Positions 1 through 64,000 of a stretch of 64,000 bases of DNA are shown here, piece after piece. The DNA is taken from NCBI GenBank assembly GCA_045541115.1, contig JAZQIM010000014.1, positions 65,832 to 129,831 of the forward strand, in the 5' to 3' direction. This DNA is from Candidatus Aphodoplasma sp. Lineage in GTDB: Bacteria > Bacillota > Clostridia > UBA1381 > UMGS1253. Both the position numbers and the translations under genes were made by a program. The notes below the pieces were generated by a model, which saw only the letters and a program-made list of their open reading frames with translations, made no database searches and was not told where the DNA came from. Each line of letters starts with the position of its first letter. Positions within the stretch are counted from its first letter, which is position 1.

Positions 1-279
1 ATCTTTTTCAAAGTCAATGTCAGAGCCGTCTGCCTTTTGACATACCATATCGATATGGCCCTGCAGAATAACAGGTTTAGCATTTTTTAGCTCGCCTGTT
101 CCATCTTTATATATAATAACATTTAAAGCTTCATCTTTGATATATCTTAAGTCGTTTGCTTTTGCAAACTCTACACAAAATCCGCTTATTTCTTTCATGT
201 TTCTCGATCCATGCGGGATTTTGCATATTTCTTCAAAAATTTCAAAAACCCTTGAAGTTTTAATGTCTGAATTTTTCAT
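1..279 (-). CDS. pepD: Aminoacyl-histidine dipeptidase (PepD, M20 family). Only the N-terminal 93 codons are present; the gene runs off the left edge.
   Basis: Own minus-strand translation from ATG 279 (GGTGGA upstream) gives MKNSDIKTSRVFEIFEEICKIPHGS...PVILQGHIDMVCQKADGSDIDFEKD. This resembles the PepD N-terminus (IPHxS, QxHxDMV). Confidence 0.7.
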   Translation of the reverse strand, partial: MKNSDIKTSRVFEIFEEICKIPHGSRNMKEISGFCVEFAKANDLRYIKDEALNVIIYKDGTGELKNAKPVILQGHIDMVCQKADGSDIDFEKD

Positions 280-316
280 TTTATCCACCAGCTTTTAGTT
301 TAATTGAATTCTTTTT

Positions 317-1168
317 CTACATAACCGACAAAACAATACCGACAATAATTATAAATGCGCAGGCAAGCTTCCTTATTATGTTCCTTTCCTTATAAATCAG
401 CTTTCCTAATAGTATTGTAACTACAACATCAACCTGTTTTATAATAGTCATCGTTACAACCTGGCTTGATGGATCAGAATTTGCTATAAAAAGCAATCTG
501 TCTCCTATTACAAGAAGAAGGCTAAGCACATATAGCCACGGATTTGTAAATGTCTTTTTTACTTCAAATTTTTCTCTTTTAATAAGCATATACAAAAGAT
601 AAAACACCGATAAAAGAAGCATAAACCAAAATTGCAATGCCGATGATGTAATTTCTCCTGTCGACATTATGTATTTATCAAGAGTACCTGAAACGGAGTT
701 GAAAAAACAACTGAGCAAAATATAAACTATATATTTATAGTTATACTCCTCTTTATTTTCAACCTTATTTTGATTTACAAAATATAAGCCGAGTATAATA
801 AGAAACAAACTCGCAACTGTTTTAACTGTAAGACTTTCATGCAAAAACAATATGCCAAACAAAATCGAGAAAACAACTCTTGACATATCGAACACACCGT
901 AAATGCTTACAGGAACTTTCTTTAGACTTTTAAAGCTTAATATCCATGCAAAAAATACGGCAAGCGATTTTACAATCATCCACACAAAAATTGAGGGCGT
1001 AAAATTAAACGCCCCTTCTGCTGTTAATGCCGATGCTAAAAATCCGATAAATGTATATCCAAATAATGCCGATAAAACGTTTACATCTGCTAGTATAGCC
1101 TTTTTTATAGGCGCTCTTGTACCCTTTATGATACCATATAATAAAACAAATATTACCCAAAGCTCCAT
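317..1168 (-). CDS. EamA/DMT-superfamily membrane transporter
   Basis: 283 aa and about 10 hydrophobic segments arranged as two EamA-like halves. Substrate unknown. Confidence 0.65.
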   Translation of the reverse strand: MELWVIFVLLYGIIKGTRAPIKKAILADVNVLSALFGYTFIGFLASALTAEGAFNFTPSIFVWMIVKSLAVFFAWILSFKSLKKVPVSIYGVFDMSRVVFSILFGILFLHESLTVKTVASLFLIILGLYFVNQNKVENKEEYNYKYIVYILLSCFFNSVSGTLDKYIMSTGEITSSALQFWFMLLLSVFYLLYMLIKREKFEVKKTFTNPWLYVLSLLLVIGDRLLFIANSDPSSQVVTMTIIKQVDVVVTILLGKLIYKERNIIRKLACAFIIIVGIVLSVM

Positions 1169-1204
1169 AAATTTTTCCTCTTTTTGTATGTTATGTCAGG
1201 TGTT

Positions 1205-1473
1205 TTATTTATCTTCTGCCCATTTAGCACTACCCGACATAAGCGTGACATCCTCTGATGTTACGCTTAATAATCCCCTCTCTATATCAAGCACTTTCAT
1301 ATTGCCATCTTCAAATTCTATACGGCATTTGCATGGCTTTACAGAAGTAACAAAGGGTGTATGATTCGCCATAACTGCAAGCTCACCTTCGACACCTCTT
1401 AATGATACACATACAATTTTTTCATCAAACAAATTACCGTCAGGTGTTGTGACAACAAATTTAAAACTTTTCA

Positions 1474-1474
<1 letters not shown>
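1205..1474 (-). CDS. atpC: F1 ATP synthase epsilon subunit, short form (89 aa, N-terminal beta-sandwich only)
   Basis: Last gene of the atp operon, with its start overlapping the atpD stop at 1474. Sequence VVTPDG...VSLRGVEGELAVMANHTPFVT is typical of the epsilon N-domain. Confidence 0.85.
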
Positions 1475-2883
<1,409 letters not shown>

Positions 2884-3687
2884 TTACATACCACTTCCGG
2901 CAACTATTTCTGTGATTTCCTGTGTGATGCTACCTTGTCTTGCGCGATTATATTCAAGTGTAAGATTTTCAATCATCTCCGACGCATTCTTTCCTGCAGA
3001 ATCCATCGCAAATCTTCTTGCCACAACTTCACAAGTAAAGCTCTCTCTTACTGCCTCAAGTATCTTTGAAGCAACATATTCTTCGATAAGCGCCTCAAGT
3101 ATCGTCTTTTCATCAGGTTCAAAAATGATATCCGCCTTAGAGTTAATATCCTTTTTCTCCAAAGGCATTATCCATGTTATCTGAGGCTCCTGAACCATCA
3201 TCGAAGTATATTTCGTTGATACAATTCCAACCTTTTCGTAATTGCCTTCTTTAAAGTCATTGCATAATTTTTTTGCAAGTTCAATCGCCTGTGAATACGA
3301 ATATCCTTCAGCCTTTGTAATCTCCTTTTTATATCGTTCGGATGCTCTCTTGCCGATAGGATAAATATCGTTAAAATCAATTTTTTCAGTCACTTTAAAT
3401 ATGTTTGAGTTATATCCACCCGCAAGTCCGCGGTCACCTGCAATTACGATGAGGCAAATCTTTTTTTCCTCGCCACTTTTCATATATTCGCTTTTCTCGC
3501 ACACTCTCGACGATGAAAGCATATCAATCGTTGTTTGCATAGCGCTCGCGTACTGACGGCTCTTTGTCATCGCATTCGTGGCACCTCTGATTTTTGCAGA
3601 TGCAACAAGCCCCATCGCCTTTGTCAAGTGCAAGGTTGAGTCGACACTTTTTATTCGGTTTTTCAAGCTTTTTGTATCTATACCCAT
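2884..3687 (-). CDS. atpG: F1 ATP synthase gamma subunit
   Basis: 267 aa, located between atpA and atpD. Gamma-type terminal helices (IKSVDST...TKAM at the N-terminus, ARQGSITQEITEIVAG at the C-terminus). Confidence 0.9.
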   Translation of the reverse strand: MGIDTKSLKNRIKSVDSTLHLTKAMGLVASAKIRGATNAMTKSRQYASAMQTTIDMLSSSRVCEKSEYMKSGEEKKICLIVIAGDRGLAGGYNSNIFKVTEKIDFNDIYPIGKRASERYKKEITKAEGYSYSQAIELAKKLCNDFKEGNYEKVGIVSTKYTSMMVQEPQITWIMPLEKKDINSKADIIFEPDEKTILEALIEEYVASKILEAVRESFTCEVVARRFAMDSAGKNASEMIENLTLEYNRARQGSITQEITEIVAGSGM

Positions 3688-3697
3688 AGTATCACTC

Positions 3698-5185
3698 CTA
3701 CATCTCGCAAAGAGCTTGTTTTAGTGTTTTGACATCTTCATCATCAAAGAAATTATCTTCAATTCTCTTTAGCCATGCTTCATACTTTCTCTCAAGTAAA
3801 TCGTATAATTTCTGCTCATAATCCGAAACCTTGTCTACTGCTATATCATTAAGGTATCCGTTAACAACAGCATAAACGATTGCCACCTGACATCCAACTC
3901 GAACAGGCGCATTTTTCTTTTGCTTTAACACTTCAACGATTCTTTCGCCAAGTGCAAGACGCTTTTTCGTATCTTCATCAAGGTCACTTCCAAACTGTGC
4001 AAACGACTGTAGCTCACGGTATTGTGCATACAAGAGCTTAAGTTCGCCCGATACTTTCTTCATCGCCTTAAGCTGCGCAGAACCACCAACACGACTTACA
4101 GATATACCGGGGTTTATTGCCGGCATAATACCTGCGTGGAAAAGCTCTGTTTCAAGGAAAATTTGTCCGTCAGTTATCGATATAACATTAGTCGGAATAT
4201 ACGCCGACACATCGCCCGCCTGTGTTTCGATTACAGGAAGTGCAGTTATCGAGCCGCCACCATATTCCGGTGCAACACACGCCGCTCTTTCAAGCAATCT
4301 TGAGTGAAGGTAAAATACATCGCCGGGATATGCTTCCCTTCCGGGCGGACGACGAATAAGTAGTGAAAGCGCACGATATGCAATCGCATGCTTTGACAAA
4401 TCGTCATAAATTATAAGAACGTCTTTGCCTTGTTCTCTGAAATACTCTGCCATAGCACATCCTGAATATGGCGCAATATACTGTATTGGCGCAGTTTCAG
4501 AGGCCGATGCAGATACTATGATTGTATACTCCATTGCTCCGGCTTTTTCAAGGTCATTTGCAAGCTGTGCAACCGCCGTATTCTTCTGTCCGATTGCAAC
4601 ATATATGCATATAACATCTGTATTTTTCTGATTTATAATTGTATCTATTACTATCTCTGTTTTACCTGTCTGTCTATCACCTATAATAAGCTCTCTTTGT
4701 CCTCTGCCAATCGGAATCATACTGTCAATAGCTTTGATTCCTGTTTGCAGCGGAACAGATACGCTCTTTCTTTCGATTATTCCGGGGGCTTCCGATTCAA
4801 TAGGTCTTGTCTGTGTTGTTTCAACAGGTCCTTTTCCATCTATAGGATTTCCAAGCGCACCTACAACTCTGCCTATTAACTGCTCACCAACCGGCACAGA
4901 AACAACCTTTCCTGTGCGATAAACTTTTGAACCTTCGTGTATATCGTCTGAATCAGACAAAAGTGCAACGGAAACTGTTTCATCTTCAAGATTTTGCGCC
5001 ATACCGATACTGCCGTTTTCAAACTCCAAAAGCTCGCTTGCCATACATGAACGAAGTCCATATACCTTTGCAATACCGTCGCCAACTAAAATGACACTGC
5101 CTGTTTCCTGCATCTCCATTTTCGACTCATAATTTTTAATTTGTTCTTTTATAATCTGGCTGATTTCATCAGGTCTTATATTCAT
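3698..5185 (-). CDS. atpA: F1 ATP synthase alpha subunit
   Basis: 495 aa. Walker A GDRQTGKT; alpha-type sequence throughout. Confidence 0.97.
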
Positions 5186-5721
5186 TTTCGTATCACATCC
5201 TTTACATTCTTAAGATGCTCTTTTATGCTTGCGTTAACTGTTTTGCCATCAATTTCGATAATAAGACCGCCAAGTATTGTCTCATCTACTTCGCATTTTA
5301 GCATAACAGTTCGTCCGCTCATTTTTTCTAACTTATCTTTTAAAGCTGTTTTTTCTTCTTCTCTTAATTCTACAGCGCTTATTACCTTTGCACATGACAT
5401 CTTCTTTATTTCATTTAGAAGTTTTTTATATTCCTCCACACATAAATCAAATTCCTTGATATATCTTCTTTCACATAAAAGCTTAACAAAAGACAAAACA
5501 TGTGTGGGCACATTATCCGAAAAGGCATTGTCGAGCACATGGCATCTTTCACTTAAAGGTATTCCGGGCGATGACAGAAGCTGCAGATACTGCGGATTTT
5601 CGCTAAAAATATCATTTAACAAGTCAAGCGATTTTGCATACTCCTGCTCTTTGTCATTTTCCATCGCCAATGCAAACAAGGCCTTCGCATATTCTTTAAC
5701 TACATCACTCATTTTCATCAC
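5182..5721 (-). CDS. atpH: F1 ATP synthase delta (OSCP) subunit
   Basis: 179 aa helical protein in the expected operon position between atpF and atpA; start and stop overlap the neighbouring genes. Confidence 0.85.
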
Positions 5722-6220
5722 CTATCTTCTGAATAACTGAATCAATAAGTTCACGATGGTCATCAGCATTTATTTCTCTTTCCAAAATTTTATTTGCAAG
5801 TGCCGTAGAAACCTCAACAATTTCATTCTTGATTTCTTCTTTTGCCTTTTTCTTTTCATAGACAATCTGATTTTCAGCCTGACGCATAATAACATCGGCT
5901 TGCTCTTTTGCCTTTGAAACGATTAGCTCGCCTTGTCTTTTCGCGCTTTCCTGGGCATCTTTAATCATTTCATCAGTTTCGCTTTTAACTGTGCTGATTT
6001 TTTCGTCCCACAAGACTCTATTTTCCTGTGCAATACGCTTCGCTTCGTCTGCATCGGCATATTTTGCATCAAGCTCTTTTTGTCTGTTTGAAAGCATTTT
6101 GTTGACAGGCTTAAAAAGAAATTTCTTTACGAGAAGAAATAATATCAATAAATTTAATAACGAAATCACTATCTGCCATATGTTGACAGAAATAACTTCT
6201 AACGATTGCATAGTCTTCAC
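5705..6220 (-). CDS. atpF: Fo ATP synthase b subunit
   Basis: 171 aa with a single N-terminal TM helix followed by a long charged coiled helix; expected operon position. Confidence 0.85.
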   Translation of the reverse strand: MKTMQSLEVISVNIWQIVISLLNLLILFLLVKKFLFKPVNKMLSNRQKELDAKYADADEAKRIAQENRVLWDEKISTVKSETDEMIKDAQESAKRQGELIVSKAKEQADVIMRQAENQIVYEKKKAKEEIKNEIVEVSTALANKILEREINADDHRELIDSVIQKIGDENE

Positions 6221-6302
6221 TCTCCGGGATGACAGATACGTTAATAATCATAAATTACACTACGTTCTGTTTATTTAAAATTCTACTGTGAAAATAGTTA
6301 TC

Positions 6303-6599
<297 letters not shown>

Positions 6600-6607
6600 C
6601 TAAAATA

Positions 6608-7486
6608 TTACGCCTTTGCGCGTTTTTTTCTTTTCATATACAATTCGTAAGGAAATCCCCCCGAAATATACATCATTGTAAGCATTGCAAAAATGTATGC
6701 CTGTAAGCATCCGCTGAATATATCAAAATATATTGATAAAATCGCAGGAAGTCCAATTTGCAAAAACGGTATATCGCCCAAAAATCCAGGCAGTACAGAG
6801 AAAATCATATTTGACAATCCGCCAAGCCCCGCCGCAACAAGCACCGATATAACAGAGCCCGAAAGCACGTTTCCGTAATGACGAAATGCCATTGAAATAG
6901 GCGTCGCTATTTCGCTTATTACGTTAAGCGGTGCCATCAAAACAGGATTCGCAAAGCTTTTCACATACTCTATCGGACCGCACTTCATTTTATAATATGT
7001 TATTAAAATAAACACAAGTATTGCCCACCCTGCGACGATGTTTAGGTCAGATGTCGGCGGATATAAGCCGAACAGAGTTACAAGACTTGAAAATGCAGAA
7101 AGAGCAATAATTGAAGCAATAAACGGCGAGAAAAACGAAAAATATTCTCCCATATTTCCTATAACCATTTTATTACACATTTCAACTATCATCTCTGCAA
7201 AATGATGTCTTTTAAGCCAAACACCCGATTTTATTCCGTGCACAAGGTATAAACATAAAAATGTAACCGAGATTATTACCATAAGTGAGTTTACCTGCGA
7301 TTCTGTAATCGGCAAATCCTGTATCGGCAATTTAATCGTGAAAAATATAAGTGCCCCCGAAATACTTATTCCTTCCTTTGCAGGCGTTGTCAACACCTTA
7401 AGCAATATGCTAAAACAAATCGGGACAAACATCATCACAATATAAATAATATCTATTATTTTAAATTTTATATTTAATTGTTTCAC
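6608..7486 (-). CDS. atpB: Fo ATP synthase a subunit
   Basis: 292 aa polytopic protein. The conserved stator Arg lies in the context SMAFRHYGNVLSG. Expected operon position. Confidence 0.9.
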   Translation of the reverse strand: MKQLNIKFKIIDIIYIVMMFVPICFSILLKVLTTPAKEGISISGALIFFTIKLPIQDLPITESQVNSLMVIISVTFLCLYLVHGIKSGVWLKRHHFAEMIVEMCNKMVIGNMGEYFSFFSPFIASIIALSAFSSLVTLFGLYPPTSDLNIVAGWAILVFILITYYKMKCGPIEYVKSFANPVLMAPLNVISEIATPISMAFRHYGNVLSGSVISVLVAAGLGGLSNMIFSVLPGFLGDIPFLQIGLPAILSIYFDIFSGCLQAYIFAMLTMMYISGGFPYELYMKRKKRAKA

Positions 7487-7905
7487 TCTTTCATCCCCTC
7501 CTGCTCATTCTCCTTATCTTTCCATAGTGGGCGAATCATAATTGCAAGTCTCGGGAAAAACATAGGTACTAAAAGCGATATTGTATTAAACCATGACAAA
7601 AGTACACAAGCACCTATGATTATAAACATCGCAAAATTTCTTGCGCTCTGAGACAGCTTTATTATCTTTTTTGCATCTGATTCATCTTTTGTTAATGCTT
7701 TTTGTATTGTTATGCCCATAAATAAAAAGTTTAAGACACCAACGATTGCAGAAACAATATTTCCAAGCAAAACAGTGTAATTCCACTTATTATATACAAC
7801 AAAAACTATATTCATCAAGATGCTTAAAACGATAACAACGTATGATATATATTTTGTTTCCTTTAATACAGTTTTATCAATACTATTCATAAAACTTTCT
7901 CCCAA
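7483..7905 (-). CDS. atpI: AtpI/AtpZ-like small membrane protein (ATP synthase protein I)
   Basis: 140 aa, four hydrophobic segments, first gene of the operon, overlapping the atpB start. Confidence 0.55.
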   Translation of the reverse strand: MGESFMNSIDKTVLKETKYISYVVIVLSILMNIVFVVYNKWNYTVLLGNIVSAIVGVLNFLFMGITIQKALTKDESDAKKIIKLSQSARNFAMFIIIGACVLLSWFNTISLLVPMFFPRLAIMIRPLWKDKENEQEGMKE

Positions 7906-8058
7906 AAATCAACATTAGAATTATTCTACCATAAATACTACTTTTTAGCAATACCTAAACAGCCATTATTTGTTATAAATTTAAAAAATTTTTATTTAAA
8001 TAACATAAATATAAATGACGAACACACCATTTAAGTATGTTCGTCAATAAAAATATTA

Positions 8059-9420
8059 TTATCTCTCGTCAAGCGATATATAATCACTGTGCTTCATAAC
8101 ATTTTTGTATGCCGGGCGAATAATTTTCCCCGCATTAACAAGCTCTTCTAGGCGGTGTGCACTCCATCCTACAATTCTTGCTATTGCAAAAATAGGTGTG
8201 TATAATTCAAGCGGTAAATTAAGCATGCTGTACACAAAACCGCTGTAAAAATCGACATTTGCACTCACACCCTTGTATATCTTACGTTTTTTTGCAATAA
8301 CGTCGACTGCAACTTTTTCAATATTTGCATAGAGTCGATACTCTTTTTCGCGGCCTTTTTCCTTTGCAAGACTTTCCACAAAACCTTTAAATACATTTGC
8401 ACGCGGATCTGAAATCGAATAAACCGCATGTCCCATACCGTAAATCAATCCTGCACCATCAAAAGCTTTTTTGTCAAGTATATCGCCCAAATATTTTCCA
8501 AGCTCTTCTTCATCATCCCAATCGGACACATTTTTCATTATATCCTCTACCATTTTTACGACCTTGATGTTTGCCCCGCCATGTTTTGGTCCTTTTAATG
8601 AACCTAGCGCAGCTGCAATTGCCGAATAAGTATCTGTGCCGGAAGATGATACAACACGTGTTGTAAATGTAGAGTTATTTCCGCCACCATGTTCTGCATG
8701 AAGCACAAGCGCAATGTCGAGTATTTTCGCCTCAAGCTCTGTATAATTGCAGTCCGGTCGAAGTATGCGAAGTATGTTTTCCGCCGTGGAAAGCTCCGGG
8801 CTCGGAGAATGAATAAACAAGCTCTGTCCATCATGATAATGAACGTACGCCTGATAACCATACACCGCCAAAAGCGGAAATAGTGCAATAAGCTGCAGTG
8901 ACTGCCTAAGCACATTCGGCAGCGATATGTCGTTTGCATTTTCATCATACGAATAAAGCGTAAGCACACTTCTTGCAAGTGTGTTCATCATGTCCGAGCT
9001 CGGCGCTTTCATTATTATGTCACGCACAAAGCTCGTAGGAAGCGTCCTGTAATCATTTAGCAAAACACAAAAATCATTGAGCTCTTTTTTACTCGGAAGC
9101 TCTCCAAACAATAAAAGGTATGCCGTTTCTTCAAATCCAAATCGTTCTTCCTTTATAAAGCCCGAAACAATTTGCTCTATATCGATTCCTCTGTAAAAAA
9201 GCTTTCCTTCGCATGGTATCATATCATTGTCAACGACAGTATATGAACGCACCTCGGATATGTCTGTAAGACCTGTCAAAACGCCTTTTCCGTTTATATC
9301 TCTAAGGCCTCTTTTTACCTCGTACTTACTATATAATTCAGTATCTATTGTGCTGTTTTGTATGCATTTGTCCATCAAACTGACAATTTGCGGTGTTATT
9401 TCACTAAATTTTTTTGCCAT
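8059..9420 (-). CDS. Citrate synthase
   Basis: 453 aa. Citrate synthase family blocks GPKHGGAN, GMGHAVYSISDPR and NVDFYSG. Confidence 0.88.
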   Translation of the reverse strand: MAKKFSEITPQIVSLMDKCIQNSTIDTELYSKYEVKRGLRDINGKGVLTGLTDISEVRSYTVVDNDMIPCEGKLFYRGIDIEQIVSGFIKEERFGFEETAYLLLFGELPSKKELNDFCVLLNDYRTLPTSFVRDIIMKAPSSDMMNTLARSVLTLYSYDENANDISLPNVLRQSLQLIALFPLLAVYGYQAYVHYHDGQSLFIHSPSPELSTAENILRILRPDCNYTELEAKILDIALVLHAEHGGGNNSTFTTRVVSSSGTDTYSAIAAALGSLKGPKHGGANIKVVKMVEDIMKNVSDWDDEEELGKYLGDILDKKAFDGAGLIYGMGHAVYSISDPRANVFKGFVESLAKEKGREKEYRLYANIEKVAVDVIAKKRKIYKGVSANVDFYSGFVYSMLNLPLELYTPIFAIARIVGWSAHRLEELVNAGKIIRPAYKNVMKHSDYISLDER

Positions 9421-9491
9421 CTGCCATACCTCCTAATACTTTGTATCAACTTCAATAAGTTATGTATGCCCAAACAAATCCATTTTTAAAC

Positions 9492-10310
9492 TCATAAAAA
9501 TCTGACGCTTATTTCTCCGCTGCTTATTTTTTCACATTGTCCTTCTTCGTTTTTTATTACGAGTGCACCAAAATCATCTATATCGCAAACAAAGACTTCG
9601 CGCTCTTTGCCGGCACAAATAGCCTTAACCTTTTTGCCAATAACACACGAACGCTTCTTGTACTCATCCATTATACCTTTTATATTGTCTGCGCATATAT
9701 CGGCATATACCTTTTCAAATTCATTTAAAACCTGCGCTATAAGAAAGGCTCTGTCAATTTGTATGTCAGTATTCATCAAAAGCGATGTCGCAATGTCTTT
9801 TATGTCAGGCGGAAACGCATCGTTTGTAACATTTATGCCGACACCTAAAATAATATAATCAACGCTGCCCACATTATTGCTGATTGTTTCTGCAAGTATA
9901 CCACATAGCTTTCTTTTGTTTAAATATATATCGTTTACCCATTTGATCTCAGTCTTCGTATGCGCCACAGAATCTATCGCACGGCAAAGTGCAACCGATG
10001 TAGCGGCAGTTATCAACAATATACGCTCAATATCAAATTCAGGTCGCAAAATGATACTTAAATACACCCCGGCATCTGATGGAGAATAAAAACTTCTTCC
10101 AAGCCTTCCACGTCCGAATGTTTGCTTTTTTGCAATCACAACACTTCCGTGTGGCGCATCATTTTTTGCGAGCATTTTTGCGTAGTTATTCGTCGAGTCA
10201 ACACTGTCAAGAATATGAATATCACAAGAAAAAATTTTTCCGGACAAATACTTAATTATATTCTCTTTTGAAATATTATTGCTTGCTTTCATAAATGACA
10301 TAGCCCCCAA
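9492..10310 (-). CDS. birA: Biotin--[acetyl-CoA-carboxylase] ligase, group I (no N-terminal HTH)
   Basis: BPL signature GRGRLGRSFYSP and KWVNDIY. At about 260-272 aa it is too short for a repressor domain. Confidence 0.8.
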   Translation of the reverse strand: MGAMSFMKASNNISKENIIKYLSGKIFSCDIHILDSVDSTNNYAKMLAKNDAPHGSVVIAKKQTFGRGRLGRSFYSPSDAGVYLSIILRPEFDIERILLITAATSVALCRAIDSVAHTKTEIKWVNDIYLNKRKLCGILAETISNNVGSVDYIILGVGINVTNDAFPPDIKDIATSLLMNTDIQIDRAFLIAQVLNEFEKVYADICADNIKGIMDEYKKRSCVIGKKVKAICAGKEREVFVCDIDDFGALVIKNEEGQCEKISSGEISVRFL

Positions 10311-10313
10311 ATT

Positions 10314-11408
10314 TTATACATTAAATCTAAACAGCACTATGTCGCCGTCCTTCATCACGTATTCCTTGCCTTCCGAGCGCACAAGACCTTTTTCTTTTGC
10401 CGCAGTCATTGTGCCGCAATCTATTAAGTCATTATACGCAACAACCTCTGCGCGGATAAACCCTTTTTCAAAATCAGTATGAATCTTTCCGGCAGCCTGC
10501 GGTGCTTTTGTTCCGTTAACAATTGTCCATGCTCTTACTTCAGGTTCGCCTGCTGTAAGATAGCTTATAAGGCCCAAAAGTTTATAACTCGCCTTTACTA
10601 TCTTATCGAGTCCCGATTCATCCATGCCCATTTCGCTTAGGAATTCTCTTTTTTCTTCTGCGTCAAGTTCAGATATCTCTTCTTCAATTCGTGCAGAAAT
10701 CGCGATAACTTCTGATTTTTCTGTGGCGGCAAATTTCTCCACTTCATTTACGAGTGCATTTTTATCAATTCCTGACGCAAAATCATCTTCAGATACGTTT
10801 GCAACATATAAAACAGGCTTCATCGTAAGAAGTGCAACTTCCTTCATCATTTCTGCTTGCTCATCGCTAAAATTATACGCACGGGCAGGTTTTCCGTCTT
10901 CAAGCACCTTCTTTACTTCCTCAAGTAAATCAAGCTCTACCTGAAACTTTTTATCTCCCTTAAGCGCTTTTTTAACTCTGTCAATACGGCGTTCAAGCAT
11001 TTCTATATCGGCAAATATAAGCTCAAGATTTATCGTTTCAATATCACGAAGCGGTCCTATGCTTCCATCGACATGCACAATGTTTGAATCCTCAAAGCAG
11101 CGCACAACATGCACGATAGCATCAACCTCACGGATATGTGACAAAAACTTATTGCCAAGTCCTTCACCACGACTTGCTCCTTTAACAAGTCCAGCTATAT
11201 CAACAAATTCAATAATTGCCGGTGTAACCTTCTTCGGATTATACATCTGTGCCAATTTGTCAAGGCGTTCATCGGGCACGCTTACTATTCCTACATTAGG
11301 CTCAATCGTACAAAACGGATAGTTCGCCGACTCTGCACCCGCCTGTGTTATCGCATTAAATAATGTTGATTTACCTACGTTTGGTAATCCCACTATACCA
11401 AGTTTCAT
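10314..11408 (-). CDS. ychF: Redox-regulated ATPase YchF
   Basis: 364 aa. G1 motif GLPNVGKST and the YchF-specific C-terminal TGS-like region (GKEYVMKDGDIVLFRFNV). Confidence 0.95.
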   Translation of the reverse strand: MKLGIVGLPNVGKSTLFNAITQAGAESANYPFCTIEPNVGIVSVPDERLDKLAQMYNPKKVTPAIIEFVDIAGLVKGASRGEGLGNKFLSHIREVDAIVHVVRCFEDSNIVHVDGSIGPLRDIETINLELIFADIEMLERRIDRVKKALKGDKKFQVELDLLEEVKKVLEDGKPARAYNFSDEQAEMMKEVALLTMKPVLYVANVSEDDFASGIDKNALVNEVEKFAATEKSEVIAISARIEEEISELDAEEKREFLSEMGMDESGLDKIVKASYKLLGLISYLTAGEPEVRAWTIVNGTKAPQAAGKIHTDFEKGFIRAEVVAYNDLIDCGTMTAAKEKGLVRSEGKEYVMKDGDIVLFRFNV

Positions 11409-11702
11409 AATATTTTTTCTCCTTTTTATCCATCTGTTTCAAATGCATTTTCATACGTGTCAATTATAGCACATCAAATTTGACTTATCAATAGAAAACT
11501 GCCAATTTTTGTTTTTCAAACCCAAAACAAAAAAAGCTCGACAAAATTTAATTAAACCAAGCTTTTTAATTTGATTATTTAAAGAATTTTTGTTAGAATA
11601 TAGTAGAATAATATTTTTATAAAATGTATTACTTTTAAAGAGCGTTTTAAAAATATATTTTTGTATATTTTACTTCTTCGTTTAGGCTTTAAGGAGGCAA
11701 CA

Positions 11703-13070
11703 ATGACTTTTTCAGAATCAATTAAAGATAAAAAATTTTTAAAATGGATGTTTACTTTGTCACTGCCGATAGCAGGACAAAACCTTATAAATGCATCGAT
11801 TAACACAGCTGACACAATAATGGTCGGTCAGCTCGGCGAAGTATCTATTGCCGCAGTCGGCCTTGCAAATCAAATTTTTTTCATGCTGTCACTTATACTC
11901 TTTGGCGTATGCAGCGGATGTAATGTGTTCGTTGCACAGTTCTGGGGAAAAAAAGATACCACAAACATTCGAAAAACAATAGCACTGTCTACATGGTTAT
12001 CTATTATTCCCTGTGTAATATTCACATGCCTTGCGATATTTGCGCCGGAATTTCTGATGCGCATTTTTTCCAGCGATACAAAGGTAATAGCCGACGGATG
12101 TGACTACCTTCGCATTATCGCCCTAAGCTATATCCCCTACGGAATTTCACTTACAATAAGCGGCTCCGTACGCACAATTGAGCGCCCGACGCTGCCACTT
12201 GTAGTTTCTATTATTTCACTTTTTACAAACACATTTTTAAATTATGTGCTTATTTTCGGAAAATTCGGTGTGAGCGCACTTGGAATCAAAGGTGCGGCTC
12301 TTGCCACAACAATTACACGTATATTAGAGCTTATCATCGTTGTCAGTGCGCTATATATACGTTTTAAAAACATTTCGCTTCGCCCAAAGGATTTTATACG
12401 TTGCCTGTCACCACAGTTTATAAAGCCGTTTATGCGTTCTGTAACGCCCGTAATTATAAACGAATCCACATGGGGCATAGGTGTTGCGCTTTATTCTGTC
12501 GTTTACTCTAAAATGGGAACAGGCGTTGTAGCAGCGATGAATATCAACAACGTCTTTGACAACCTTTTCCGCGCTTTGTTCTTCGGCATGGGTTATGCCG
12601 CAGGCGCAATCGTCGGCAAAACTATTGGCGAAGGAAAAGATGAGCTTGCGCTTGATTATGGAAAACGATTTAATATTATTACACCAATTTTTAGCATCGT
12701 CTTCACTGTAATCATTATCTGCTTTGCTCCGGCTATAAAATATATTTACAACGTATCTGATGATGTAATGTACAGCGCGATGATGCTTATTGTCGTATCA
12801 GGCTTATATGCACCACTTCGGAACGGAACTCTCGTACAAATGGTCGGCGTACTGCGAAGTGGCGGCGATACAAAATTCACACTTTTTTTAGACCTTGCGG
12901 GCGTGTGGGCAATCGCTCTGCCGTTCGGCGCATTATTTGGCCTTGTTTTTAAATTTAATATAATAGTCGTTCACGCCATAATGCTATCTGAAGAGTTGTT
13001 CAAATATATTCTCATCACAAAACGCGTATTTAGCGGCAAATGGGTAAGCAATCTTGTGCGAAACATGTAA
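11703..13070 (+). CDS. MATE family efflux transporter
   Basis: Twelve hydrophobic segments, MatE-like N-terminus (LPIAGQNLINASINTADTIMVGQLG). I moved the start to ATG 11703, which sits behind AAGGAGG; the ORF track begins at 11661. Confidence 0.85.
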   Translation: MTFSESIKDKKFLKWMFTLSLPIAGQNLINASINTADTIMVGQLGEVSIAAVGLANQIFFMLSLILFGVCSGCNVFVAQFWGKKDTTNIRKTIALSTWLSIIPCVIFTCLAIFAPEFLMRIFSSDTKVIADGCDYLRIIALSYIPYGISLTISGSVRTIERPTLPLVVSIISLFTNTFLNYVLIFGKFGVSALGIKGAALATTITRILELIIVVSALYIRFKNISLRPKDFIRCLSPQFIKPFMRSVTPVIINESTWGIGVALYSVVYSKMGTGVVAAMNINNVFDNLFRALFFGMGYAAGAIVGKTIGEGKDELALDYGKRFNIITPIFSIVFTVIIICFAPAIKYIYNVSDDVMYSAMMLIVVSGLYAPLRNGTLVQMVGVLRSGGDTKFTLFLDLAGVWAIALPFGALFGLVFKFNIIVVHAIMLSEELFKYILITKRVFSGKWVSNLVRNM

Positions 13071-13072
13071 TA

Positions 13073-13861
13073 TTATCCAAGCGCAACGTCGAGTATCATC
13101 ATTAGTACAAAACCGAGCGAGAACATTATCGTGCCGATATTTGAATGGCTGCCTTCAGACATTTCAGGTATAAGCTCTTCAACAACGACATACATCATTG
13201 CGCCGGCAGCAAAACTTAAAAGATATGGTAGCACAGGCACAAAAAAGCTTGCAAATAGTATTGTCAGGATTGATCCAAGCGGCTCGACAACTCCCGATAT
13301 AAGTCCGTACATGAATGCTTTTGACTTTTTCTCTCCGTTTGCAACGAGTGGCATCGAAACGATTGCTCCTTCAGGGAAATTCTGAATCGCAATACCGATT
13401 GCAAGCACGAGCGCTGCACCGGCAGATATTGCTGCATTTCCGCTAATCCATCCCGCAACTACAACTCCGACTGCCATTCCTTCAGGAATGTTATGAAGCA
13501 CTACCGCAAAAACCATTAGAGATGTCTTTTTCAAGCTACACTTTACTCCCTCGCTCTCACCTGCAGAAGCGTGAAAATGCGGTACTATTTTATCGAGTAA
13601 CAGCAAAAACATTATACCAAACAAAAAGCCTACCGCTGCAGGAATCAAAGCAAGTTTTTCCATATGCTCCGACTGCTCCATTGCAGGAATTAAAAGGCTC
13701 CATACAGATGCTGCGCTCATTACACCAGCAGCAAATCCTGAAAGCGAGCGATGCAATGTCTTATTCATTTCTTTTTTTACAAAAAATACACATGCGCTAC
13801 CGAGCGTTGTGCCAAGCAGCGGAAGAAAAATGCTGTATAACACCTGACTTAAATTTTCCAT
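13073..13861 (-). CDS. ZIP family metal (zinc) transporter, ZupT-like
   Basis: HNIPEGMAVG and IQNFPEGAIV motifs. The likely start is ATG 13861, behind a G-rich RBS; the ORF track begins at 13894. Confidence 0.82.
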   Translation of the reverse strand: MENLSQVLYSIFLPLLGTTLGSACVFFVKKEMNKTLHRSLSGFAAGVMSAASVWSLLIPAMEQSEHMEKLALIPAAVGFLFGIMFLLLLDKIVPHFHASAGESEGVKCSLKKTSLMVFAVVLHNIPEGMAVGVVVAGWISGNAAISAGAALVLAIGIAIQNFPEGAIVSMPLVANGEKKSKAFMYGLISGVVEPLGSILTILFASFFVPVLPYLLSFAAGAMMYVVVEELIPEMSEGSHSNIGTIMFSLGFVLMMILDVALG

Positions 13862-13996
13862 AAATATCCCCCCACATTTATTTTGATTACACATAGGCTA
13901 TCACATTACTCGTCTAAAGTCAATATTTTAGACAATCACTTTTTTTGTATATAAAAACGTAAAATGTATATGCTATATTCAAAGGAGTGATTACAA

Positions 13997-14440
13997 ATGT
14001 TAAATACACACAATACCGACACAGCAGAGCTTTTAAAAGAGTGTAACGCGGGCATTAAAATGGGCGTAACATCTATTGATGAGGTGCTTGATAATGTCAA
14101 AGACGAAAAATTCAAAAGCATTTTGTCTAAAAACAAAGAAGAACACCAACGCCTCGGAAGCGAAACACATGAGCTTTTAAATGAGTATAATGAAGCAGGT
14201 AAAGAACCAAACCCAATGGCAAAAGGAATGTCGTGGATGAAAACAAATATAATGCTATCTGTAAATGAAAGCGACAACACCGTTGCAGATTTAATAACCG
14301 ATGGCTGCAATATGGGTGTTAAATCGCTAAACCGCTACCTTAACAAATATAAGGCAGCAGACGAAAAATCAAAGGATATTGCTAAAAAACTCATAAACTT
14401 AGAACATCAGCTTTCAATTGACGTTCGTCCTTATCTCTAA
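13997..14440 (+). CDS. Hypothetical all-helical protein (possibly four-helix-bundle or ferritin-like)
   Basis: 147 aa, charged, with heptad-like helices. AAGGAG RBS at about 13982. No family confidently recognised. Confidence 0.45.
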   Translation: MLNTHNTDTAELLKECNAGIKMGVTSIDEVLDNVKDEKFKSILSKNKEEHQRLGSETHELLNEYNEAGKEPNPMAKGMSWMKTNIMLSVNESDNTVADLITDGCNMGVKSLNRYLNKYKAADEKSKDIAKKLINLEHQLSIDVRPYL

Positions 14441-14442
14441 AC

Positions 14443-14491
14443 AAAAAGCTCTTGGTTTTTAGATTGTATCTAAATTCCAAGAGCTATTTTT
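14443..14491. terminator. Bidirectional intrinsic terminator between two convergent genes
   Basis: Long hairpin agctcttgg-tt-tttagat-tgt-atctaaa-tt-ccaagagct, flanked by an A-run and a T-run. Confidence 0.75.
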
Positions 14492-14496
14492 ACAAA

Positions 14497-15945
14497 TTAT
14501 TGATCAGAACCAAATTCTTTTATGTATGCATCCAAGAGTTTGCGCGGCCAGTCTGATACAGGCTCAAGTCTACCTGTAAAGAAACGAAGTGTCTTCGGCT
14601 CATGCACAAATCTTAAGCCGCCAATTAAATCTCTGTGATCATATAACCATTTTACTCTATCAATTACATACTCTGTTTGCGAAAGTGTAAACACACGACG
14701 AGGAAATGCAAGACGTACCATCTCAACAGATGCAATATGTTCGCTACCATCTGGATTTCTTTCTTCCGACAATGTACCTCTTTCCATACCACGTATTCCG
14801 CCACAAAGATAGAGTGCTGCTACTAATGCGCCTGCAGGATACTGCTCTGACGGAATATGACTTACAACGCTTCTCGCATCAATATGTGCGCCAAGTCCGC
14901 CTCCCGGTGTAATCATCGGCACACCGTATTTGTCAAGCTCATCTACACAATGTTTTATAAACTGCGGCCCCTGAGAAATAACGTCTATATCCATCGTCTC
15001 ATCAAAGCCGATGATGAGCGCTTCCATTTCTTTAACCGACATACCACCATATGTCAAAAAGCCTTCAAACATTGTAATATAGTCTTCCATCTCGTGGAAA
15101 AGCTTTTCATCACGAATCAAAATTCCGCCGCCACGACCAAAACCGAATTTTCTTGCAGAGAAGTATATAACGTCAAATAAATCAGCAATCATTTTTGTGA
15201 TTTCACGCACAGACTTGTCCTTCATTGACTCCTCGCGTGTCTTTATAAAATACAGGTTATCCTGCAATAACGATGCGTCTAAAACGGTTAAGATGCCATT
15301 TTCTTTTGCTATATCAGTTGCCTGCTTCATATTTTCATATGAAATCGGCTGACCGCCAATAAGGTTTGTTCCGGCTTCAAGACGCATATAAGCTATATTT
15401 TGTGCACCTTCTTTTTTGATGCACTCTCTTACTTTATCAAGGTCGATATTTCCCTTAAACGGCAAATTACTTTTTGCAACGAGTCCTTCGTCCTTAACAA
15501 GCTCTTCTACACGGCCACCAAGTCGTGTAACGTGTGCTTTTGATGTCGTAAAGTGATAATTCATTATTACAACATTTCCCGGCTTTACAAAATGCTGCGC
15601 AATGATATGCTCGCACGCACGGCCTTGATGTGTAGGAAGTAGATATTTTATGTCAAAAATTTCTTCAAGCTTGTCTCTCATGCGATAAAATGTTTCGCTA
15701 CCTGCATATGCATCGTCTGCACGAAGCATTGCCGACTGCATGTTATCGCTCATGGCATTTACGCCCGAATCTGTAAGCATATCCATAAAGATGTCGCCGT
15801 TGTGAAGCATAAATGTATTATATCCCGCTTCCTGCATCTTCTGAAGTCTTTCTTCCGCACCAAGAAGATTAAGCTTTTGCACAACTTTTACTTTGTGCAT
15901 CTCCATCGGTATTGGTTCTCTATTATAAAATTTTATTTCCGGCAT
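14497..15945 (-). CDS. Beta-eliminating lyase (tryptophanase / tyrosine phenol-lyase family)
   Basis: Collinear with TnaA/TPL as I recall them (DLLTDSG, PTHQGR, the PLP-lysine context SARKF, and the C-terminal EPKxLRFFT). Start set at ATG 15945, behind AGGAGG; the ORF track begins at 16008. Confidence 0.8.
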   Translation of the reverse strand: MPEIKFYNREPIPMEMHKVKVVQKLNLLGAEERLQKMQEAGYNTFMLHNGDIFMDMLTDSGVNAMSDNMQSAMLRADDAYAGSETFYRMRDKLEEIFDIKYLLPTHQGRACEHIIAQHFVKPGNVVIMNYHFTTSKAHVTRLGGRVEELVKDEGLVAKSNLPFKGNIDLDKVRECIKKEGAQNIAYMRLEAGTNLIGGQPISYENMKQATDIAKENGILTVLDASLLQDNLYFIKTREESMKDKSVREITKMIADLFDVIYFSARKFGFGRGGGILIRDEKLFHEMEDYITMFEGFLTYGGMSVKEMEALIIGFDETMDIDVISQGPQFIKHCVDELDKYGVPMITPGGGLGAHIDARSVVSHIPSEQYPAGALVAALYLCGGIRGMERGTLSEERNPDGSEHIASVEMVRLAFPRRVFTLSQTEYVIDRVKWLYDHRDLIGGLRFVHEPKTLRFFTGRLEPVSDWPRKLLDAYIKEFGSDQ

Positions 15946-16106
15946 TTTTTGTCCTCCTAAAAAATCGTTTGACTTTTGACTTTTTTTATTATACAATAAA
16001 ACTCGCAATTAGTAAAATTGATAGTTTCGATATATTCTATCGATTTTATTGATGGGTTTATTCTTGTATAAAGGAGGTATGGCATTAACCCTGCCATAAA
16101 TAAATT

Positions 16107-16997
16107 ATGGAAATAAGAAATCTTACAACATTTATACACGTTGCTCAATTACGCAGCTTTACAAAGGCAGCGCAGCTTCTCGGCTATACACAATCGACAA
16201 TATCTTTTCAGATAAAGCAGCTTGAAACAGAGCTTGACTGTCTATTGTTTGAAAGAATAAACAACACCATATCCCTCACAAAAAAAGGCGATGAGCTTCT
16301 TTTGTATGCGCAAAAAATTGTACAAATGAACGAAGAACTTAAGAAGGATATGATGGGCGATGATGCTTTGTCCGGAACAATTCACGTCGTTGCACCTGAC
16401 TCTGTGTGCGAAGATATGATTCTAGCTAATTTTGCGGACTTTCACAAAGCATATCCGGATATATCTTTAAAATTTTCAACTGCTGATACAGATGATATGT
16501 TTCGTATTTTAGACCATAACGAAGCAGATGTTATTTTTACCTTAGACACACATATATATCAGCAGGATTACATAATCGCAAAGGAAGAAAAAATAACATC
16601 GCATTTTGTGACAGGCGCAAACTCTCCTCTTGCAAAAAAGAAAAATTTGTCTGTTACACAAATTATTGATATGCCCTTTATTTTGACAGAAAAAAATATC
16701 GGATACCGCAGAGGTTTCGACGCAGAGATGGCAAAGCGTTCCCTTGAGATTCTCCCAATTATGGAAATCGGCAGAACAGATATTATTACAAACGTTTTGG
16801 AAAAAGGCATCGGTATATCATTTCTTCCCGATTTTGTTACACAAAAAAAAGTAGACGAAGGCTCTCTTGTATATCTTGATATTGTCGATTTTGAAGTAGA
16901 TATATGGAAGCAGCTTATATATCACAAGAAAAAATGGATTAGCGCTCATCTCGATGCATTCTTAAATTTTGTAATGCAAAACGAATTCAGCGTATAA
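16107..16997 (+). CDS. LysR family transcriptional regulator
   Basis: N-terminal HTH (FTKAAQLLGYTQSTISFQIKQLE) plus a LysR substrate-binding domain. Divergent from the lyase gene. Confidence 0.9.
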   Translation: MEIRNLTTFIHVAQLRSFTKAAQLLGYTQSTISFQIKQLETELDCLLFERINNTISLTKKGDELLLYAQKIVQMNEELKKDMMGDDALSGTIHVVAPDSVCEDMILANFADFHKAYPDISLKFSTADTDDMFRILDHNEADVIFTLDTHIYQQDYIIAKEEKITSHFVTGANSPLAKKKNLSVTQIIDMPFILTEKNIGYRRGFDAEMAKRSLEILPIMEIGRTDIITNVLEKGIGISFLPDFVTQKKVDEGSLVYLDIVDFEVDIWKQLIYHKKKWISAHLDAFLNFVMQNEFSV

Positions 16998-17009
16998 AAA
17001 CATGCAACA

Positions 17010-17048
17010 AAAAGAGTGCAAAGCATAACCGCTTTGCACTCTTCTTTA
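17010..17048. terminator. Intrinsic terminator shared by the LysR gene and the S41 peptidase gene
   Basis: 13-bp stem aagagtgcaaagc/gctttgcactctt. The minus-strand reading has a U-run. Confidence 0.75.
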
Positions 17049-18500
17049 TTTATTTGCAGCCAGATATCCTGTATACTCAATTCCCATAAGCTCAAATGCT
17101 TTTGAAAGTTGCATATCAATTAACATTTCTACCTTATCCGCCTTATCAGACAGGCGCATCTGTGTATATATATCCATTATGCCCGTAGCTTCAAGTCCGT
17201 TATCTGACTGAAACGCCATAACTGCATTTGCCATCGTTTCATCATACGAAGTGTCTGTGGCACCGGCATTGTAACCAAGCACCGTCAGCCTTTGTTTTAT
17301 CGCAGATAATCCTTCTCCCTCATACCCCAAAGCATATTCGGGCAAAAACTTCATCTTGTCAGCATCTGTATATTCAAACAACAGCGTCTTATTTGAGATA
17401 GTATAATCAGGTTTGATCCCTACTTTGTTTATACTTTTTCCTTTTCTCGTAAGGTACTCACCCGTTGTAACCTTACACATTCTTCCCCCATATACGCCAA
17501 GTATATTTTGTGTAACAGCTTTTCCGTATGTCTGTTTTCCAATAAGTTTCGATGCTCCGGATTCCTGTAGTGCGCTTGCTAAAAGTTCTGCCGCACTCGC
17601 AGTATATTCATTTACTAATGTAACAAGCTGATATGGCTTATTTTTTAATGTGGAGCGATATTGTGTCGACTGGCCTGTTGCTTTCACTTTATGTGTAGCG
17701 ATAATGCCCGCTGGAACAAAACGCTTCGCAACATCAACTGCAACTTCTACATATCCACCTGTATTATATCGCAAATCGAGTATGATTTTCTTTATTCCAT
17801 ACTTATTAAATTCCGCAAGCGCCGATGCAACCTCTTTATCGGTCTCACTTGAAAATGATATTATTTGAAGATAACCTACATTTTCACCAACAATCGCATA
17901 GCTTACAGTGCTTTGTTTTAATTCAGCGCGAACTAATACAAAATCAATTTCATTTCCGTCACGAAGAACTTTTAGCGAAACCTCGCTACCGATTTCACCG
18001 CGCATCTTTGCACTTACATAATCGTAATTTTTTGCAAGCATATTTTCTCCGTCTACGGCAACAATCAAATCACCAGCGCAAAGTCCTGCTTTTTGTGCCG
18101 GCGAGCCATCTATAACAGATACAATCTCTGCATATCGCGAGCCTTTTGTAATATAAACACCAACACCGCCACCAACATTTTCTAACTGACGTGTGAGCTG
18201 CGCATACTCTTCTGCACTGTAAAATTCGCTGTACTCATCAAGACTTGAGAAAAGTGCGCGCAAAAATGTATCAAGTGCCTGCGGATCTTCGTTTAATAGA
18301 TTTGTAAACGTTCTCTCAAGCAGTTCTTGTTTCGTTATATCAAACTGATATATTTCAACTAAATCAGAGGCGACTTGAGAAAAAAACTTCGACTCATTTT
18401 TCTGCTCTATATATTTAAGATTTTCGCCGGCAAAAACCTGTGTTGAAAGCAATAACAAAAGCACTAATACCGTTGCTGTTACCTTTCTTAAATTTCTCAT
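17046..18500 (-). CDS. S41 family C-terminal processing peptidase with PDZ domain and a C-terminal peptidoglycan-binding-like domain
   Basis: Signal/anchor segment (VTATVLVLLLLLSTQVFA), a PDZ segment, and catalytic blocks TASAAE and GKQTYGKA. The C-terminal LGYNAG...AVMAFQSDNGLEATG resembles PG_binding_1. Start set at ATG 18500, behind GGAGG. Confidence 0.85.
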   Translation of the reverse strand: MRNLRKVTATVLVLLLLLSTQVFAGENLKYIEQKNESKFFSQVASDLVEIYQFDITKQELLERTFTNLLNEDPQALDTFLRALFSSLDEYSEFYSAEEYAQLTRQLENVGGGVGVYITKGSRYAEIVSVIDGSPAQKAGLCAGDLIVAVDGENMLAKNYDYVSAKMRGEIGSEVSLKVLRDGNEIDFVLVRAELKQSTVSYAIVGENVGYLQIISFSSETDKEVASALAEFNKYGIKKIILDLRYNTGGYVEVAVDVAKRFVPAGIIATHKVKATGQSTQYRSTLKNKPYQLVTLVNEYTASAAELLASALQESGASKLIGKQTYGKAVTQNILGVYGGRMCKVTTGEYLTRKGKSINKVGIKPDYTISNKTLLFEYTDADKMKFLPEYALGYEGEGLSAIKQRLTVLGYNAGATDTSYDETMANAVMAFQSDNGLEATGIMDIYTQMRLSDKADKVEMLIDMQLSKAFELMGIEYTGYLAANK

Positions 18501-18525
18501 GTTTATAACCTCCGTTATATATTTA

Positions 18526-20220
18526 CTACATTCTTTCAGGCGCATCTATCGAAAGCATCGAAAGAACATTCTTTAAAACTATTCTTACTGTATCAACAAG
18601 CTTCAATCTCGTCTCCATTAGCGCCCTGTCTTCCTGACGTACATGGCAGCTGTTATAAAATGCATGAAACAGTGATGCGAGGTCAATACAATAGCGTGTA
18701 AGTCTGCTCGGCTCATATGCAAGTGCTGCAGATTTTATTTCTTCCGGAAGGTCGCAAAGTTTCTTTAAAAGTTCCTTTTCCTGCGGCTCTTTCAAAAGCG
18801 ATAAATCAAGCTCATCTGCATTTTTAACATATACACCCTCTTCACTTAATACAGAAATGATACTGCACATTCTTGCATGGGCATACTGAACATAATATAC
18901 CGGGTTTTCACTCGTCTGCGCAACAGCTAAATCGAGGTCAAATACCATATGGCTGTCAGCCTGGCGCATATTAAAGAAAAATCTCGCCGCATCAACGCTC
19001 GTGTCTTCGAGTAAATCCGAAAGTGTAACAGCTTTTCCCGTACGCTTTGACATTCTTACGATTTCGCCGTCTTGCGTAAGACGTACAAGCTGCATTATTA
19101 TAACATCGAGTTTGTTTGAATCGATACCAATTGCATCAAGCGCTTTTTTCATGCGCGCAACGTGGCCATAGTGATCTGCGCCCCATATATCAATCGCCTT
19201 GTCAAAGCCGCGTGCTTCAATTTTATTTCTGTGATACGCAACGTCAGCGGCAAAATATGTCGGGATACCGTTTGCGCGCACAAGCACATCGTCTTTTTCT
19301 TCTCCAAAGTCTGTCGCTTTAAACCAAAGCGCCCCATCGGCTTCGTATGTATGTCCGCTCTTTTTAAACATCTCAACAACTTCAGCTACGGCATTGGAAT
19401 TGTGAAGCTCGCTTTCTCTGAACCATACATCGTAATTAATTCTGTATTTTTCAAGGTCGCTCTTTAGCGCTACAATATTTTTTTCAAGCGCATAAGCTAC
19501 AAGAGCATCTTTTCTTTCCTGCTCATCTGCATTAACATATTTATCGCCGTTAATTTCTGAAAATGCCTTTGCATGCTCAACAATATCAATTCCCTGATAT
19601 CCGTCTTCGGGAAACTCTACCTTATCTTCTCCAAGATAAAGCTGAAGATAGCGTGCATTAAGCGATTTTGCAAACTTTTCAATCTGATTTCCTGCGTCAT
19701 TTATATAAAATTCGCGCGTAACATCATAACCTGCCCATGACAAAAGCTCTGCAAGACAGTCTCCAAGCGCACCACCGCGGGCATTTCCCATATGCATAGG
19801 ACCTGTCGGGTTTGCCGAAACAAACTCAACCATATACTTTTGTCCCTTACCCATATCTGATTTACCATAGTCGCCTTGCTGCGTTTCTACGGCGTTTATA
19901 ACAGGATATAGCCACGAGTCATCAAGATAGAAATTTATAAATCCTGCTCCTGCAACTTCACATTTCGATATTTTACCGCTTACTTCTATCTTTTTAACAA
20001 TAGCATCGGCGATAACTCTTGGCGGCTTGCGAAGCTGTCTTGTAAGCATCATTGCGATATTTGTAGAATAGTCGCCGTTATTTTTGTCGCGCGGCTCTTC
20101 AAGATTTATTTCATATTCGCCTGCATCTTCAAGCTCACCATCTTTTACTGCGGCTTTAATTGCAGCGTCTATTATACCTTTAAGCTCTTCTCTTAAGCTT
20201 TCAATTATCGTCTTTTTCAT
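18526..20220 (-). CDS. argS: Arginine--tRNA ligase
   Basis: 564 aa. Class I motifs ANPTGPMHMGN and MSKRTG. Confidence 0.96.
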   Translation of the reverse strand: MKKTIIESLREELKGIIDAAIKAAVKDGELEDAGEYEINLEEPRDKNNGDYSTNIAMMLTRQLRKPPRVIADAIVKKIEVSGKISKCEVAGAGFINFYLDDSWLYPVINAVETQQGDYGKSDMGKGQKYMVEFVSANPTGPMHMGNARGGALGDCLAELLSWAGYDVTREFYINDAGNQIEKFAKSLNARYLQLYLGEDKVEFPEDGYQGIDIVEHAKAFSEINGDKYVNADEQERKDALVAYALEKNIVALKSDLEKYRINYDVWFRESELHNSNAVAEVVEMFKKSGHTYEADGALWFKATDFGEEKDDVLVRANGIPTYFAADVAYHRNKIEARGFDKAIDIWGADHYGHVARMKKALDAIGIDSNKLDVIIMQLVRLTQDGEIVRMSKRTGKAVTLSDLLEDTSVDAARFFFNMRQADSHMVFDLDLAVAQTSENPVYYVQYAHARMCSIISVLSEEGVYVKNADELDLSLLKEPQEKELLKKLCDLPEEIKSAALAYEPSRLTRYCIDLASLFHAFYNSCHVRQEDRALMETRLKLVDTVRIVLKNVLSMLSIDAPERM

Positions 20221-20650
20221 TGGTTTTCTCCTTTATCGTTATGTTTAAGTGATTTTCAGATTTTGCCGCGCCCATGTCAAGCTTGTACACCATGTCAAGC
20301 TCGCCTCCTTGTGGCGTAAGTGATGCATCAATCTTGCTCGCAAGCGTTTCCATTGTAATGCTTCCAAACGGTAAATCATATACGCACGAGTGTCTTTTTC
20401 CCACCTCATAGCACATCTTCGAGTTTATTTCTCCGCTTCGCTTTACCCACACTTTCCCGTCCGGCTCAACCTTAAGCGTAGTAGTCGCTCCGCTCATCTC
20501 GCTAAAGCCGGATTCTTCATAAATTATATAATATTTGCCATTTTTATACTCATAACGCGCATCTTCAATTACATCCATCTGTGTGACTTCGCCTTCATTA
20601 TCAACAGTAGAGCGAATTCTGATGCTTGCATTAGTATTTTTCAATGTCAA
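20201..20650 (-). CDS. DUF1934 (YwiB-like) beta-barrel protein
   Basis: 149 aa. Recognised by size and by its conserved position directly upstream of argS in Bacillota. Confidence 0.5.
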   Translation of the reverse strand: MTLKNTNASIRIRSTVDNEGEVTQMDVIEDARYEYKNGKYYIIYEESGFSEMSGATTTLKVEPDGKVWVKRSGEINSKMCYEVGKRHSCVYDLPFGSITMETLASKIDASLTPQGGELDMVYKLDMGAAKSENHLNITIKEKTNEKDDN

Positions 20651-21452
20651 TCTTATTCACCATCTCTCCTATTTCACGCTCCAGAAACATACTTCCCAGA
20701 TTCGCAAAATTATCAACGCTATCACTTACAAAGTAGCTATAGTTGCCAATTTCTTTTTTTGATGAACACATATCATTTTCTTCAAGATGCCTTTTTACGT
20801 GTTTTGCCACCGCCTCGCCAACATCTATAAGCGTTACGCTTTCTCCCATTATATCCTTTATTACACCGAGCAAAAGAGGATAATGTGTACAACCAAGTAT
20901 TAACGTATCAATTCCACTCTCTTTTAGCGGCTCAAGGTATTCTTTTCCAATAAGACGAGCAACATCTGTGTCGAAATGTCCATTTTCTACAAGCGGAACA
21001 AATAGCGGGCACGGCCTTGAATACACGTTTGCACCAGGCAATACCATTTTGATTTTGCTCTCAAATGCGCCGCTTTTTACCGTAGCAGGAGTTGCTATTA
21101 CGCCAATTTTATTATTCCTTGTAGCATTTGCAGCACATACCGATGCTTCATCTACGACTCCAGTCATATATATATCCGATTTGTCGCGAAGTAGCGGAAG
21201 CGCAACTGTGCTTGCCGTACCGCACGCTACAACAATCATTTTAATATTAAACGTCTTTAAAAAGTTAATATCCTGCATGACGTATTTTGTAATTGTCTGA
21301 GGAGAACGAGTGCCGTATGGCACACGTCCCGTATCTCCAAAATACACGATATCTTCATTTGGCAGCATTTTCATAAGCTGCTTTACTGCAGTAAGTCCGC
21401 CGAGACCTGAGTCAAAAACACCTATCGCTCTATCGTCCATACTTTCCTCCAA
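20631..21452 (-). CDS. murI: Glutamate racemase
   Basis: Both catalytic Cys blocks are present: VVACGTAS and LGCTHYPLL. Confidence 0.93.
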   Translation of the reverse strand: MEESMDDRAIGVFDSGLGGLTAVKQLMKMLPNEDIVYFGDTGRVPYGTRSPQTITKYVMQDINFLKTFNIKMIVVACGTASTVALPLLRDKSDIYMTGVVDEASVCAANATRNNKIGVIATPATVKSGAFESKIKMVLPGANVYSRPCPLFVPLVENGHFDTDVARLIGKEYLEPLKESGIDTLILGCTHYPLLLGVIKDIMGESVTLIDVGEAVAKHVKRHLEENDMCSSKKEIGNYSYFVSDSVDNFANLGSMFLEREIGEMVNKIDIEKY

Positions 21453-21455
21453 AAG

Positions 21456-22538
21456 TTATTTTTCTCTAACCTTGCCAAGCTCTATCAATTCATCAAGAAG
21501 TTCACTGTACGAAAGTCCTGCCTTTTCCCAAAGCTTTGGATACATACTAATTGATGTAAAGCCCGGAAGTGTGTTAATCTCATTTATAATCACTTCTTTA
21601 TTCTCTGTCACAAAGAAATCAACTCTTGATAATCCTGCGCCGTCGAGCGCCGAAAATGCCTTTATAGCACTTTCTCTTACTTTTTGTGTGGTTTCTTCAT
21701 CTATATTTGCAGGAATAAGTAATTTTGCTGTATCTGTTTTATATTTTTCATCGTAGTCGTAAAACCCTATGCCTGAAACAACTTCTCCGACACCTGAAGC
21801 ACGAACCAAAGAAAAACTGTTGCCGAGAACAGCGCATTCTACTTCATGACCTACAATCGCTTCTTCTACGACAATTTGTCTGTCATGCTTTGCTGCCAAG
21901 CAAAGTGCATCTTCAAGCTCTGATTTATCGTTTACCTTTGAAATTCCTACAGAACTTCCTGCATTTGCAGGCTTTACAAAGCACGGATATCCAAGCTCTT
22001 TCGATACCTTATCGACAATCTTATTCATATCGGCAAAATCCTTTGTGTAAACCGCAAGCCATTTTGCCTGTTTTAATCCGGCTTTTTCAAACACATGCTT
22101 TGAATATATTTTATTCATACCAACGCTCGATGCGAGAACGCCGCATCCAACATATGGTATCGAACTTAATTCCAAAAGTCCCTGAAGTGTACCGTCTTCG
22201 CCATACACACCATGAAGCACAGGAAAAATCACATCAAGCTTAATCTTTTTTGTCTTTCCGTCATCTTGCATCACTAAAATACCTTTGTCGCTTACACAAG
22301 GTGATATTATAGCACTTGCAAGGTGCTTTTTGTCCTTTTCCCAGCTTCCATCAGCGAGATTTTCAACCTTGCCGCTATAAAGGTACCATTTCCCCTTTTT
22401 TGTGATGCCGAGCATTATTATTTTGTACTTATCTTTATCGAGATTATTTATTACGTATGATGCAGACACTCTCGATACTTCGTGTTCCGATGAGCGTCCA
22501 CCGAAAATAACACATACCTTTTGCTTTTTTACAGCCAT
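21456..22538 (-). CDS. ddl: D-alanine--D-alanine ligase
   Basis: ATP-grasp Ddl sequence (VIFGGRSSEHEVS ... NEINTLPGFTSISMYPKLW). Start set at ATG 22538, behind GGGAGG; the ORF track begins at a TTG at 22556. Confidence 0.93.
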   Translation of the reverse strand: MAVKKQKVCVIFGGRSSEHEVSRVSASYVINNLDKDKYKIIMLGITKKGKWYLYSGKVENLADGSWEKDKKHLASAIISPCVSDKGILVMQDDGKTKKIKLDVIFPVLHGVYGEDGTLQGLLELSSIPYVGCGVLASSVGMNKIYSKHVFEKAGLKQAKWLAVYTKDFADMNKIVDKVSKELGYPCFVKPANAGSSVGISKVNDKSELEDALCLAAKHDRQIVVEEAIVGHEVECAVLGNSFSLVRASGVGEVVSGIGFYDYDEKYKTDTAKLLIPANIDEETTQKVRESAIKAFSALDGAGLSRVDFFVTENKEVIINEINTLPGFTSISMYPKLWEKAGLSYSELLDELIELGKVREK

Positions 22539-22760
22539 TATGTATTTTCCTCCCAAAAAAGCGTCTCTGCTTTAATCTTTACATATAGTTATACTCTTAT
22601 ATTGTACTCCTTATGACACAATTTTGCAAGTCAAATAAACATTTTTTATAAATTAGTAATAATTAAATTTATATTCCTGCCGTTTTTAAATAAAATAAGA
22701 AGCTCACGAAATTCTAAAAGTCAGAAGCTTAAGAATTTCAGAGAACCTTGTTGTGTTCAA

Positions 22761-22801
22761 AATAAAAAAGACGCCTCTTATCTCGTAAGCAGACGTCTTT
22801 T
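22761..22801 (-). terminator. Intrinsic terminator after ackA
   Basis: aaaagacg ... cgtctttt outer stem with an inner ctta/taag pair. There is a T-run on the minus strand. Confidence 0.6.
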
Positions 22802-22811
22802 ATAAATAATC

Positions 22812-24011
22812 TTATTTGCCTTCAACAAGCGCCTTTGTATCAAGTGCTATCATAAGCTCTTCGTTTGTTGGAATAACAAGTGTTTTTACAGTTGCGTCGG
22901 GTGCTGAAATATCCATTTCCTCGCCGCGAAGCTTATTTTTCTCACTATCAATCTTTATTCCCATAAACTCTGCGCCTTCAAGCATTGCTTCACGCATAAC
23001 GCCGTTATTCTCGCCTATGCCGGCTGTAAATACAACTGCATCTACACCACCCATAGCGCTTGCATAATATCCGATATATCTCTTAACTGAATATATAAAC
23101 ATATCAAGTGCAAGTTTTGCACGCTCGTTGCCTTCTTTTGCCGCATTTTCAAGGTCTCTAAAATCACTGCTCAAACCGGAAACACCAAGCACACCTGACT
23201 TTTTGTTTAACATATTATCAATGTCTTTAATGCTCATGTTTTCTTTTTCCATAATAAACGCGATTATCGCCGGGTCAATATCACCCGAACGTGTTCCCAT
23301 CAATACGCCTGCAAGAGGTGTAAAGCCCATTGATGTATCAACAGATTTTCCTCCATCAATAGCTGTGATTGATGAACCGTTTCCAAGGTGGCATGTAATG
23401 ATTTTAAGCTCCTCGATCGGTTTATTAAGCATCTTTGCAGCACGTTGTGAAACGTATTTATGGCTTGTACCGTGGAAGCCGTATCTTCTGATTTTGTAAT
23501 TTTCATACATTTCATACGGAATCGCATAAAGATATGACTGCGGCTTCATCGTCTGATGAAACGCTGTATCAAACACTGCTACCTGTTTAACACCTGGCAT
23601 AACTTCTTCACAAGCATTGATACCCGTGAGGTTTGCCGGATTATGAAGTGGTGCAAGATCGCTGCACTTTTCGATTGCAGCCTTAACTTCATCGTCAATG
23701 ATTACTGAACCGCTGAAATACTCGCCGCCGTGCACAACTCTGTGACCTACAGCTCCGATTTCATCCATGCTCTTTATTACACCGTGCTTTTCATCTATAA
23801 GAGCCGCAATAACAAGCTTTATCGCATCAGCATGGTTTGCCATTGGCTCTATAATTTCTGCACTTTCCTTACCTGCCGGTTTATGTGTAAGCTTAGAACC
23901 ATCGATACCAATTCTTTCGCAAAGACCTTTTGCGATTACATCATTATTATCAGTGTTAATAAGCTGATATTTAAGTGATGAACTTCCGGCGTTTATTACT
24001 AATACCTTCAT
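22812..24011 (-). CDS. ackA: Acetate kinase
   Basis: 399 aa. N-terminus [17 protein letters not shown] and HRVVHGG. Confidence 0.96.
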
Positions 24012-24046
24012 TAAATCTACACTTCCTTAATATATTTTTTGTAATT

Positions 24047-25045
24047 TTATTTTGCTTGTGCCTGTACGCATGTAATTGCACATACGCCTACGATATCGTC
24101 TGCGCTGCAACCACGTGACAAATCATTTACCGGCATTGCGATACCCTGTGTAACCGGTCCGTATGCCTCTGCTTTTGCAAGTCTTTGTACGAGCTTGTAA
24201 CCGATGTTACCTGCATCAAGGTCAGGGAATACCAATACGTTAGCCTTACCTGCAACAGGGCTGCCAGGAGCTTTCGATTCGCCTACAGAAGGAACTATCG
24301 CAGCATCTAATTGTAGTTCGCCATCAACTGCCAAGTCAGGATTTTGCTCCTTACAAATTCTTGTTGCTTCAACAACCTTATCTACATCAGCGTGTTTTGC
24401 GCTGCCTTTTGTTGAGTGTGAAAGCATAGCTACCATTGCCTTGCGCTCTGCCAAAAGCTCAAATGATTCAGCAGAACATGAAGCTATAGCAGCAAGCTTT
24501 TCCGGATCAGGATTTTGCTCAAGACCGCTGTCTGCAAAAACGAATGTGCCGTCTGCGCCATATTCACAATCCGGTACTACCATCAAGAAAAATGCCGATA
24601 CAAGCTTTACTCCTGGCTTTGTCTTTATAATCTGAAGACTCGGACGAAGTGTGTTTGCAGTAGAGTGGCATGCACCCGAAACAACGCCGTCAGCGTCGCC
24701 TGCTTTAACCATTAAGCATGCATAATACATGTAATCACCAAGAGCAGTCTTCTTTGCTTCTTCATATGTGAGTCCCTTTGACTTTCTAAGCTCTACAAAG
24801 AGATTAAGATATTGCTCTGTCTTCTCATATGTATAAGGATTTATTATTGTAGCACCTGATATGTCAAGACCTTTGCCGTTTTCTTCAATCTCTTCAGGTG
24901 TACCGATAATTATAAGGTTTGCAATATCTTCTTTTAGGATTTTTTCAGCTGCTTCAAGTGTTCTTCTGTCCATTGACTCCGGAAGAACGATTGTCTTTTT
25001 GTCAGCTCTTGCGCGTTCTTTAATTCTTTCAATAAAATTACCCAT
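24047..25045 (-). CDS. pta: Phosphate acetyltransferase
   Basis: 332-aa PTA_PTB domain, directly upstream of ackA. Confidence 0.93.
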   Translation of the reverse strand: MGNFIERIKERARADKKTIVLPESMDRRTLEAAEKILKEDIANLIIIGTPEEIEENGKGLDISGATIINPYTYEKTEQYLNLFVELRKSKGLTYEEAKKTALGDYMYYACLMVKAGDADGVVSGACHSTANTLRPSLQIIKTKPGVKLVSAFFLMVVPDCEYGADGTFVFADSGLEQNPDPEKLAAIASCSAESFELLAERKAMVAMLSHSTKGSAKHADVDKVVEATRICKEQNPDLAVDGELQLDAAIVPSVGESKAPGSPVAGKANVLVFPDLDAGNIGYKLVQRLAKAEAYGPVTQGIAMPVNDLSRGCSADDIVGVCAITCVQAQAK

Positions 25046-25285
25046 TATTCTTGCCTCCGTACAATATATATTTTATAAATTTATTATTACACCACACATT
25101 ATTATATAATAAAGAAATATTTTTTACAATAGTATTTTTGTAAAAATTATGATATGATTGCATCAAAAAACCATATAAATTCAATAAAACATTACTTTTT
25201 GTGAAAATATCGAAAAAATAAATAGCTTTTTTTGTATTTTTTTGATATACTTTTTTATAATAATAAAATTGAAAGGTAGTTTTAG

Positions 25286-26482
25286 ATGAAAATTGCGGGC
25301 ATTGTCGCCGAATATAACCCGTTTCATAACGGACATAAATATCATATAGATAAAACGCGCCTTGAGTCAGGAGCAGATGCCGTCGTTGCTATAATGAGCG
25401 GCAATTTTGTGCAGCGCGGCGATTGTGCCGTAGCAGACAAGTGGACACGTGCAAAAAGTGCTATTCTTGGCGGTGCAGACCTTGTCATTGAGCTCCCTGT
25501 TTATTACAGTTTATCTTCCGCACCCTTGTTTGCATTTGGAGCAGTTTCGATTTTAGATGCGCTCGGATGTGTCGATTATATAAGTTTTGGCATGGAAACA
25601 GATAATATAAATAAGCTCTCTTCTATCGCAGAGAGTATTTCCAAAAACCCTGATGCGCTTGAGCAACAGACACAAAAGCATCTCGATAATTATACAGGTT
25701 ATTCCGCTGCTCGCAGATATGCAATCTCCGCTTTATATGGCGCGGACGAAAGCTTTTTAGATGGTCCGAACAACATGCTTGCGCTTGAATATATGTGCGC
25801 ATTAAGCAGGCTCTCGAGCACGATTACGCCTATAGGAATAACACGCTTAGGGGCAGACCATCACGATACAAAAGCATTTAGTAAATACAGCTCAGCATCT
25901 GCATTAAGAGAAAGACTTTATGCAGGCAAGAGCATATCCAAAGCCGTTCCAAAAGATGTGTCGGCTTTATATAAAAAAGCTTCAAAAAGCGCGCTCTTCC
26001 CTGTGCTTACACAGCATTTTGACAAGATGCTTATTTCTCACTTAAGACGTATAAACCCAAGCGAGCTTCAAAACATTATCGATATGCCCTGTGGCTTTGA
26101 AAACAGAATTATTTCTATGGCTAATAAAGCCGGCAGCATAGATGAACTTACAAAGCTTTGCTGCGCACGTCAGTACACATATTCACGCATTCGCAGGTTG
26201 CTCTTCGCTTCGTTTATCGGCATACAATTTATGGGTTACGATAAAAAACCAACATATGTGAGAGTTCTCGCTTTTAATGATACCGGAAAAAAAGCACTTG
26301 CAAAGATGAACGAAAATTGCATCTTGCCAATAATAACAAAAGCTGCAAGCTATGAGAAAAAAGATAGCGACGATCTATTTATCCTCGACACATTAGCTAC
26401 GGATTTATATAGCGCTGCATATGAAAGCGAAAATTGCCGCGCAGGTGGCAAGGATTTCACAACATCGCCTATAATTTTATAA
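25286..26482 (+). CDS. tmcAL: Nucleotidyltransferase family protein, TmcAL/YlbM-like (tRNA(Met) cytidine acetate ligase)
   Basis: N-terminus AEYNPFHNGHKYHI (HxGH) and a length of about 400 aa. Confidence 0.7.
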   Translation: MKIAGIVAEYNPFHNGHKYHIDKTRLESGADAVVAIMSGNFVQRGDCAVADKWTRAKSAILGGADLVIELPVYYSLSSAPLFAFGAVSILDALGCVDYISFGMETDNINKLSSIAESISKNPDALEQQTQKHLDNYTGYSAARRYAISALYGADESFLDGPNNMLALEYMCALSRLSSTITPIGITRLGADHHDTKAFSKYSSASALRERLYAGKSISKAVPKDVSALYKKASKSALFPVLTQHFDKMLISHLRRINPSELQNIIDMPCGFENRIISMANKAGSIDELTKLCCARQYTYSRIRRLLFASFIGIQFMGYDKKPTYVRVLAFNDTGKKALAKMNENCILPIITKAASYEKKDSDDLFILDTLATDLYSAAYESENCRAGGKDFTTSPIIL

Positions 26483-26494
26483 TTTAGTGCAAAA

Positions 26495-26529
26495 TAAAAA
26501 GTACGGATTTTACAATCCGTACTTTTTTA
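26495..26529. terminator. Bidirectional terminator between tmcAL and ispH/S1
   Basis: agtacggatt/aatccgtact stem flanked by A5 and T6. Confidence 0.8.
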
Positions 26530-26541
26530 TTGTTATTTAGA

Positions 26542-28560
26542 TTATTTTTCGTCAGACTTTTCTGCTTCCTGCTCATTTTCGCTTACAAAAGCTTCAACAT
26601 CTACAGGAACAAATTCTTCAGCAGGCGCACTTTCTTCTGCAGCTTCTTCAACTACAGGTGCAGGCGGTGCCAAAAGTTCTTTAATGCTTAGGCTGATTCT
26701 CTTTGTTTCCCAGTTAATTTCTGTAATCTTAGCTTCAACCTTCTGACCGATTTTAAGCTCGTCCTCAACTTTTTCAACTCTCTTTAGAGCAATCTGTGAA
26801 ATGTGGATAAGACCATCTACACCGGGGATAAGCTCAACGAATGCACCGAACGGCATAAAGCGTACAACCTTACACTCAACAACATCGCCGAGATTGAACT
26901 TGCTTTGTGCAATTGCCCACGGATTGTCCTCTGCCTTTTTAAAGCCGAGAGAAATCTTCTTTGTTGCTTCGTTTATGTCCTTAATATAAACTTCAATTGA
27001 ATCGCCAACAGAAACTACTTCTGAAGGATTCTTAATTCTGTTCCAGCTAAGCTCGCTGATATGAACAAGACCGTCTACGCCGCCGATATCAACGAATACA
27101 CCAAACGGCATTATTGATTTTACAACACCTGTGTACTTTTTGCCAACTTCTGCATCTTCCCAGAACTTTGCTGACAATGCCTGCTTTTGTTCTACAAGCA
27201 CTGAACGGATTGAACCTGTTATTCTCTTACGTCTTGAGTTGATTTCTGTAATTCTTAAATCAACAGTCTGATTCATAAATATTGATAAATCTTCTGTATA
27301 TCTGTCAGATGTCTGTCTTGCAGGTACGAATACGCGGCTTCCTTCTACTGAAACAATTATTCCACCGTTTAAAACAGAAATAACTTTACCACTCATAACT
27401 GTATTGTTTTCAAGCGCCTCTTCAAGCTTTTTGAATCCGGCAATTGCATCAAGCTTTTTCTTTGAAAGAAGTGTCTTACCTTCGCCGTCGTTTACACCAA
27501 CAACGAACACTTCAATAACGTCGTTAACTTTTACAACGTCACTCGGCTTTACATCCGGGTCGTCTGTAAGTTCAGAAGCCGGTATAATACCGTCAGACTT
27601 AAAGCCAAGGTCAACGATGACTTCTGTAGGTCTAACTTCTACAACTGTGCCTTCAACAACATCTCCTGTATTTAAAGTTTTAAGTGTTTGCTCCATAGCC
27701 TCCTCGAAGCTTACTTCAACATTTTTGTTCTCTTCCATTGTCTTTGCTACCTCCCCGATAATACCATTCGGAGTCGACGCTCCGGCGGTAATACCTATTT
27801 TTTTATTTTTGTAATTTATATTCTGAGGAATTTCCTCAAAACTTTCTATAAAGTATGTCTTTTCGCAGTTCTTTTTGCAGATTTCATATAGCTTTTTCGT
27901 GTTAGAACTGCTCCTGCCGCCTACAACAAACATTATGTCACATTGTTTGGATAGTTCATCGGCTTCTATCTGGCGTTTTCTCGTTGATGCACAAATAGTA
28001 TCGTTAATCTCTACATTTGTACAACTCTTTTTTATTTGCTCACAAATATCTTCAAAAACATTTCTGTTTATAGTCGTCTGTGCTACGAGGCACACATTAT
28101 CTATCTTAAGCTCTTTTGCCTCATCTGGCGTATTTACAACGAAACAATCGCTCTGCGACCACCCCATTATTCCTAATACTTCGGGATGATTTTTATCGCC
28201 CGCAATTACAATTGTTTTGCCTTCGCCACTCTTTTCATATACAATATTATGAATCGCTTTCACATACGGACACGTAAGGTCAACGACATTGTATGCTTTT
28301 TCTTTTGCCGAGTCAGTAACACTTCTTCCGACGCCGTGCGTTCTTATTACGAGCGTTTTATCCGCATCACAAAGTGATAAATCGTCTATCGTGCAAGCAC
28401 CTTTTTTCTCAATATCATCTATTACAGATTTATTATGTATAAGCTCGCCAAGCACGGCAATTTTTTCGCCGCTGTCAAGAAGTTCATACACGCGCTCTAC
28501 TGCTTTTTTTACCCCAAAGCAAAAGCCCGCGCTTTTTGCAATAATAATATCACTACTCAC
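26542..28560 (-). CDS. ispH: Bifunctional IspH (4-hydroxy-3-methylbut-2-enyl diphosphate reductase) / ribosomal protein S1-like fusion
   Basis: The N-terminal ~280 aa is LytB/IspH-like (AKSAGFCFGVKKAV, HNPEV-like NHPEV). It is followed by four S1 OB-fold repeats (GxVxxVxxFGxFVDIGG..GLxHISE). Confidence 0.9.
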   Translation of the reverse strand: MSSDIIIAKSAGFCFGVKKAVERVYELLDSGEKIAVLGELIHNKSVIDDIEKKGACTIDDLSLCDADKTLVIRTHGVGRSVTDSAKEKAYNVVDLTCPYVKAIHNIVYEKSGEGKTIVIAGDKNHPEVLGIMGWSQSDCFVVNTPDEAKELKIDNVCLVAQTTINRNVFEDICEQIKKSCTNVEINDTICASTRKRQIEADELSKQCDIMFVVGGRSSSNTKKLYEICKKNCEKTYFIESFEEIPQNINYKNKKIGITAGASTPNGIIGEVAKTMEENKNVEVSFEEAMEQTLKTLNTGDVVEGTVVEVRPTEVIVDLGFKSDGIIPASELTDDPDVKPSDVVKVNDVIEVFVVGVNDGEGKTLLSKKKLDAIAGFKKLEEALENNTVMSGKVISVLNGGIIVSVEGSRVFVPARQTSDRYTEDLSIFMNQTVDLRITEINSRRKRITGSIRSVLVEQKQALSAKFWEDAEVGKKYTGVVKSIMPFGVFVDIGGVDGLVHISELSWNRIKNPSEVVSVGDSIEVYIKDINEATKKISLGFKKAEDNPWAIAQSKFNLGDVVECKVVRFMPFGAFVELIPGVDGLIHISQIALKRVEKVEDELKIGQKVEAKITEINWETKRISLSIKELLAPPAPVVEEAAEESAPAEEFVPVDVEAFVSENEQEAEKSDEK

Positions 28561-28608
28561 ACAAACTGTCCTTTCGGCATAATCATAGTATATATTCTAC
28601 CGCAGTTT

Positions 28609-29214
28609 CTATTTTTTTGCAAGAGTTTTTTTTGTATCTTCATCCATTTTTTTGATTTTATCTAAAATTCCTGCGCTTATCTGTAAAAGCTGCTCGCCAT
28701 TTGGCTTTGCATCATAGTATTCATCAAGATAAATCGGCTCTCCAAAAATCATATGTAATTTTGAAAAAAGCTTGTACTCTCCCACTATCGCAGCCGGTAC
28801 AACAGGCACCTTCGCGCGTATTGCAAACATGCTTACGCCGGCTTTTGCATCGACGCTTTCACCTTCTTTAACACGAGTGCCTTCCGGAAATATTCCTAAA
28901 ACATTTCCATCTTTTAATATCGATAACGCCGTCTTCACAGCCTTTAAATCATTTCCGGCTCTGTCAACAGGAAAAGCATTTACCTTACTAAAAAACCAAG
29001 CCGTAAACTTATTATTAAAAAGTTCTTTTTTTGCCATATAATGCAGTGGCCTTGGACAAGAAACAGCCGCCAAAATAACATCGAAATTACTCTTATGGTT
29101 AATCGCAAGAACAAAGCCGCCCTCTTTGGGAATGTTTTCTTTTCCAATCACCTTGCAAATCATAAATGGAGCGAATATAATTCTTGCAATAAATTTAACA
29201 ACAGTATAAAACAT
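28609..29214 (-). CDS. plsC: 1-acyl-sn-glycerol-3-phosphate acyltransferase
   Basis: HX4D motif NHKSNFD and FPEGTR. Confidence 0.85.
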   Translation of the reverse strand: MFYTVVKFIARIIFAPFMICKVIGKENIPKEGGFVLAINHKSNFDVILAAVSCPRPLHYMAKKELFNNKFTAWFFSKVNAFPVDRAGNDLKAVKTALSILKDGNVLGIFPEGTRVKEGESVDAKAGVSMFAIRAKVPVVPAAIVGEYKLFSKLHMIFGEPIYLDEYYDAKPNGEQLLQISAGILDKIKKMDEDTKKTLAKK

Positions 29215-29228
29215 CTTCTACCTCCGTG

Positions 29229-29906
29229 CTATGCATTAAGATGTGCGTTTATGTGTGAAAGTATCATCTTAACCGATTCATCAAAATTATATTTTGTCGT
29301 ATCAATCAAAGCCGCATCGTCAGCTTGCCTTAGCGGTGCAAAATCTCTTGTAGAATCGTTTAAATCACGTTTTTTCATATCGCAAAGCACCTCATCATAC
29401 GACGACTCAATTCCTTTTGCCTGCAGCTCATCAAAACGTCTTTTTGCTCTTTCTTCAGCCGTTGCCGTAAGAAAGATTTTTACGTCTGCATCAGGCAATA
29501 CATATGTGCCTATGTCGCGGCCATCCATAATTACGCTTTGTTTTTTTGCAAGTTCTCTTTGAAGCTCGACAAGCTTTAATCTAACCGACGGCACCACTGC
29601 AACATTTGACGCTCCCATGCTTACTTCAGGCTCACGAATTGCATCTGATACGTCTTCGCCGTTTAGATATATATGCTGCACGCCATCTTCGTAGGCTATG
29701 TCTACATTGATTTCGCCAAGAATACTTTCAAGGCGTCCGTCTTCATTTCTTGTATTTACGCCGTTTCTTATCGCATAAAGCGCAACAGCGCGATACATCG
29801 CACCTGTATCGACGTATATAATGCCGAGTTTTTTTGCTATAACCTTTGAAATTGTACTTTTGCCCGCGCCTGCAGGACCGTCAATTGCAATGCTTATCTT
29901 TTTCAT
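29229..29906 (-). CDS. cmk: Cytidylate kinase
   Basis: P-loop IDGPAGAGKST; 225 aa; conserved cmk-plsC-S1 neighbourhood. Confidence 0.95.
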   Translation of the reverse strand: MKKISIAIDGPAGAGKSTISKVIAKKLGIIYVDTGAMYRAVALYAIRNGVNTRNEDGRLESILGEINVDIAYEDGVQHIYLNGEDVSDAIREPEVSMGASNVAVVPSVRLKLVELQRELAKKQSVIMDGRDIGTYVLPDADVKIFLTATAEERAKRRFDELQAKGIESSYDEVLCDMKKRDLNDSTRDFAPLRQADDAALIDTTKYNFDESVKMILSHINAHLNA

Positions 29907-29950
29907 AAATTTATATCCTCGCTTTCATTCGTTAATCAAAATTATATCTA

Positions 29951-30364
29951 TCAAATCGCTCTGTGTCCCATACCAAGAGCAACGTCATCAAGATTTAAAA
30001 GACCTACCGCAAAAAACACCGTTACGCTTATATGTCCTTCATGGCGGGCAATTCCTATTTTTCCGCCTACGCCAAGTCCCATCGCCTTATTTGCAATCTG
30101 CGAAAGCGCTTCATGTGCCGCACCTGCGACCGCTCCTTGTTCAAGATGCGACTCGCCAATTACTCCTTCTCGCTTTGCCGATACTACTGCGCGCTCTACA
30201 ATTTTGGCAACAGAATTTAAAAAATCTCCGCCGTAATCAGCCGCACATGCTAATATACCTTCCGCCTTGAACTGCTCCTGCAATTTTTTCTCTTCATCTC
30301 TGCCATTTGATATTGCCATTTTTATCGCCGCTCTTGAAATGTCTTTACTTCCGTAATCATTCAT
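29951..30364 (-). CDS. HutP family protein
   Basis: 137 aa. Resembles HutP along its length (AAIKMA..., GAVAGAAHEAL, GIARHEGHISV). Confidence 0.6.
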   Translation of the reverse strand: MNDYGSKDISRAAIKMAISNGRDEEKKLQEQFKAEGILACAADYGGDFLNSVAKIVERAVVSAKREGVIGESHLEQGAVAGAAHEALSQIANKAMGLGVGGKIGIARHEGHISVTVFFAVGLLNLDDVALGMGHRAI

Positions 30365-30383
30365 TATTTATACCGTTGCCTTT

Positions 30384-30806
30384 CTATCTTTTTTCTAGTT
30401 CAAATGTGCCAACCTTTTCGATGTTGCCGTTTCCTATTATAACGCGGTCAACACACTTCGTTATAACATTTCCACTTTTACCTTCTATATAAAGTGCGAC
30501 AACATCGTCAAGATTTCTCGTATCAAGCTCCACAACACACATATCGAATACATCAAGTGTTTTTTTGCTTTCCGTAATTTCACACACACTTTTACCATTT
30601 ATAAGAATTTTCGGTGCATTTTTCTTGCTCACACCATCAAACCTTAAATATATCTGACCATAATTATTTGTGTTTTCTATTTCGCTTTCAATAACCGACG
30701 AAACATCTTGTATGGCAGTCTTATTAACATGTACAAACATATACGGAACGCTTGCAAATATAATCATAAGTACAATAACCGTATAAAACCTGTTTTTCGA
30801 TTTCAC
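30384..30806 (-). CDS. Hypothetical membrane-anchored protein
   Basis: 140 aa with one N-terminal TM helix (FYTVIVLMIIFASVPYMFV) and a beta-rich remainder. No family recognised. Confidence 0.4.
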   Translation of the reverse strand: MKSKNRFYTVIVLMIIFASVPYMFVHVNKTAIQDVSSVIESEIENTNNYGQIYLRFDGVSKKNAPKILINGKSVCEITESKKTLDVFDMCVVELDTRNLDDVVALYIEGKSGNVITKCVDRVIIGNGNIEKVGTFELEKR

Positions 30807-30852
30807 ACTACCGCCTCCTTCACATAATTATATGAAGGAAAACTCTTTATAA

Positions 30853-32094
30853 TTACGCGTTATCTGCTGCAAGATAGCCCGTTGAAAACGCTATCTGAAG
30901 ATTAAAACCGCCCGTGTATGCATCAACGTCTATAACTTCTCCTGCAAAATAAAGTCCTTTTACAAGCTTTGACTCCATTGTTGACGGATTTATCTCTTTA
31001 ACATCTACACCGCCCGATGTGATTATCGCTTCATCTATAGGTCGAAATCCCGTAGCATGAAGTTTAAAATCCTTGAGCACTCTTACAAAAGAGATTCTCT
31101 CTTCCTTTGAGAGCTGATTTACAGTTTTATGCTCATCGATGCCTGACATCTTTATCGCTATCGGAATAAGTGCTTTTGGCAAAAGCGCATCAAGCGCATT
31201 TATAAAATGCTTGTTTGCATTTTGCGACAAATCCCTTCGCACTCTTTCATCGAGCTGTTTTTCATCGAGTGCGGGCTTTAAATCTATATGGAAAACATAG
31301 TTTTGTGTACCGATATCACGCATATGTGCACTTGCCGATAATATCATCGGTCCGCTTACGCCAAAATGTGTAAAAAGCATCTCGCCGAAATCTTCATATA
31401 CCTTTTTGTTATCAGAATTTGTAACAGTAAGCCTAACATTTTTTAGCGAAAGTCCCATAAACTGAGATGTCCATCTTTCGCGTGTAATTATCGGCACAAG
31501 TGACGGCTTGGGCTTAATTATCGTATGGCCCGCCTGTCGTGCAAACTTGTACCCATCGCCCGTTGAGCCTGTAAGTGGATACGAAAGTCCGCCCGTCGCG
31601 ACGATTACCGAATCACAATATAATTTTTCCCCGCTTTTATATTCTAATCCGCATACAGCATTATCCTTTATTATAAGTCTGCCAACTTCCTTTTTCAATA
31701 ATCTTACATTTTTCCCAAGTGCATAACGCTTAAGTGTTTCGACAACATCGCGTGCACTATCAGATACGGGAAAAACTCTTCCTCCTCGCTCTGTTTTTGT
31801 TTCAAGCCCATGCTCATTTAAAAGAGAAATCAGATTCTCATTTGTAAACGTATAAAAAGCGCTGTACAAAAAACTGGCATTTACCGTAACATTTTTAAGC
31901 ATATCTTCAACGTCACATATATTTGTTATATTGCATCGTCCTTTGCCGGTAATCCTCAATTTCTTCCCAAGCATCGGATTTTTTTCAATAAGTATTACGC
32001 TCTTTCCTCTTTCATTAAGTCGCCCCGTCGCAATAAGTCCTGCTGCTCCGCCACCAATAACTGCAACACGCGATTTTTGTTTGTTATCATTCAT
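30853..32094 (-). CDS. NAD(P)/FAD-dependent oxidoreductase, HI0933/BaiN-like flavoprotein
   Basis: 413 aa. Dinucleotide fold VAVIGGGAAGL and the family-typical C-terminus FAGEVIDVDAYTGGFNLQ. Confidence 0.8.
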   Translation of the reverse strand: MNDNKQKSRVAVIGGGAAGLIATGRLNERGKSVILIEKNPMLGKKLRITGKGRCNITNICDVEDMLKNVTVNASFLYSAFYTFTNENLISLLNEHGLETKTERGGRVFPVSDSARDVVETLKRYALGKNVRLLKKEVGRLIIKDNAVCGLEYKSGEKLYCDSVIVATGGLSYPLTGSTGDGYKFARQAGHTIIKPKPSLVPIITRERWTSQFMGLSLKNVRLTVTNSDNKKVYEDFGEMLFTHFGVSGPMILSASAHMRDIGTQNYVFHIDLKPALDEKQLDERVRRDLSQNANKHFINALDALLPKALIPIAIKMSGIDEHKTVNQLSKEERISFVRVLKDFKLHATGFRPIDEAIITSGGVDVKEINPSTMESKLVKGLYFAGEVIDVDAYTGGFNLQIAFSTGYLAADNA

Positions 32095-32127
32095 ATTATC
32101 ACATTAAACGCAAAATATGTAAAGCGT

Positions 32128-33003
32128 CTATTTCTCCGTGTCAAATTTTTCGTATACCTTATATTCGTCCCATATTTTTTCAAGCTTTTCAAAACTGTCA
32201 ACAACTTCGCTCTTCTTTTTCATGCTTATTGCTACCATAAGTGCATTTATAACGCTCAATGGCGCTACAAGTGAGTCAACAAACGATACCATATCGCTCT
32301 TTGCTACAAGTGACATATCTGCTGCTTCCGCTATGGGCGAAGATGAGCTGTCTGTTATTCCGATAACTGTCGCGCCCTGATTCTTGGCATAATCAATCGC
32401 CTTCAGTGTTCTCGTTGAATAACGCGGAAAGCTTATAGCAATTAAAACGTCGTCTTTTTCAATTCTGAAAATCTGCTCAAAAAGCTCACTTGCCGTACTT
32501 GTCTGCACGTGGCGTACATTCGGCGATATAAGGTTTAAATAAAAGCTTAAAAAAGATGCAAGCGCCGCAGAGCTGCGCACACCTAAAATATACACTCTTT
32601 TTGCATCTACTATAGCATCTGCAATCTTTGCAAACTCTACTCTGTCAATTTCATTTAGCGACAGGCGTATGTTTTCCATGTCGGCATCAAGCACGCTTTT
32701 CAATATGTCATTTTCCCCTATTCTGTCTGTCGCAACACCGACTCTTTGCGCCGCCGTAAGCTGTGTGCATATGATTGCACGAAGCGCTTTTTGCATGTCG
32801 GGATATCCGTCATAACCAAGCTCACGCGCAAAACGTACAACTGTCGATTCACTCACGCCTACTGATTTTCCAAGCTTTAGTGCCGTAATATATGCAGCTT
32901 TATCATATTGCTCGGCTATAAACTCTGCAATACGCTTCTGTCCTTTGCTGAAATTTTTCATATTGTCATTTATTCTCGAAAGAATATTATCTGACTTATC
33001 CAT
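32128..33003 (-). CDS. MurR/RpiR family transcriptional regulator
   Basis: N-terminal HTH_6 (GKSVGVSESTVVRFARELGY) plus a SIS domain. Confidence 0.85.
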   Translation of the reverse strand: MDKSDNILSRINDNMKNFSKGQKRIAEFIAEQYDKAAYITALKLGKSVGVSESTVVRFARELGYDGYPDMQKALRAIICTQLTAAQRVGVATDRIGENDILKSVLDADMENIRLSLNEIDRVEFAKIADAIVDAKRVYILGVRSSAALASFLSFYLNLISPNVRHVQTSTASELFEQIFRIEKDDVLIAISFPRYSTRTLKAIDYAKNQGATVIGITDSSSSPIAEAADMSLVAKSDMVSFVDSLVAPLSVINALMVAISMKKKSEVVDSFEKLEKIWDEYKVYEKFDTEK

Positions 33004-33043
33004 TTTTTACTCCTTACTGCTACTTTTTCATATAACATATATT

Positions 33044-33715
33044 TTACCAAACAAATGGTATTAAACGATACTTTATTTTTTTCTTGTATTCACAATATCC
33101 ATCCAGATTCTTCTCAAGAAATTCTTCTTCGCTTTTTAGTCTTTTAATAATTATATATGGATATGCAAGAAAAATTATAAATGAATATATCGAGCCCAGG
33201 ACAAGTGGCATCGACAAAAACATAAGCAGTGTCGCACTATACATCGGGTGTCTTACAACACTATATAGTCCCGTTTCAATAACCCTCTGATTCTCACAAA
33301 CTTCAATAACGCGGCTAAGATATTCGTTTTCCCTAATCACTTGTGCATAAAGAATATATCCGCAAAGAAAAATTATTACAGCAATAATAACCGCCTCTTT
33401 GGGCAAGGTGTACCATCGAAAACGAAATGTCAATCCCGCAACGATAAGCCCTGTTAAAAACATAATTGCGCTTAATATAACAAGCACCTTTTGTTCTCGA
33501 TGTTTTTCCGTTGCTTTCAATCTCTTTTTCAATAATTCAGGCTTTTTTAACATCATCACAATTCCTGTCAAAAGCATTGGCACAAACAAAATTCCCATAA
33601 ATAGCCATGCATTTTTGAAGAAAATGTCTCCGGCAGATAAAAAAAGCGACAAGCCAACTAAAATTATACCTGACAGCAGCTTTGTTATCGCCTGAACAAA
33701 TAATTTCATACTCAT
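33044..33715 (-). CDS. Isoprenylcysteine carboxyl methyltransferase (ICMT/PEMT)-family membrane protein
   Basis: 223 aa, 5-6 TM segments, C-terminal block ETGLYSVVRHPMYSATLL ... EEEFLEK. Appears to have its own -10 TATAAT about 50 nt upstream. Confidence 0.65.
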   Translation of the reverse strand: MSMKLFVQAITKLLSGIILVGLSLFLSAGDIFFKNAWLFMGILFVPMLLTGIVMMLKKPELLKKRLKATEKHREQKVLVILSAIMFLTGLIVAGLTFRFRWYTLPKEAVIIAVIIFLCGYILYAQVIRENEYLSRVIEVCENQRVIETGLYSVVRHPMYSATLLMFLSMPLVLGSIYSFIIFLAYPYIIIKRLKSEEEFLEKNLDGYCEYKKKIKYRLIPFVW

Positions 33716-33770
33716 ATGTTTTCTCCATAAATTTTATTTACCTTTTGGAAGCATTAACGCCTTGATTATA

Positions 33771-33803
33771 AAGACTGTGTAAACTGGATGACAGTCTTTT
33801 TTT
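33771..33803. repeat. Junction module H, copy 1 (hairpin aagactgt/acagtctt plus T7 on the plus strand), upstream of the ICMT-like gene
   Basis: 8-bp perfect stem, 12-nt loop, T-run on the plus strand. About 80% identical to 36431-36462. Confidence 0.7.
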
Positions 33804-33805
33804 AA

Positions 33806-33843
33806 ATTGCGAGGCATAAGGTTTAGATGCAGATCTTTTTTAA
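33806..33843. repeat. Junction module D, copy 1 (3' side of the RT gene)
   Basis: attgcgaGGcataaggtttagatgcaGATCttttttaa. It shares attgcga and a 17-nt identical core (33815-33831) with copy 2. Confidence 0.8.
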
Positions 33844-33866
33844 CTCCATATCACATAAAGTTAAAG

Positions 33867-34805
33867 TTAAAAAATATTTTGCTTTTCGGTAAATTTGATT
33901 TTATCTATCAACCATTTTTTATAACCCATCATTTCGACATTTGCCGCATCTACTGATAAAACATAATTAACCTTTCCAAGCAATTTTTTCAAATAATCTT
34001 GTTCACTTATATCGAGCTGTTTTTTCTGTAAATGAGATGCTACACCAAATTTTTTACAGTAATACAATTCCTGTCTGATTTTCTTTCTGTATGACAACGA
34101 TGTATTTATTTTTTCATTTACTATAATACCTGTAACAATCTGTTTTTGTCCTTTGCGAGCAACAGTCGTTTTTGCATCATTAAGATAAAAACCCATTTTT
34201 TTAAGCTCTTCTTTTACAAACTCAATCACTTCTCTGTGGTTAAAAGCACCTGAAAAAGTCATATCATCGCAATATCTGCTATATCTTATTTTTCTTTCTT
34301 TACACCATGCACCAACTGCATTATCAAAGTCTTTCATAATAATATTTGAAATAATCGGTGATGTTGGTGCACCCTGAGGCAAAGCATCTTTATATAAGCA
34401 AAGTATTGATAACAAAATACGATTCTTTTCTGAGTATTTTTCTTTAACAAAAACCTTTTCTTTAACCATAGGATAAATTATGTGGTCAAAGAAATGTCTG
34501 ATATCCAATTTAAGTATAGTATTTTGCTTAAGGTGTGGATAAGCATTCTTAACGGTTGAAGCACCATATTTATATGCTGTTGCATATGGTGAAACCTCTT
34601 CATATACAAGAAGTTTTTCAGCTATTCTTTTTTGCACTGCCTTCAAAAATTCATTTGGAACAGAAAGTTCTCTATATTCTCCGTTCTTTTTCAAAATTTT
34701 TGTTTGATAATAGTGTGAATGAATATGGTTGCTAAGCGAGTATAATGCTTTTGCTGAAACACCAAGGTCATTCGTCAAAGAGGAAAGCTCCTTATATACA
34801 ATCAT
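33867..34805 (-). CDS. Retron-type reverse transcriptase
   Basis: 312 aa from ATG 34805 (AGGAGG 8-13 nt upstream). RT blocks LDIRHFF and LPQGAPTSPIISN, and catalytic YCDD (nt 34263-34274). Retron signatures NAYPH (NAxxH, nt 34533-34547) and VTG (nt 34128-34136). No maturase or endonuclease domains. Confidence 0.88.
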   Translation of the reverse strand: MIVYKELSSLTNDLGVSAKALYSLSNHIHSHYYQTKILKKNGEYRELSVPNEFLKAVQKRIAEKLLVYEEVSPYATAYKYGASTVKNAYPHLKQNTILKLDIRHFFDHIIYPMVKEKVFVKEKYSEKNRILLSILCLYKDALPQGAPTSPIISNIIMKDFDNAVGAWCKERKIRYSRYCDDMTFSGAFNHREVIEFVKEELKKMGFYLNDAKTTVARKGQKQIVTGIIVNEKINTSLSYRKKIRQELYYCKKFGVASHLQKKQLDISEQDYLKKLLGKVNYVLSVDAANVEMMGYKKWLIDKIKFTEKQNIF

Positions 34806-34830
34806 TATTAAACTTTCCTCCTTTCTGAAT

Positions 34831-35009
34831 GTTGTGGAACAAAACAATGTGAATTACGATGTTGTGTAGCTGTATTTTAGCCCATGAAGTGGGCATTTAT
34901 ATACAGCGAAATCAACTTCGTATGAACGAAGTGAATACTTATAAATGTTACTTCCCAACAACGACTCGTTGTCGGTGTCAAAGTTTATTGACTTGCTCTT
35001 ATGTTCCAC
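34831..35009 (-). ncRNA. Predicted retron msr-msd non-coding RNA
   Basis: Read on the minus strand. a1 is GTGGAACAtAA (35009-34999) and pairs with a2 TTtTGTTCCAC (34844-34834). Candidate branching G at 34998 (or 34996, in an AGC). Hairpins at 34977-34992, 34955-34975, 34915-34932 and 34869-34907. a2 ends 29 nt before the RT ATG. A TATAAT box lies 7 nt upstream of a1. Confidence 0.55.
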
Positions 35010-35015
35010 TTTTTT

Positions 35016-35021
35016 ATTATA
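35016..35021 (-). promoter_or_regulatory. -10 box (TATAAT) positioned to start transcription at the a1 arm of the predicted retron RNA
   Basis: The minus strand reads tttcagTATAATaaaaaaGTGGAACA. The upstream region is AT-rich and has no good -35 hexamer. Confidence 0.35.
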
Positions 35022-35086
35022 CTGAAATCACTATCCTATAAAAAGGACAATGAAACAATAAACCAATTTGAGAACTACATATTACT

Positions 35087-35108
35087 TTTCGACATTATTC
35101 GACATTCT
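35087..35108. repeat. Junction module U, orphan copy upstream of the retron promoter (no ORF, RBS lost)
   Basis: Minus strand: gaaTGTCGAAtaaTGTCGAAAag, a tandem TGTCGAA at a 10-nt period. Confidence 0.7.
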
Positions 35109-35112
35109 TTAT

Positions 35113-35149
35113 ATTGCGACACATAAGGTTTAGATGCAAGTGTTTTTAA
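35113..35149. repeat. Junction module D, copy 2 (3' side of the 136-aa ORF, upstream of the retron RNA)
   Basis: attgcgaCAcataaggtttagatgcaAGTGtttttaa, with core at 35122-35138. Direct orientation, 1307 bp from copy 1. Confidence 0.8.
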
Positions 35150-35187
35150 GATCAAGTTCGTGGTCAGTAAGGAGTAAAAACATCTTT

Positions 35188-35598
35188 TCATTGGAACCTA
35201 TTCGTCGGAATACTTCCCCACCTTAATCCGCTATACAATAATGCATCAATGTGCGAAATCAAATTTAACAACACCATTTCTCTATTTATATCGAACTTAT
35301 GCTCATCGTCACCTTTAAATTCGTGAGATTTTTCATCTAAGTTTACAAATGTCTCCAAGGTTATATATTCTAACAGATTTGCTTCTGGTCCCACAATAAT
35401 ATCACCTTTTTCAAATGAGTAATATGGATTTGCAAACCCCACTTTTTCGGTTCCGTCGAGCAATGTGCATTTTATTTTCATACCATGACAATGCTTGATG
35501 GTAATTCTATTAATACTTTCTGTTTTTTCAATTTTACCATTTTTATAGTAAGTAATTATATTCATGTTGGTATATAACCTTTCTACAATATTTGACAC
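35188..35598 (-). CDS. Hypothetical protein (125-136 aa), directly upstream of the retron RNA
   Basis: The ORF track start at 35598 is a GTG; ATG 35565 (MNIITYYKNGK...) is an alternative start. Beta-rich N-terminal half and helical C-terminal half. No family recognised. Confidence 0.45.
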   Translation of the reverse strand: MSNIVERLYTNMNIITYYKNGKIEKTESINRITIKHCHGMKIKCTLLDGTEKVGFANPYYSFEKGDIIVGPEANLLEYITLETFVNLDEKSHEFKGDDEHKFDINREMVLLNLISHIDALLYSGLRWGSIPTNRFQ

Positions 35599-35600
35599 AC
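35578..35600. repeat. Junction module U, diverged copy at the 5' end of the 136-aa ORF
   Basis: Minus strand gtgtgtcaaatattgtagaaagg matches the 35904-35924 copy at 16 of 22 positions by my alignment. Confidence 0.45.
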
Positions 35601-35614
35601 TTTGCTATGCTTTA

Positions 35615-35642
35615 TGTTAAGTTAGGACAAAAGATTATTCTG
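35615..35642. repeat. Junction module G at the 3' end of the 85-aa ORF (covers the last codon, the stop and ~20 nt)
   Basis: Minus strand: cagaataatcttttgtcctaacttaacat. Confidence 0.7.
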
Positions 35643-35892
35643 TAACCTCTACAATTCCTTTTGACTCTAAAAATCCAATTAGCTTTTCAAGATATGCTAA
35701 TCGTTCGTGGTTTATCGGCGGATTTTCCATATATCCTAAATCACCACCAACACTTTCATAACTTTCTTCGCAATAACACATATGCAAAAGATATCCCCAT
35801 TCCAATTCAGCGCTACCTTCATTCAATAGCTTTTCAAATGTTTCAATCGGCTCATTTTCAAACATCATCATTATTAAATCATGTTCTTTCAT
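35635..35892 (-). CDS. Hypothetical small acidic protein (85 aa), immunity-protein-like in size and composition
   Basis: Good RBS (AAAGGAGA 9 nt before the ATG). No motif recognised. Confidence 0.45.
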   Translation of the reverse strand: MKEHDLIMMMFENEPIETFEKLLNEGSAELEWGYLLHMCYCEESYESVGGDLGYMENPPINHERLAYLEKLIGFLESKGIVEVTE

Positions 35893-35903
35893 TTTAAAGT
35901 TCT

Positions 35904-35924
35904 CCTTTCGACATCTTTCGACAC
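35904..35924. repeat. Junction module U at the 5' end of the 85-aa ORF (includes its RBS)
   Basis: Minus strand: gTGTCGAAAgaTGTCGAAAGGAGa, followed by the ATG. Confidence 0.75.
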
Positions 35925-35937
35925 ATCCATATGGTTC

Positions 35938-35965
35938 ATGTCGGATTAGGACAAAAATTATTCTG
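35938..35965. repeat. Junction module G at the 3' end of the PsiE-like ORF
   Basis: Minus strand cagaataatttttgtcctaatccgacat matches about 22 of 26 positions of the 35615-35642 copy. Confidence 0.7.
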
Positions 35966-36386
35966 CCTTCTCATTATCAGCAATCTCTACAAAACCGTCG
36001 GGGGTTTCTACCATATCATGACGATTGAACAAAAATCTTCTGACAACAAAAAGTATCGCAATAGCTGCAACTGTAATCAAATTTTCCCAAGGGGCAGCAT
36101 GTCCTACTATCAACTGTCGGGCAAGGGCAAACGCTAAAACCTCAATAATGGTTTCAGGGGTGTGCTTGCAAAGCATTTTTATAAGCTCAGCACCAATAGC
36201 AAGTGTAATTGCCCTATCCAAAATCACGACAAGCGAATCTATACCGTGTTCAATAAACGAAATATTAAACATATCTATCACTATCCACACAGCCAGAATG
36301 ACTACTGCAAGGCTCACAATAAGTGATATAAAAAGCTCTATAAGATAGCTTATCTCAAACATTTTGTCTTGAAGTTTTTTTCTCAT
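35958..36386 (-). CDS. PsiE-like (phosphate-starvation-inducible E family) small membrane protein
   Basis: 142 aa, four TM segments. The pattern AIGAELIKML ... LAFALARQLIV.H..PWE.L...AIAILFVVRRF parallels E. coli PsiE as I recall it. Confidence 0.5.
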   Translation of the reverse strand: MRKKLQDKMFEISYLIELFISLIVSLAVVILAVWIVIDMFNISFIEHGIDSLVVILDRAITLAIGAELIKMLCKHTPETIIEVLAFALARQLIVGHAAPWENLITVAAIAILFVVRRFLFNRHDMVETPDGFVEIADNEKAE

Positions 36387-36430
36387 AATATTTTCTCCTT
36401 TGTATTTGATTTTGCATTTATCCGTTTATG

Positions 36431-36462
36431 AAGACTGTATAATCCGGATGCCAATCTTTTTT
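36431..36462. repeat. Junction module H, copy 2 (degenerate), upstream of the PsiE-like gene
   Basis: aagactgtataatccggatgccaatctttttt compared with aagactgtgtaaactggatgacagtcttttttt. Confidence 0.65.
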
Positions 36463-37006
36463 AACAATAATTAGTGTAGAAATATCCCTTATTTACATAT
36501 TCACTAACCAAATCTGATTTTTTATCTATTTCACCTGTAACCAACTTTAAATATGTATAAAATATACGTATTTCTTCTCTATCCAAAGTCATAGTAAAAA
36601 CATTTGAACCCATAGCACCATCGTCGCACCAAAAATGAATATTAAAATCAACAGATATATCCAATGTTACAGAGCCATCCTTATACCAAACTTTACCCGG
36701 CTCACTGTATAATGTTGTTATTGGACTCATATCAAATTCAAAATCGGGTTCTGCAAATCTAACAGTGCATCTTTCTTTCATATTTCCTTCTAGCAAATCT
36801 TTAAATACACTTTTCAAATAGTCTATTTCATCGTTTAGAAAAGCCTCCCAACCTTCAATATTATAATTAATGTACTTACTTTTTAAGGAAAAGTTTGTGT
36901 TGCACCAATCATAATCTACAGTCTCTTCAGTCGGTTTTTTATAATTATATATTTCAAACCATAAGTCCACATCACATATATTCATATGCAATTTCAACTT
37001 TTCCAC
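36461..37006 (-). CDS. Hypothetical protein, tentatively WapI-like immunity protein
   Basis: 181 aa. The segment DYDWCNTNFSLKS...FLNDEIDYLKSVFKDLLEG recalls the WapI pattern DYWDANWLK...L..DLKRFYESLQKL. The true start may be an internal TTG or ATG (about 36994 or 36985). Confidence 0.35.
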   Translation of the reverse strand: MEKLKLHMNICDVDLWFEIYNYKKPTEETVDYDWCNTNFSLKSKYINYNIEGWEAFLNDEIDYLKSVFKDLLEGNMKERCTVRFAEPDFEFDMSPITTLYSEPGKVWYKDGSVTLDISVDFNIHFWCDDGAMGSNVFTMTLDREEIRIFYTYLKLVTGEIDKKSDLVSEYVNKGYFYTNYC

Positions 37007-37008
37007 CT

Positions 37009-37031
37009 CCTTTCAACAAATTTCGACATTC
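37009..37031. repeat. Junction module U at the 5' end of the 181-aa ORF (includes its RBS)
   Basis: Minus strand: gaaTGTCGAAAtttgTTGAAAGGAGG. Confidence 0.7.
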
Positions 37032-37067
37032 TTACTATCATCACCTTATCTTAAGCCAAAAACTCTA

Positions 37068-37385
37068 TTAGTCGTCTGCATCTTCATCAAACGCTTCAAT
37101 ATAAAAGCTTACAGGTCTAAAGCCGTCATTACATGAAATCATTGCCGACCTTTTATTTTTCATCCATCCATTATATAAATTTTCGCCGCCATGTGACAGG
37201 GCCATTACAAAAGAGGACATACTTTCCCAGGCACTATCACATAAACCATCGGGCTTTTTCCATCCGTTTGCGATAAAAGTTTGCCCTTCCTTCAAATCGC
37301 AGGCATGCTCTATCGGATTTTCATATTTTTCTATTAAATCATCATAACGGGCCATTCTCATAACTGTTATTCTGCATTTTTTCAT
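37068..37385 (-). CDS. TIGR04076-family small protein
   Basis: 105 aa. MKKCRITV...C.L.EGQTF...P.G.C..AW......CNDGFRPV.F.IE matches my recollection of the TIGR04076 consensus. Confidence 0.55.
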   Translation of the reverse strand: MKKCRITVMRMARYDDLIEKYENPIEHACDLKEGQTFIANGWKKPDGLCDSAWESMSSFVMALSHGGENLYNGWMKNKRSAMISCNDGFRPVSFYIEAFDEDADD

Positions 37386-37441
37386 AGTAATTCTCCTTTT
37401 ATAGTGCTACACTATTGACAAAATCAAAAATCTATCAATTC

Positions 37442-37470
37442 ATTTTATCATTAAATCTACGGATAGTCAA
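37442..37470 (-). promoter_or_regulatory. Sigma-A-type promoter for the small-ORF array (TTGACT-17-TAAAAT)
   Basis: Minus strand: -35 at 37470-37465 and -10 at 37447-37442. It lies downstream of the GGDEF gene terminator and about 55 nt upstream of the TIGR04076 ATG. Confidence 0.5.
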
Positions 37471-37488
37471 TTTCATCCACAAAACTTT

Positions 37489-37525
37489 ATAAAAAAAGCT
37501 TTAAAACAATACGTTTTAAAGCTTT
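37489..37525 (-). terminator. Intrinsic terminator after the GGDEF gene, separating it from the small-ORF array
   Basis: 13-bp stem aaagctttaaaac/gttttaaagcttt with T7 on the minus strand. Confidence 0.8.
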
Positions 37526-37598
37526 TCGTTAAAGCACATTATTTCTTTCCGCAAACAAGTTCTATGATTAAAGCACCCATATCAATCATTAGAACAAA

Positions 37599-39920
37599 TT
37601 AGTCTTTGGCAAAAATCCAAAGGGTTTCATCGGCATCCTCACTGTTTTCATTTAGACTGTATATACTCAAAATTACCGTTTCTCCGTTCATTTTCTTATA
37701 CGTTATCTTTGGCGTTAACCCTTCTGCTATTTCTCTCTTTATTGCATCATAATTCAAAAAACTTATGACAGCCCTATGGAAATCAGGGTGCACATGCTCA
37801 TCTATGTATTCTTTCAAAAGATGAGAAAAATTATTTTCGTCCTCATTATATCCGAGATAAGACGGCATAAGAATGCGATGTGCATTGTCACTTACTAAAG
37901 AAACTCTGTAAATTCCATTATAATGTTCTTTTAAAACAGAAAGCATTGCATCAATTTCTCTAATTCCCGTTTTCGTCTGAACATATTTTTTATCAACATC
38001 TTTAGCTATGGTGCTCTGTTCCTTGTTCTGATAATACTGCGCTTTCGCCTCATACATTCTTATTTCCGCTTCGCGCACCATTTCTTCACAATTTGTATTC
38101 TGCTTTCTATATGACATACCGATAGCAACCTTGTAGTCCGTAGATTCTAATTGTTTAATAAATATTTGAACTTTTCTCTTTGCCCGCTCCTGTGTAACAT
38201 TTTTTGCAAAAACCAAGAACTCATCGCCACCCATACGGTAAACTCTATGCCCAAAAAATACTTCCTTTAGCGTATTTGCAATATAAATAAGCATTTCATC
38301 GCCTGCAGCATGGCCGTATTTGTTATTTCTTAAATGAAGTTCGTTAACATCAATATAAACACATGCAAAATCTTCCGGTTTTTCTTCATCGAGCAACAGA
38401 ATATCCTTTTTGTATGATACACGATTAAGTGCTCCGGTAAGTGAATCGGTCACAGCTGCCGTTTCCGTCCTATTTAAATGATTTTTATTATATATCGCTA
38501 TAGAAAAACATACTGCTACATCTTCTAACAGGTCTCTTGCTGTGCGTTTTTTCTTTGTGTTTATAACACCAAGAACACTTGCATGATTGTTTTTATCTGT
38601 AATAGTTGCAAACGAAACATGATCTATTTTGTGTTCTTTCAACAATTCATAAAATTTTATGTTTGTTTTCATAAGGTGCTTATCAGGTTTAATATGCATA
38701 AATCCTACAGTTAGGTGGCTGGCACTGTACAGGTTTGCAGCATAGCGGAAAAGCTCACCAAGAAAGTACTTCTTTTCTTCACCTGCAAGAAGGTGAACTT
38801 TGAACGAAGGCATAACATAGCTATAATCTTCTCCGTCGGTATCAACAAAAAACGCAGATCTTGATGATGATAAACCTTGTACACTTTTTAATGCCTCAAA
38901 CACATTCCCATGTTGCTGATTGATTTCCAAAAGAAGTTTTCTAATCCGCGACGCATATGATATTACCTTTGCACGACGTTTTTCTACACTTAAAACAAAA
39001 AGCAAATACACTACGATAATCAATATCATTAATGCAAAAGTTACAAGCAGTATTCTTGAAATCTCGTGTGTTCTTGCAAAAACCTGAGACTCATACCTGG
39101 CAAGCAAAATGCCCCAGTCAAAATCTTCGATTGTAGAATAGTGAACATATAAATCTTCACCTGTAAATATTGATTTAAACGAAGAATATCCTTTATCTGT
39201 TGTAACAAGTTGCTCATATGAATAATCATCATTATATTTACGGTTTTTTAACTCTGATATCTCACCGGGATATCTGTTTATAGTATCAATAAGATATTTT
39301 CCGTCTTCTTTATCATAAACAAAAAGCTGTGCATCAAACTCTTTGGCCATATCATTATACTTTTTATTGATTGTTTCAATCTTAATAATGCCATACATCA
39401 TACCAACCGTTTTCCCATTCACCCTAATGGGAACTGCACTTCTGATAACCTCTTCGCCGGGAATAGAATAGCTTTGTGTTCTGCCGGTAATATGTTCGCC
39501 AATAAGCGCTTCATCTGCAAAGGAAATTTTGCCATCTAAATCATATGTTCCATCTTTTGTAATAAAGGTGTTATCCGGATTTAAAATTCCAATTCTTGAA
39601 AACAGACCAATGGGTTTAAACGAATCAAACATAAGACTATAACTTTCTCCGCCGGCATATAGTTTTGCCGCAAAGTTTGCCATCGTAATAAGATTTTCAC
39701 GATCAGACTTCATCTGGAGTGTCAAGTCGTCTTTAATCTGTTTCGTCTGTATATGAAGCATCTCATACGCCTCATTTTCTGCCTCATAGTAAAAAGAAGC
39801 AACCAACGATAAAAACACCACACATATTAGAAACGCAGCGACGATCGTGTAAAAATTATTATTTTGTCTATGCTTTTTTCCCCCATATTTTGTAGCCATT
39901 CTGTCAACATCTTCTTTCAT
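37599..39920 (-). CDS. Membrane sensor diguanylate cyclase (extracytoplasmic Cache-like domain, cytoplasmic linker domain, GGDEF domain, extra C-terminal domain)
   Basis: Two TM helices flank a ~250-aa extracytoplasmic region. The GGDEF domain has an intact YRMGGDEF. About 120 aa follow the GGDEF domain. Confidence 0.8.
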   Translation of the reverse strand: MKEDVDRMATKYGGKKHRQNNNFYTIVAAFLICVVFLSLVASFYYEAENEAYEMLHIQTKQIKDDLTLQMKSDRENLITMANFAAKLYAGGESYSLMFDSFKPIGLFSRIGILNPDNTFITKDGTYDLDGKISFADEALIGEHITGRTQSYSIPGEEVIRSAVPIRVNGKTVGMMYGIIKIETINKKYNDMAKEFDAQLFVYDKEDGKYLIDTINRYPGEISELKNRKYNDDYSYEQLVTTDKGYSSFKSIFTGEDLYVHYSTIEDFDWGILLARYESQVFARTHEISRILLVTFALMILIIVVYLLFVLSVEKRRAKVISYASRIRKLLLEINQQHGNVFEALKSVQGLSSSRSAFFVDTDGEDYSYVMPSFKVHLLAGEEKKYFLGELFRYAANLYSASHLTVGFMHIKPDKHLMKTNIKFYELLKEHKIDHVSFATITDKNNHASVLGVINTKKKRTARDLLEDVAVCFSIAIYNKNHLNRTETAAVTDSLTGALNRVSYKKDILLLDEEKPEDFACVYIDVNELHLRNNKYGHAAGDEMLIYIANTLKEVFFGHRVYRMGGDEFLVFAKNVTQERAKRKVQIFIKQLESTDYKVAIGMSYRKQNTNCEEMVREAEIRMYEAKAQYYQNKEQSTIAKDVDKKYVQTKTGIREIDAMLSVLKEHYNGIYRVSLVSDNAHRILMPSYLGYNEDENNFSHLLKEYIDEHVHPDFHRAVISFLNYDAIKREIAEGLTPKITYKKMNGETVILSIYSLNENSEDADETLWIFAKD

Positions 39921-40050
39921 ATGTATGATTATGTATTGATATTGTACTATAAATCCCTAATTTTTTCAAGTATATATTTTTAAATATTATCATCTCATCG
40001 AACTTATTTATGAAATAAAATTAAACAAACAAAAAAAGTAACAAAAAAAC

Positions 40051-40079
40051 TAGACATTTTATGGTAAGAGTGCTATAAT
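40051..40079 (+). promoter_or_regulatory. Promoter for nagB (TAGACA-17-TGcTATAAT, extended -10)
   Basis: -35 at 40051-40056, TGn at 40071-40073, -10 at 40074-40079. Confidence 0.5.
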
Positions 40080-40140
40080 AAATGCGTTAGATTATTTTTA
40101 TAATTTGCTATTTACAAACAAATAAGGAGAGTGCTTTAAA

Positions 40141-40926
40141 ATGAAACTTGTCATTAAGAAAAATTATGATGAAATGAGCGCATGGGCAGCACAGCACATT
40201 GCTGATGCAATTAATAACCACAAAGAAGCTCGCCCATTTATACTTGGTCTTCCAACCGGTTCATCGCCTCTTGGTGTGTATAAAAAGCTCATCGAAATGA
40301 ATAAGGCAGGCGCCATAAGTTTTAAAAACGTCGTAACTTTCAACATGGATGAATATGTAGGTCTTCCAAAAGAACATGACCAGAGTTATTGGTATTTTAT
40401 GCACGATAACTTCTTCAATCACATTGACATCCCAAGCGAAAACATCAATATTTTAAACGGTATGGCTGATGACCTCGAAGCTGAGTGTCAGCGTTATGAA
40501 GACAAAATCACTTCATATGGAGGCATAGACCTTTTCCTGGGTGGCAGCGGTGTAGATGGTCACATTGCTTTCAACGAGCCATTCACTTCTCTTACATCCC
40601 GCACAGGTATACGCGCACTTACTCAGGATACACTAATCGCAAATTCACGTTTCTTTGATAATGATCCGAACAAAGTACCAAAGACTGCTCTTTCTGTTGG
40701 TGTTGGTACAGTATGTGACTCTAAAGAGGTTCTCCTCGTTATAAACGGACATAACAAAGCACGCGCACTTCGTCACTGTGTTGAAGGCGGCGTTGACCAT
40801 GCTTGGACAATAAGCGCACTTCAGCTTCACAAATGTGGCGTTATCGCTTGTGATGAAGCTGCATGCGGCGAATTAAAAGTTGACACATACAAGTATTTTA
40901 AAGAAATTTACAAAGACGAGAAATAA
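40141..40926 (+). CDS. nagB: Glucosamine-6-phosphate deaminase
   Basis: 261 aa. [18 protein letters not shown] and [14 protein letters not shown]-type blocks. Confidence 0.94.
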
Positions 40927-40945
40927 TTATTTAAACTATAACGCT

Positions 40946-40981
40946 AAAACCTCCCATGATTTATTTCATGGGAGGTTTTTT
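40946..40981. terminator. Terminator after nagB (also serves the convergent flavodoxin gene)
   Basis: 12-bp stem aacctcccatga/tcatgggaggtt followed by T6. Confidence 0.85.
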
Positions 40982-40988
40982 GCAAGGA

Positions 40989-41522
40989 CTATTCATCACA
41001 TTTTATATAATTTACCAACTCGGCAATCTGTGTGCGGTCAGAAAAATCACCATCTGCATCACACAACTCTATCAGTAGTTTTTCCATTTCCGTAGGCTCT
41101 TTTTTCGAGCCCATTATCTTCTTTAAAGTTTTCAAAGCCGCTCTATGTACTGCACTAAGCTCATTTATAATCATTTTGCCTGTAAAATTAAAAATCTTTA
41201 CACCTTCGGGCAATCCGTTTTTGAAATTCTTTTCAATAACAAGTTTATCATAATACTCACGGCAATCAAGCGGCGTTATGCCCGTAGTGTATATTGCTAT
41301 TTTTTTATTTTTAAACCTGTCAATATTCTTCATGATAAGGCTTACACCATTTATGATTTCTGCATACAGCCCTCCTCCGTATATTATTGCATCATATTTT
41401 TCAAGTTCATCTATCGTAATCTCTTTTGCATCTGCTGTTTTACAATTAAGTTCTTCCCCTATCCATTCGGCATATGTTTTCGTTGAACCGTATTTCGTTT
41501 TGTAAACTACAATTGTATTCAT
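40989..41522 (-). CDS. Flavodoxin-domain protein
   Basis: 177 aa. N-terminus VVYKTKYGSTKTYAEWI is typical of flavodoxin-like (HemG/flavodoxin_5-type) proteins. Confidence 0.55.
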   Translation of the reverse strand: MNTIVVYKTKYGSTKTYAEWIGEELNCKTADAKEITIDELEKYDAIIYGGGLYAEIINGVSLIMKNIDRFKNKKIAIYTTGITPLDCREYYDKLVIEKNFKNGLPEGVKIFNFTGKMIINELSAVHRAALKTLKKIMGSKKEPTEMEKLLIELCDADGDFSDRTQIAELVNYIKCDE

Positions 41523-41696
41523 AAAAACAACCTCCCTTATGCTAGTATATTCAGTATATATGATTGTTAAGTATATTTAACCTATCATAAAGTCACAAAT
41601 AAAAATCATTTTACTTACCTTATCACAAAAATCAGCGACAGTCAATTCCAAAGCAAAAACCCTCTTCGTAAGTCCTTTTAAAATCACTGTTTATTC

Positions 41697-41725
41697 TTGA
41701 CACTGTACCTTGTTTATGATAATAT
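41697..41725 (+). promoter_or_regulatory. Promoter for the SDR-PHP-dehydrogenase operon (TTGACA-17-TAATAT)
   Basis: -35 at 41697-41702 and -10 at 41720-41725. Confidence 0.5.
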
Positions 41726-41780
41726 TAAAATGTATATTTATAGTAAAAAATCATTTACATATTACAAGGAGAGTATAGTC

Positions 41781-42653
41781 ATGAATTTAGCAGAAGCAAA
41801 GGAACATGCCAAAAAAAACATTGATAACAGACAAGAAGTCGGAGGCCGTTTAAACGGCAAAATTGCCATCGTAACAGGCGGCGCTCAGGGTTTCGGTTTT
41901 GGTATCGCACAAGATATGTATCGCGAAGGAGCATGCGTTGTTCTTGCCGACATTAACGAAGAGCTTGCAAAAGAAGCGGCAAGCAGCCTCGGCTTACGAG
42001 CAGCAGGCATCAAAGTTGATGTAGGAAACGCTGAATCCGTAGAAAATCTTATGATTAAAACAGTCGAGCAGTTTGGCGGAATCGATATTTTTGTTGCAAA
42101 CGCAGGCGTTTTAAAAGCAGGAAGCCTCGAAGACCTTACACCTGAACAGTTTGAGTTTGTTACAAAGGTTAACTATACAGGATTTTTCTACTGTGCAAAA
42201 TATGCATCAGAAATTATGAAGGCACAGCATGAGGCTGCTCCTGACAGATGGTTCGATATTATACAGATCAACTCAAAATCAGGTCTTGTAGGTTCTAAAA
42301 ATAACTTTGCTTATGCCGGCGGAAAATTTGGCGGCATAGGTCTTACACAGAGCTTTGCTCTTGAACTGGTAGATTATCAAATTAAAGTTAACGCTATTTG
42401 CCCCGGTAATTTCTATGACGGCCCGCTATGGTCTGACCCGGAAAAGGGATTGTTTGTACAATACCTTAATGCAGGCAAAGTTCCGGGCGCAAAGACTATT
42501 GAAGATGTTAAAAATTTCTATTTATCAAAATCACCTATTCGCCGAGGCTGCACACCATCCGATGTTGCCAAGGCACTATTCTACTGTGTAGAGCAATGCT
42601 ACGAAACCGGGCAGGCACTTCCTGTTACCGGCGGACAAACTATGTTAAAATAG
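41781..42653 (+). CDS. SDR family oxidoreductase (sorbitol-6-phosphate-dehydrogenase-like)
   Basis: TGGAQGFG cofactor motif and YxxxK (YAGGKFG). Start set at ATG 41781, behind GGAGAG; the ORF track begins at 41697. Confidence 0.8.
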   Translation: MNLAEAKEHAKKNIDNRQEVGGRLNGKIAIVTGGAQGFGFGIAQDMYREGACVVLADINEELAKEAASSLGLRAAGIKVDVGNAESVENLMIKTVEQFGGIDIFVANAGVLKAGSLEDLTPEQFEFVTKVNYTGFFYCAKYASEIMKAQHEAAPDRWFDIIQINSKSGLVGSKNNFAYAGGKFGGIGLTQSFALELVDYQIKVNAICPGNFYDGPLWSDPEKGLFVQYLNAGKVPGAKTIEDVKNFYLSKSPIRRGCTPSDVAKALFYCVEQCYETGQALPVTGGQTMLK

Positions 42654-42669
42654 GAGATCAAGAAATTAT

Positions 42670-43848
42670 ATGAGCATGTATGTAGAATTACAAGAAACAA
42701 TTAAACTTTTAAATGTCCCGGATAAAGCTAAAAGACTTGAAAATCTCGAGAAAATTTTAAAAGATGAAAAAACAAAACCTGAAGTAAAACCACAGTATGC
42801 CAATAACCATATTCACACCTGCTATTCTTTCTCCCCATACTCACCTACTGCCGCAATCTATATGGCACGGGCAGAGGGACTGCAGACAGCAGGCATTATG
42901 GATCATGACAGCATTAGCGGCGCAGAGGAATTCAGAGCTGCCGGTAAAATTGCCGGTATCGGAACAACTTGCGGAATGGAGTGTCGCGTTGATTATTCCG
43001 AAACAAGACTTGCAGGAAAAAAGCTTAATAATCCTGACCAGTCAGGCGTTGCTTACATGGCAATACACAGCGTTCCAAAAACGGGTTTTGAGCATCTTCA
43101 AAAGGCATTTAAGCCTCTTGTTGAAAAAAGAAATATTCGCAATAGAATGATGGTTGAAAACATCAACGCTCTGATGGCTGTGCATGGAATCGAGCTTGAT
43201 TTCGATAATGATGTTGTTCCGATTTCGTGTTATGAATCTGGCGGTTCAATTACAGAAAGACATCTGCTTTATGCACTCAGTCTTAAAATTTTAGATATTT
43301 TCGGCATTGATGGTTGTGTTGACTTTTTGAAAAACAAGCTTGCAATTCCGCTAAGCGAAAAGCAAACTAATATGCTTAAAGACCCCAGCAATCCGCACCT
43401 TACATACGATCTTTTGGGCGTTTTAAAAGCTCAGCTTGTTGAAAAAATATATATTCCTGCAACAGATGAATGTATGACTCTTCGCGAGGTAGTCAAACTT
43501 GCCAAAGACGTTGGTGCAATTTTGTGCTATCCATACCTTGGAGATGTCACAGATTCTGTAACAGGAGATAAAAAAGCTGCAAAGTTTGAAGATGACTATC
43601 TCGACGAGCTTTTTGAGGTACTTTGCGATGAAGGTGTAAAAGGCATAACGTATATGCCCGCACGCAATACTGACGCACAGATAGAGCGTTTGCAAAAACT
43701 TTGCAGAAAATATGGTATGACAGAAATTTCCGGTGAAGACGTTAATTCTTCGCGCCAAAGTATGATTTGTAAACAACTCGAACTTCCCCAATTCTCGCAT
43801 CTTGTTGATATGGCATGGAAGCTCGTTGAAAGAGAAAATAAATTTTAA
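42670..43848 (+). CDS. PHP (polymerase/histidinol-phosphatase) domain protein
   Basis: N-terminal metal-binding NNHIHTCYSFSP and GIMDHDSISG. Confidence 0.6.
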   Translation: MSMYVELQETIKLLNVPDKAKRLENLEKILKDEKTKPEVKPQYANNHIHTCYSFSPYSPTAAIYMARAEGLQTAGIMDHDSISGAEEFRAAGKIAGIGTTCGMECRVDYSETRLAGKKLNNPDQSGVAYMAIHSVPKTGFEHLQKAFKPLVEKRNIRNRMMVENINALMAVHGIELDFDNDVVPISCYESGGSITERHLLYALSLKILDIFGIDGCVDFLKNKLAIPLSEKQTNMLKDPSNPHLTYDLLGVLKAQLVEKIYIPATDECMTLREVVKLAKDVGAILCYPYLGDVTDSVTGDKKAAKFEDDYLDELFEVLCDEGVKGITYMPARNTDAQIERLQKLCRKYGMTEISGEDVNSSRQSMICKQLELPQFSHLVDMAWKLVERENKF

Positions 43849-43875
43849 AAATACAAACAGAAAGGAAAATTTATA

Positions 43876-45138
43876 ATGAATACAAAAGCAGTTCGCATTC
43901 ACGGTAAAATGGACTTAAGACTTGATGATATTACACTTTCTGACGTCGGTCCTGATGATGTGCGTGTCAAAATAATTTCTGACTCATTATGTATGAGTAC
44001 ATATAAGGCGGCAGTCGAGGGCGAAGACCATAAAAGAGTTCCAGACAATGTTTCCGAAAACCCTGTAATCGTTGGTCATGAATTTTGTGGTGAAATCGTT
44101 GAAGTTGGAGAAAACTGGAAGCACAAATATAGTGTGGGCGACAAGTTTTCTATTCAGCCAGCACATTTTTACAAAGGCTCATTGCTCGCACCGGGATATT
44201 CCTATCCCGAATGTGGCGGTAACGCTCAATATGCCAATGTACCAATCGAAACGCTCTTGTGCGATTGTCTTTTAAAATATGATTCCGACACATACTTCTA
44301 CGGCTCACTTGCAGAGCCTATGAGCTGCATTATCGGAACATTTAAAGCAATGTATCATACAAAAGCCGGCAGCTATGTTCATGAGATGGGTATTGTTGAT
44401 GGCGGTAAGATGGCTCTTCTAGCATCTGTTGGTCCTATGGGATTAGGCGCAATTGACATTGCACTTCACGGAGAAAGAAAACCGTCTTTGCTTGTTGTTA
44501 CTGATATTGACCAGGCTCGTCTTGACCGCGCTGCAAGCATATTCACTGTCGAACACGCAAAAGAGCTTGGTATCGAGCTTCACTATGTAAACACAGGCAA
44601 GCTCGAAAACCCGGTTGCAGCTCTTCGTGAGCTTACAGGCGGAGATGGCTTTAACGATGTTATATGTTTTGCTCCGGTAAGACCTGTTGTTGAACAGGCA
44701 GATGCAATTTTGGCATACGACGGCTGTCTTAACTTCTTTGCCGGTCCTACTGACAGTAACTTTAAAGCAGAATTCAATTTCTTTAACGTTCATTATAATG
44801 CAACACACGTTGTCGGCACATGTGCAGGCAATACAGACGATATGCGTGAAGCACTTAAATTAGCTAACGAAGGCGTTATCAATCCTTCAGCTATGGTTAC
44901 ACATATCGGCGGATTAAATGCAGTTGTTGATACTACACTAAATCTTCCAAAAATCCCCGGTGGCAAAAAGCTCATTTACAACCATATAGACCTTCCCCTC
45001 ACAGCTCTTGATGAACTCGAAGAAAAAGGTAAGGACGATCCGTTATTTAAAGAGCTTGCAAGACTTGTCAAGGCTAACAATGGACTTTGGAATCCCGAAG
45101 CAGAAAAATATTTGCTTACAAATGCAAAAAAATTATAA
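43876..45138 (+). CDS. Zinc-type medium-chain dehydrogenase/reductase (L-sorbose-1-phosphate-reductase-like, ~420 aa)
   Basis: GHEFCGEIVEVG zinc motif and a Rossmann GPMGLG. The length is typical of SorE-like enzymes. Confidence 0.65.
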   Translation: MNTKAVRIHGKMDLRLDDITLSDVGPDDVRVKIISDSLCMSTYKAAVEGEDHKRVPDNVSENPVIVGHEFCGEIVEVGENWKHKYSVGDKFSIQPAHFYKGSLLAPGYSYPECGGNAQYANVPIETLLCDCLLKYDSDTYFYGSLAEPMSCIIGTFKAMYHTKAGSYVHEMGIVDGGKMALLASVGPMGLGAIDIALHGERKPSLLVVTDIDQARLDRAASIFTVEHAKELGIELHYVNTGKLENPVAALRELTGGDGFNDVICFAPVRPVVEQADAILAYDGCLNFFAGPTDSNFKAEFNFFNVHYNATHVVGTCAGNTDDMREALKLANEGVINPSAMVTHIGGLNAVVDTTLNLPKIPGGKKLIYNHIDLPLTALDELEEKGKDDPLFKELARLVKANNGLWNPEAEKYLLTNAKKL

Positions 45139-45141
45139 TTC

Positions 45142-45175
45142 AAAAAAAGGATGTTAAAAAGAACATCCTTTTTTA
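45142..45175. terminator. Bidirectional terminator after the dehydrogenase operon
   Basis: aaggatgtt/aacatcctt stem flanked by A7 and T6. Confidence 0.8.
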
Positions 45176-45192
45176 TTTAATATCGCATGTTT

Positions 45193-45573
45193 CTATAATA
45201 TATTATTCAGGTGGAAATGTTCGTTTTGAGATACTGCTTTAATCGTTGTTTTAATGCGCGCACACGCAAGAAGTGCTTCCATGCTGTCGTTTGACATAAT
45301 GCTTACTTCAAGCTCTTTTAAACTCTTATCAATTTCGTCGCTGTATGCATGGTCTATAATTGCAGTTATAGCATTTTTCTTTTTCATCCAGTAATTTTTA
45401 AGATTCATATACTCATCATACGCCACATTAAATTCTTCATTAAATGCGACATCGCAAATTCTATCGCAAGAATCATCAATACCATTAGCAACACCTTCTA
45501 AAAACGTTTCTCCTATTATTAAACCGGTAATCATCACTACAAGAATCACAACTGAAACTATAACTGCTCTCAT
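45193..45573 (-). CDS. DUF4363-like small membrane-anchored protein
   Basis: 126 aa with one N-terminal TM helix. Translationally coupled to the upstream DUF421 gene, a pairing common in spore formers. Confidence 0.45.
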   Translation of the reverse strand: MRAVIVSVVILVVMITGLIIGETFLEGVANGIDDSCDRICDVAFNEEFNVAYDEYMNLKNYWMKKKNAITAIIDHAYSDEIDKSLKELEVSIMSNDSMEALLACARIKTTIKAVSQNEHFHLNNIL

Positions 45574-46283
45574 CTTTTTTTCTCCTTAATCTGCACAAAC
45601 AAATTACCGCTCGTATCCGTCGTTGCGATAAATACATCGCTTGCATTTTTTATGCCGTTTTTTTGAAGCTGCTTATTAAGCCAATCTATGTTTTTTCCGC
45701 TTTTTTGTAGCTCATCGCTATCAACTTGTCCATCTAAAATAATTGTTCGTGGTATTAGTTCATCTTGCACTTCAATTTTTAAATCACTGACTGTTATCGG
45801 CCTTGCTGATGTCTTCGGTATAACGCTTATTTGGCCATTTGTTTCGAGCACGGCATATTCGAGCTGCGAAATGTCTGCATATCCGCTTATGCGCAGCTCC
45901 TCCATCAAATCCTCTATCGTAAACCTTTGTTTTCGCATTTCATCTTCGTCTATTTTCCCGTGACAAATAATCACGCTCGGCTTGCCCGATAACATTCGCC
46001 TGACTCTTCTGCTTTTAAGGCTCACAAACGATACGATAAGTTCTCCCACTAAAAGCGTAAGTATTGGCACAATGCCGCTGATTATCGGTACGCCCGTATT
46101 TTGCATCGGTATTGATGCGACATCAGAAATCATTATTGCAATTACAAATTCCGATGGCTGAAGCTCGCCGATCTGCCTTTTTCCCATAAGCCGTGTTGCT
46201 AAAATAACGACAAAATAAAGTATAATCGTCCTTACAAGAATTATAAGCATAATACACCGTCCTGAAATAAAAAAATGATACAT
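45570..46283 (-). CDS. DUF421 (YetF/YdfS-like) membrane protein
   Basis: LMGKRQIGELQPSEFVIAIMISDVAS block plus a C-terminal soluble domain. The start may be the internal ATG at about 46250. Confidence 0.7.
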   Translation of the reverse strand: MYHFFISGRCIMLIILVRTIILYFVVILATRLMGKRQIGELQPSEFVIAIMISDVASIPMQNTGVPIISGIVPILTLLVGELIVSFVSLKSRRVRRMLSGKPSVIICHGKIDEDEMRKQRFTIEDLMEELRISGYADISQLEYAVLETNGQISVIPKTSARPITVSDLKIEVQDELIPRTIILDGQVDSDELQKSGKNIDWLNKQLQKNGIKNASDVFIATTDTSGNLFVQIKEKKR

Positions 46284-46336
46284 ATATTGTTAGCTGTAAC
46301 GCCAAAATATATGTATCATTTTCCTTTCAATACATT

Positions 46337-48892
46337 TTATCTTTCGAATAGAAATCTTTTTTTCATGCTTCGTTTTTTTGCACTGCGATATGAAAGATAC
46401 TTCTCAGTTTCAACTATGACTAATGGCAAAAGTGCTAACACCATGACGACAAACCATTGATTATAGCTTAGCGGCGTCACCTTAAAGAGTTTTGAAATCG
46501 GTGCGATACATACGACGCCCATTTGAAGAGCGCAACATATTATAAATGCAACATTCATGACCTTGTTTGAAAAAGCACCCACTTTAAACAGCGAGCCTTC
46601 AGAGCGCGTATTAAATGCGTGAACAAGCTGTGATAAGCACAGCACGCAAAATGCCATTGTCTGCGCCACAATCATATCATTCCATATATACCTTCCAAAG
46701 CTAAATCCTATAAGTGCAAGCACGCCAATCATTATTCCTTCAAGCACAATCGAAGTGCCTAACCCGTCAGCAAAAATGCTTTTTCTTCTGCTTATCGGCT
46801 TTTTATCCATAATGTCTTCATCAGCCTTTTCAAAACCAAGCGCAATTGCAGGAAGAGAATCCGTCACAAGATTTACCCATAACAGATGAATTGGTGCAAG
46901 CGGTGCATTCCAGCCGATGAGTATTGCAAAAAATATTGTTACAATTTCTCCTATATTACTCGACAAAAGAAAATGCAGTGCTTTTTTTATGTTCGAAAAA
47001 ATTACTCTTCCTTCTTTGACTGACGATACAATTGTAGAAAAATTATCATCACACAAAACCATGTCAGCCGCTTCTGTACAAACTTGCGTTCCGCTTTGTC
47101 CCATCGCACAACCTATATCGGCAATTTTTAATGCAGGCGCATCATTTACGCCGTCACCTGTCATAGCGACAACCTCGCCACGTCTTTCAAATGCATTTAC
47201 AATACGAACCTTATGTTCCGGTGTCACACGTGCAAATACGCTGTACTCATTTATAATCATCGTAAGTTCATCGTCGCTTATCTCATTAAGCTGAGCACCT
47301 GTCATAGCTTTATCATTATTTCTATATATTCCTATCTGCGATGCTATTGCCTTAGCTGTTTCAATATGGTCACCCGTTATCATTACAGGTTTTATACCCG
47401 CCCTTATGCAGCTTGCGACAGCCGTCGCTGCTTCAGGGCGCGGAGGGTCAATCATCGAGATAAGCCCTACAAAATTCAGTTTACCTTTTGTATTTTCGCT
47501 TATATCTTTAATATCCTTATATGCAACAGCTATAACTCTTAATGCCTTATGTGCCATTTTCAAATTTTCTTTTTCAATATTTTCTCTCTGAGAATATGAT
47601 AAATCACACATATCAAGCAAAACATCCGGCGCACCCTTTACTATGACTCTGTAACCTGTATCTGTTTTATGTGTCGTGCTCATATATTTATTTTTTGAAT
47701 CAAACGGTATTTCACGCACACGAAGATACTTCTTTTTTAACAAATCAATGTCGCATCCATCAAGTCTTGCAGCTTGGATTATTGCTTTTTCTGTCGCATC
47801 TGAATCATTGTTACACAAAGAGCCCAAATCAAGCGCAAGACTTCTTGTGCCATATACATTTACAACACTCATTTTGTTTTGTGTAAGCGTGCCCGTTTTA
47901 TCAGAACAAATCACGCTTGCGCTTCCAAGCGTCTCAACTGCACTCATTCGTCGTATGATTGCATTTTGACGGGCCATCCGTCCTACACCAAGAGAAAGTA
48001 TTATCGTCACAATTGCGGGCAGACCTTCAGGTATCGCTGCAACTGCAAGGCTTATTGATGTCATCAGCATTTCAAATATGTTTATGCGCCGTATTATTCC
48101 CATTATAAATATAACAAAACATATTATAAGCGCAACTGTGCCAAGCGTTTTGCCTGTTCGTGCAAGCTTTTCCTGAAGAGGCGTTGGTGGCGGTGCTGTG
48201 TCGATTATCATTTTCGCAATCTTACCGACCTGCGTATTCATGCCCGTTTCTACAACGACTGCCAGGGCGTTTCCACTCGTTACGATACACGATGAAAAAA
48301 CCATATTTTTTGCATCAGCAATATTTATTTCACCGCTACATGTATATAGCGCATCTTTTTCAACGGGTATCGATTCGCCCGTAAGCGATGCTTCGTCACA
48401 GTGTAAATCGTTTGACTCAATCAGGCGCGCATCAGCCGGCACTAAATCACCCGATTTTAAAAATATAACATCGCCAACTACAAGCTCTGATGCATTGATT
48501 TTTTTCTTTTCACCATCGCGCAACACATAAACAGATGGCGCACCAAGTCTCTTCAGAGCTTCGAGCGCTTTTTGTGCACGGCTCTCCTGAAATACACCAA
48601 TCGATGCATTTATAATTACGATCGCAAGTATTATTATCGGATCGAAATAATCTGCATCGCCATTTATAATTGACATAAAAAACGATACTGCTGCACAGAT
48701 AAGCAGGATAATTACCATATAGTCTTTAAACTGTAGCAAAAACCTTTTTAAAAGACTCTCGCTCTTTTTTTGTTCAAGCTCATTTGACCCATGTACTTCC
48801 AATCTTTTTGTCGCTTCCGTCTGTGTAAGTCCATGTTCTTTATCGCTGTTAAGTCGACTGACTATCTGCTGAGCACTTCCGTTATACCACAC
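46337..48892 (-). CDS. Calcium-type cation-transporting P-type ATPase (P2A/P2B-like)
   Basis: 851 aa. CSDKTGTLTQN, TGDHIETA and MTGDGVNDAPAL, with 10 TM segments. GTG start. Confidence 0.9.
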   Translation of the reverse strand: MWYNGSAQQIVSRLNSDKEHGLTQTEATKRLEVHGSNELEQKKSESLLKRFLLQFKDYMVIILLICAAVSFFMSIINGDADYFDPIIILAIVIINASIGVFQESRAQKALEALKRLGAPSVYVLRDGEKKKINASELVVGDVIFLKSGDLVPADARLIESNDLHCDEASLTGESIPVEKDALYTCSGEINIADAKNMVFSSCIVTSGNALAVVVETGMNTQVGKIAKMIIDTAPPPTPLQEKLARTGKTLGTVALIICFVIFIMGIIRRINIFEMLMTSISLAVAAIPEGLPAIVTIILSLGVGRMARQNAIIRRMSAVETLGSASVICSDKTGTLTQNKMSVVNVYGTRSLALDLGSLCNNDSDATEKAIIQAARLDGCDIDLLKKKYLRVREIPFDSKNKYMSTTHKTDTGYRVIVKGAPDVLLDMCDLSYSQRENIEKENLKMAHKALRVIAVAYKDIKDISENTKGKLNFVGLISMIDPPRPEAATAVASCIRAGIKPVMITGDHIETAKAIASQIGIYRNNDKAMTGAQLNEISDDELTMIINEYSVFARVTPEHKVRIVNAFERRGEVVAMTGDGVNDAPALKIADIGCAMGQSGTQVCTEAADMVLCDDNFSTIVSSVKEGRVIFSNIKKALHFLLSSNIGEIVTIFFAILIGWNAPLAPIHLLWVNLVTDSLPAIALGFEKADEDIMDKKPISRRKSIFADGLGTSIVLEGIMIGVLALIGFSFGRYIWNDMIVAQTMAFCVLCLSQLVHAFNTRSEGSLFKVGAFSNKVMNVAFIICCALQMGVVCIAPISKLFKVTPLSYNQWFVVMVLALLPLVIVETEKYLSYRSAKKRSMKKRFLFER

Positions 48893-49126
48893 CTATGCCA
48901 CTCCCCTTTGCTTTTGTTTTTTATACTTGTCCCTATATTTTATGTATATTCTGATATTTTTTTAATATGACAGTTTAATATTCTTTATAATATTTTTCGT
49001 ATGACATTTTTCTTTATAAAACAACATGGCGCTTTCTAAAATTTTTGCATAATTAAATAGCTTTTTATTGCATTGTTTACCACTTTTTGCTACAATATTT
49101 GTATAAATAAACTTTTGGAGGAACAT

Positions 49127-50497
49127 ATGGATAGCCCGACAATTAAGAAAAATGAAATATATAACATCGAAATTACCGCCCAGGGCTCTGAAGGCGAAGG
49201 TATAGGTAAAATTGACGGGTTTACCATATTCGTAAAGGATGCTGTTTTAGGCGATGTTATAGATGCAAAAATATTAAAAGTAAACAAATCCTTTGCATAC
49301 GCTAAAATTGAGCGCATTATAACAGAATCTATGCATCGCACGAAGCCTCTTTGCTCTGTATACAGCCGTTGCGGCGGATGTAATTTTATGCATATAAAAT
49401 ATGAGCAGCAATTAAAGCTAAAAAGCAAACGAATATATGATGCTCTTACACGTATCGGTGGTTTTACGCTAGATAAATCCCCCGATATTTCTGGAGCTGA
49501 CAATCCGTTTTATTACAGAAACAAAACGCAGCTTCCAATCGGCATAGACAAAGACGCAAATATAATAAGCGGTTTTTTTGCGCCGCGTACTCATACAATC
49601 TGCCCTGTCGATACATGTGTATGTGCTCCGCACATCCAAAAGGCCGTTACAGATACGCTAAAAGATTTTATGAGAAAAAATGGCATCGCACCATATGATG
49701 AGAAAAATCACAGTGGCATTATACGTCACGTTTTTATTCGCACAACAAAAAAATCTGATGTTATGGTCGTAATTGTTGCTAATGCGCATAAATGTAAAAA
49801 CGCAGATGCACTCGTTACTATGCTTAAAGAAAATGTAGATGGGCTTGTGAGCGTTATATGGAATGTAAATACTGAAAAAACAAACCTTATTTTAGGAAAT
49901 AAAAACATCACTCTATATGGCGATGATACACTAGTTGATACTATTGGCAACCTGTCTTTTAAAATCTCGCCGAATAGTTTTTACCAGATAAATCCAGAAC
50001 AGACAGAAAAACTTTATAATACGGCGCTTCAATTCGCCGAACTTGATAAAACACAAACGGTTTTTGACTTGTACTGCGGTATTGGCACAATATCCTTGTT
50101 TATGGCATCACGTGCTAAAAAGGTAATCGGACTCGAAATCGTTTCAGATGCCGTTAAAAATGCAAATGAAAACGCAAATCTCAATAATATTACAAATGCA
50201 CAATTTTATTGCGGACCTGTCGAAAAAACTATTGTCGAGCTATGTAATTCCGGGGAGCGAGCCGATGTCGTTGTGCTTGACCCGCCACGCAAAGGCAGTG
50301 ATGAGCTTACGCTTTCAACAATTATAAAAACCACCCCGAAACGCATTGTTTATGTTTCGTGCAACCCCGAAACTCTTGCACGCGATGCAAAATTTTTGCG
50401 TGAAAACGGCGGATACGAAATAAAGAAGATTCACGGCGTCGATATGTTCGCCCACACAAGCCATGTCGAAACTGTTGTCATGATGAGTCGAGAATGA
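49127..50497 (+). CDS. rlmD: 23S rRNA (uracil-5-)-methyltransferase RlmD/RumA family
   Basis: N-terminal TRAM domain, an Fe-S Cys cluster (C..C..C, CSVYSRCGGCNF), and a SAM methyltransferase domain with DPPRKG. Start set at ATG 49127, behind GGAGGA. Confidence 0.88.
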   Translation: MDSPTIKKNEIYNIEITAQGSEGEGIGKIDGFTIFVKDAVLGDVIDAKILKVNKSFAYAKIERIITESMHRTKPLCSVYSRCGGCNFMHIKYEQQLKLKSKRIYDALTRIGGFTLDKSPDISGADNPFYYRNKTQLPIGIDKDANIISGFFAPRTHTICPVDTCVCAPHIQKAVTDTLKDFMRKNGIAPYDEKNHSGIIRHVFIRTTKKSDVMVVIVANAHKCKNADALVTMLKENVDGLVSVIWNVNTEKTNLILGNKNITLYGDDTLVDTIGNLSFKISPNSFYQINPEQTEKLYNTALQFAELDKTQTVFDLYCGIGTISLFMASRAKKVIGLEIVSDAVKNANENANLNNITNAQFYCGPVEKTIVELCNSGERADVVVLDPPRKGSDELTLSTIIKTTPKRIVYVSCNPETLARDAKFLRENGGYEIKKIHGVDMFAHTSHVETVVMMSRE

Positions 50498-50525
50498 TAG
50501 ATACAATAAATAAGGAGGAAAAAAT

Positions 50526-51407
50526 ATGACAAAAGAAATATCAAAGAAAGCATTTGACATTATTAAAAAAATGCAGCAAAGCGAGCTAAACGAAAGTATT
50601 ATTTACGAGAAAATCGCAAAATCTGCAAAGGGCGATGAAAACAAGGAGGTTTTAAAACGCCTTGCCAGAGAAGAAAAAGCTCATTATGAAATCTGGCAAA
50701 AATATACCGGCATCGAGATGAAGCCGAACAAACTTAAAGTATTTAAGTATTCTTTAATAGCCAAAATATTAGGTTTTACCTTCGCTGTAAAACTAATGGA
50801 AAACGGCGAACAAAACGCTCAAGATGAATACGAACTTCTCGCGGATGAAATCGAGGAAAGCACATCAATAAGAGCACAGGAAGAAGAGCATGAAAAGGCA
50901 CTTCTTGATATATTAGACGAAGAAAGCCTTCAATATGTGGGCAGCATGGTTCTTGGCATGAACGATGCGCTAGTTGAGCTTACCGGCTCACTAGCAGGCT
51001 TTACTTTCGCTATGAAAAACACAGGGCTTATCGCTCTGTCCGGCCTTATCATAGGCGTTTCAGCAACATTCTCAATGGCATCGAGCGAATTTCTGGCAGC
51101 AAGAAGTGAAGGACGAAATGATGCATTAAAATCATGCACATACACAGGCATTGCATATTTAATTACGGTTGTACTTCTCATACTTCCCTACTTGATACTA
51201 AACACATCGCAATATATGCTCGCTTTAGCGATTATGCTCTCAATAGTAATACTGATAATTGCCGCCTTTACATATTATATATCGGTGGCGCAAAGTCAAA
51301 AATTCCGCCCGAGATTTTTAGAGATGAGTGCAATCAGCGTTTCAGTCGCAGTTCTCTCATTCTTCGTTGGCATTGCGGCAAAACACTTTCTTGGTGTAGA
51401 AATTTAA
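50526..51407 (+). CDS. VIT1/CCC1 family iron/manganese transporter with N-terminal ferritin-like domain
   Basis: The ferritin-like N-terminal half (E..H pairs: EEKAHYEIW, EEEHEKAL) is followed by a VIT1 membrane domain (GMNDALVELTG...). Confidence 0.7.
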   Translation: MTKEISKKAFDIIKKMQQSELNESIIYEKIAKSAKGDENKEVLKRLAREEKAHYEIWQKYTGIEMKPNKLKVFKYSLIAKILGFTFAVKLMENGEQNAQDEYELLADEIEESTSIRAQEEEHEKALLDILDEESLQYVGSMVLGMNDALVELTGSLAGFTFAMKNTGLIALSGLIIGVSATFSMASSEFLAARSEGRNDALKSCTYTGIAYLITVVLLILPYLILNTSQYMLALAIMLSIVILIIAAFTYYISVAQSQKFRPRFLEMSAISVSVAVLSFFVGIAAKHFLGVEI

Positions 51408-51413
51408 TACATT

Positions 51414-51452
51414 AAAAAAAAAGCCGATAATTATTATCGGCTTCTTTTTTTT
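51414..51452. terminator. Bidirectional terminator between the VIT1 gene and ilvN
   Basis: aagccgataat/attatcggctt stem flanked by A9 and T9. Confidence 0.85.
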
Positions 51453-51975
51453 ATAGATTTGTTATTTTACGAATTGTTGAGCTGCCTTTTGCAAGCGATA
51501 CACATCCCGTTCTGCATATCTCAAGGATGTTAAAATCACGCATAAGGTTTATGAAATCATCAATCGTTCTGCTCTCACCCGTAAGCTGTAAAATCATTGA
51601 ATCCTTTGAATAATCAAGTGTCTTTGCTTCAAATGCTGTCGCTGCTGCACGTATTTCCTCGCGCGTTTTTGCATTATTTTCAAGCTTTATGAGAAGAAGC
51701 TCACAGTTTACTGAATCTTCGCTTTTCATCTCTGTTACAGAGCACACGTCAGGAAGCTTATATAGCTGATTTATAAGTTGCTGCTTATTTGCCTCGTCGC
51801 CATCGAAAACAACCGTGATTCGTGAATATTCGTTTGATTCCGTCTCACTTACTGTCAGCGCACTTATATTAAAGCGTCTGCGTCTAAACATGCTTGTTAC
51901 TCGGTTTAGCACACCGAACTGGTTATTCACAAGCACCGCTGCTGTATATCTGTTCATTTTATTTTCCCCTTCCAA
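51451..51975 (-). CDS. ilvN: Acetolactate synthase small (regulatory) subunit
   Basis: ACT domain VLVNNQFGVLNRVTSMFRRRRFNI. The likely true start is ATG 51957. Confidence 0.9.
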   Translation of the reverse strand: MEGENKMNRYTAAVLVNNQFGVLNRVTSMFRRRRFNISALTVSETESNEYSRITVVFDGDEANKQQLINQLYKLPDVCSVTEMKSEDSVNCELLLIKLENNAKTREEIRAAATAFEAKTLDYSKDSMILQLTGESRTIDDFINLMRDFNILEICRTGCVSLAKGSSTIRKITNL

Positions 51976-53626
51976 CTATCATTTCGTCTGTGCTGCTTCC
52001 CGGTGGAAGCATTGGAAAAACTAATTCATCTTTATCGATTGCACAGTCAATTATATATACGCCACTTATTTCAAACGCTTTTTTAAAAGCAGCATCCAGC
52101 GCATCGAGAGTATCTACTCTCTCTCCATCGCCGCCAAATGCTTTTGCAAGCGATATAAAATCTGTCTTTCTGTTAAGAACCGTGTTTGAATAATGTTTAT
52201 CAAAAAACAGTGTTTGCCACTGACGTACCATTCCCAAAACGCCGTTATTCATAATCAGAATCACTAACGGTACATCGTAGCTGACAGCCGTTGCAAGCTC
52301 ATTTAAGCTCATGCCGAATCCACCGTCACCTGTAACGAGAACGCTTTTTTCTTTTGTGCCAAATGCAGCACCTATTGCAGCGCCCACGCCAAAGCCCATC
52401 GTACCAAGTCCACCGCTCGTCACAAATCTCTTTTCCTTTTTAAAAGAAAGATTTTGTGCCGCCCACATCTGATGTTGTCCTACGTCCGTAACGACAGCAG
52501 TATTCGATTTCAAATACTTATTAAGCGTTAATATGGCATTTCGTGGTGTAAGTCCTTCCCTGTTGTCAAGAAGTTTTTTCTCTTCTTCTTTTAGTTTTTC
52601 AATCGTTTTAATCCATTCGTCTTTCTTGTTGTCTTCTATATATGTTAGTAGCTTTTCAAGCGTTAGCTTTACATCTCCGCAAAGCGCATGACTTGCTCCT
52701 ACAATTTTTGATAGCTCTGAAGCATCTACATCTATATGAATAATTTTTGCATCTTTAATAAATTTTTTCTTGTCGCCTGTAACTCTGTCGTTAAAGCGAA
52801 CACCAAGCGCAATTATACAGTCAGCACTATTCATCGCCATAGATGAGGCGTACTGTCCATGCATACCCTGCATACCTAAAAAAAGCGGATAATCGCTCGG
52901 TATCGCAGAAAGTCCCATAAGCGAACACCCCATAGGTGCATCAATCTTTTTTGAAAGCTCTGTCATCTGCTCTTGTGCACCCGAAATTGCAAGTCCGCCA
53001 CCAAAATATATGTACGGTCTTTTAGCTTCATTTATGCACTTTGCCGCTTCCTTTATTCTACTTTCCTTTGCACAAAACTTTTCTTGCATTTCTGCCGATG
53101 GCTGCGCTGTATACTCACACATTGACGCCTGGACATCCTTTGGTACATCAATAAGCACCGGTCCGGGTCTTCCCGACACAGCGAGGCAAAATGCCTCTCT
53201 AATCGTATCCTGCAAGTCCTCAACATTTTCAACAAAGTAATTGTGCTTTGTGATTGGAAGCGTAATACCTGTTATATCAATCTCCTGGAAGCTATCTGTT
53301 CCGATTTGTGTCGTCGCAACGTTTCCGCAAATTGCAACCATCGGCACAGAATCAAGATGCGCCGTCGCTATTCCCGTAACAAGATTCGTCGCTCCCGGTC
53401 CCGATGTTGAAATCACGACACCAACCTTCCCTGTTGTACGCGCATATCCGTCAGCCGCATGGGCAGCACCTTGCTCGTGAGCCGTTAATATATGTGCTAT
53501 CTCATCTTGATATTTATATAATGAATCATATACATCGAGTATTTGACCACCGGGATATCCGAAAACTACGTCACAGCCCTGGTCAATCAACGTTTTTACT
53601 ATTATATCTGCTCCCGATAATTTCAC
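51959..53626 (-). CDS. ilvB: Acetolactate synthase large subunit (biosynthetic type)
   Basis: 555-aa ThDP enzyme. GYPGG at the N-terminus and the ThDP motif GDGGFGMSLNELATA...NNG. Confidence 0.93.
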   Translation of the reverse strand: MKLSGADIIVKTLIDQGCDVVFGYPGGQILDVYDSLYKYQDEIAHILTAHEQGAAHAADGYARTTGKVGVVISTSGPGATNLVTGIATAHLDSVPMVAICGNVATTQIGTDSFQEIDITGITLPITKHNYFVENVEDLQDTIREAFCLAVSGRPGPVLIDVPKDVQASMCEYTAQPSAEMQEKFCAKESRIKEAAKCINEAKRPYIYFGGGLAISGAQEQMTELSKKIDAPMGCSLMGLSAIPSDYPLFLGMQGMHGQYASSMAMNSADCIIALGVRFNDRVTGDKKKFIKDAKIIHIDVDASELSKIVGASHALCGDVKLTLEKLLTYIEDNKKDEWIKTIEKLKEEEKKLLDNREGLTPRNAILTLNKYLKSNTAVVTDVGQHQMWAAQNLSFKKEKRFVTSGGLGTMGFGVGAAIGAAFGTKEKSVLVTGDGGFGMSLNELATAVSYDVPLVILIMNNGVLGMVRQWQTLFFDKHYSNTVLNRKTDFISLAKAFGGDGERVDTLDALDAAFKKAFEISGVYIIDCAIDKDELVFPMLPPGSSTDEMIVGRGK

Positions 53627-53656
53627 GTTGCCACCCTCCTTTTTAATGCATTTTAC

Positions 53657-54034
53657 TTAGTCAATCCTTGCAACCACTTCTATTTCAACTAATGCATTTT
53701 TTGGCAATGCCTTGACAGCTACGCATGAGCGGGCAGGTTTGCTCGTAAAGTATGTAGCATATATCTCATTGAATTTTGCAAAATCATTCATGTCGCTTAG
53801 ATAACATACAGTCTTTATTACATTGTCAAACGATGAATTTGCAGCCGATAAAAGCGCTTCTATATTCTTACACACTCTGTGCGTCTGAGCCTCAATTGTA
53901 TCGCCTTCCATTTCACCCGTTTTCGGATTTAGCGGAATCTGACCCGATGTAAAAAGCAATTTGTCTACAATTACTGCCTGTGAATACGGACCTATTGCCG
54001 CAGGCGCATTATTTGTGCTTACTTTATCAGTCAT
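53657..54034 (-). CDS. ridA: RidA family reactive-intermediate deaminase
   Basis: 125 aa. IGPYSQA...GQIP...VK..VYL family blocks. Confidence 0.9.
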   Translation of the reverse strand: MTDKVSTNNAPAAIGPYSQAVIVDKLLFTSGQIPLNPKTGEMEGDTIEAQTHRVCKNIEALLSAANSSFDNVIKTVCYLSDMNDFAKFNEIYATYFTSKPARSCVAVKALPKNALVEIEVVARID

Positions 54035-54126
54035 TTTATTTTACCCTCCGTATTTTTATATAACCATATGAAAAGCACCCGGCTCAAAGCCCGGAAAACT
54101 TTGAAACGGGTGTAACCTATGTTTTG

Positions 54127-54155
54127 ATTATAACAATATGAGCTATAAATGTCAA
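54127..54155 (-). promoter_or_regulatory. Consensus sigma-A promoter for ridA-ilvBN (TTGACA-17-TATAAT)
   Basis: Minus strand: -35 at 54155-54150 and -10 at 54132-54127. Confidence 0.6.
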
Positions 54156-54199
54156 TAGATTTTATAACATTTACACCATATGCCCTACATTGCGTCAGA

Positions 54200-54236
54200 C
54201 AAAAAACGGTGGACTTAAATCTATAAGTCCACCGCC
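54200..54236 (-). terminator. Intrinsic terminator after fba
   Basis: cggtggactta/taagtccaccg stem with T6 on the minus strand. Confidence 0.85.
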
Positions 54237-54273
54237 CAATTATTTTTTTATTATTCAGCCATTAAAGCAAAAC

Positions 54274-55209
54274 TTACGCTTTGTTGTCGCAACCTAAAAC
54301 GTTAACGATCTTCTTCTTAACGAGATCCTTGATTGCAGCTCTTGCAGGCTTTAAGTACTGTCTTGGGTCAAAGTGTGAAGGATTTTCGTTGAAGTACTTT
54401 CTGATTGAACCTGTCATTGCAAGACGTAAGTCTGAGTCAATGTTAATCTTACATACAGCTGATTTTGCAGCCTGACGGAGCATATCCTCAGGAATACCGA
54501 TTGCATCGGGCATATCGCCGCCATTTTCGTTAATCATCTGAACATACTCTTGAATAACTGATGATGCACCGTGAAGTACGATCGGGAATCCCGGAAGCTT
54601 CTTTGATACTTCATCTAAAATGTCGAATCTAAGCTGCGGCTTCTGACCTGGCTTAAACTTGTATGCGCCATGGCTTGTACCGATAGCAATAGCAAGTGAG
54701 TCAACGCCTGTGCGTGTAACGAAGTCAATAACTTCTTCAGGTCTTGTGTATGATGCATCTTCAGCAGATACGTTAACAGCGTCTTCTACGCCTGCAAGTC
54801 TGCCAAGCTCACCTTCTACAACAACGCCTCTTTCATGTGCATACTCAACAACCTTCTTTGTGAGAGCAACGTTCTCTTCATAAGGAAGATGTGAACCGTC
54901 AATCATAACTGATGTAAATCCACCATCGATACACGATTTGCAAAGCTCAAATGAATCACCATGGTCAAGGTGAAGAGCAATCGGAAGGTCTGTTTCGATA
55001 ATTGCAGCTTCAACAAGCTTTACAAGGTATGTGTGATTTGCATACTTTCTTGCGCCTGCAGATACCTGCAAAATCAAAGGTGCATTAACTTCTTTTGCAG
55101 CCTCTGTAATACCCTGGATAATCTCCATGTTGTTTACGTTGAAAGCACCGATAGCGTAGCCACCCTCATATGCCTTCTTAAACATTTCTTTTGTTGTTAC
55201 TAATGGCAT
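54274..55209 (-). CDS. fba: Class II fructose-1,6-bisphosphate aldolase
   Basis: 311 aa. LHLDHG, EGELG and GTSHGAYK blocks. Confidence 0.95.
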   Translation of the reverse strand: MPLVTTKEMFKKAYEGGYAIGAFNVNNMEIIQGITEAAKEVNAPLILQVSAGARKYANHTYLVKLVEAAIIETDLPIALHLDHGDSFELCKSCIDGGFTSVMIDGSHLPYEENVALTKKVVEYAHERGVVVEGELGRLAGVEDAVNVSAEDASYTRPEEVIDFVTRTGVDSLAIAIGTSHGAYKFKPGQKPQLRFDILDEVSKKLPGFPIVLHGASSVIQEYVQMINENGGDMPDAIGIPEDMLRQAAKSAVCKINIDSDLRLAMTGSIRKYFNENPSHFDPRQYLKPARAAIKDLVKKKIVNVLGCDNKA

Positions 55210-55362
55210 TTATATCACTCCTAAAAATTATTATTACTATAAAATTATACCACTAAACGAGAAAAATACAAGACTTTTGTTAAAATTTTTTCAAACTTAT
55301 GCATTTTTTCATATTTTTTACAATATTTTTTTGCTTTTTTGCATTGTTTATGTATTTTTTGT

Positions 55363-55392
55363 TTGACATATACTGTAAATGGAGAGTATAAT
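55363..55392 (+). promoter_or_regulatory. Consensus sigma-A promoter for the corA leader (TTGACA-18-TATAAT)
   Basis: -35 at 55363-55368 and -10 at 55387-55392. Confidence 0.6.
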
Positions 55393-55398
55393 AAAAAG

Positions 55399-55605
55399 AG
55401 TGGCAAATAATAATTTTACGATTAAAGGAGGTTGTCTTTTTATGGGTAGCGACCCTTACGTCAGTAGAAAACTTTTAAAACAAAATAATAATTCCATGAC
55501 AGCCTTTTTATATCGTTATGTGACTAGATAGCCATACACATTTCGTCTGTATATAAGGTTTCTTTGAGCATGGAATTATAAAACTTAAAGAAAGCAGGTG
55601 TTGGT
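55399..55605 (+). promoter_or_regulatory. Roughly 205-nt 5' leader of corA containing a short ORF and an 11-bp long-range helix
   Basis: The helix arms ATAATTCCATG (55488-55498) and CATGGAATTAT (55569-55579) are perfect complements. See findings. Confidence 0.4.
55442..55531 (+). CDS. Candidate 29-codon leader ORF (MGSDPYVSRKLLKQNNNSMTAFLYRYVTR)
   Basis: The ATG is preceded by AAGGAGG with a 10-nt spacer. The ORF lies wholly inside the corA leader. Confidence 0.25.
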   Translation: MGSDPYVSRKLLKQNNNSMTAFLYRYVTR

Positions 55606-56538
55606 ATGCTAAACATTTACCGTACAGACGATGAAAAAATCAACATTTTAGACAGCTTTGATACTGACTGCTGGATTCAGCTTGTTTCCCCTACCAGTCA
55701 GGAATTAACCACTGTTGCAGAGCTAACCGGCGTTGACGAAGACTTTTTGCGTGCACCGCTCGACGAAGAAGAGCGCTCACGTATTGAAACCGAAAATGAA
55801 CACACGCTTATTCTTGTTGACACACCGTTTGTTGAAACTGATAACGACGGAGAAGAATATGTAACTATACCTATGGGTATTATTGTTACACAAAACTGCA
55901 TAATTACTGTTTGCTTAAAAGACGCTCCAATTTTAAAAGACTTCATAAAGGGACGTGTGAGAAGTTTCTCTACAAAAAAGCGTAACAGATTTATTTTGCA
56001 AATTCTTTACAGAAACGCTGTCCGTTTTCTGTACTATCTTCGTAAAATCGACAGAAAAAGCACATACGTTGAAGATGAGCTTCATAAATCAATGAAAAAC
56101 AAAGAGCTTATTGCTATGTTAAAGCTAGAAAAGAGCCTTGTGTACTTTTCAACATCATTAAAAGGTAACGAAGCCGTACTTGAGCGCCTTTTGCGCATGA
56201 GCTTTATACGTCAATATCCTGATGACACAGACCTTCTCGAAGATGTTATTATAGAAAACAAACAGGCTATTGAAATGTGTACGATTTATCGTGACATTTT
56301 ATCGGGCACAATGGATGCTTTTGCATCTGTAATTTCAAACAACCTTAATATAGTTATGAAAATTCTTACACTTATTACTATTATCATGACTATACCTACA
56401 ATAATAGCAAGCCTCTGGGGAATGAACGTCGCTGTGCCTTTTGGAAGCAGTCCATTTGGCTTTTGGATTGTCCTTGGCATTTGTGTTACATTCTCATGCG
56501 TTGCCGCGCTTATCATGAAGCGCAAAAAGATGTTCTAA
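55606..56538 (+). CDS. corA: Magnesium/cobalt transporter CorA
   Basis: 310 aa with two C-terminal TM helices and the GMN motif (LWGMNVAVPF). Confidence 0.93.
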   Translation: MLNIYRTDDEKINILDSFDTDCWIQLVSPTSQELTTVAELTGVDEDFLRAPLDEEERSRIETENEHTLILVDTPFVETDNDGEEYVTIPMGIIVTQNCIITVCLKDAPILKDFIKGRVRSFSTKKRNRFILQILYRNAVRFLYYLRKIDRKSTYVEDELHKSMKNKELIAMLKLEKSLVYFSTSLKGNEAVLERLLRMSFIRQYPDDTDLLEDVIIENKQAIEMCTIYRDILSGTMDAFASVISNNLNIVMKILTLITIIMTIPTIIASLWGMNVAVPFGSSPFGFWIVLGICVTFSCVAALIMKRKKMF

Positions 56539-56557
56539 AATTTAATGTTTTTTTGAT

Positions 56558-56590
56558 AAGAGATGGGATTTTCATTCCGTCTCTTTTTTG
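56558..56590 (+). terminator. Intrinsic terminator after corA
   Basis: agagatgg/ccgtctct stem (one G-U pair) followed by T6. Confidence 0.7.
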
Positions 56591-56684
56591 TTTTTCGTTA
56601 CACACTTAAAATACATGTAATATTTTTTTATTTTCTGCAAATAATACTAACGCAAAAATTTTATTTAAGAATGGAGATTAAATT

Positions 56685-57281
56685 ATGGCTGTTGATTTTA
56701 AAACAAGTGAAACTGCAAAAAACCTTATGCGAGCATTTGCCGGTGAAAGCCAGGCAAGAAACCGCTACACATTTGCTGCGCAGACTGCAAAAAAACAAAA
56801 TCTTCATGTAATTGAAGCTATTTTTACATTCACTGCGGACCAGGAAAAAGAGCATGCAGAAATTTATTATAATCATCTAAAAGACCTCCTCGGAGAAACA
56901 ATAGAAATTGATGGTGGATATCCTGTAGATACGCATGACGACGTATTAAAGCTGTTACGCTGCGCACAACACAATGAATATGAAGAATATGACCCGGTAT
57001 ATAAAACATTTGCAAATATTGCTTCCGAGGAAGGATTTAGCAAGGTTGCATCATCTTTTAATATGATTGCTGAAATTGAGAAAACGCATGGCGAGCGTTT
57101 TAAAAACTTTGCCGATATGCTTGAGAATAACCAGCTCTTTATATCAGATGTTGAAACAGGGTGGATGTGCTTAAATTGCGGTCATGTTCATACAGGCACT
57201 CATGCACCGTCTATATGCCCTGTATGTAACCATAACCAAGGCTATTTTATAAAGCTCTCACTCTCCCCCTTTCAAGCATAG
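56685..57281 (+). CDS. rbr: Rubrerythrin
   Basis: Di-iron four-helix domain (E..E..H pairs) plus a C-terminal rubredoxin-like CLNCG...CPVC. Confidence 0.92.
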   Translation: MAVDFKTSETAKNLMRAFAGESQARNRYTFAAQTAKKQNLHVIEAIFTFTADQEKEHAEIYYNHLKDLLGETIEIDGGYPVDTHDDVLKLLRCAQHNEYEEYDPVYKTFANIASEEGFSKVASSFNMIAEIEKTHGERFKNFADMLENNQLFISDVETGWMCLNCGHVHTGTHAPSICPVCNHNQGYFIKLSLSPFQA

Positions 57282-57312
57282 CCTTTAATTATATAACGAA
57301 AGGAAAATAATA

Positions 57313-57711
57313 ATGTTAAAAAAAAATGAACCCACTTTTTTTGTATCAAATCACTGCGACAACATCGTAGAGCTTATCCGAGGCAAAAAGGATTCTGCCA
57401 TTTCATGCTGCGATAAACCAATGTCAAAGCTTTGTGTAAAAGACACTGACGAGCTTAAAGAGAAACATCTGCCTGTAATTAAAAAGGACAAAAACAAGAT
57501 TATTGTCGCAGTAGGAAGCATATACCATCCCATGGAAGAAAAGCATTCAATTGGCTTCGTTTATCTAAAGACAAAACGTGGCGCACAAAGAGTTGACCTT
57601 TCGCATACAGATGAGCCTGTTGTGGAATTCATGCTCGCAGATGGCGACGAGGCAATCTGTGCATATGCATTTTGCAATTTGCATGGTTTCTGGAAAACAG
57701 ACATTAAATAA
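57313..57711 (+). CDS. dfx: Desulfoferrodoxin-family superoxide reductase
   Basis: Centre II ligands are present (KHLPV, HPMEEKH, CNLHG). The N-terminal domain is retained but carries only 3 of the 4 centre I cysteines. Confidence 0.82.
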   Translation: MLKKNEPTFFVSNHCDNIVELIRGKKDSAISCCDKPMSKLCVKDTDELKEKHLPVIKKDKNKIIVAVGSIYHPMEEKHSIGFVYLKTKRGAQRVDLSHTDEPVVEFMLADGDEAICAYAFCNLHGFWKTDIK

Positions 57712-57752
57712 GCTCTTCGTTTCTCATTTAGCTATACGAAAGGACAATTACT

Positions 57753-58772
57753 ATGGCACAAAAGCATCTCGGCAAAGCAAGCATAGCATTTTCTAATCCG
57801 CCATCTATTATACAAAGTGCCTCGATAGCAGGTGTAAAGGAAGGCGAAGGCCCACTAGCAAAATATTATGATGAAATACTAACCGATGACTTATATGACG
57901 AAAAAACGTGGGAAAAAGCAGAAAGCAAACTTCTCAAATCTACTCTTGAAAAACTCATTGCAAAATCAGGTGTCGCGACAAAGGATATTAACTATGTGTT
58001 TGCCGGCGATTTATTAAATCAGTGCACCGGCTCACACTATGCGCTAAAAGATTCTAACCTGCCGTTTTTTGGACTTTATGGTGCTTGCTCTACTATGGCC
58101 GAGAGCAGCGCCCTTGCATCAATAATGATTGACGGTGGGTACGCGGATTACTGCGCAGCTATCACATCGAGCCATTTTTGCTCATCAGAAAAACAATACC
58201 GTTTTCCGTTAGAATATGGTGGTCAGCGTCCTCCAACAGCACAGTGGACCGTTACAGGTTCCGGTGCAATTTTGCTTTCATCTAAAGGAAACGGTCCATA
58301 TATTACTCATATCACAACAGGAAAAATTATTGATATGGGAATAAATGACGCAAACAATATGGGCGCAGCCATGGCGCCTGCAGCAGTAGATACAATTGTT
58401 ACACATTTTCAAGATACAAAATTTAGCCCTGATGACTACGATTTGATTGTGACTGGAGATTTGGCATCGGTTGGCTCGGATATTGCATGCGAGCTTATAT
58501 GCGCATCAGGTTATGACATTTCGAAAATCTACAAAGACTGCGGCAATATGGTATTCGATACAAATACACAGGACGTGCATGCAGGTGGCAGCGGATGTGG
58601 CTGCAGCGCAATCGTATTTTGCGGCTATATACTTGACATGATAAGGCAAGGTAAATTTAACAGAGTTTTATTTATTGGAACAGGCGCGCTTATGAGTCCG
58701 CTTAATCTTTTGCAAGGAGAAAACATCCCCGGCATCGCCCACGCAATTACTGTACAAAGGAGTCTTACATGA
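57753..58772 (+). CDS. spoVAD: Stage V sporulation protein AD
   Basis: 339 aa, collinear with B. subtilis SpoVAD as I recall it (FAGDLLNQ, GACST, YGGQ.P.TA, GGSGCGCSA). Confidence 0.88.
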   Translation: MAQKHLGKASIAFSNPPSIIQSASIAGVKEGEGPLAKYYDEILTDDLYDEKTWEKAESKLLKSTLEKLIAKSGVATKDINYVFAGDLLNQCTGSHYALKDSNLPFFGLYGACSTMAESSALASIMIDGGYADYCAAITSSHFCSSEKQYRFPLEYGGQRPPTAQWTVTGSGAILLSSKGNGPYITHITTGKIIDMGINDANNMGAAMAPAAVDTIVTHFQDTKFSPDDYDLIVTGDLASVGSDIACELICASGYDISKIYKDCGNMVFDTNTQDVHAGGSGCGCSAIVFCGYILDMIRQGKFNRVLFIGTGALMSPLNLLQGENIPGIAHAITVQRSLT

Positions 58773-59131
58773 TGATTGGTATGTATATAAAAGCGTTTAT
58801 CATTGGTGGCTTATTTTGTGCTATAGCCCAGATTTTTATAGATAAAACAAAGCTTACACCTGCAAGAATTCTCGTTTCATATGTATGCATCGGTGTAGTC
58901 CTTACAGTAATCGGCGTATATGAGCCATTAGTAAACTTTGCCGGCGCAGGTGCCACAGTCCCTATTATAGGCTTTGGATATACGCTTGGAAAAGGCGTGC
59001 TTAAAGGCATTGCGGAAAATGGTCTTTTAGGCGCTATAACAGGTGGTGTAACGGCTTCGGCAGGCGGTATAGCCGCATCAATATTTTTTGGATATTTAAT
59101 TGCTCTTATATGTAAACCAAAAGCTAAATAA
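58769..59131 (+). CDS. spoVAE: Stage V sporulation protein AE (SpoVAEb-type)
   Basis: 120-aa membrane protein. FAGAGATVPI block; overlaps the spoVAD stop. Confidence 0.85.
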   Translation: MMIGMYIKAFIIGGLFCAIAQIFIDKTKLTPARILVSYVCIGVVLTVIGVYEPLVNFAGAGATVPIIGFGYTLGKGVLKGIAENGLLGAITGGVTASAGGIAASIFFGYLIALICKPKAK

Positions 59132-59143
59132 AATAAACTTACT

Positions 59144-59189
59144 GTATAGAAAAAGGTTATGAAAATCACGCCTTTTTCTATACTTTTTT
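59144..59189 (+). terminator. Intrinsic terminator after spoVAE
   Basis: 13-bp stem gtatagaaaaagg/cctttttctatac followed by T6. Confidence 0.8.
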
Positions 59190-59212
59190 ATTTGCAAATA
59201 CCTTGACTTGTA

Positions 59213-59241
59213 GATGTATATATTATATAATCTAACGTGAT
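59213..59241 (+). promoter_or_regulatory. Sigma-A-type promoter (TTGACT-17-TATAAT) for the DUF5107/TPR gene
   Basis: -35 at 59213-59218 and -10 at 59236-59241. Confidence 0.55.
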
Positions 59242-59277
59242 TAAAAATATTTTTTACAAAAAAACAGGAGGCTTATC

Positions 59278-61239
59278 ATGAGCACAATATCTTTTGAGAA
59301 ATTTAAAATCAAAGGTTCAAATCTCGGCGACTTCAACTGTTTGCCGGACATCAAAAACGATGAATACATACGAGCTCCATACACCGTTCTCCCGAGCGTT
59401 TCGGAAGAAGACGGCAAAAACATCGGTAAAGGTATGATTCCTACACTACTGCCGTACCAAATTCAAAGCAGCTACGACAGAGCAAGAGATGAACTCGAAT
59501 TTGATAGCGTTGTATTGGAAAACGACTATCTTAAGGCTGTGTTTGTAACAAGCCTCGGTGGCAGACTTTGGTCGCTTTACGACAAAAAAGCCGGCAGAGA
59601 TTTGCTTTATGCAAACAATGTATTTCAACCCGGCAACCTTGCACTGAGAAATGCGTGGTTTAGCGGCGGTGTTGAATGGAATTTGGGTATAAAGGGACAT
59701 AACCCTCTCACATGCTCGCCTCTTTTTGCACAAAAGCTCGTCGACAAAGACGGCGAACCGATTCTAAAGATGTATGAGTACGAGAGAATCAGAGGCGTTG
59801 CATATTCTATTATGGTGAAGCTCGTAGATGATGTTTTGCTCGTTCATCCATGCATCGAAAACACAGCAGATGAAGATAAATATATGTATTGGTGGTCAAA
59901 TATCGCAGTTGATGAAACACCGCATACAAGAGTTATCTCACCTACCGAGCTATGCTTTTCTTGTACTTATGAAGAAGGCGGTTATAAGGTTGGAAGCGCT
60001 CCTATTCCTATGCAGGATGGAATCGATGTTACATACGCTACAAATCTTCCGCGCAGTAAAGACTTCTTCTACAACATACCAAAAGAAGAGAAAAAATGGG
60101 TAACGGCTCTTGGCAGTGATGGTTATGGTCTTATTCACCTTTCGACACCCGAGTTAATCGGAAGAAAGCTTTTCGCATGGGGCGAAGGCGTTGGTGGTAA
60201 GCACTGGAACAACTGGCTCACTGACCTTGACAAAAAATACATCGAAATTCAGGCCGGTCTTCTTAAGACACAGCTCGAACATTTTATCATGGCTAAGAAG
60301 TCAAAAATTGAATGGACAGAAGGCTACGGCGCACTATCTGCCGATCCAAACATTATTCATTCAGATAATTTCAGGGCAGCTATTGACGAGGTAAAATCTC
60401 ATATTAGCGATAAACAAAAAATTGTTGAAAATGCTGTTTTCGATACTACTGTAAATGGCGAGATTAAATATTACGGTAGCGGCTGGGGCGCAATCGAAAA
60501 TATGGTACGCCCTGTTGCTATAAGCGAAAATCTTATATTCCCTTCTGACAGTATTGACGAAGAATGCAAAGAGTGGAAAAATTTATATGAGACGGGTTCT
60601 TTGAGCGCTCCGGATAAAAGTGCTCCAATCAAAAGTTATGTCAAGGGCGATTTCTGGATAGACAAGCTTGAAAATGCCGAAGACAGCTGGTATAAATACA
60701 ACCATCTCGGTGTTGCGCTTTATACAAAAGGTGATGTTGATGCATCATATAAAGCATTTGAAAAATCGATTGAGCTATCGCCTAACGCATGGGCATACAG
60801 AAACCTTGCACAAATTGATAAAAATGAGTATGGCAATATCGATAAAGCAGCTGAATATATGCGCCTTGCCATCAAGGAAAAGAACGACTATCAGCCACTG
60901 TGGGCAAACTACGCAGAAGCTTTGATTGCAGCAAATAAGCATGCAGAATTTGTAGATGCCTTTGAAAACGATATGCCGCAGGATTTAAGAAACAACGGTC
61001 GTCTCAAAATGTTTTATGCGCTATGTCTTGTTAAGTCGGACAGACATGAAGATGCGCTCGCTGTCTTAAATGATAATTTCATTATGGCAGATATTAAAGA
61101 AGGCGAGTTTTCAATCTCACATATCTGGCTTGATATCCACAAAAAATTCATATTTGACGAAACGGGAAAAATGCCATCCGACGCTGAAACGTACGACAAA
61201 TACCCGCTTCCGTATGAATTGGATTTCAGAATGCACTAA
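59278..61239 (+). CDS. DUF5107-like domain protein with C-terminal TPR repeats
   Basis: 653 aa. The N-terminal block LENDYLKAVFVTSLGGRLWSLYDK...LRNAWFSGGVEWN resembles DUF5107. The C-terminal third has TPR-like helices. Confidence 0.45.
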   Translation: MSTISFEKFKIKGSNLGDFNCLPDIKNDEYIRAPYTVLPSVSEEDGKNIGKGMIPTLLPYQIQSSYDRARDELEFDSVVLENDYLKAVFVTSLGGRLWSLYDKKAGRDLLYANNVFQPGNLALRNAWFSGGVEWNLGIKGHNPLTCSPLFAQKLVDKDGEPILKMYEYERIRGVAYSIMVKLVDDVLLVHPCIENTADEDKYMYWWSNIAVDETPHTRVISPTELCFSCTYEEGGYKVGSAPIPMQDGIDVTYATNLPRSKDFFYNIPKEEKKWVTALGSDGYGLIHLSTPELIGRKLFAWGEGVGGKHWNNWLTDLDKKYIEIQAGLLKTQLEHFIMAKKSKIEWTEGYGALSADPNIIHSDNFRAAIDEVKSHISDKQKIVENAVFDTTVNGEIKYYGSGWGAIENMVRPVAISENLIFPSDSIDEECKEWKNLYETGSLSAPDKSAPIKSYVKGDFWIDKLENAEDSWYKYNHLGVALYTKGDVDASYKAFEKSIELSPNAWAYRNLAQIDKNEYGNIDKAAEYMRLAIKEKNDYQPLWANYAEALIAANKHAEFVDAFENDMPQDLRNNGRLKMFYALCLVKSDRHEDALAVLNDNFIMADIKEGEFSISHIWLDIHKKFIFDETGKMPSDAETYDKYPLPYELDFRMH

Positions 61240-61255
61240 TTTATCAGTATAATAT

Positions 61256-61288
61256 AAAAAAGACTATTCGAATGAATAGTCTTTTTTT
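61256..61288 (+). terminator. Intrinsic terminator after the DUF5107/TPR gene
   Basis: aagactattc/gaatagtctt stem followed by T7. Confidence 0.85.
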
Positions 61289-61414
61289 ATTGGTGTTTGC
61301 TCGCAAAACGAATTTAATATATCTAAATATTTTTAGCCAATGGGCAACAAAATAATATTTAACTAAATAATTAAATCATTACGTAACATACTAACCATAG
61401 AAGGAGGAGTTTTC

Positions 61415-62713
61415 ATGCAAAAATCAATATGGAGTGACAGCGTAAAGCTACCTGCCTATGACAAGCTCAATGAGGACATCACAACTGACGTTCTCATCAT
61501 AGGCGGTGGAATTTGCGGTATACTCTGCGCGTATTTTCTAAAAAAAGCCGGCGTAGACTGCGTTGTCGTTGAGGGTAACACGATTGCTTCCGGAATAACA
61601 AAAAACACAACAGCAAAGATAACTTTCGGGCATGGTTTAATATATTCCGATTTGATAAAAAAGAGCGGCATACATGATGCTCAGCTTTATTTAGCTGCAC
61701 ATCAATTTGCATTAAACAAATATGAGAAACTATGTAAAAATATAGACTGTGATTTTACAAAACAAAGCTCATACATTTATTCCGTCGATAACAGAAGAAA
61801 GATAGAAAATGAGATTGATGCTCTTCACAAAATTGGCTTTAACGCATCTTTTGTAGATAATATTGAACTTCCCCTTAAAATTGATGGTGCTGTGTGTTTT
61901 GAAAATCAAGCGCAATTTAATCCACTAAAGTTTATAGCCGAAATATCAAAAAATTTAAATATATATGAAAACACCTTTGTTAAAGATATAACCCATGGAA
62001 AAGCTATAACAAATGATGCAACAATAAAAGCAAATGCCATAATCGTTGCGACGCATTTTCCTTTTATAAATAAGCATGGAGCATATTTTATGAAGCTTTA
62101 TCAGGAACGCTCCTATGTATCAGCATTTAAAAATGCACAAAGCTTAAAGTCAATGTATTTAGATGAATCAAAAAGCGGTTTCTCCTTCAGAAGTTATAAG
62201 GACTTTTTATTGATAGGAGCTGGCAACCATAGGACAGCAAAAGACAGTCTTGCCTGGAGACCTACCCACGAATTTGCCAAATTACATTATCCTAAAGCCA
62301 CACTTGAGTATAGGTGGGCTACACAAGATTGCATGAGTCTTGATAATATTGAGTACATCGGTCAATACTCAATGAATACGCCAAATTTATATGTAGCAAC
62401 CGGTTTTAATAAATGGGGCATGACATCATCTATGCTTTCTGCAATAATACTTAAAGATATGATTGTCGGAGCAGAAAATGAATTCAAAAATATTTTTTCT
62501 CCTAGTCGAAGTATGCTAAAACCGCAGCTTTTAATAAATACCTTTGAATCTGCTCGCAATCTTTTAATACCAAGTGAAAAGCGATGCCCACATCTCGGTT
62601 GTTCTCTCAAATGGAATAAAAACGAACACACATGGGACTGCCCCTGTCACGGTTCTCGCTTTGAAAAAAATGGAAAGCTTATTGATAATCCTTCAACTAG
62701 GGATTTGGAATAG
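61415..62713 (+). CDS. FAD-dependent oxidoreductase fused to a C-terminal Rieske [2Fe-2S] domain (YhfW-like)
   Basis: DVLIIGGGICG dinucleotide fold and the Rieske motif CPHLGC...CPCHGSRF. Confidence 0.8.
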   Translation: MQKSIWSDSVKLPAYDKLNEDITTDVLIIGGGICGILCAYFLKKAGVDCVVVEGNTIASGITKNTTAKITFGHGLIYSDLIKKSGIHDAQLYLAAHQFALNKYEKLCKNIDCDFTKQSSYIYSVDNRRKIENEIDALHKIGFNASFVDNIELPLKIDGAVCFENQAQFNPLKFIAEISKNLNIYENTFVKDITHGKAITNDATIKANAIIVATHFPFINKHGAYFMKLYQERSYVSAFKNAQSLKSMYLDESKSGFSFRSYKDFLLIGAGNHRTAKDSLAWRPTHEFAKLHYPKATLEYRWATQDCMSLDNIEYIGQYSMNTPNLYVATGFNKWGMTSSMLSAIILKDMIVGAENEFKNIFSPSRSMLKPQLLINTFESARNLLIPSEKRCPHLGCSLKWNKNEHTWDCPCHGSRFEKNGKLIDNPSTRDLE

Positions 62714-62734
62714 ATAAAACATGCGGACAAAAAT

Positions 62735-62765
62735 AAAAAAGCAAGTCTTTCGACTTGCTTTTTTC
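62735..62765 (+). terminator. Intrinsic terminator after the FAD/Rieske gene
   Basis: aagcaagtc/gacttgctt stem followed by T6. Confidence 0.85.
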
Positions 62766-62779
62766 TGGAAGAGCCGAAT

Positions 62780-62802
62780 GATTTAGATGCCACCTGTTTT
62801 TA
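62780..62802. repeat. Possible third, diverged D-like copy (3' side of the protease gene)
   Basis: gatttagatgccacctgttttta shares tttagatgc and the trailing T-run, and like the other copies sits just after the stop of a minus-strand gene. Weak evidence. Confidence 0.3.
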
Positions 62803-62803
62803 T

Positions 62804-64000
62804 TTAATAACTTCCAAAATATACAAATCCCAAGTCAGTCATGTCTAACGATATACCATACATAGCAAGAACTTGATTTGACTCACGAAGGCCTATTTTT
62901 GTAAATGCTGTGCTTAATTCTTGGTCCTCTTTTTTTACAGTATTTCCTGTAGGTGAGTCATAATAATGGAAAACAATATTAGAGCTTTCTCTAAATGTTG
63001 TAGGGTCAATATCTGCAGTTCCTACAGTATTTTTGGGACTAGCTACAGGATCTACTAAATATAAATACATTACACGCTTTAGCTTGTTTGTTCGTTCAGG
63101 TGCACCATCCAAGTAAATTAAGTTGGCAACCGAATCTCCAGTATCAAAATCACAAACAGTTTCTATATATATTTCATCGTTTTTTTCATCATATACTAGA
63201 GCTGTATAATGATACATGCTACCTTCACGAACTCTATCCGTTGATAATTTATATAAGTAACCATTTATCGGGGTGGTGTTGTTCTTTATAGCATTACGGA
63301 GAATATCCATATTGCTCCCTGCAATAAATTCAAATGAAAAAACGTCACTATCTTGTGATTCAACACCATTTTTAACAGAGGTAACTATAATATTGTACTT
63401 CTTTCCATTTTCTAAGCCGTAGAATGTAGCAGAATATTCGCTATCGTGTGTCATCCTTATTTGTTCACCAGTGTTCTCATCGTCGTCATACCAAAAACTT
63501 TCTTCCCCAGCTTCTTGGTAATAAAAATAATAATAATCTGCGCTCTCTACCGCATCCCACTGAATATATACGGCATTACTATCTTGTTTAACAATTCTAA
63601 TATTTGTAGGTGGAAGAATAAAGTTATTTTCATCCATTACAGCACTAAGTGTTTTGCAAACGGAATGATCAAAGTCAAGCGGAATATATCGCATAGGAAT
63701 TGCCAAATTCAAGTTCTGTCCCTCTACAAACGAAGCCGAAGTTATACCTATAACTTGTGCTTTCTCATTCAGCAAAGCTCCGCCACTACTTCCGTGTGAA
63801 ATCGGTGCACTTATTTGATAGTATTCTACATTTCCTAACGCAACCTTTTTATTAGAAAGCAAGCCCTCGGAAATTGTATTTTGCAAACCTAACGGACTTC
63901 CGATAGCATATACTTTTTGTCCCGTATGCACACTTTCATCACTAGCTATATCAAGTGTTAAGAAGCCATCGCCTTTAACTTGTATAATTGCCCAATCTTG
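62804..64000 (-). CDS. Trypsin-like (S1 family) serine protease with an FN3-like domain and a C-terminal domain of unknown function. Partial; the N-terminus lies beyond the right edge.
   Basis: Active-site serine context ISHGSSGGALLN. The reading frame stays open upstream of the ORF-track Met to position 64000 (…QDWAIIQVKGDGFLTLDIASDESVHTGQ…). Confidence 0.7.
   Translation of the reverse strand, partial: QDWAIIQVKGDGFLTLDIASDESVHTGQKVYAIGSPLGLQNTISEGLLSNKKVALGNVEYYQISAPISHGSSGGALLNEKAQVIGITSASFVEGQNLNLAIPMRYIPLDFDHSVCKTLSAVMDENNFILPPTNIRIVKQDSNAVYIQWDAVESADYYYFYYQEAGEESFWYDDDENTGEQIRMTHDSEYSATFYGLENGKKYNIIVTSVKNGVESQDSDVFSFEFIAGSNMDILRNAIKNNTTPINGYLYKLSTDRVREGSMYHYTALVYDEKNDEIYIETVCDFDTGDSVANLIYLDGAPERTNKLKRVMYLYLVDPVASPKNTVGTADIDPTTFRESSNIVFHYYDSPTGNTVKKEDQELSTAFTKIGLRESNQVLAMYGISLDMTDLGFVYFGSY

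Follow-up and report, generated by a model that had tools for sequence, protein, structure and literature searches.

Organization of the locus

The window, meaning the whole 64-kb stretch of DNA that was analyzed, contains a retron composed of a reverse transcriptase (RT) gene and an adjoining noncoding RNA (ncRNA), located in an array of small genes that all lie on the minus strand (Table 1). The array had a GC content of 0.30–0.35, compared with 0.38–0.44 in its flanks, and it starts with a promoter-like site (TTGACT-17-TAAAAT with an upstream TG, 37470–37442). The genes flanking it encode GGDEF, NagB-like, flavodoxin, short-chain dehydrogenase, ICMT, and RpiR proteins. Two ORFs had been put forward in an initial annotation as possible retron effectors, a small gene upstream of the retron and an ICMT/PEMT-family gene downstream of it, and both were confirmed at their positions on the minus strand.

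Table 1. Features of the retron locus and the surrounding array (window coordinates)
Feature	Position	Strand	Description
ICMT/PEMT-family membrane methyltransferase	33044–33715	−	223 aa; Pfam matches; first conserved chromosomal gene past the array
Promoter-like site of the ICMT gene	33765–33794	−	CTGTCA-18-TATAAT, from promoter scan; TATAAT at 33770–33765
Retron cassette	33806–35112	−	1307 bp; 5' junction motif, promoter region, ncRNA, RT, 3' junction half
3' junction half of retron cassette	33806–33840	−	…CTGCATCTAAACCTTATGCCTCGCAAT; downstream direct-repeat copy; also after the RT in L087
Retron RT	33867–34805	−	312 aa from ATG (MIVYKEL...); NAYPH, YCDD, and VTG motifs
Retron ncRNA (msr-msd)	34830–35010	−	Alignment of 26 upstream regions; ends inferred
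Retron −10 box	35016–35021	−	TATAAT, inside a conserved upstream block
5' junction motif of retron cassette	35085–35112	−	ATAAAGAATGTCGAATAATGTCGAAAAG; TGTCGAAnnnTGTCGAAA motif ~300 nt 5' of the RT start
125-aa protein cassette (136 aa from GTG)	35113–35606	−	Separate cassette; 3' half (35147–35113) is the upstream direct-repeat copy
Small-protein ORF	35188–35598	−	136 aa from GTG; 125 aa from ATG at 35565
85-aa gene cassette	35607–35930	−	Junction sequences; no family match; missing from L096
PsiE-like membrane protein cassette	35931–36429	−	142 aa; 3 hydrophobic segments
WapI-like immunity protein cassette	36430–37035	−	181 aa; Pfam WapI 1.2e-9, 39 bits (cut-off 27)
Array start	37036–37473	−	Promoter-like site and 105-aa TIGR04076-family gene, 87% identical in L096

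Reverse transcriptase and ncRNA

The RT matched Pfam RVT_1 (4.5e-22), with no extra domain in its 312 aa. Its best PADLOC RT profile was RT_Ec107-like (2.4e-128), followed by RT_III-A (5.4e-101); the top matches were all retron RT models, and RT_IV was absent among the 25 best matches listed (of 59). The protein was 44% identical (E 5e-81) to the E. coli Ec107 RT of the pyrE-slmA locus, and it scored slightly below the 235-bit cut-off of the NCBIfam model retron_St85_RT (217 bits, 2.7e-64). The RT had 2858 homologs at E ≤ 1e-20. An alignment with 20 homologs revealed that N87, A88, H91, Y178–D181, T225, and G226 were invariant and that the NAYPH (87–91), YCDD (178–181), and VTG (224–226) motifs were invariant or almost so, and the NAxxH, VTG, and YxDD motifs that mark the retron RT clade were all present. 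As judged by profile score and identity, the RT groups with the Ec107 (Retron-Eco5)-like orphan branch. The retron is not phage-borne, the best IMG/VR match being 42%.

The region upstream of the RT carries the elements of a retron ncRNA, namely a structured RNA with a1/a2 inverted repeats (a1, GTGGAAC, ~35008–35002; a2, GTTCCAC, ~34840–34834) and internal stem-loops, the hairpins including an invariant GCGAGTCGC loop region. From the 26 aligned upstream regions, RNAalifold predicted 23 pairs; 16 of these, the long-range a1/a2 helix included, showed compensatory changes, and the structure is under selection. An Rfam search of the ncRNA returned nothing at the gathering threshold. The candidate branching G is 34998, in a nearly invariant AG adjoining a1 (34999–34998). 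Most of the 26 retron loci in the alignment shared TATAATA, and no canonical −35 for the retron passed the promoter scan.

Cassette boundaries and strain comparison

The RT/ncRNA module had been described as bounded by direct repeats with the small-protein gene outside it, and this description held. The repeat measured 43 nt (84% identical; 33798–33840 and 35105–35147; spacing 1307), and the small-protein gene was assigned to a separate cassette. The repeat appears to represent the 3' junction half common to two adjacent cassettes: junctions between cassettes were conserved over ~65 nt, with a 3' half (for example TTGCATCTAAACCTTATGYSTCGCAAT) first and a 5' motif (ATGGATATGTCGAAnnnTGTCGAAAGG) after it. 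The RT was the only credible ORF in the retron cassette, and since no ORF follows its 5' junction motif, that motif is not simply RBS context. In the window, L087, L088, L090, and, in degenerate form, L081, the TGTCGAAnnnTGTCGAAA motif lay ~300 nt 5' of the RT start, and a junction motif was found at this distance in five of the eight closest contexts. In two other close contexts, L082 and L083, the junctions around the retron cassette were lost or eroded, and no junction motif was detected beside more distant RT homologs.

Comparison with related contigs defined the ends of the retron cassette. L087 matched the window at 98.4% over exactly 35105–33806 and was unrelated beyond these positions; its RT was 99% identical, and the gene after its retron encodes a DUF4288 protein. 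The sister contigs L096 and L097 shared the backbone at 96–97% nucleotide identity, with an ICMT-like protein 98% identical at the amino acid level, and lacked positions 35930–33806, which hold the retron and the 125-aa and 85-aa genes. In both of them the PsiE-like cassette, 99% identical, directly abuts the backbone and ICMT promoter region (in L096, homology resumes at 33805), and the ICMT-RpiR-FAD-HutP-Cmk synteny is kept without the retron. In L096, the WapI cassette was also precisely missing from between the p105 and PsiE-like genes. The 98.4% identical copies in differing contexts imply recent transfer. The exchange points within the junctions were blurred, so homologous recombination between junction repeats explains these patterns as well as site-specific recombination does.

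Gene neighborhoods of homologous RTs

To follow the conservation of neighboring genes, as the initial annotation had recommended, we surveyed 95 RT loci (80 from genomes and 15 from metagenomes) with RT identities of 31–99%, covering ~6 kb around each RT. By tblastn, no homolog of the ICMT-like or 125-aa protein was found within ~6 kb of the RT at any of the 95 loci. All neighboring ORFs were clustered for the 27 distinct contexts in which the RT was at least 50% identical; no protein family was common to three or more of them, the sole recurring clusters being spurious ORFs over the ncRNA, and no protein cluster was specifically associated with these RTs. The same procedure, serving as its own positive control, recovered PRTase_III-A beside 12 distant RTs and SWIM_XIII beside four. 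PRTase occurred only beside RTs with ~40% identity or less; the cis partners of related RT branches are PRTase, an OLD/ABC-like ATPase, and a PLD-like protein. At 78–99% identity, the RTs were flanked by SpoIIGA and an acetyltransferase or by SpoVAD and GlgB, adjoined AraC regulators, or preceded either a HAD hydrolase and HflX or DUF4288; the sample above 78% comprised eight distinct contexts, several of them on short contigs.

PADLOC analysis of the 59 ORFs in the 64-kb window yielded matches at E ≤ 1e-5 only to the PD-T4-2_B, mad2, VakA, and RT-Protease_XI models. PRTase_III-A had no match among the eight neighboring ORFs or the 59 window ORFs, and the scan of the latter detected no retron effector of any kind. 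A conserved gene adjacent or fused to the RT, as expected for an effector in cis, was not found. Neither neighbor co-varied with the RT, which supports the cautious branch of the initial annotation, that of an effector-less or trans-acting retron. It had also envisaged that homologous RTs might be linked to a different, known effector; this was not the case, as close homologs had none.

A probable orphan retron and the alternative explanations

The locus very probably holds a two-component, Ec107-like orphan retron without an adjacent effector, which forms a discrete cassette in a strain-variable array and whose neighbors are bystanders. Within a known group of orphan retrons it is an ordinary member, and its unusual feature is the cassette packaging. 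By analogy with established retron biochemistry, the ncRNA would fold through a1/a2 pairing, and the RT would prime at the 2'-OH of the conserved G by a1 (candidate 34998) and convert the msd stem-loop into msDNA. The weakest step of this scheme is the one that follows, in which the RT-msDNA particle would work alone or with the help of a host factor that is present universally, with no dedicated partner gene. We lean slightly toward retron activity that needs no such gene, because the retron cassette moves alone among unrelated contexts. If the retron travels as RT and ncRNA alone within a cassette-array system, this would imply a two-component module selectable by itself, and the "effector" would then be the RT-msDNA particle or some host factor found universally.

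An effector dedicated to the retron but encoded in another part of the genome, and acting in trans, is an unlikely alternative that nevertheless carries some weight. The inspected region covers 64 kb of the genome, related RT branches have cis partners, and Mestre et al. (2020, PMC7736814), who describe the Ec107 branch as having no associated protein cluster and as joining type III-A at one node, raise an in-trans partner as a possibility for this branch. However, the retron occurs alone in many unrelated contexts and in several host families, so that a partner would have to pre-exist in each recipient; the same study reports that homologs of known retron partners are missing in most orphan-retron hosts, and the PADLOC scan of the window argues in the same direction.

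We consider it very unlikely that the retron has lost its function and is decaying as a remnant. The missing partner gene and the lost or eroded junctions in L082 and L083 would fit such a state, but the RT ORF is intact, its catalytic and retron motifs are invariant across the aligned homologs, and the large number of RT homologs, the compensatory changes in the ncRNA, and the near-identical copies in differing contexts with their implied recent transfer all argue for a functional element.

The small upstream gene most likely encodes a 125-aa product rather than one of 136 aa, because all 19 aligned homologs begin at the ATG at 35565; the range of 125–136 aa given originally is thereby narrowed to its lower end. 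As first reported, the protein had no recognizable family, with no match in Pfam, PADLOC, PHROGs, NCBIfam, or PDB sequences, and its gene ends shortly before the retron −10 box (35021–35016), at a distance of 166 nt (given as 167). The AlphaFold model (pLDDT 91.5) was beta-rich throughout, which agrees with the predicted beta-rich N-terminus but not with the predicted helical C-terminus; the only helices were two short ones at residues 22–26 and 59–64, and the C-terminus was coil. Foldseek found a weak likeness to the Sm/LSm/Gemin6 fold that was not significant (best E 0.016, TM 0.42). This confident all-beta model, the direct adjacency to the retron on the same strand, and the absence of both from L096 would suit an accessory or effector role in the retron, such as that of an Sm-like nucleic-acid binder with msDNA as its target. 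Such a role is nonetheless highly improbable: the gene has its own cassette boundaries, no homolog lies near any surveyed RT, including that of L087, and the family, with only 20 homologs, is found in L098–L103, where its genes follow that of a tRNA U5-methyltransferase and no RT is nearby. The 99% identical homolog, P0121, is known from a 1.2-kb contig on which its neighbors are not visible. The 125-aa gene seems to be simply the preceding cassette, without a link to the retron.

Little can be said for another cassette of the array as the effector, such as the PsiE-like protein with its three TM segments (Pfam PsiE 1.2e-4, slightly under the cut-off) or the WapI-like protein. They share the co-directional array with the retron, and type IV effectors are small membrane proteins, but the PsiE-like cassette persists in the retron-less L096 and L097, the WapI cassette varies independently, and both lack PADLOC matches and homologs at other RT loci, which makes this role quite implausible. 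The 85-aa protein had no family match.

The downstream gene encodes a polytopic ICMT/PEMT-family protein, as originally proposed: the 223-aa product scored above the curated cut-offs of Pfam PEMT (3.3e-11, 44 bits; cut-off 25) and ICMT (3.4e-8, 34.2 bits; cut-off 24), and a Kyte-Doolittle scan identified five hydrophobic segments. With the NCBIfam model isopcys_mtase it scored 62 bits, well below the 160-bit cut-off. The gene starts 151 nt past the RT stop codon (33867–33869) on the same strand, in agreement with the earlier description, and the TATAAT previously noted near 33765 was located as part of a promoter-like sequence that is also kept in the retron-less L096. Transcription may run from the retron into this gene, as no terminator turned up between the two in the scan. 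The suggestion that it might be a mere neighbor was borne out, and it appears to be an ordinary core chromosomal gene outside the retron, with at least 8000 homologs across Clostridia, ~70% identical and uniformly 223 aa long. That it is a novel membrane effector, a multi-TM counterpart of the type IV 2TM protein, is barely credible despite its position, strand, and membrane topology: it is linked to none of the surveyed RTs, retains its synteny and promoter in strains without the retron, lies outside the boundary set by L087 and L096, had no PADLOC match, and accompanies an RT that is Ec107-like rather than type IV, while a 98.4% identical retron has other neighbors.

Comparison with known retrons and cassette arrays

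Like Retron-Eco5 (Ec107; clade 2 of Mestre et al. [2020]), the present retron consists of RT and ncRNA only and forms a short insert between unrelated chromosomal genes, the E. coli Ec107 insert lying between pyrE and slmA. It differs from Retron-Eco5 in that its host belongs to gut Clostridia and not to Enterobacterales, and from the Ec107 branch in that array junctions flank the close sub-clade (RT identity of 78% or more), which behaves as a cassette; the passages of Mestre et al. (2020) consulted make no mention of this packaging. Type III-A retrons, which have a PRTase with or without a wHTH partner, are the next most similar by RT profile, but no PRTase lies beside the present RT, beside the RTs that are at least 50% identical to it, or elsewhere in the window. 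The locus resembles type IV retrons (Ec48/Eco6, with a 2TM effector) in having a membrane protein gene downstream of the RT, the analogy on which the initial annotation drew, whereas the protein here is an unlinked core-genome ICMT enzyme with five hydrophobic segments, and the combination of a type IV clade RT with a linked small 2TM protein was not found.

It is conceivable, though we put this forward tentatively, that the orphan retron is cargo of a gut-Clostridia cassette-array system that shuffles small genes among genomes in discrete, junction-bounded units, the junction comprising ~65 nt with a 3' half and a tandem TGTCGAA motif. We found no published description of such a system in Clostridia. 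The array resembles the rAID-1 arrays of Bacteroidales (Ross et al.; bioRxiv 10.1101/471110) in its co-directional, small, low-GC genes with predicted immunity proteins (WapI-like here), its repetitive intergenic sequences, and its cassette variation between strains; the immunity role of the WapI-like, DUF4288, and DUF4279 cassettes is assumed from their family names. Unlike rAID-1, the array is in Clostridia, this array type also carries a retron and non-immunity genes (among them an esterase, a DUF6036 nucleotidyltransferase, and an RDD protein), and no XerD-like recombinase heads it in the window or L096, where no recombinase gene of any kind adjoins the array.

The array also resembles integron arrays and CALINs, with promoter-proximal, co-directional, mostly promoterless small cassettes separated by a conserved boundary element. 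It differs from an integron proper in that no IntI gene is adjacent, and from both in that its junctions are conserved in primary sequence without attC-like imperfect hairpins, as judged by folding. In single-stranded DNA folding of 12 sequences over seven junction regions (five on both strands), 10 of the 12 had z values of −0.8 to +1.0; the two with z < −2, an AT-rich hairpin at the 3' end of the L087 RT and the WapI/PsiE-like junction, were not attC-like. As in integron arrays and CALINs, the same cassettes occurred in differing orders and contexts. The junctions recurred in arrays on other metagenome contigs. The DUF4288 cassette was 90–91% identical among L087, L127, and L129, and in L127 an RDD-family cassette adjoins DUF4288, according to ORF calls, at the place taken by the retron in L087.

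Gene layout around the retron

Between 30 and 40 kb of the window, every gene lies on the minus strand (Table). The initial annotation had named two genes as possible retron effectors, the ICMT/PEMT-like gene downstream of the reverse transcriptase (RT) gene and the 125- to 136-aa gene upstream, and its coordinates, its distances and the TATAAT before the ICMT gene were all correct. For the small protein, the ATG start at 35565 is almost certain because every homologue starts there, so the likely product is the 125-aa form rather than the 136-aa form with a GTG start. Promoter-like sites in the region numbered 25 against 23 ± 5.4 expected by chance, and promoter calls therefore rest on conservation and not on the scan. 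A 4.1-kb segment at 37474–41585 (flavodoxin, NagB-like isomerase, and GGDEF/dCache) is present in the window and missing from sister contig L096, whose sequence is otherwise 96% identical. A direct repeat suspected around this segment (41585–37474) was not confirmed, as no flanking repeat was found.

Table. Features surrounding the retron (window coordinates), listed in transcription order, with the flanking repeat copies at the end
Feature	Coordinates	Strand	Remarks
GGDEF/dCache protein	37599–39920	minus	first in transcription order
105-aa TIGR04076-family protein	37068–37385	minus	first array gene; TIGR04076 match 9.7e-31
WapI-like protein	36461–37006	minus	
PsiE-like membrane protein	35958–36386	minus	
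85-aa protein	35635–35892	minus	
136/125-aa protein	35188–35598/35565	minus	
Non-coding stretch			~340 nt, between the 136/125-aa gene and the RT gene
Reverse transcriptase	33867–34805	minus	312 aa
ICMT/PEMT-like protein	33044–33715	minus	223 aa
RpiR regulator		minus	next after the ICMT/PEMT-like gene
Direct repeat, two copies	33798–33840 and 35105–35147		43 nt each

The RT and its ncRNA

Retrons are currently framed as tripartite systems of an RT, an ncRNA, and a toxic effector restrained by msDNA. The best PADLOC model for the window RT was RT_Ec107-like (2.4e-128), followed by RT_III-A models, and the protein is 44% identical to the E. coli Ec107 RT (E = 5e-81). Of 5426 complete E. coli genomes, 382 carry that RT in the interval from pyrE to slmA. 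The RT motifs NAxxH, YCDD, and VTG were invariant in 20 homologues. Approximately 200 nt 5' of the RT gene could be aligned in 26 loci, and RNAalifold predicted 23 pairs. Sixteen of these keep their pairing through two-sided changes, among them pairs of the long-range a1/a2 helix, which reads GTGGAAC/GTTCCAC in the window, and of a hairpin whose GCGAGTCGC core is invariant. No Rfam family was found at the gathering threshold anywhere in the 64-kb window, and the ncRNA is thus supported by the comparative alignment instead. The retron is genuine, and sequence comparison shows that selection acts on both its RNA structure and the catalytic motifs of the RT.

A 51-aa ORF over the ncRNA (34854–35009, minus strand) was considered as a hidden small effector and rejected as a coding gene, because the alignment shows indels whose lengths are not divisible by three, and its compensatory changes are of the RNA type; similar ORFs at homologous loci cluster only because the RNA itself is conserved.

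The main exception to the tripartite frame is the Ec107-like branch, whose role has awaited an answer ever since Mestre et al. 2020 (PMC7736814) drew attention to it. In their account the branch comprises 59 RTs with no associated protein cluster; as options they name the loss of a PRTase partner, effectors acting in trans that are yet to be recognised, or another function altogether. Among viral contigs in IMG/VR, no close homologue of the window RT was found (best match 42% identical), which agrees with the description of Ec107 in the same account as the one E. coli retron without prophage association (PMC7736814). Ec107 was left out of the defence tests of Millman et al., and in a 2026 survey 'Ec107_like' was one of the msr/msd models that turned up most often in metagenome-assembled genomes. 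Our locus is an additional member of this known orphan group, and the main conclusion below restates a known property of the group.

Neighbourhood of homologous RTs

The initial annotation had proposed gene-neighbourhood conservation as a check, and this was run on 80 + 15 loci, where neither candidate occurred near an RT homologue. A scan of one genome per species provided the 80 loci (31–67% RT identity), in which tblastn with twelve window proteins detected homologues of neither the ICMT nor the 125-aa protein. Searching for the closest RTs (78–99% identity) provided the 15 extra loci, which represent seven further contexts and are likewise free of both candidates. The close RTs lay between SpoIIGA/acetyltransferase or SpoVAD/GlgB flanks, amid AraC regulators, ahead of a HAD hydrolase and HflX, within a different array of small genes, or ahead of a DUF4288 gene.

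When all ORFs lying up to 4 kb from an RT were clustered against one another, no neighbour family recurred in as many as three of the 27 distinct contexts whose RT is at least 50% identical, the sole exception being artefactual ORFs over the conserved ncRNA. As controls, the clustering recovered PRTase_III-A upstream of 12 distant RTs and SWIM_XIII beside four myxobacterial RTs.

The same clustering yielded candidate partners for two intermediate RT branches, 41–49% identical to the window RT. A 556-aa OLD/ABC-like ATPase (PADLOC mad3/AriA/ATPase-Toprim_I-B-like) lies upstream of the RT in Bacilli and Mollicutes-type MAGs (L022:94–1764 and L023:4017–5687), and a PLD/DrmC-like protein recurs upstream of the RT in Flavobacterium (L040:4270–5424, L044, and L047). 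These neighbours could act as cis effectors in sub-branches close to the 'orphan' group.

Comparison with a second retron copy and a sister strain

Two genomic comparisons settle the effector question. In L087, which carries a near-identical retron elsewhere, the RT is 99% identical to the window RT, and the DNA matches at 98.4% over exactly 35105–33806 with no match elsewhere; a DUF4288 gene lies downstream, and the upstream gene is not homologous to the 125-aa protein. The sister-strain contigs L096 and L097 (backbone 96–97% identical, ICMT-like protein 98%) keep the gene order ICMT-RpiR-FAD oxidoreductase-140 aa-HutP-Cmk and the same ICMT promoter sequence, and are devoid of window 35930–33806, that is, the 85-aa gene, the 125-aa gene, and the retron. 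The WapI cassette (37035–36430) is likewise missing from them. The retron-less sister strain, the 98.4% copy with other neighbours, and the 27 contexts with none shared establish the RT and ncRNA, with the conserved promoter region and nothing more, as the whole transferable unit.

Neither candidate is the effector. The proposal of a novel effector was rejected because the retron and both genes occur independently, whereas the other outcome foreseen in the initial annotation, an effector-less retron with bystander neighbours, is supported by the neighbourhood survey, L087, and L096/L097. The evidence is unusually clean, and both candidates can be dropped, saving experimental effort. The retron cassette provides a precisely delimited 1.3-kb construct for asking whether an orphan retron acts on its own.

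Exact-sequence look-ups of the two window proteins returned nothing on record, and homologues were used in their place. The ICMT family comprises at least 8000 homologues, mostly of 223 aa and approximately 70% identical. The 125-aa family has 20 members with conserved motifs CHGMK, YITLET, and LRWG…PTN; in two other genomic settings (six loci), its genes come after one for a tRNA U5-methyltransferase, and no RT lies near them. The AlphaFold model (pLDDT 91.5) is beta-rich throughout and contradicts the helical C-terminus described from the sequence. This all-beta model resembles Sm/LSm/Gemin6 barrels only weakly and non-significantly.

Possible mode of action

By analogy with established retron biochemistry, a1/a2 pairing would position a conserved G, for which 34998 is the candidate, and the RT would start at its 2'-OH to copy the msd stem-loop into msDNA. 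The comparative pattern suggests that the unit travels without a dedicated partner gene. We favour a mode in which the RT-msDNA particle would act alone or via a ubiquitous host factor, since the cassette occurs in unrelated contexts in several Clostridia families. A dedicated effector encoded in trans is possible, the visible part of the genome being 64 kb; however, PADLOC detected no retron-type effector among the 59 window ORFs. Its matches at E ≤ 1e-5 were single hits to PD-T4-2_B (8e-35), mad2 (1.7e-20), RT-Protease_XI (two models; 7.9e-8), and VakA (4.3e-7). The RT-Protease_XI matches probably come from ORF 62804–63931, whose product we would guess from its N-terminal sequence to be protease-like.

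The cassette array

The array (window 33806–37473, minus strand) consists of small co-directional cassettes with conserved junctions of ~65 nt between them, each junction combining a 3' half with a tandem TGTCGAA motif. Cassette structure was read from intergenic sequences compared with the L096 and L087 breakpoints, and on this reading each small array gene corresponds to one cassette. Most cassettes start with ATGGATATGTCGAAnnnTGTCGAAAGG, directly ahead of the RBS, and they end in a 3' half of one of three sequence types, e.g. TTGCATCTAAACCTTATGYSTCGCAAT. The direct repeat reported around the RT/ncRNA module was recovered (84% identity, spacing 1307); it represents the type-1 3' half, present in both the 125-aa and the retron cassettes, and its spacing is the retron cassette length. 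The tandem TGTCGAA motif matched twice in the window at three or fewer mismatches, compared with 0 in 100 shuffles, and in five of the eight closest contexts it precedes the RT start by approximately 300 nt. No ORF follows the motif there, an argument for a cassette-boundary marker and against a role in translation.

A metagenome motif scan revealed further arrays on short contigs (among them L108, L112, L113, L127, L144, L145, L166, L180, and L190), carrying both junction halves 400–800 nt apart. Their genes are small and heterogeneous (DUF4288, DUF4279, RDD, esterase, DUF6036 nucleotidyltransferase, TdeIII-like protein, and many unknown or membrane proteins). The L087 DUF4288 cassette recurs in L127 and L129 (90–91% identical), and in L127 an RDD-family cassette adjoins it at the place of the retron in L087. 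Near-identical strains differ in which cassettes they carry, and a given cassette is found beside different neighbours. Arrays also occur in L087, L088, L090, L094, and L129. Junction-motif matches in the long contigs L134, L171, and L191, which have no arrays, were unrelated or due to chance; being spurious, they gave no recombinase context, and the genuine arrays lie on short contigs.

The junctions were rejected as integron attC sites, as folding gave no stable attC-like hairpins, and no recombinase gene is present among the genes flanking the array; the array is therefore not an integron. Either site-specific or homologous recombination at the junctions could move the cassettes, and the data do not decide between the two. 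The array otherwise resembles Bacteroidales rAID-1 arrays but has no recombinase gene beside it, which is their defining feature. In a limited literature check (integrons with retrons; orphan-immunity arrays), cassette packaging with sequence-conserved junctions was not found described. The array is a secondary lead worth following; if this packaging holds, it would point to an uncharacterised exchange route for small accessory genes, the retron included, among gut Clostridia.

Other array loci showed further features. In L088, a different structured repeat of approximately 94–130 nt (AAAAAAGCCTTCCCCTTGAGGGGAAGGTG…CGGATGAGGTGG…GAAAG) is present in three copies (1380–1560, 2900–3030, and 3700–3770) inserted in the junctions on both sides of the retron; possible identities are a miniature mobile element and a terminator module. 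Two tandem cassette 3' halves with no gene between them lie just upstream of the L090 retron cassette (L090:5600–5700) and resemble what a deleted cassette would leave behind. L094 is a further array of small genes, in which a 78%-identical copy of the TIGR04076-family protein is encoded two genes downstream of the RT (L094:8160–8477).

Follow-up and report, generated by a model that had tools for sequence, protein, structure and literature searches.

The islet of small minus-strand genes in the 64-kb stretch of Candidatus Aphodoplasma DNA analysed here (the window) is probably a local instance of a cassette-array system, in which unrelated genes carry shared modules as regulatory ends, the module U is a Spo0A site, and cassettes are swapped between arrays (Table 1). 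One of the islet cassettes is a whole retron with its own U and its own composite 3' element, G-mid-D. At its 5' end, a cassette would carry a promoter-like element followed by U, the former being either H (TTGGCA-N18-TATAAT) or a diverged relative made of D and a TATAAA/TATGGAT linker; its 3' end would consist of G, often extended by mid and D.

Table 1. Features of the islet in minus-strand order, with window coordinates and supporting matches.
Feature	Position	Strand	Evidence
U copy 1, ATGTCGAAATTTGTTGAAAGGAGG	37006-37029	-	U-only profile E = 1.2e-4
181-aa ORF, WapI-like immunity family	36461-37006	-	PF24716, E = 1.2e-9, 39 bits vs cut-off 27
H copy 2, promoter-like (TTGGCA, 18 nt, CATAAA)	36425-36461	-	H profile E = 2.1e-8
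PsiE-like membrane ORF, 142 aa	35958-36386	-	
G copy after PsiE-like stop, ATTTTTGTCCTAATCCGACATGAAC	35934-35958	-	G-only profile E = 0.021
Linker CATATGGATG and U copy 2 TGTCGAAAGATGTCGAAAGGAGA, upstream of 85-aa ORF	35901-35933	-	U-only profile E = 9.6e-5
85-aa ORF	35635-35892	-	No family match
G copy after 85-aa stop	35609-35635	-	G-only profile E = 0.0016
Degenerate U, TGTCAAATATTGTAGAA	35578-35597	-	Profile E = 4.6, not significant; assigned by position alone
125-aa ORF (136 aa from upstream GTG)	35188-35565	-	No family match
G-like stretch and mid segment after 136-aa stop	35139-35182	-	G-mid-D profile match 35114-35184, E = 9.1e-14
D copy 1, TGCATCTAAACCTTATGTGTCGCAAT	35113-35138	-	
Retron cassette unit (orphan U, ncRNA, RT, G-mid-D), 1,300 nt	33806-35105	-	
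Orphan U TGTCGAATAATGTCGAAAAG, preceded by linker TATAAAGA	35085-35104	-	Profile E = 3.6e-5
Retron ncRNA (msr-msd)	34834-35009	-	Fold -59.2 kcal/mol, z = -7.1; terminal inverted repeat GTGGAACA / TGTTCCAC; TATAAT just upstream
Retron reverse transcriptase, Ec107-like, YCDD core	33867-34805	-	RT_Ec107-like, E = 9.6e-128
G-like stretch and mid segment after RT	33832-33875	-	G-mid-D profile match 33807-33877, E = 9.5e-12
D copy 2 TGCATCTAAACCTTATGCCTCGCAAT, right end of retron cassette	33806-33831	-	
H copy 1, promoter-like (CTGTCA, 18 nt, TATAAT)	33765-33801	-	H profile E = 1.4e-6; promoter scan 10/12 matches
ICMT/PEMT-like membrane methyltransferase, 223 aa, last islet gene	33044-33715	-	

The original prediction had described the spacers as assembled from four recurring modules, and these proved to be the top four direct-repeat families at positions 32900-37700: D (43 nt, 84% identical, 33798-33840 and 35105-35147, spacing 1307), U (22 nt, three copies at 35083-35104, 35902-35923 and 37007-37028), H (37 nt, 84% identical, 33766-33802 and 36426-36462), and G with its linker (36 nt, 72% identical, 35597-35632 and 35921-35956). 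None of the four families occurs in the rest of the 64-kb window outside the islet. Across the window, degenerate D and H patterns matched the islet sites only, against 0.00 matches expected, and the tandem U pattern TGTCGAANNNTGNCGAA, with at most one mismatch, gave three matches where 0.07 would be expected, each of them on the minus strand and at the 5' end of a cassette. Profiles built from metagenome copies only were likewise confined to the islet in their window matches. Visual inspection had suggested G-like stretches downstream of the GGDEF and TIGR04076 stops, which were rejected because their profile matches were not significant, and no module was found between the ICMT/PEMT-like gene and rpiR. 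The islet coding sequences are mutually unrelated, as had been claimed (all pairwise BLASTP E-values > 0.2), and an immunity-family match was obtained for one of the five small ORFs only, the WapI-like one.

The parse of the modules required revision. G and D had been taken for alternative 3' modules; in fact both D junctions also carry a G-like stretch and a mid segment upstream, and because the G-mid-D profile matches both of them (E = 9e-14 and 9.5e-12), G and D are parts of a single 3' element. The G+U junctions of the window would represent the same junction minus a segment of ~40 nt comprising mid and D. H had been described as a hairpin module, a reading that did not hold up: just one copy contains the hairpin, which is not a conserved feature of the 22 H copies compared. 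The consensus of these copies, TTGGCA-N18-TATA(T/A)A, looks like a promoter; H copy 2 lies between the 181-aa ORF, whose stop it directly follows, and the PsiE-like ORF, and H copy 1 precedes the ICMT-like ORF. In H-U pairs, the first U box starts 3-6 nt after the -10, which would place U at roughly +1 to +20 relative to the H-type -10, with the start site inferred from consensus hexamers only. The promoter geometry of D is poor, with 20-21 nt to TATAAA. As for the diverged U proposed at the 85-aa/136-aa junction, it is supported by its position and not significant by its sequence; the Spo0A contact positions are mutated in both of its boxes.

U, the commonest piece, looks like a pair of Spo0A 0A boxes (TGTCGAA-N3-TGNCGAA) that run into a ribosome-binding site; in U copy 1, two 0A-type boxes 3 nt apart are joined to that of the 181-aa ORF. 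Among 39 copies, box 1 reads TGTCGAA in 36-39, and box 2 is most variable at positions 3 (T31/A4/G3/C1) and 4 (C26/T11), the former being the N of the published 0A consensus TGTCGAA / TGNCGAA (PMC3485338, PMC7643835). The unit of boxes plus ribosome-binding site also occurs, without D or G, in large phage contigs. Homologues of SpoVAD and SpoVAC are encoded in the window, so the host is likely a spore former; the spo0A gene itself is absent from the 64 kb. We consider it unlikely that U is instead bound by a different DNA-binding regulator, or acts at the RNA level as a 5'-leader element controlling translation. The fusion to a Shine-Dalgarno sequence, with box 2 overlapping AGGAG, would suit these alternatives, as would an upstream promoter that is predicted rather than proven and the T that replaces C4 of box 2, a Spo0A contact position, in 11 of the 39 copies. 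Against this, box 1 is exactly TGTCGAA, box 2 varies at the consensus N, and the other common box 2 variant, TGTtGAA, together with the 3-bp spacing, matches the site in phage Nf at which Spo0A footprints two TGTtGAA boxes 3 bp apart (PMC2731898). The Rfam search of the islet region also returned no matches. Moreover, as predicted, the orphan U before the retron has lost its ribosome-binding site and precedes no ORF; because its boxes are nevertheless perfect, a purely translational role is disfavoured.

In the comparison data, all of them metagenome assemblies, where repeats can create chimeras, the D core occurs 74 times on 60 contigs, with up to seven junctions in 3.9 kb, nearly always between diverse ORFs of the same direction. 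On these contigs 167 of 199 ORFs are co-oriented with D; the ORFs form 171 unrelated clusters, and the Pfam content of the arrays is very diverse. Of 73 cases of D, about half lead into U, 11 into H and 23 into other sequence. The motifs were thus found at gene boundaries at > 100 junctions elsewhere, and cassette content varies across strains, so that neither unenriched motifs nor an invariant locus was observed.

Could the modules be small selfish or domesticated intergenic repeats of the BIME/REP, BOX or MITE type, inserting between resident genes that they do not carry? The mosaic combination of short spacer motifs fits this, and the likeness to the BIMEs and REP mosaic elements of enterobacteria lies in spacers assembled combinatorially from a few short motifs; a ~140-nt GC-rich element derived from DUF559 gene ends has indeed been inserted into junctions, and a DUF4288 ORF is found both with modules and without them (in L104). 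BIMEs, however, are palindromic units dispersed genome-wide, whereas the present modules are non-palindromic and form dense arrays, confined to a single array or junction site on each long contig as in the window, and are absent from ~1.5 Mb of related genera. Whole U-ORF-D units are, in addition, nearly identical in unrelated flanks, and we regard the intergenic-repeat explanation as highly improbable.

Those near-identical units in different flanks support the cassette exchange originally proposed. The retron unit, from orphan U to D (35105-33806), is found again, at 97.5-99.2% nucleotide identity, in five further flanking contexts, carried by contigs L161 (99.2%), L087 (98.4%), L162-L168 (97.7% in L162/163) and L169-L176 (97.5% in L169); three samples yielded the L162 context in independent assemblies. 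Its left edge equals window position 35105 in four of the five contexts (L087, L161, L162-L166), the match running on into the upstream D, to 35148, in L169-L173, and its right edge falls directly after TCGCAA(T). The orphan U is conserved with the retron in every context. The 136-aa cassette, which separates the 85-aa cassette from the retron in the window, is absent in L162, where a remnant of the 85-aa cassette abuts the retron (in L162-L164, the last ~28 nt of the ORF plus G); the 125/136-aa ORF was not found as a conserved retron neighbour. The PsiE-like protein has a 76%-identical counterpart at a different position in array L161, and a comparison of the window with L161 gives 99% identity for the retron and only 81% for the shared PsiE-like cassette. 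A second cassette, common to L088 and L133, is 99.2% identical and bounded by the U start and the D end. More distant retron relatives (78-86% protein identity) are solitary insertions with modules missing or decayed.

The retron itself resembles Retron-Eco5 (Ec107) in its RT, closest to the Ec107 profile and with the YCDD core, and in its layout, ~1.3 kb of ncRNA plus RT, intergenic, with no conserved partner gene and no mobile element nearby (PMC6868368, PMC7736814); it differs in being framed by U and G-mid-D and in recurring at 97.5-99% identity in five other contexts. This recurrence, together with the > 170 unrelated ORF clusters flanked by modules on other contigs and the lack of similarity among islet proteins, already contradicts an ancient local tandem duplication whose ORFs diverged past recognition, for which the alike G+U junctions at 35.6 and 35.9 kb, 324 nt apart, might speak; its probability is now close to nil.

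Because every cassette carries the same ends, we propose that cassettes would be swapped, inserted and deleted between arrays by homologous recombination at those ends or by a recombinase whose gene lies elsewhere. Counting against the former, the modules, at 20-75 nt, are short substrates for homologous recombination, and the solo cassette of L133, inserted between the stop codon of a housekeeping gene and that gene's terminator, has no module to its left, so flank homology cannot explain that insertion. The L133 case would suit an integron-like, site-specific platform, in which D-linker-U is the recombination site, a recombinase encoded elsewhere moves U...D cassettes, and the regulatory reading is secondary. 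The sharp, reproducible edges of the retron unit fit such a platform too, as do the 7-9-nt D-U linker, varying independently of both sides like an overlap region, the 'empty' D+U+terminator units (e.g. L141), and the conservation of D, the most conserved piece and far better conserved than its surroundings. Yet no recombinase is encoded in the 12 kb upstream of the window array or less than 8 kb from the arrays of L161 and L162, the 60 contigs hold one IS30-like gene only, and 75 G-mid-D copies show no conserved secondary structure or covariation, no attC-like fold and no palindromic units. Breakpoints also fall after G, inside U (the chimeric U of L162) and around module-free ORFs (DUF4288, L104), a pattern that fits recombination anywhere within shared sequence. 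A site-specific platform appears doubtful.

The analogy drawn earlier with integrons and recombinase-associated islands extends to the outcome, varied cassettes in arrays, rather than to a demonstrated mechanism, with no integrase near three long arrays and no attC-like structure. Like integron arrays (attC/VCR), the present arrays are dense runs of small, unrelated, same-direction ORFs separated by a conserved repeat of ~60-110 nt, with whole cassettes found in different arrays and a conserved element at each cassette's 3' end. Unlike them, they adjoin no intI-type integrase, their junctions have neither an attC-like imperfect palindrome nor R''/R' cores and supply promoter-like sequence, operator and ribosome-binding site, whereas integron cassettes are mostly promoterless, and the host is a Clostridium-class Firmicute. 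To our knowledge, integrons have not been reported in Firmicutes. Low-GC co-directional gene runs, repetitive spacers 'reminiscent of integrons' and an architecture that points to gene acquisition also characterise the rAID-1 orphan-immunity clusters of Bacteroidales, and the islet has one WapI-like immunity gene; those clusters, however, belong to another phylum, have an unrelated repeat and take their definition from an XerD-like recombinase at the 5' end (Ross et al., bioRxiv 10.1101/471110), of which there is none near the arrays here, where the cargo is broad (enzymes, lipoproteins, a toxin-antitoxin pair, a retron) rather than mainly immunity genes. Putative mobile promoters likewise place near-identical upstream regulatory sequence before non-homologous genes (Nijveen et al., PMC3575422), but in the present system the reused 5' sequence comes with a conserved 3' partner, is arrayed and moves with the gene.

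Judged by their motifs, the modules read best as regulatory parts: a promoter, a Spo0A operator and a ribosome-binding site. At abrB and in the early promoters of the phages phi29 and Nf (PMC2731898), known Spo0A operators similarly comprise two direct 0A boxes with a 3-bp gap, TGTtGAA among the variants, and overlap the core promoter; they differ in that the predicted site here is joined to a ribosome-binding site and copied before dozens of unrelated cassettes. The phages offer a precedent for mobile DNA whose 0A boxes track the host's sporulation state (PMC2731898). On the model of the abrB and phi29/Nf early promoters, Spo0A~P bound to U, at about +1 to +20 of the junction promoter, would silence the cassettes upon entry into stationary phase or sporulation, in an array system that spans a lineage of uncultured, spore-forming gut Clostridia.

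The modular build of the islet junctions was confirmed. The original prediction had composed these spacers, which separate the minus-strand genes of the islet, from four short recurring modules, and the four largest direct-repeat families in 32.9–37.7 kb of the window were indeed its D, U, H and G. Degenerate patterns for D and for H had no match elsewhere in the 64 kb (0.00 expected), and the U pattern TGTCGAANNNTGNCGAA, with up to one mismatch, gave three matches (0.07 expected), all at cassette 5' ends. When profiles were trained only on copies from other samples, window matches were likewise confined to the islet. Three of the four proposed U copies were significant and stand; the fourth, described as diverged, was not (E = 4.6), and the repeat period within U is 10 nt rather than 11. 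G-like stretches following the GGDEF and TIGR04076 stop codons were rejected, their profile matches being non-significant.

Genes of the islet and its flanks, in window coordinates
Feature	Position	Strand	Basis
GGDEF protein	37599–39920	minus	Pfam
TIGR04076 protein	37068–37385	minus	NCBIfam
181-aa WapI-like ORF	36461–37006	minus	PF24716, E = 1.2e-9
142-aa PsiE-like ORF	35958–36386	minus	Pfam
85-aa ORF	35635–35892	minus	no family match
125/136-aa ORF	35188–35565/98	minus	no family match
Retron ncRNA + RT	RT 33867–34805	minus	PADLOC RT_Ec107-like, E = 9.6e-128
ICMT/PEMT-like ORF	33044–33715	minus	Pfam
rpiR	32128–33003	minus	Pfam

GC content is 0.29–0.38 over 33.0–37.4 kb, compared with 0.41–0.43 in rpiR, and the islet-encoded proteins show no relatedness to one another. 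An Rfam search of 32–39 kb returned no match at E ≤ 1, and exact-protein look-ups found no record for the ICMT-like, TIGR04076 and RpiR proteins. The closest relatives, from Ca. Aphodoplasma and one Oscillospiraceae MAG (RpiR 82–83% identical), share rpiR and the genes downstream with the window; nothing of the stretch from the ICMT-like gene to the GGDEF gene is common to them, and the modules are also absent there. Separately, a perfect 16-nt inverted repeat with arms 2.1 kb apart (window 33004–33019 and 35165–35180) brackets the retron and the ICMT-like gene. Its arms are the rpiR RBS region (CAGTAAGGAGTAAAAA) and a G-like segment that follows the stop codon of the 136-aa ORF (TTTTTACTCCTTACTG), the latter being the exact complement of the former, and this G copy deviates from the G consensus exactly where the match requires; the repeat could reflect chance, anti-Shine-Dalgarno pairing or a rearrangement scar.

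An alignment of 75 copies, together with the sequence following D, yielded a composite junction that reads, in order, stop codon of the upstream gene, G (TTTTTAGTTCTAACTTGACAYGAAC), mid (TTGACACCAAAAAGGTTT), D (T, GCATCTAAACCTTAYGNNTCGCAA, T), a linker (TATGGAT or TATAAAGA), U (TGTCGAA-N3-TGNCGAA-AGGAG) and start codon. The T residues flanking D lie outside the search pattern, and the 5' one is invariant and the 3' one present in at least 90% of copies. G and D, originally listed as separate 3' modules, are thus parsed as parts of one element: both D junctions of the window also contain G-like and mid segments, and its two junctions described as G plus U are the same composite junction minus a mid+D segment of ~40 nt. 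On two comparison contigs (L117 and L118), one and the same gene is trailed by G, which leads on to mid+D in one case and to linker and U in the other. Downstream of D, the next element is U in about half of the 73 cases; H takes this place in 11 and some other sequence in 23.

H had been taken for a hairpin module. The GACTGT/ACAGTC hairpin proved peculiar to one copy, and a role as terminator hairpin was rejected on the strength of a promoter scan and the consensus of 22 copies, TTGGCA-N18-TATA(T/A)A; the scan found the first window copy as CTGTCA-18-TATAAT. With -35 and -10 hexamers at 17 ± 1 nt, H is a predicted sigma-A promoter. In H-U junctions the first box of U starts 3–6 nt past the -10, so U would lie at about +1 to +20.

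Within U, box 1 is TGTCGAA in 36–39 of 39 copies, and the variability of box 2 peaks at positions 3 (T31/A4/G3/C1) and 4 (C26/T11). The published Spo0A box is TGTCGAA or TGNCGAA (PMC3485338, PMC7643835), and U carries this core, TGNCGAA, in two direct boxes 3 bp apart. A similar arrangement is known from Spo0A sites on phages phi29 and Nf; the footprint at the Nf A2c promoter covers two boxes 3 bp apart, TGTtGAA included (PMC2731898). Homologues of SpoVAD and SpoVAC are encoded in the window, which makes a spore-forming host probable; spo0A itself was not found within the 64-kb window, and genomes with related retrons encode Spo0A, SpoIIGA/sigma-E and SpoVA. From these motifs and their spacing we infer, on good grounds, that the modules would provide a promoter, a Spo0A operator and an RBS.

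Four large phage contigs from IMG/VR (L151, at 8801–8828, and L152, L153 and L154; 135–163 kb) carry a terminator, TGTCTAA-AAA-TGTCGAA-TTT-TGTCGAA-AGGAGG and ATG in front of one conserved gene, with D and G absent, so U can stand alone. A perfect TGTCGAAA also occurs inside the RT coding sequence (window 33932–33939, within GCAAATGTCGAAATGATG) and is kept in L087, a contig with a closely related retron; being a single box, it is probably there by chance.

The highly conserved D is most simply a diverged copy of the promoter module of H, to judge from the alignment of its start with H (T-T-G-[G]-C-A-T-C-Y-A) and from the linker TATAAAGAA, which is the -10 region of H-U junctions. Promoter activity of D is doubtful because the spacing is 20–21 nt. 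Compared by eye with the consensus sequences for sigma-F, G, E, K and 54, D showed no convincing fit to a sporulation sigma-factor promoter. RNAalifold on 75 copies of G-mid-D gave a consensus of -0.53 kcal/mol with four trivial pairs and no covariation. An AAGGTTT/AAACCTT hairpin seen by eye around GCATCT is missing in many copies, including both in the window.

Cassette exchange, the original reading of these shared ends, was supported under the revised parse by units running from U to D that are near-identical in different flanks. Contexts of the retron were compared by matching members of the 90% cluster of the window RT to the window at the nucleotide level; Logan contigs (1.1–1.4 kb) hold little beyond the cassette itself. 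The left edge of the match is the same in most contexts.

Contexts of the retron unit, with spans of the match in window coordinates
Locus	Identity	Span	Upstream	Downstream
Window	reference	35105–33806	136-aa ORF, G-mid-D	H, ICMT-like
L161	99.2%	35105–33798	GGDEF/EAL ... G	Phd/Fic toxin-antitoxin pair
L087	98.4%	35105–33806	unrelated ORF, G	U, DUF4288
L162–L164	97.7% (L162/163), 98.8% (L164)	35105–33767; L164 stops at contig end, 33811	GH127, 85-aa-cassette remnant, G	H, Mem_trans (L162/163)
L169–L171	96.7–97.5%	35148–33806	79-aa ORF, D	U, 180-aa ORF
L088	89.5%	window D through most of RT	D+U, GC-rich insert, D	G-like, H

The L162 context was recovered in independent assemblies from three samples (L162, L163 and L164). 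The retron unit of the window is 99% identical to that of L161, and the PsiE-like cassette common to both only 81%, which points to a recent spread of the retron unit. The 136-aa cassette lies between the 85-aa cassette and the retron in the window, and in L162 a remnant of the 85-aa cassette directly abuts the retron. A second cassette, running from U through D inclusive, was found at two sites (L088 891–1375 and L133 8841–9325; 99.2% identical). On L133, a 239-kb contig, it is a solo insertion between the stop codon of a gene and the terminator of that gene.

The retron itself matches the effector-less Ec107 clade. Its RT contains in translation the YCDD core described for Ec107 (PMC6868368, PMC7736814). 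The ncRNA region is conserved alongside the RT in all relatives and folds with z = -7.1 against shuffles, its terminal inverted repeats GTGGAACA and TGTTCCAC pairing, and it matched no Rfam family. Neighbouring genes differ in every context, so there is no conserved accessory or effector gene, and the 136-aa and ICMT-like ORFs were rejected as effectors for this reason. Reviews describe Ec107-type retrons as intergenic and without mobility features (PMC6868368, PMC7736814), and in other genomes RT relatives with 78–86% protein identity occur as lone 1.2-kb insertions surrounded by housekeeping genes. Modules are missing around some relatives (L002 and L003 among them), and one clade (L156–L160) has G, H and U upstream of the retron. 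A relative at 86% identity (L001) adjoins spoIIGA/sigE, with a decayed D-like segment (GCATCTAAA), linker and U-like sequence upstream (5640–5760) and TTGCATCTATCCCTT downstream (6930–6960). These remnants, visible by eye and below the profile threshold, are at most suggestive, and the likeness may be confounded by the 0A boxes native to spoIIG.

A metagenome scan with the D core GCATCTAAACCTTAYGNNTCGCAA recovered 74 copies on 60 contigs, about 50 of them from a single project. The densest array (L136) has seven junctions in 3.9 kb, and longer contigs carry modules at a single array or junction site each. ORFs follow the direction of D in 167 of 199 cases, form 171 BLASTP clusters (median length 200 aa) and are very mixed by Pfam (DUF559, PHP, GDSL lipases, beta-lactamase family, DUF4288, methyltransferases and others), with DUF559 the joint commonest family in arrays at 4 of 142 ORFs. 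The junction had no match among plasmids and phages in PLSDB and INPHARED, IMG/VR gave a single D match at a contig end, and the module sequences were not found in the searchable full-text literature. An anti-Pycsar Apyc1-like metallo-beta-lactamase-fold gene (L162 11184–11951, a weak Pfam match) and the Phd/Fic pair (L161 9108–9724) occur in arrays with the same retron, by which the cargo leans to conflict systems.

Several further elements were seen in these arrays. A spacer module (CTTGTCAAGTC(C/T)ATA(C/A)AATTTAAAAGA(T/A)TAGTTTG(C/T)CGATTTAT), located after genes in some arrays, is common to L104 (1610–1700) and L118 (~60 nt upstream of its D), so the module set is larger than four. 'Empty' units, with D+U, a small terminator-like hairpin and the next D+U without an intervening ORF, occur at L141 375–500 and L088 1350–1600. 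Some junctions contain an inserted GC-rich element of ~140 nt whose ends, GCCTTCCCCTTGAGGGGAAGG and CTCCTCAAGGAGAAGCCTTT, are palindromic (L088 1402–1535 and 2890–3020; also L104, L112, L119 and L136). Sequence matching these ends flanks DUF559 endonuclease genes (L088 3700–4140), and the element has the look of a DUF559 mobile gene derivative without an ORF. Upstream of cassette genes at L088 40–100 and 3040–3110, iteron-like repeats in tandem (two or three copies of GTGCCGACAAAAA; three of GCCGATAAAA) are a different tandem-box module in the place of U. The two ends of the MEGAHIT contig L088 (1–4266) overlap exactly over 141 nt, which is the k-mer size. The contig thus represents either a circular molecule of 4.1 kb with five cassettes (226-aa, 133-aa, retron, 184-aa membrane protein, DUF559), or a repeated junction that collapsed in assembly.

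In outcome the arrays resemble integron arrays and Bacteroidales rAID-1. As in integrons, unrelated co-directional cassettes vary in content between strains, whereas no adjacent intI-type tyrosine-recombinase integrase was found at the islet or at the L161, L162 and L169 arrays, and in place of attC imperfect palindromes with R''/R' cores, G-mid-D has no conserved fold and no GTTRRRY seen by eye. The islet shares with rAID-1 at least two co-directional low-GC downstream genes and repetitive intergenic sequence, but the XerD-like recombinase at the 5' end of rAID-1 clusters (bioRxiv 10.1101/471110) has no counterpart near the arrays examined. As to cargo, rAID-1 carries mainly interbacterial immunity genes; the islet has one WapI-like match, its 85-aa and 125-aa ORFs match nothing, and the cargo of related arrays is broad. 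'Mobile promoters' likewise reuse one regulatory region before unrelated genes (PMC3575422). BIME/REP palindromic units are dispersed genome-wide, whereas the modules have no conserved hairpin and match only in arrays.

The breakpoints coincide with several module edges, one lies within U (the chimeric U of L162), and the DUF4288 ORF occurs with D+U, with G+U and without any module; such scatter fits exchange by recombination anywhere within the shared sequence. The modules are short for this, and the solo insertion in L133 has no module on its left, as might be expected if cassettes were exchanged by a recombinase encoded elsewhere. We consider that alternative unlikely: no recombinase lies near three long arrays, as no integrase family was represented among genes called up to 8 kb from the L161, L162 and L169 arrays, and Pfam on 10 ORFs within 12 kb upstream of the window array detected no integrase or recombinase. 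Quite improbable, in our view, is integron-like gene capture without an adjacent integrase in spore-forming gut Clostridia, in which D-linker-U would be the recombination site for a host factor or for a recombinase encoded elsewhere, expression of the cassettes (or even recombination itself) would be coupled through the Spo0A boxes to the sporulation decision, and an effector-less Ec107-type retron would currently be spreading as a 1.3-kb cassette. If true, a cassette capture system would explain how 'immobile' Ec107-type retrons arrive at new intergenic sites.

The 1.3-kb retron unit, whose ends are fixed both in the window and in five further contexts, offers a concrete, testable route for the spread of Ec107-type retrons. 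Integrons are not known from the phylum of the host. The arrays look like a platform for accessory-gene capture whose junction also supplies expression signals, and the conserved D core provides a simple sequence handle for their detection in metagenomes. If U is a Spo0A operator, each acquired cassette would arrive pre-wired to the master regulator of stationary phase and sporulation, a neat way to control horizontally acquired genes.

Follow-up and report, generated by a model that had tools for sequence, protein, structure and literature searches.

An Ec107-like retron bounded by copies of a recurrent 3'-end unit, and its likely place in an integron-like array of gene cassettes

Integrons, and the clusters of attC sites without an integrase known as CALINs, consist of head-to-tail, co-oriented and mostly single-ORF cassettes, each ending in a conserved site. 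The locus described here lies in a 64-kb stretch of DNA (the window, meaning the whole stretch that was analysed) and is alike in this respect: an Ec107-like retron and several small genes follow one another in the same direction, and short units which we call D, H and X stand at their 3' ends. As in integrons, the same cassette (here those of the retron, a 125-aa ORF and an 85-aa ORF) occurs in different arrays and species, cassettes are present or absent at strain level with precise junctions, and a promoter-like site stands at the array head. As in CALINs, no integrase lies beside the array. In contrast to integrons, whose attC sites are imperfect palindromes with RYYYAAC and GTTRRRY cores and fold as single strands, no IntI is found here, and D is an asymmetric unit of 27 nt without the R''/L''-L'/R' palindrome, the GTTRRRY core or a stable single-strand fold. 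A conserved 5' leader, U, is present on the cassettes of this locus and lacking in those of integrons. The host is a Firmicute, and D is nearly identical across about 100 species instead of being array-specific.

Pneumococcal BOX, REP/BIME and the Correia elements of Neisseria are short conserved intergenic modules present in multiple copies and variable order, and in the minimal mobile elements of Neisseria accessory genes are exchanged between conserved flanks. The variable order in which X, D, H, U and GC hairpins are combined recalls BOX, REP and Correia elements. However, D is strictly gene-oriented and separates single-gene units; it is neither palindromic nor TIR-bounded, and its orientation is not free of the genes, as would be required of a REP, BOX or MITE element. 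We know of no means by which retrons move.

The rAID-1 arrays of Bacteroidales have intergenic repeats described as reminiscent of integrons, and active gene acquisition is evident in them (bioRxiv 10.1101/471110). Gut bacteria as hosts and small co-oriented genes including immunity homologues (here a WapI-like one) are common to both, but rAID-1 is defined by a 5' XerD-family recombinase gene in front of its low-GC immunity genes, and no such recombinase gene is present in this array. Repeat sequence and phylum are different, too, and the present array carries a retron. The pdif/dif modules of Acinetobacter (PMC6449649) are likewise small, without a recombinase of their own, and have short conserved sites served by host XerC/XerD in trans. 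On plasmids, these sites form 28-bp XerC-6-XerD dyads that alternate in orientation, whereas D copies are direct, asymmetric and chromosomal. Compared with Xer-dependent dif modules and IMEX, D has no second arm; only TTATGT resembles a XerD arm.

The retron itself is comparable to Retron-Eco5 (Ec107) of E. coli, with which it shares the PADLOC RT family and the unusual YCDD box (PMC6868368). Both measure about 1.3 kb, consist of msr-msd and RT only and have no associated effector (PMC7736814); both are intergenic in the core chromosome without mobile-element genes nearby, and Ec107 was reported to show no trace of mobility (PMC6868368, PMC7736814). Starvation and stationary phase induce Ec107, and the present copy stands behind Spo0A-type boxes. 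Ec107, however, stands in place of a 34-bp palindrome and is not flanked by repeats (PMC6868368), whereas the present retron is bounded by U and D and is found at several sites.

The retron cassette and its two D copies

The retron and its flanking units comprise the following features.

33806-35112, minus strand: retron cassette, the putative unit of exchange (U, promoter, msr-msd, RT and D1)
35150-35180, minus strand: X module preceding D2
35113-35149, minus strand: D2, 3'-end unit of the preceding 125-aa ORF cassette (unit proper 35113-35138, TG allele)
35085-35112, minus strand: 'orphan' U module, 5' end of the retron cassette, with tandem TGTCGAA-N3-TGTCGAA at 35088-35104 and no RBS or ORF behind it
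35016-35021, minus strand: TATAAT, -10 box for transcription of the retron ncRNA and RT, placed 6 nt upstream of a1
34834-35009, minus strand: retron ncRNA (msr-msd)
35002-35009 and 34834-34841, minus strand: a1 and a2, forming the 8-bp helix that closes the ncRNA
34992-35000, minus strand: AGC with the candidate priming G
34869-34907, minus strand: msd hairpin
33867-34805, minus strand: retron RT, 312 aa from ATG
33806-33843, minus strand: D1, 3'-end unit of the retron cassette (unit proper 33806-33831, gene sense TGCATCTAAACCTTATGCCTCGCAAT, CC allele; A-rich left flank up to 33843)

The RT matched the PADLOC family RT_Ec107-like (2.4e-128) and Pfam RVT_1 (4.5e-22), and its translation contains the motifs specific for retron RTs (NAxxH of region X, YxDD and VTG) as NAYPH, YCDD and VTG. 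The ncRNA is given by a consensus fold of seven homologues with 49 pairs and -56 kcal/mol, in which the a1/a2 helix, the msr stem-loops and the msd hairpin are conserved and the AGC is present. Compensatory changes were not seen among the seven because their sequences are too similar. The -10 box is conserved in the related loci L001, L003, L141, L143 and L148. An Rfam scan of 32900-36500 with E up to 10 yielded only chance matches to snoRNA and miRNA families; the retron ncRNA and D are therefore outside the curated families. No co-inherited effector gene was found: the neighbours of the RT differ in every context, and those in the window have no PADLOC match. As far as sequence can tell, the retron is an Ec107-like (Retron-Eco5-like) orphan without effector. 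A search of metagenomes with the RT revealed distant relatives only (at most 56% identity), and the retron cassette had no match among phage sequences.

The original prediction described a pair of direct repeats with an identical 17-nt core, enclosing nothing except an orphan U module, the -10 box, the msr-msd and the RT. Repeat search and exact matching gave the same positions, orientation and core, and the content of the interval was confirmed, all of it on the minus strand. D1 and D2 are spaced by 1307 bp in direct orientation, and at this spacing the repeat search of the window aligned 33798-33840 with 35105-35147 (43 nt, 84% identical). The 17-mer CATAAGGTTTAGATGCA, found exactly at 33815-33831 and 35122-35138, has no further match in the 64 kb even if three mismatches are allowed; with this threshold, shuffled sequences contained 0.28 matches on average, and two matches were reached in three of 100 shuffles. 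A chance origin of the pair is excluded since the same 19 specified bases recur exactly in at least 119 stretches from other genomes. Two clusters of differences separate D1 from D2. GG versus CA corresponds to a dinucleotide that is dimorphic in the whole family (in gene sense CC in 51 copies and TG in 68), and GATC versus AGTG falls in the poorly conserved A-rich left flank of D. Judged by their place in the family, the two clusters are not random drift.

The array and its predicted Spo0A boxes

Between the ICMT gene and the GGDEF gene of the window, two resident genes and four inserted cassettes, among them that of the retron, are arranged head to tail.

33765-33805, minus strand: H unit, a paralogue of D (A-run, GACTGTCATCCAGTTTACACAGTC and TTTATAAT), promoter-like for the ICMT gene (CTGTCA-18-TATAAT, 10/12)
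35113-35606, minus strand: 125-aa ORF cassette (ORF 35188-35565, listed with GTG as its start and 136 aa; 5' boundary in front of AGCAAAGTGTGTCAAATATTG)
35607-35930, minus strand: 85-aa ORF cassette (U 35907-35923, ORF 35635-35892, X'' 35607-35633), absent from L123
35931-36426, minus strand: resident 142-aa PsiE-like gene with X' unit (35931-35957), present in L123/L124 and there followed directly by H
36427-37035, minus strand: 181-aa WapI-like immunity-protein cassette, Pfam PF24716 (U 37012-37028, ORF 36461-37006, H-type unit 36427-36456)
37036-37470, minus strand: resident 105-aa gene (37068-37385) with H'-type unit (37036-37062)
37442-37470, minus strand: promoter-like site heading the array (TTGACT-17-TAAAAT with TG, 10/12)

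By its recognizable parts, a cassette is a U leader with tandem TGTCGAA boxes (and an RBS), one ORF and a 3' unit of type X, D or H, and such cassettes follow one another between core genes; in the last one of the window, the retron takes the place of the ORF. Because D marks the 3' ends of cassettes, the upstream 125-aa cassette ends in D2 and the retron cassette in D1. The H unit at 33765-33805 is resident sequence at the array end, as it is present in the sister strain L123/L124. The X' unit of the 142-aa gene is the insertion point of the three distal cassettes, and the 181-aa cassette sits exactly between GGTGATGATA and AACGGATAAATGC of L123. The left boundary of the 125-aa cassette is base-identical in three contexts (behind D in L151 and L152, behind X'' in the window). 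For the 85-aa cassette, a DNA copy with 89% identity was found in a different array (L037), and a DNA match of 79% to the resident 105-aa gene lies in L024. A distant homologue of the 125-aa protein (L153) is part of an array of small ORFs without D or U; the protein family is therefore older than the repeat system.

The boxes of U are in tandem with 10-bp phasing and match the 7-bp core of the Spo0A 0A box, TGTCGAA (PMC3485338), which often occurs as a tandem spaced by one helical turn. They read TGTCGAATAATGTCGAA at 35088-35104 and TGTCGAAAGATGTCGAA at 35907-35923; the U at 37012-37028 has one perfect box and a degenerate second copy, TGTTGAA. In sequence, U matches a Spo0A operator with predicted 0A boxes, through which Spo0A probably controls the cassettes as well as the retron promoter. 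The 64-kb window contains no spo0A gene; SpoVAD is present. X as an inverted copy of U, which would give TIR-bounded cassettes or pairing of 5' and 3' UTRs, was rejected on complementarity (12.2 for U and X of the same cassette, 12.5 for cross-pairs and 12.4 after shuffling).

The D unit in other genomes

The gene-oriented consensus of the 27-nt unit is aaaAAnGTT-TGCATCTAAACCTTATG(TG/CC)TCGCAAT. It recurs exactly in at least 119 stretches from 99 MAG assemblies (species-level) of uncultured gut Clostridia, a source in which chimeric contigs are possible. The 8-kb pieces read around the loci contain 162 instances of D, with at least 160 intergenic sites where there is no retron. D is found on several contigs of one MAG and in many species. 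The contexts of the retron and of the other cassettes were drawn from homologues, as the exact ICMT, RT and RpiR proteins of the window are absent from the collection.

Conservation is about 2 bits per position over the unit and drops sharply right after CGCAAT. D copies are co-oriented with their flanking genes: among 135 internal copies, 101 have the stop of an ORF on the same strand within 200 nt upstream, and 84 an ORF start within 200 nt downstream. Same-strand intervals of less than 2.5 kb between copies (n = 36) have a median of about 540 nt, and the spacing in arrays is mostly 0.4-1.6 kb. A co-oriented ORF of at least 40 aa is present in 33 of the 36 intervals, with one dominant ORF each. 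At least one TGTCGAA box follows D in 69 of 159 copies and a tandem in 30 of 159; the spacing from D to U is variable (0, 7, 9-10 or about 20 nt). Viral contigs are essentially free of D (one match), and the D-U junction had no match among plasmids.

D shows no dyad symmetry and no stable or shared hairpin (z-scores -2.1 to +0.3), and for three of four regions ending in a D unit the DNA-fold z-scores were about 0. An attC-like or terminator-like fold was rejected, as most copies fold no better than shuffled sequences. The only candidate stem, AAGGTTT/AAACCTT, was discarded on account of its non-conserved left arm, and so was a pairing partner for the dimorphic TG/CC site, for which mutual information is at most 0.06 bit with every flanking column. 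The TG/CC allele tracks neither the upstream nor the downstream cassette. Other modular repeats were noticed near D, namely GC-rich double hairpins, arrays of TCGATAT hairpins and ORF-less palindromic elements of 180 nt. In the literature, the D sequence is absent in a relevant context, its sequence strings matching unrelated papers only, and such arrays are not described in Firmicutes.

Exchange of cassettes and its possible basis

The same retron cassette, 86-99% identical, is found elsewhere behind and in front of different cassettes. The copy in the window (33806-35112) agrees with L003 245-1544 at 98.4% identity, and the flanks are unrelated on either side; the retron keeps D in both, and the homology stops exactly at 33806. 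Its left end, consisting of D, U and promoter, also stands behind other sequences in L004 and L148/L149. The unit upstream of the retron is D in the window, L004 and L148, X-like in L003 and H-U in L143/L146, and in L001 there are degenerate D copies on both sides. Relatives without a unit at one or both ends (L002, L141 and the 3' side of L143) imply that the retron also moves or persists outside the cassette system. The left boundary is fuzzy in L003, where the first 45 nt or so (ATGGATAT versus ATAAAGAA) are far more diverged than the rest; this graded edge looks more like gene conversion within U than like a fixed crossover.

In the sister strain L123/L124, identity is 98% for ICMT and 97% for the flanks over 5.8 kb. 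The array is preceded upstream by adh_short in L123 and, in the window, by the gene of a GGDEF protein. The sister strain has neither the 181-aa cassette nor the block of the 85-aa, 125-aa and retron cassettes, and the junctions are clean. This is the one strict pair of filled and empty sites, with two junctions, and its difference can be an insertion or a deletion. At the empty site of the three-cassette block, an X-type unit abuts H directly without a D copy. The units at the strict junctions differ in type (X' versus D1, H' versus H) and are about half identical over some 27 nt. BLAST block ends were rejected as a map of crossovers: 46 of 118 pile up at the 3' edge of D, which is uninformative because D is invariant, so that a crossover point within or beside D is unmappable. 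A synteny pair, L035/L085, was dismissed as evidence, consisting of ordinary genes only.

These comparisons bear out that the repeats are homologous 3'-end modules, D2 of the 125/136-aa ORF cassette and D1 of the retron cassette, and that the retron travels as a module, since the same cassette occurs in other arrays and genomes. The objection that D could be a common intergenic repeat unrelated to cassette ends is right in the first part, D being common and present in many genomes, but not in the second, as D is tied to cassette ends. An empty site with a single D had been expected, and the only strict empty site has none. The proposed gain or loss of the retron by recombination between D1 and D2 found no support: three cassettes are missing together and without D, so that a simple D1 x D2 crossover does not account for the difference between the observed strains. 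For ordinary homologous recombination, the flanking units are too dissimilar.

We favour, with a probability of about 0.58, a reading in which D1 and D2 are copies of a lineage-wide 3'-end unit and the retron is one cassette of an integron-like array with a trans-acting recombinase. Cassettes would be gained and lost by recombination at the junction of the 3' unit (...CAAT, ...CCAT or ...ATA) and the following U. The enzyme, we infer, would most likely be a sequence-specific recombinase encoded elsewhere in the genome, given that the insertions lie between units sharing only about half of their bases and that the vicinity has no recombinase gene. No integrase, transposase or recombinase was found among 39 Pfam-scanned ORFs of the 64-kb window, nor a recombinase in the Pfam labels of those L123 genes that match the remaining ORFs of the window. 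Across the 119 loci there is no recurrent recombinase cluster; no family occurs in more than 12 loci, DUF559 being the commonest. If excised as a circle, the retron would join its own 3' unit to its own U (...AAACCTTATGCCTCGCAAT/ATAAAGAATGTCGAATAATGTCGAAAAG, in short form ...TGCCTCGCAAT/ATAAAGAATGTCGAATAATG), and the product of a retron-only deletion would read 125-aa ORF, X, D and TTAAAAAAAGACTGTCATCC. More tentatively, and at less than even odds, herbivore-gut Clostridia may carry an undescribed site-specific cassette system with D, X and H in the role of attC, Spo0A-operator leaders, a remote recombinase and mixed cargo. The cargo would then include immunity-like genes, DUF559 nuclease genes and orphan Ec107-type retrons.

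Alternatively, D, H, X and U could be conserved expression modules (promoter-like unit, Spo0A operator and RBS leader) of a regulon of small accessory genes without a dedicated recombinase; the shuffling of cassettes and the repeats around the retron would then be side effects of homologous recombination or gene conversion acting on short conserved sequences after DNA uptake. A notation as -35/-10-like elements is possible for D (TTtGCA-18-CAATAT) and H (TTGGCA-17-TTATAT), with 10/12 for the H before ICMT, the tandem 0A boxes of U are arranged as in textbooks immediately upstream of the RBS, and without exception the units run in the direction of the genes. A TG/CC site unlinked to either flank is expected if exchange takes place within the repeat, and the graded left edge of the retron cassette in L003 and the absence of a nearby recombinase fit as well. 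We regard this explanation as the main rival, though less likely than the reading favoured above. Half-identity over about 27 nt is far below what RecA-type exchange needs, and a near-perfect 27-nt sequence in 99 assemblies combined with variable U spacing is odd for a sigma-A promoter. A sigma-70 scan scored H and the array head at 10/12 and D-U below threshold, with 23 hits in the region versus 21.4 expected. The retron cassette, moreover, keeps U despite its own -10 box and without an ORF for U to serve.

That D is a selfish REP/BOX/MITE-like intergenic repeat, with two copies by chance beside the retron and an incidental cassette pattern, seems improbable. Its multi-copy and strictly intergenic occurrence, on several contigs of one MAG and in many species, and its association with other modular repeats would suit such an element, but D lacks a palindrome, a stable fold and terminal repeats, is oriented according to the genes beside it, and moves with the upstream cassette, as the retron keeps D in the window and in L003. 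Exactly one co-oriented ORF in 33 of 36 inter-copy intervals argues in the same direction. The reading of the repeats as a long target-site duplication or attL/attR from retron insertion, by retrotransposition or a retron-specific integrase, has hardly any probability left despite the direct orientation, the identical 17-nt core, the tight fit around the retron and a homology of L002 with other retron copies that spans, as an RNA-derived copy would, from at or within a few bases of the ncRNA 5' end to shortly past the RT stop: D stands at no fewer than 160 sites without a retron and is missing from the empty site of the sister strain, one and the same retron can have D, an X-like unit or H upstream of it, and D1 and D2 differ at the dimorphic site of the family. 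For D1 and D2, the distribution of D already refutes a target-site duplication, which the original prediction had also discounted.

To return to the retron as a cassette, the locus resembles the array of an integron, and both its phylum and its site architecture are without earlier description in such arrays. With no integrase adjacent, this points either to a recombination system not yet known or to very short homologies being used with unusual efficiency, in uncultured gut bacteria that are abundant. A close relative of Ec107 appears here as an exchangeable cassette with defined ends, in several contexts and beside an empty site, so that the spread of orphan retrons becomes a testable question. 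If the tentative reading of an undescribed site-specific system is true, a retron that no prophage carries would here have its first concrete vehicle for horizontal transfer. The Spo0A boxes of the leader point to control of accessory and defence cassettes by the switch to stationary phase and sporulation, and this predicted wiring echoes the starvation induction reported for Ec107.

Direct repeats D1 and D2 and the retron between them

As every gene of the region lies on the minus strand, gene sense denotes the window's reverse complement. Both sequences quoted in the original prediction were found at 33806-33843 (D1) and 35113-35149 (D2). Alignment and a repeat search revealed a 43-nt direct repeat with 84% identity and 1307 bp spacing. 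The exact 17-nt core occurs twice in the window; no third copy was detected in the 64 kb, even with up to three mismatches tolerated. The previously noted GG/CA difference between D1 and D2 coincides exactly with the dimorphic TG/CC site of the D family, the dinucleotide lying at 33815-33818 and 35122-35125 (plus strand). The interval between the repeats is a complete minimal retron.

Features of the retron between D2 and D1
35088-35104, minus strand: tandem TGTCGAA-N3-TGTCGAA in the 5' part of the interval
35016-35021, minus strand: TATAAT box
35002-35009 with 34834-34841, minus strand: closing helix a1/a2 of the ncRNA, 8 bp
34869-34907, minus strand: msd hairpin; the ncRNA also has msr stem-loops
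34805-33867, minus strand: reverse transcriptase (RT), 312 aa, after a strong RBS, with NAYPH, YCDD and VTG motifs

The RT is Ec107-like according to PADLOC (2.4e-128). YCDD is a catalytic variant known in Ec107 (PMC6868368), and the Ec107 branch is the one without a known effector (PMC7736814). None of the ORFs adjoining the retron matched a PADLOC defence model. The genes downstream of the array, for an ICMT/PEMT-family membrane methyltransferase (33044-33715) and an RpiR regulator (32128-33003), show 98% identity in the sister strain. Both are conserved core genes outside the retron system, which rules out the ICMT gene as an effector of the retron. An 11-bp imperfect hairpin (33844-33866; TTTAACTTTAT-GTGAT-ATGGAGTTAAA) directly follows the RT stop, between the ORF and D1. 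It is kept with the cassette in the homologous contig L003, and may be a terminator or stabiliser.

The D unit and the modular cassette array

D is not a retron feature. A sequence scan of species-representative genomes found GCATCTAAACCTTANNNNTCGCA in at least 119 stretches spanning at least 99 different MAG assemblies. Among the matches listed, the MAGs are labelled Clostridia, Oscillospiraceae, Acutalibacteraceae, Ructibacterium, Congzhengia and Ornithomonoglobus, come mostly from goat, sheep, yak, deer and buffalo gut, and were made with several different assemblers. The comparisons rest entirely on contigs from MAGs or metagenomes, many of them short. Viral contigs contained one D copy; the D junction with U, a 5' leader with TGTCGAA boxes, had no match in the plasmid collection and the retron cassette none in the phage collection.

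In 152 copies, the information content is about 2 bits per position throughout the block TT-GCATCTAAACCTTATG-(T/C)(G/C/A)-TCGCAAT. Directly after CGCAAT, conservation falls to background; the 5' side shows just a weak A-run. The single variable site is essentially dimorphic (TG, n = 68; CC, n = 51), and its allele is linked to neither the upstream nor the downstream cassette. There is no sign of D acting as an RNA structure, this site sharing at most 0.06 bit of mutual information with every flanking column. An attC site was rejected, as neither a GTTRRRY core (by eye) nor a common hairpin was found. Single-strand DNA folds of four unit-ending regions gave z-scores of -2.1 to +0.3 on both strands, and in the sole plausible D stem, AAGGTTT/AAACCTT, the right arm is invariant and the left arm poorly conserved. 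Cassettes bounded by terminal inverted repeats were rejected because U-X complementarity (X being another 3'-end unit type) equals that of shuffled sequences. The wide occurrence of D at non-retron sites and its absence from the sister-strain empty site exclude a target-site duplication.

D always has the orientation of the adjoining genes. A same-strand ORF stop lies within 200 nt upstream in 101 of the 135 copies that are not close to a contig end, and in 84 an ORF begins within 200 nt on the downstream side. The 5' side is occupied either by a GC-rich double hairpin or, following the stop codon, by an X module (TTTTTnnnCCTAACTTGAYAYGAAC...). The 3' side holds U, (ATGGATA/ATAAAGAA)TGTCGAAnnnTGTCGAAAGGAG, followed by the start codon; a further unit, H (TTGGCATCCAGATTATACAGTCTTTATA; 18 copies); a TCGATAT-hairpin array (7 copies); or unique sequence. 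At least one U box follows D in 69 of 159 copies, the full tandem in 30. D, H and the X tail are mutually alignable (yCATCyAnA..TTATnnnnTC...AT/ATA) and are treated here as putative paralogous 3'-end units. Same-strand D-to-D intervals below 2.5 kb (n = 36) have a median of ~540 nt; 33 contain one dominant co-oriented ORF and the other three are ORF-less. In the window, everything between the GGDEF and ICMT genes follows the same grammar.

Layout of the array in gene sense (minus strand; cassettes in parentheses, primes denoting variants)
5' half: promoter-like site (37470-37442) - 105-aa gene - H' - (U, 181-aa WapI-like gene, H)
Continued: 142-aa gene - X' - (U, 85-aa gene, X'') - (U', 125-aa gene, X, D2)
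3' end: (U, retron, D1) - H - ICMT gene

The retron is thus one cassette of a modular array, in which D2 closes the preceding cassette and D1 the retron cassette that follows it.

Among the matches listed, the commonest ORF beside D is a DUF559 (Vsr-like endonuclease) gene of ~120 aa, with 13 copies at 12 loci. These include L148 3756-4121, L031 778-1147 (minus) and L022 5971-6175; further associated loci are L005, L025, L059, L068, L081, L107, L110 and L116. GC-rich inverted double-hairpin modules bracket at least four DUF559 copies. ORF-less versions of ~180 nt, with both modules 5-14 nt apart, lie between two D units and resemble a MITE derived from the DUF559 element. Another module family consists of TTGCATTGCAAAGCAATGCA followed by iterated units of TCGATAT plus a short variable hairpin. 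It lies 3' of D in L022 (6657-6720), L030, L088, L105 and L110, and 5' of D in inverse orientation in L023, L082, L109 and L115, the inverse array (ATATCGA...) standing at the opposite end of the interval.

Exchange of cassettes between arrays and strains

Cassettes, including the retron, have been exchanged between arrays and species, and strains differ at the unit/U junction. Window 33806-35105 matches L003 with 98.4% identity; the homology extends exactly to the final base of D1 and, in the other direction, breaks off within U. The retron of L003 is preceded by a different ORF that ends in an X-like unit (...GACATGAGCAAT), and U, a DUF4288 gene and another D-U follow downstream. The D-U-promoter left end of the retron recurs in L004 and L148/L149 after yet other sequences; L148 has an X-like unit plus H after the RT, and in L143-L147 the retron follows H-U. 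L001 carries it among housekeeping genes with a degenerate D copy on each side, and L002 and L141 without the modules, which were lost or never present.

The 125-aa cassette starts with exactly AGCAAAGTGTGTCAAATATTG in three contexts, after D in L151 and L152 and after X'' in the window. The 85-aa cassette recurs in a second array, L037 (89% DNA identity), L024 contains a 79% DNA match to the resident 105-aa gene, and many further blocks of 0.3-1.2 kb are common to several MAGs with unrelated flanks.

A GAGTGTGGTATAAT promoter-like box, located some 170-230 nt 5' of the ncRNA, is common to the retrons in housekeeping contexts of L002 (1545-1730) and L001 (5540-5700). Additional features of L002 are a structured segment rich in GC and the ATTTAGCTAAAAA motif, which stands ahead of D in L083, L088 and L090; the homology of L002 to other retron copies runs from the ncRNA 5' end (or a few bases off) to shortly past the RT stop. 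Very many contigs with the retron RT or the 125-aa gene (RT homologue list; L149, L151, L152) are just 0.7-2.5 kb long and break inside D, X or H units. Such assembly breaks at repeats fit one cassette in several contexts within one sample.

The sole strict filled/empty pair is the window and the sister strain (L123/L124), with 98% identity of the ICMT protein and 97% in the flanks over 5.8 kb. The sister array contains the 105-aa and 142-aa genes only. There GGTGATGATA and AACGGATAAATGC are continuous where the window has the 609-nt cassette of the 181-aa gene (36427-37035), and GACATGAACCATC and TTTAAAAAAGACTGTCATCC where it has 2125 nt (33806-35930), comprising the 85-aa, 125-aa and retron cassettes. 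No D is present at this empty site. Between adh_short and the array, the window (37386-41696, compared with L123 8838-9018) has a further ~4 kb with flavodoxin-like, glucosamine-6-P isomerase-like and dCache-GGDEF protein genes; the array therefore lies within a more general strain-variation hotspot.

Mechanism, regulation and relation to known systems

We favour a sequence-specific recombinase that would act in trans to move the cassettes. This reading is preferred because the units flanking each strict insertion differ in type (X' and D1; H' and H) and are only about half identical, and the 125-aa cassette begins with a boundary that is base-identical behind two unit types. Insertions always start with U and finish with a unit, and the retron cassette retains U while needing neither its RBS nor its promoter context. 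The 27-nt unit is also far more conserved than its surroundings across ~100 species, with a knife-edge 3' boundary. The array has ordinary core-chromosome surroundings (ATP synthase, citrate synthase, ArgRS, Ddl, Pta-Ack, SpoVAD), and no integrase, transposase or phage gene was found among the 39 window ORFs scanned against Pfam. Counting against a recombinase, no such enzyme was found there, and no recombinase family recurs among the at least 119 D loci listed. D lacks dyad symmetry, the retron cassette edge in L003 is graded, and the TG/CC allele is unlinked to both flanks, which fits frequent exchange within repeats by any mechanism. The main rival, conserved expression modules recombining through short homology, appears rather unlikely to us.

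The abrB operator carries, immediately upstream of the RBS, two perfect tandem 0A boxes at 10-bp spacing. The Spo0A 0A box has TGTCGAA as its core, a sequence that the proteins of Bacillus and Clostridioides recognise in the same way (PMC3485338). The gene strand of the window has nine perfect boxes (3.4 expected), five of them in U modules, and the host is a spore former (SpoVAD); the cassettes may be under Spo0A control. At the retron, the U boxes lie about 70-90 nt upstream of the -10 box. Induction by starvation and stationary phase has been reported for E. coli Ec107 (PMC6868368), which is no more than a suggestive parallel. In D, the TG allele gives rise to another near-consensus box (TGTCGCA), which the CC allele abolishes.

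The system behaves like integron cassette arrays, especially integrase-less CALINs. It is also similar to the rAID-1 immunity arrays of Bacteroidales (bioRxiv 10.1101/471110), whose intergenic repeats are integron-like but whose defining feature is a XerD-like gene, and to the Xer-driven dif modules found on plasmids of Acinetobacter (PMC6449649). Neither IntI plus attC, nor a 5' XerD-like gene, nor dyad Xer sites were found here; the system works like all three and is a member of none. A full-text literature search for the D/U sequences and for integron-like arrays in Firmicutes returned nothing relevant. In this array an Ec107-type orphan retron, the textbook example of a retron that shows no trace of mobility, forms a defined cassette that can be exchanged.
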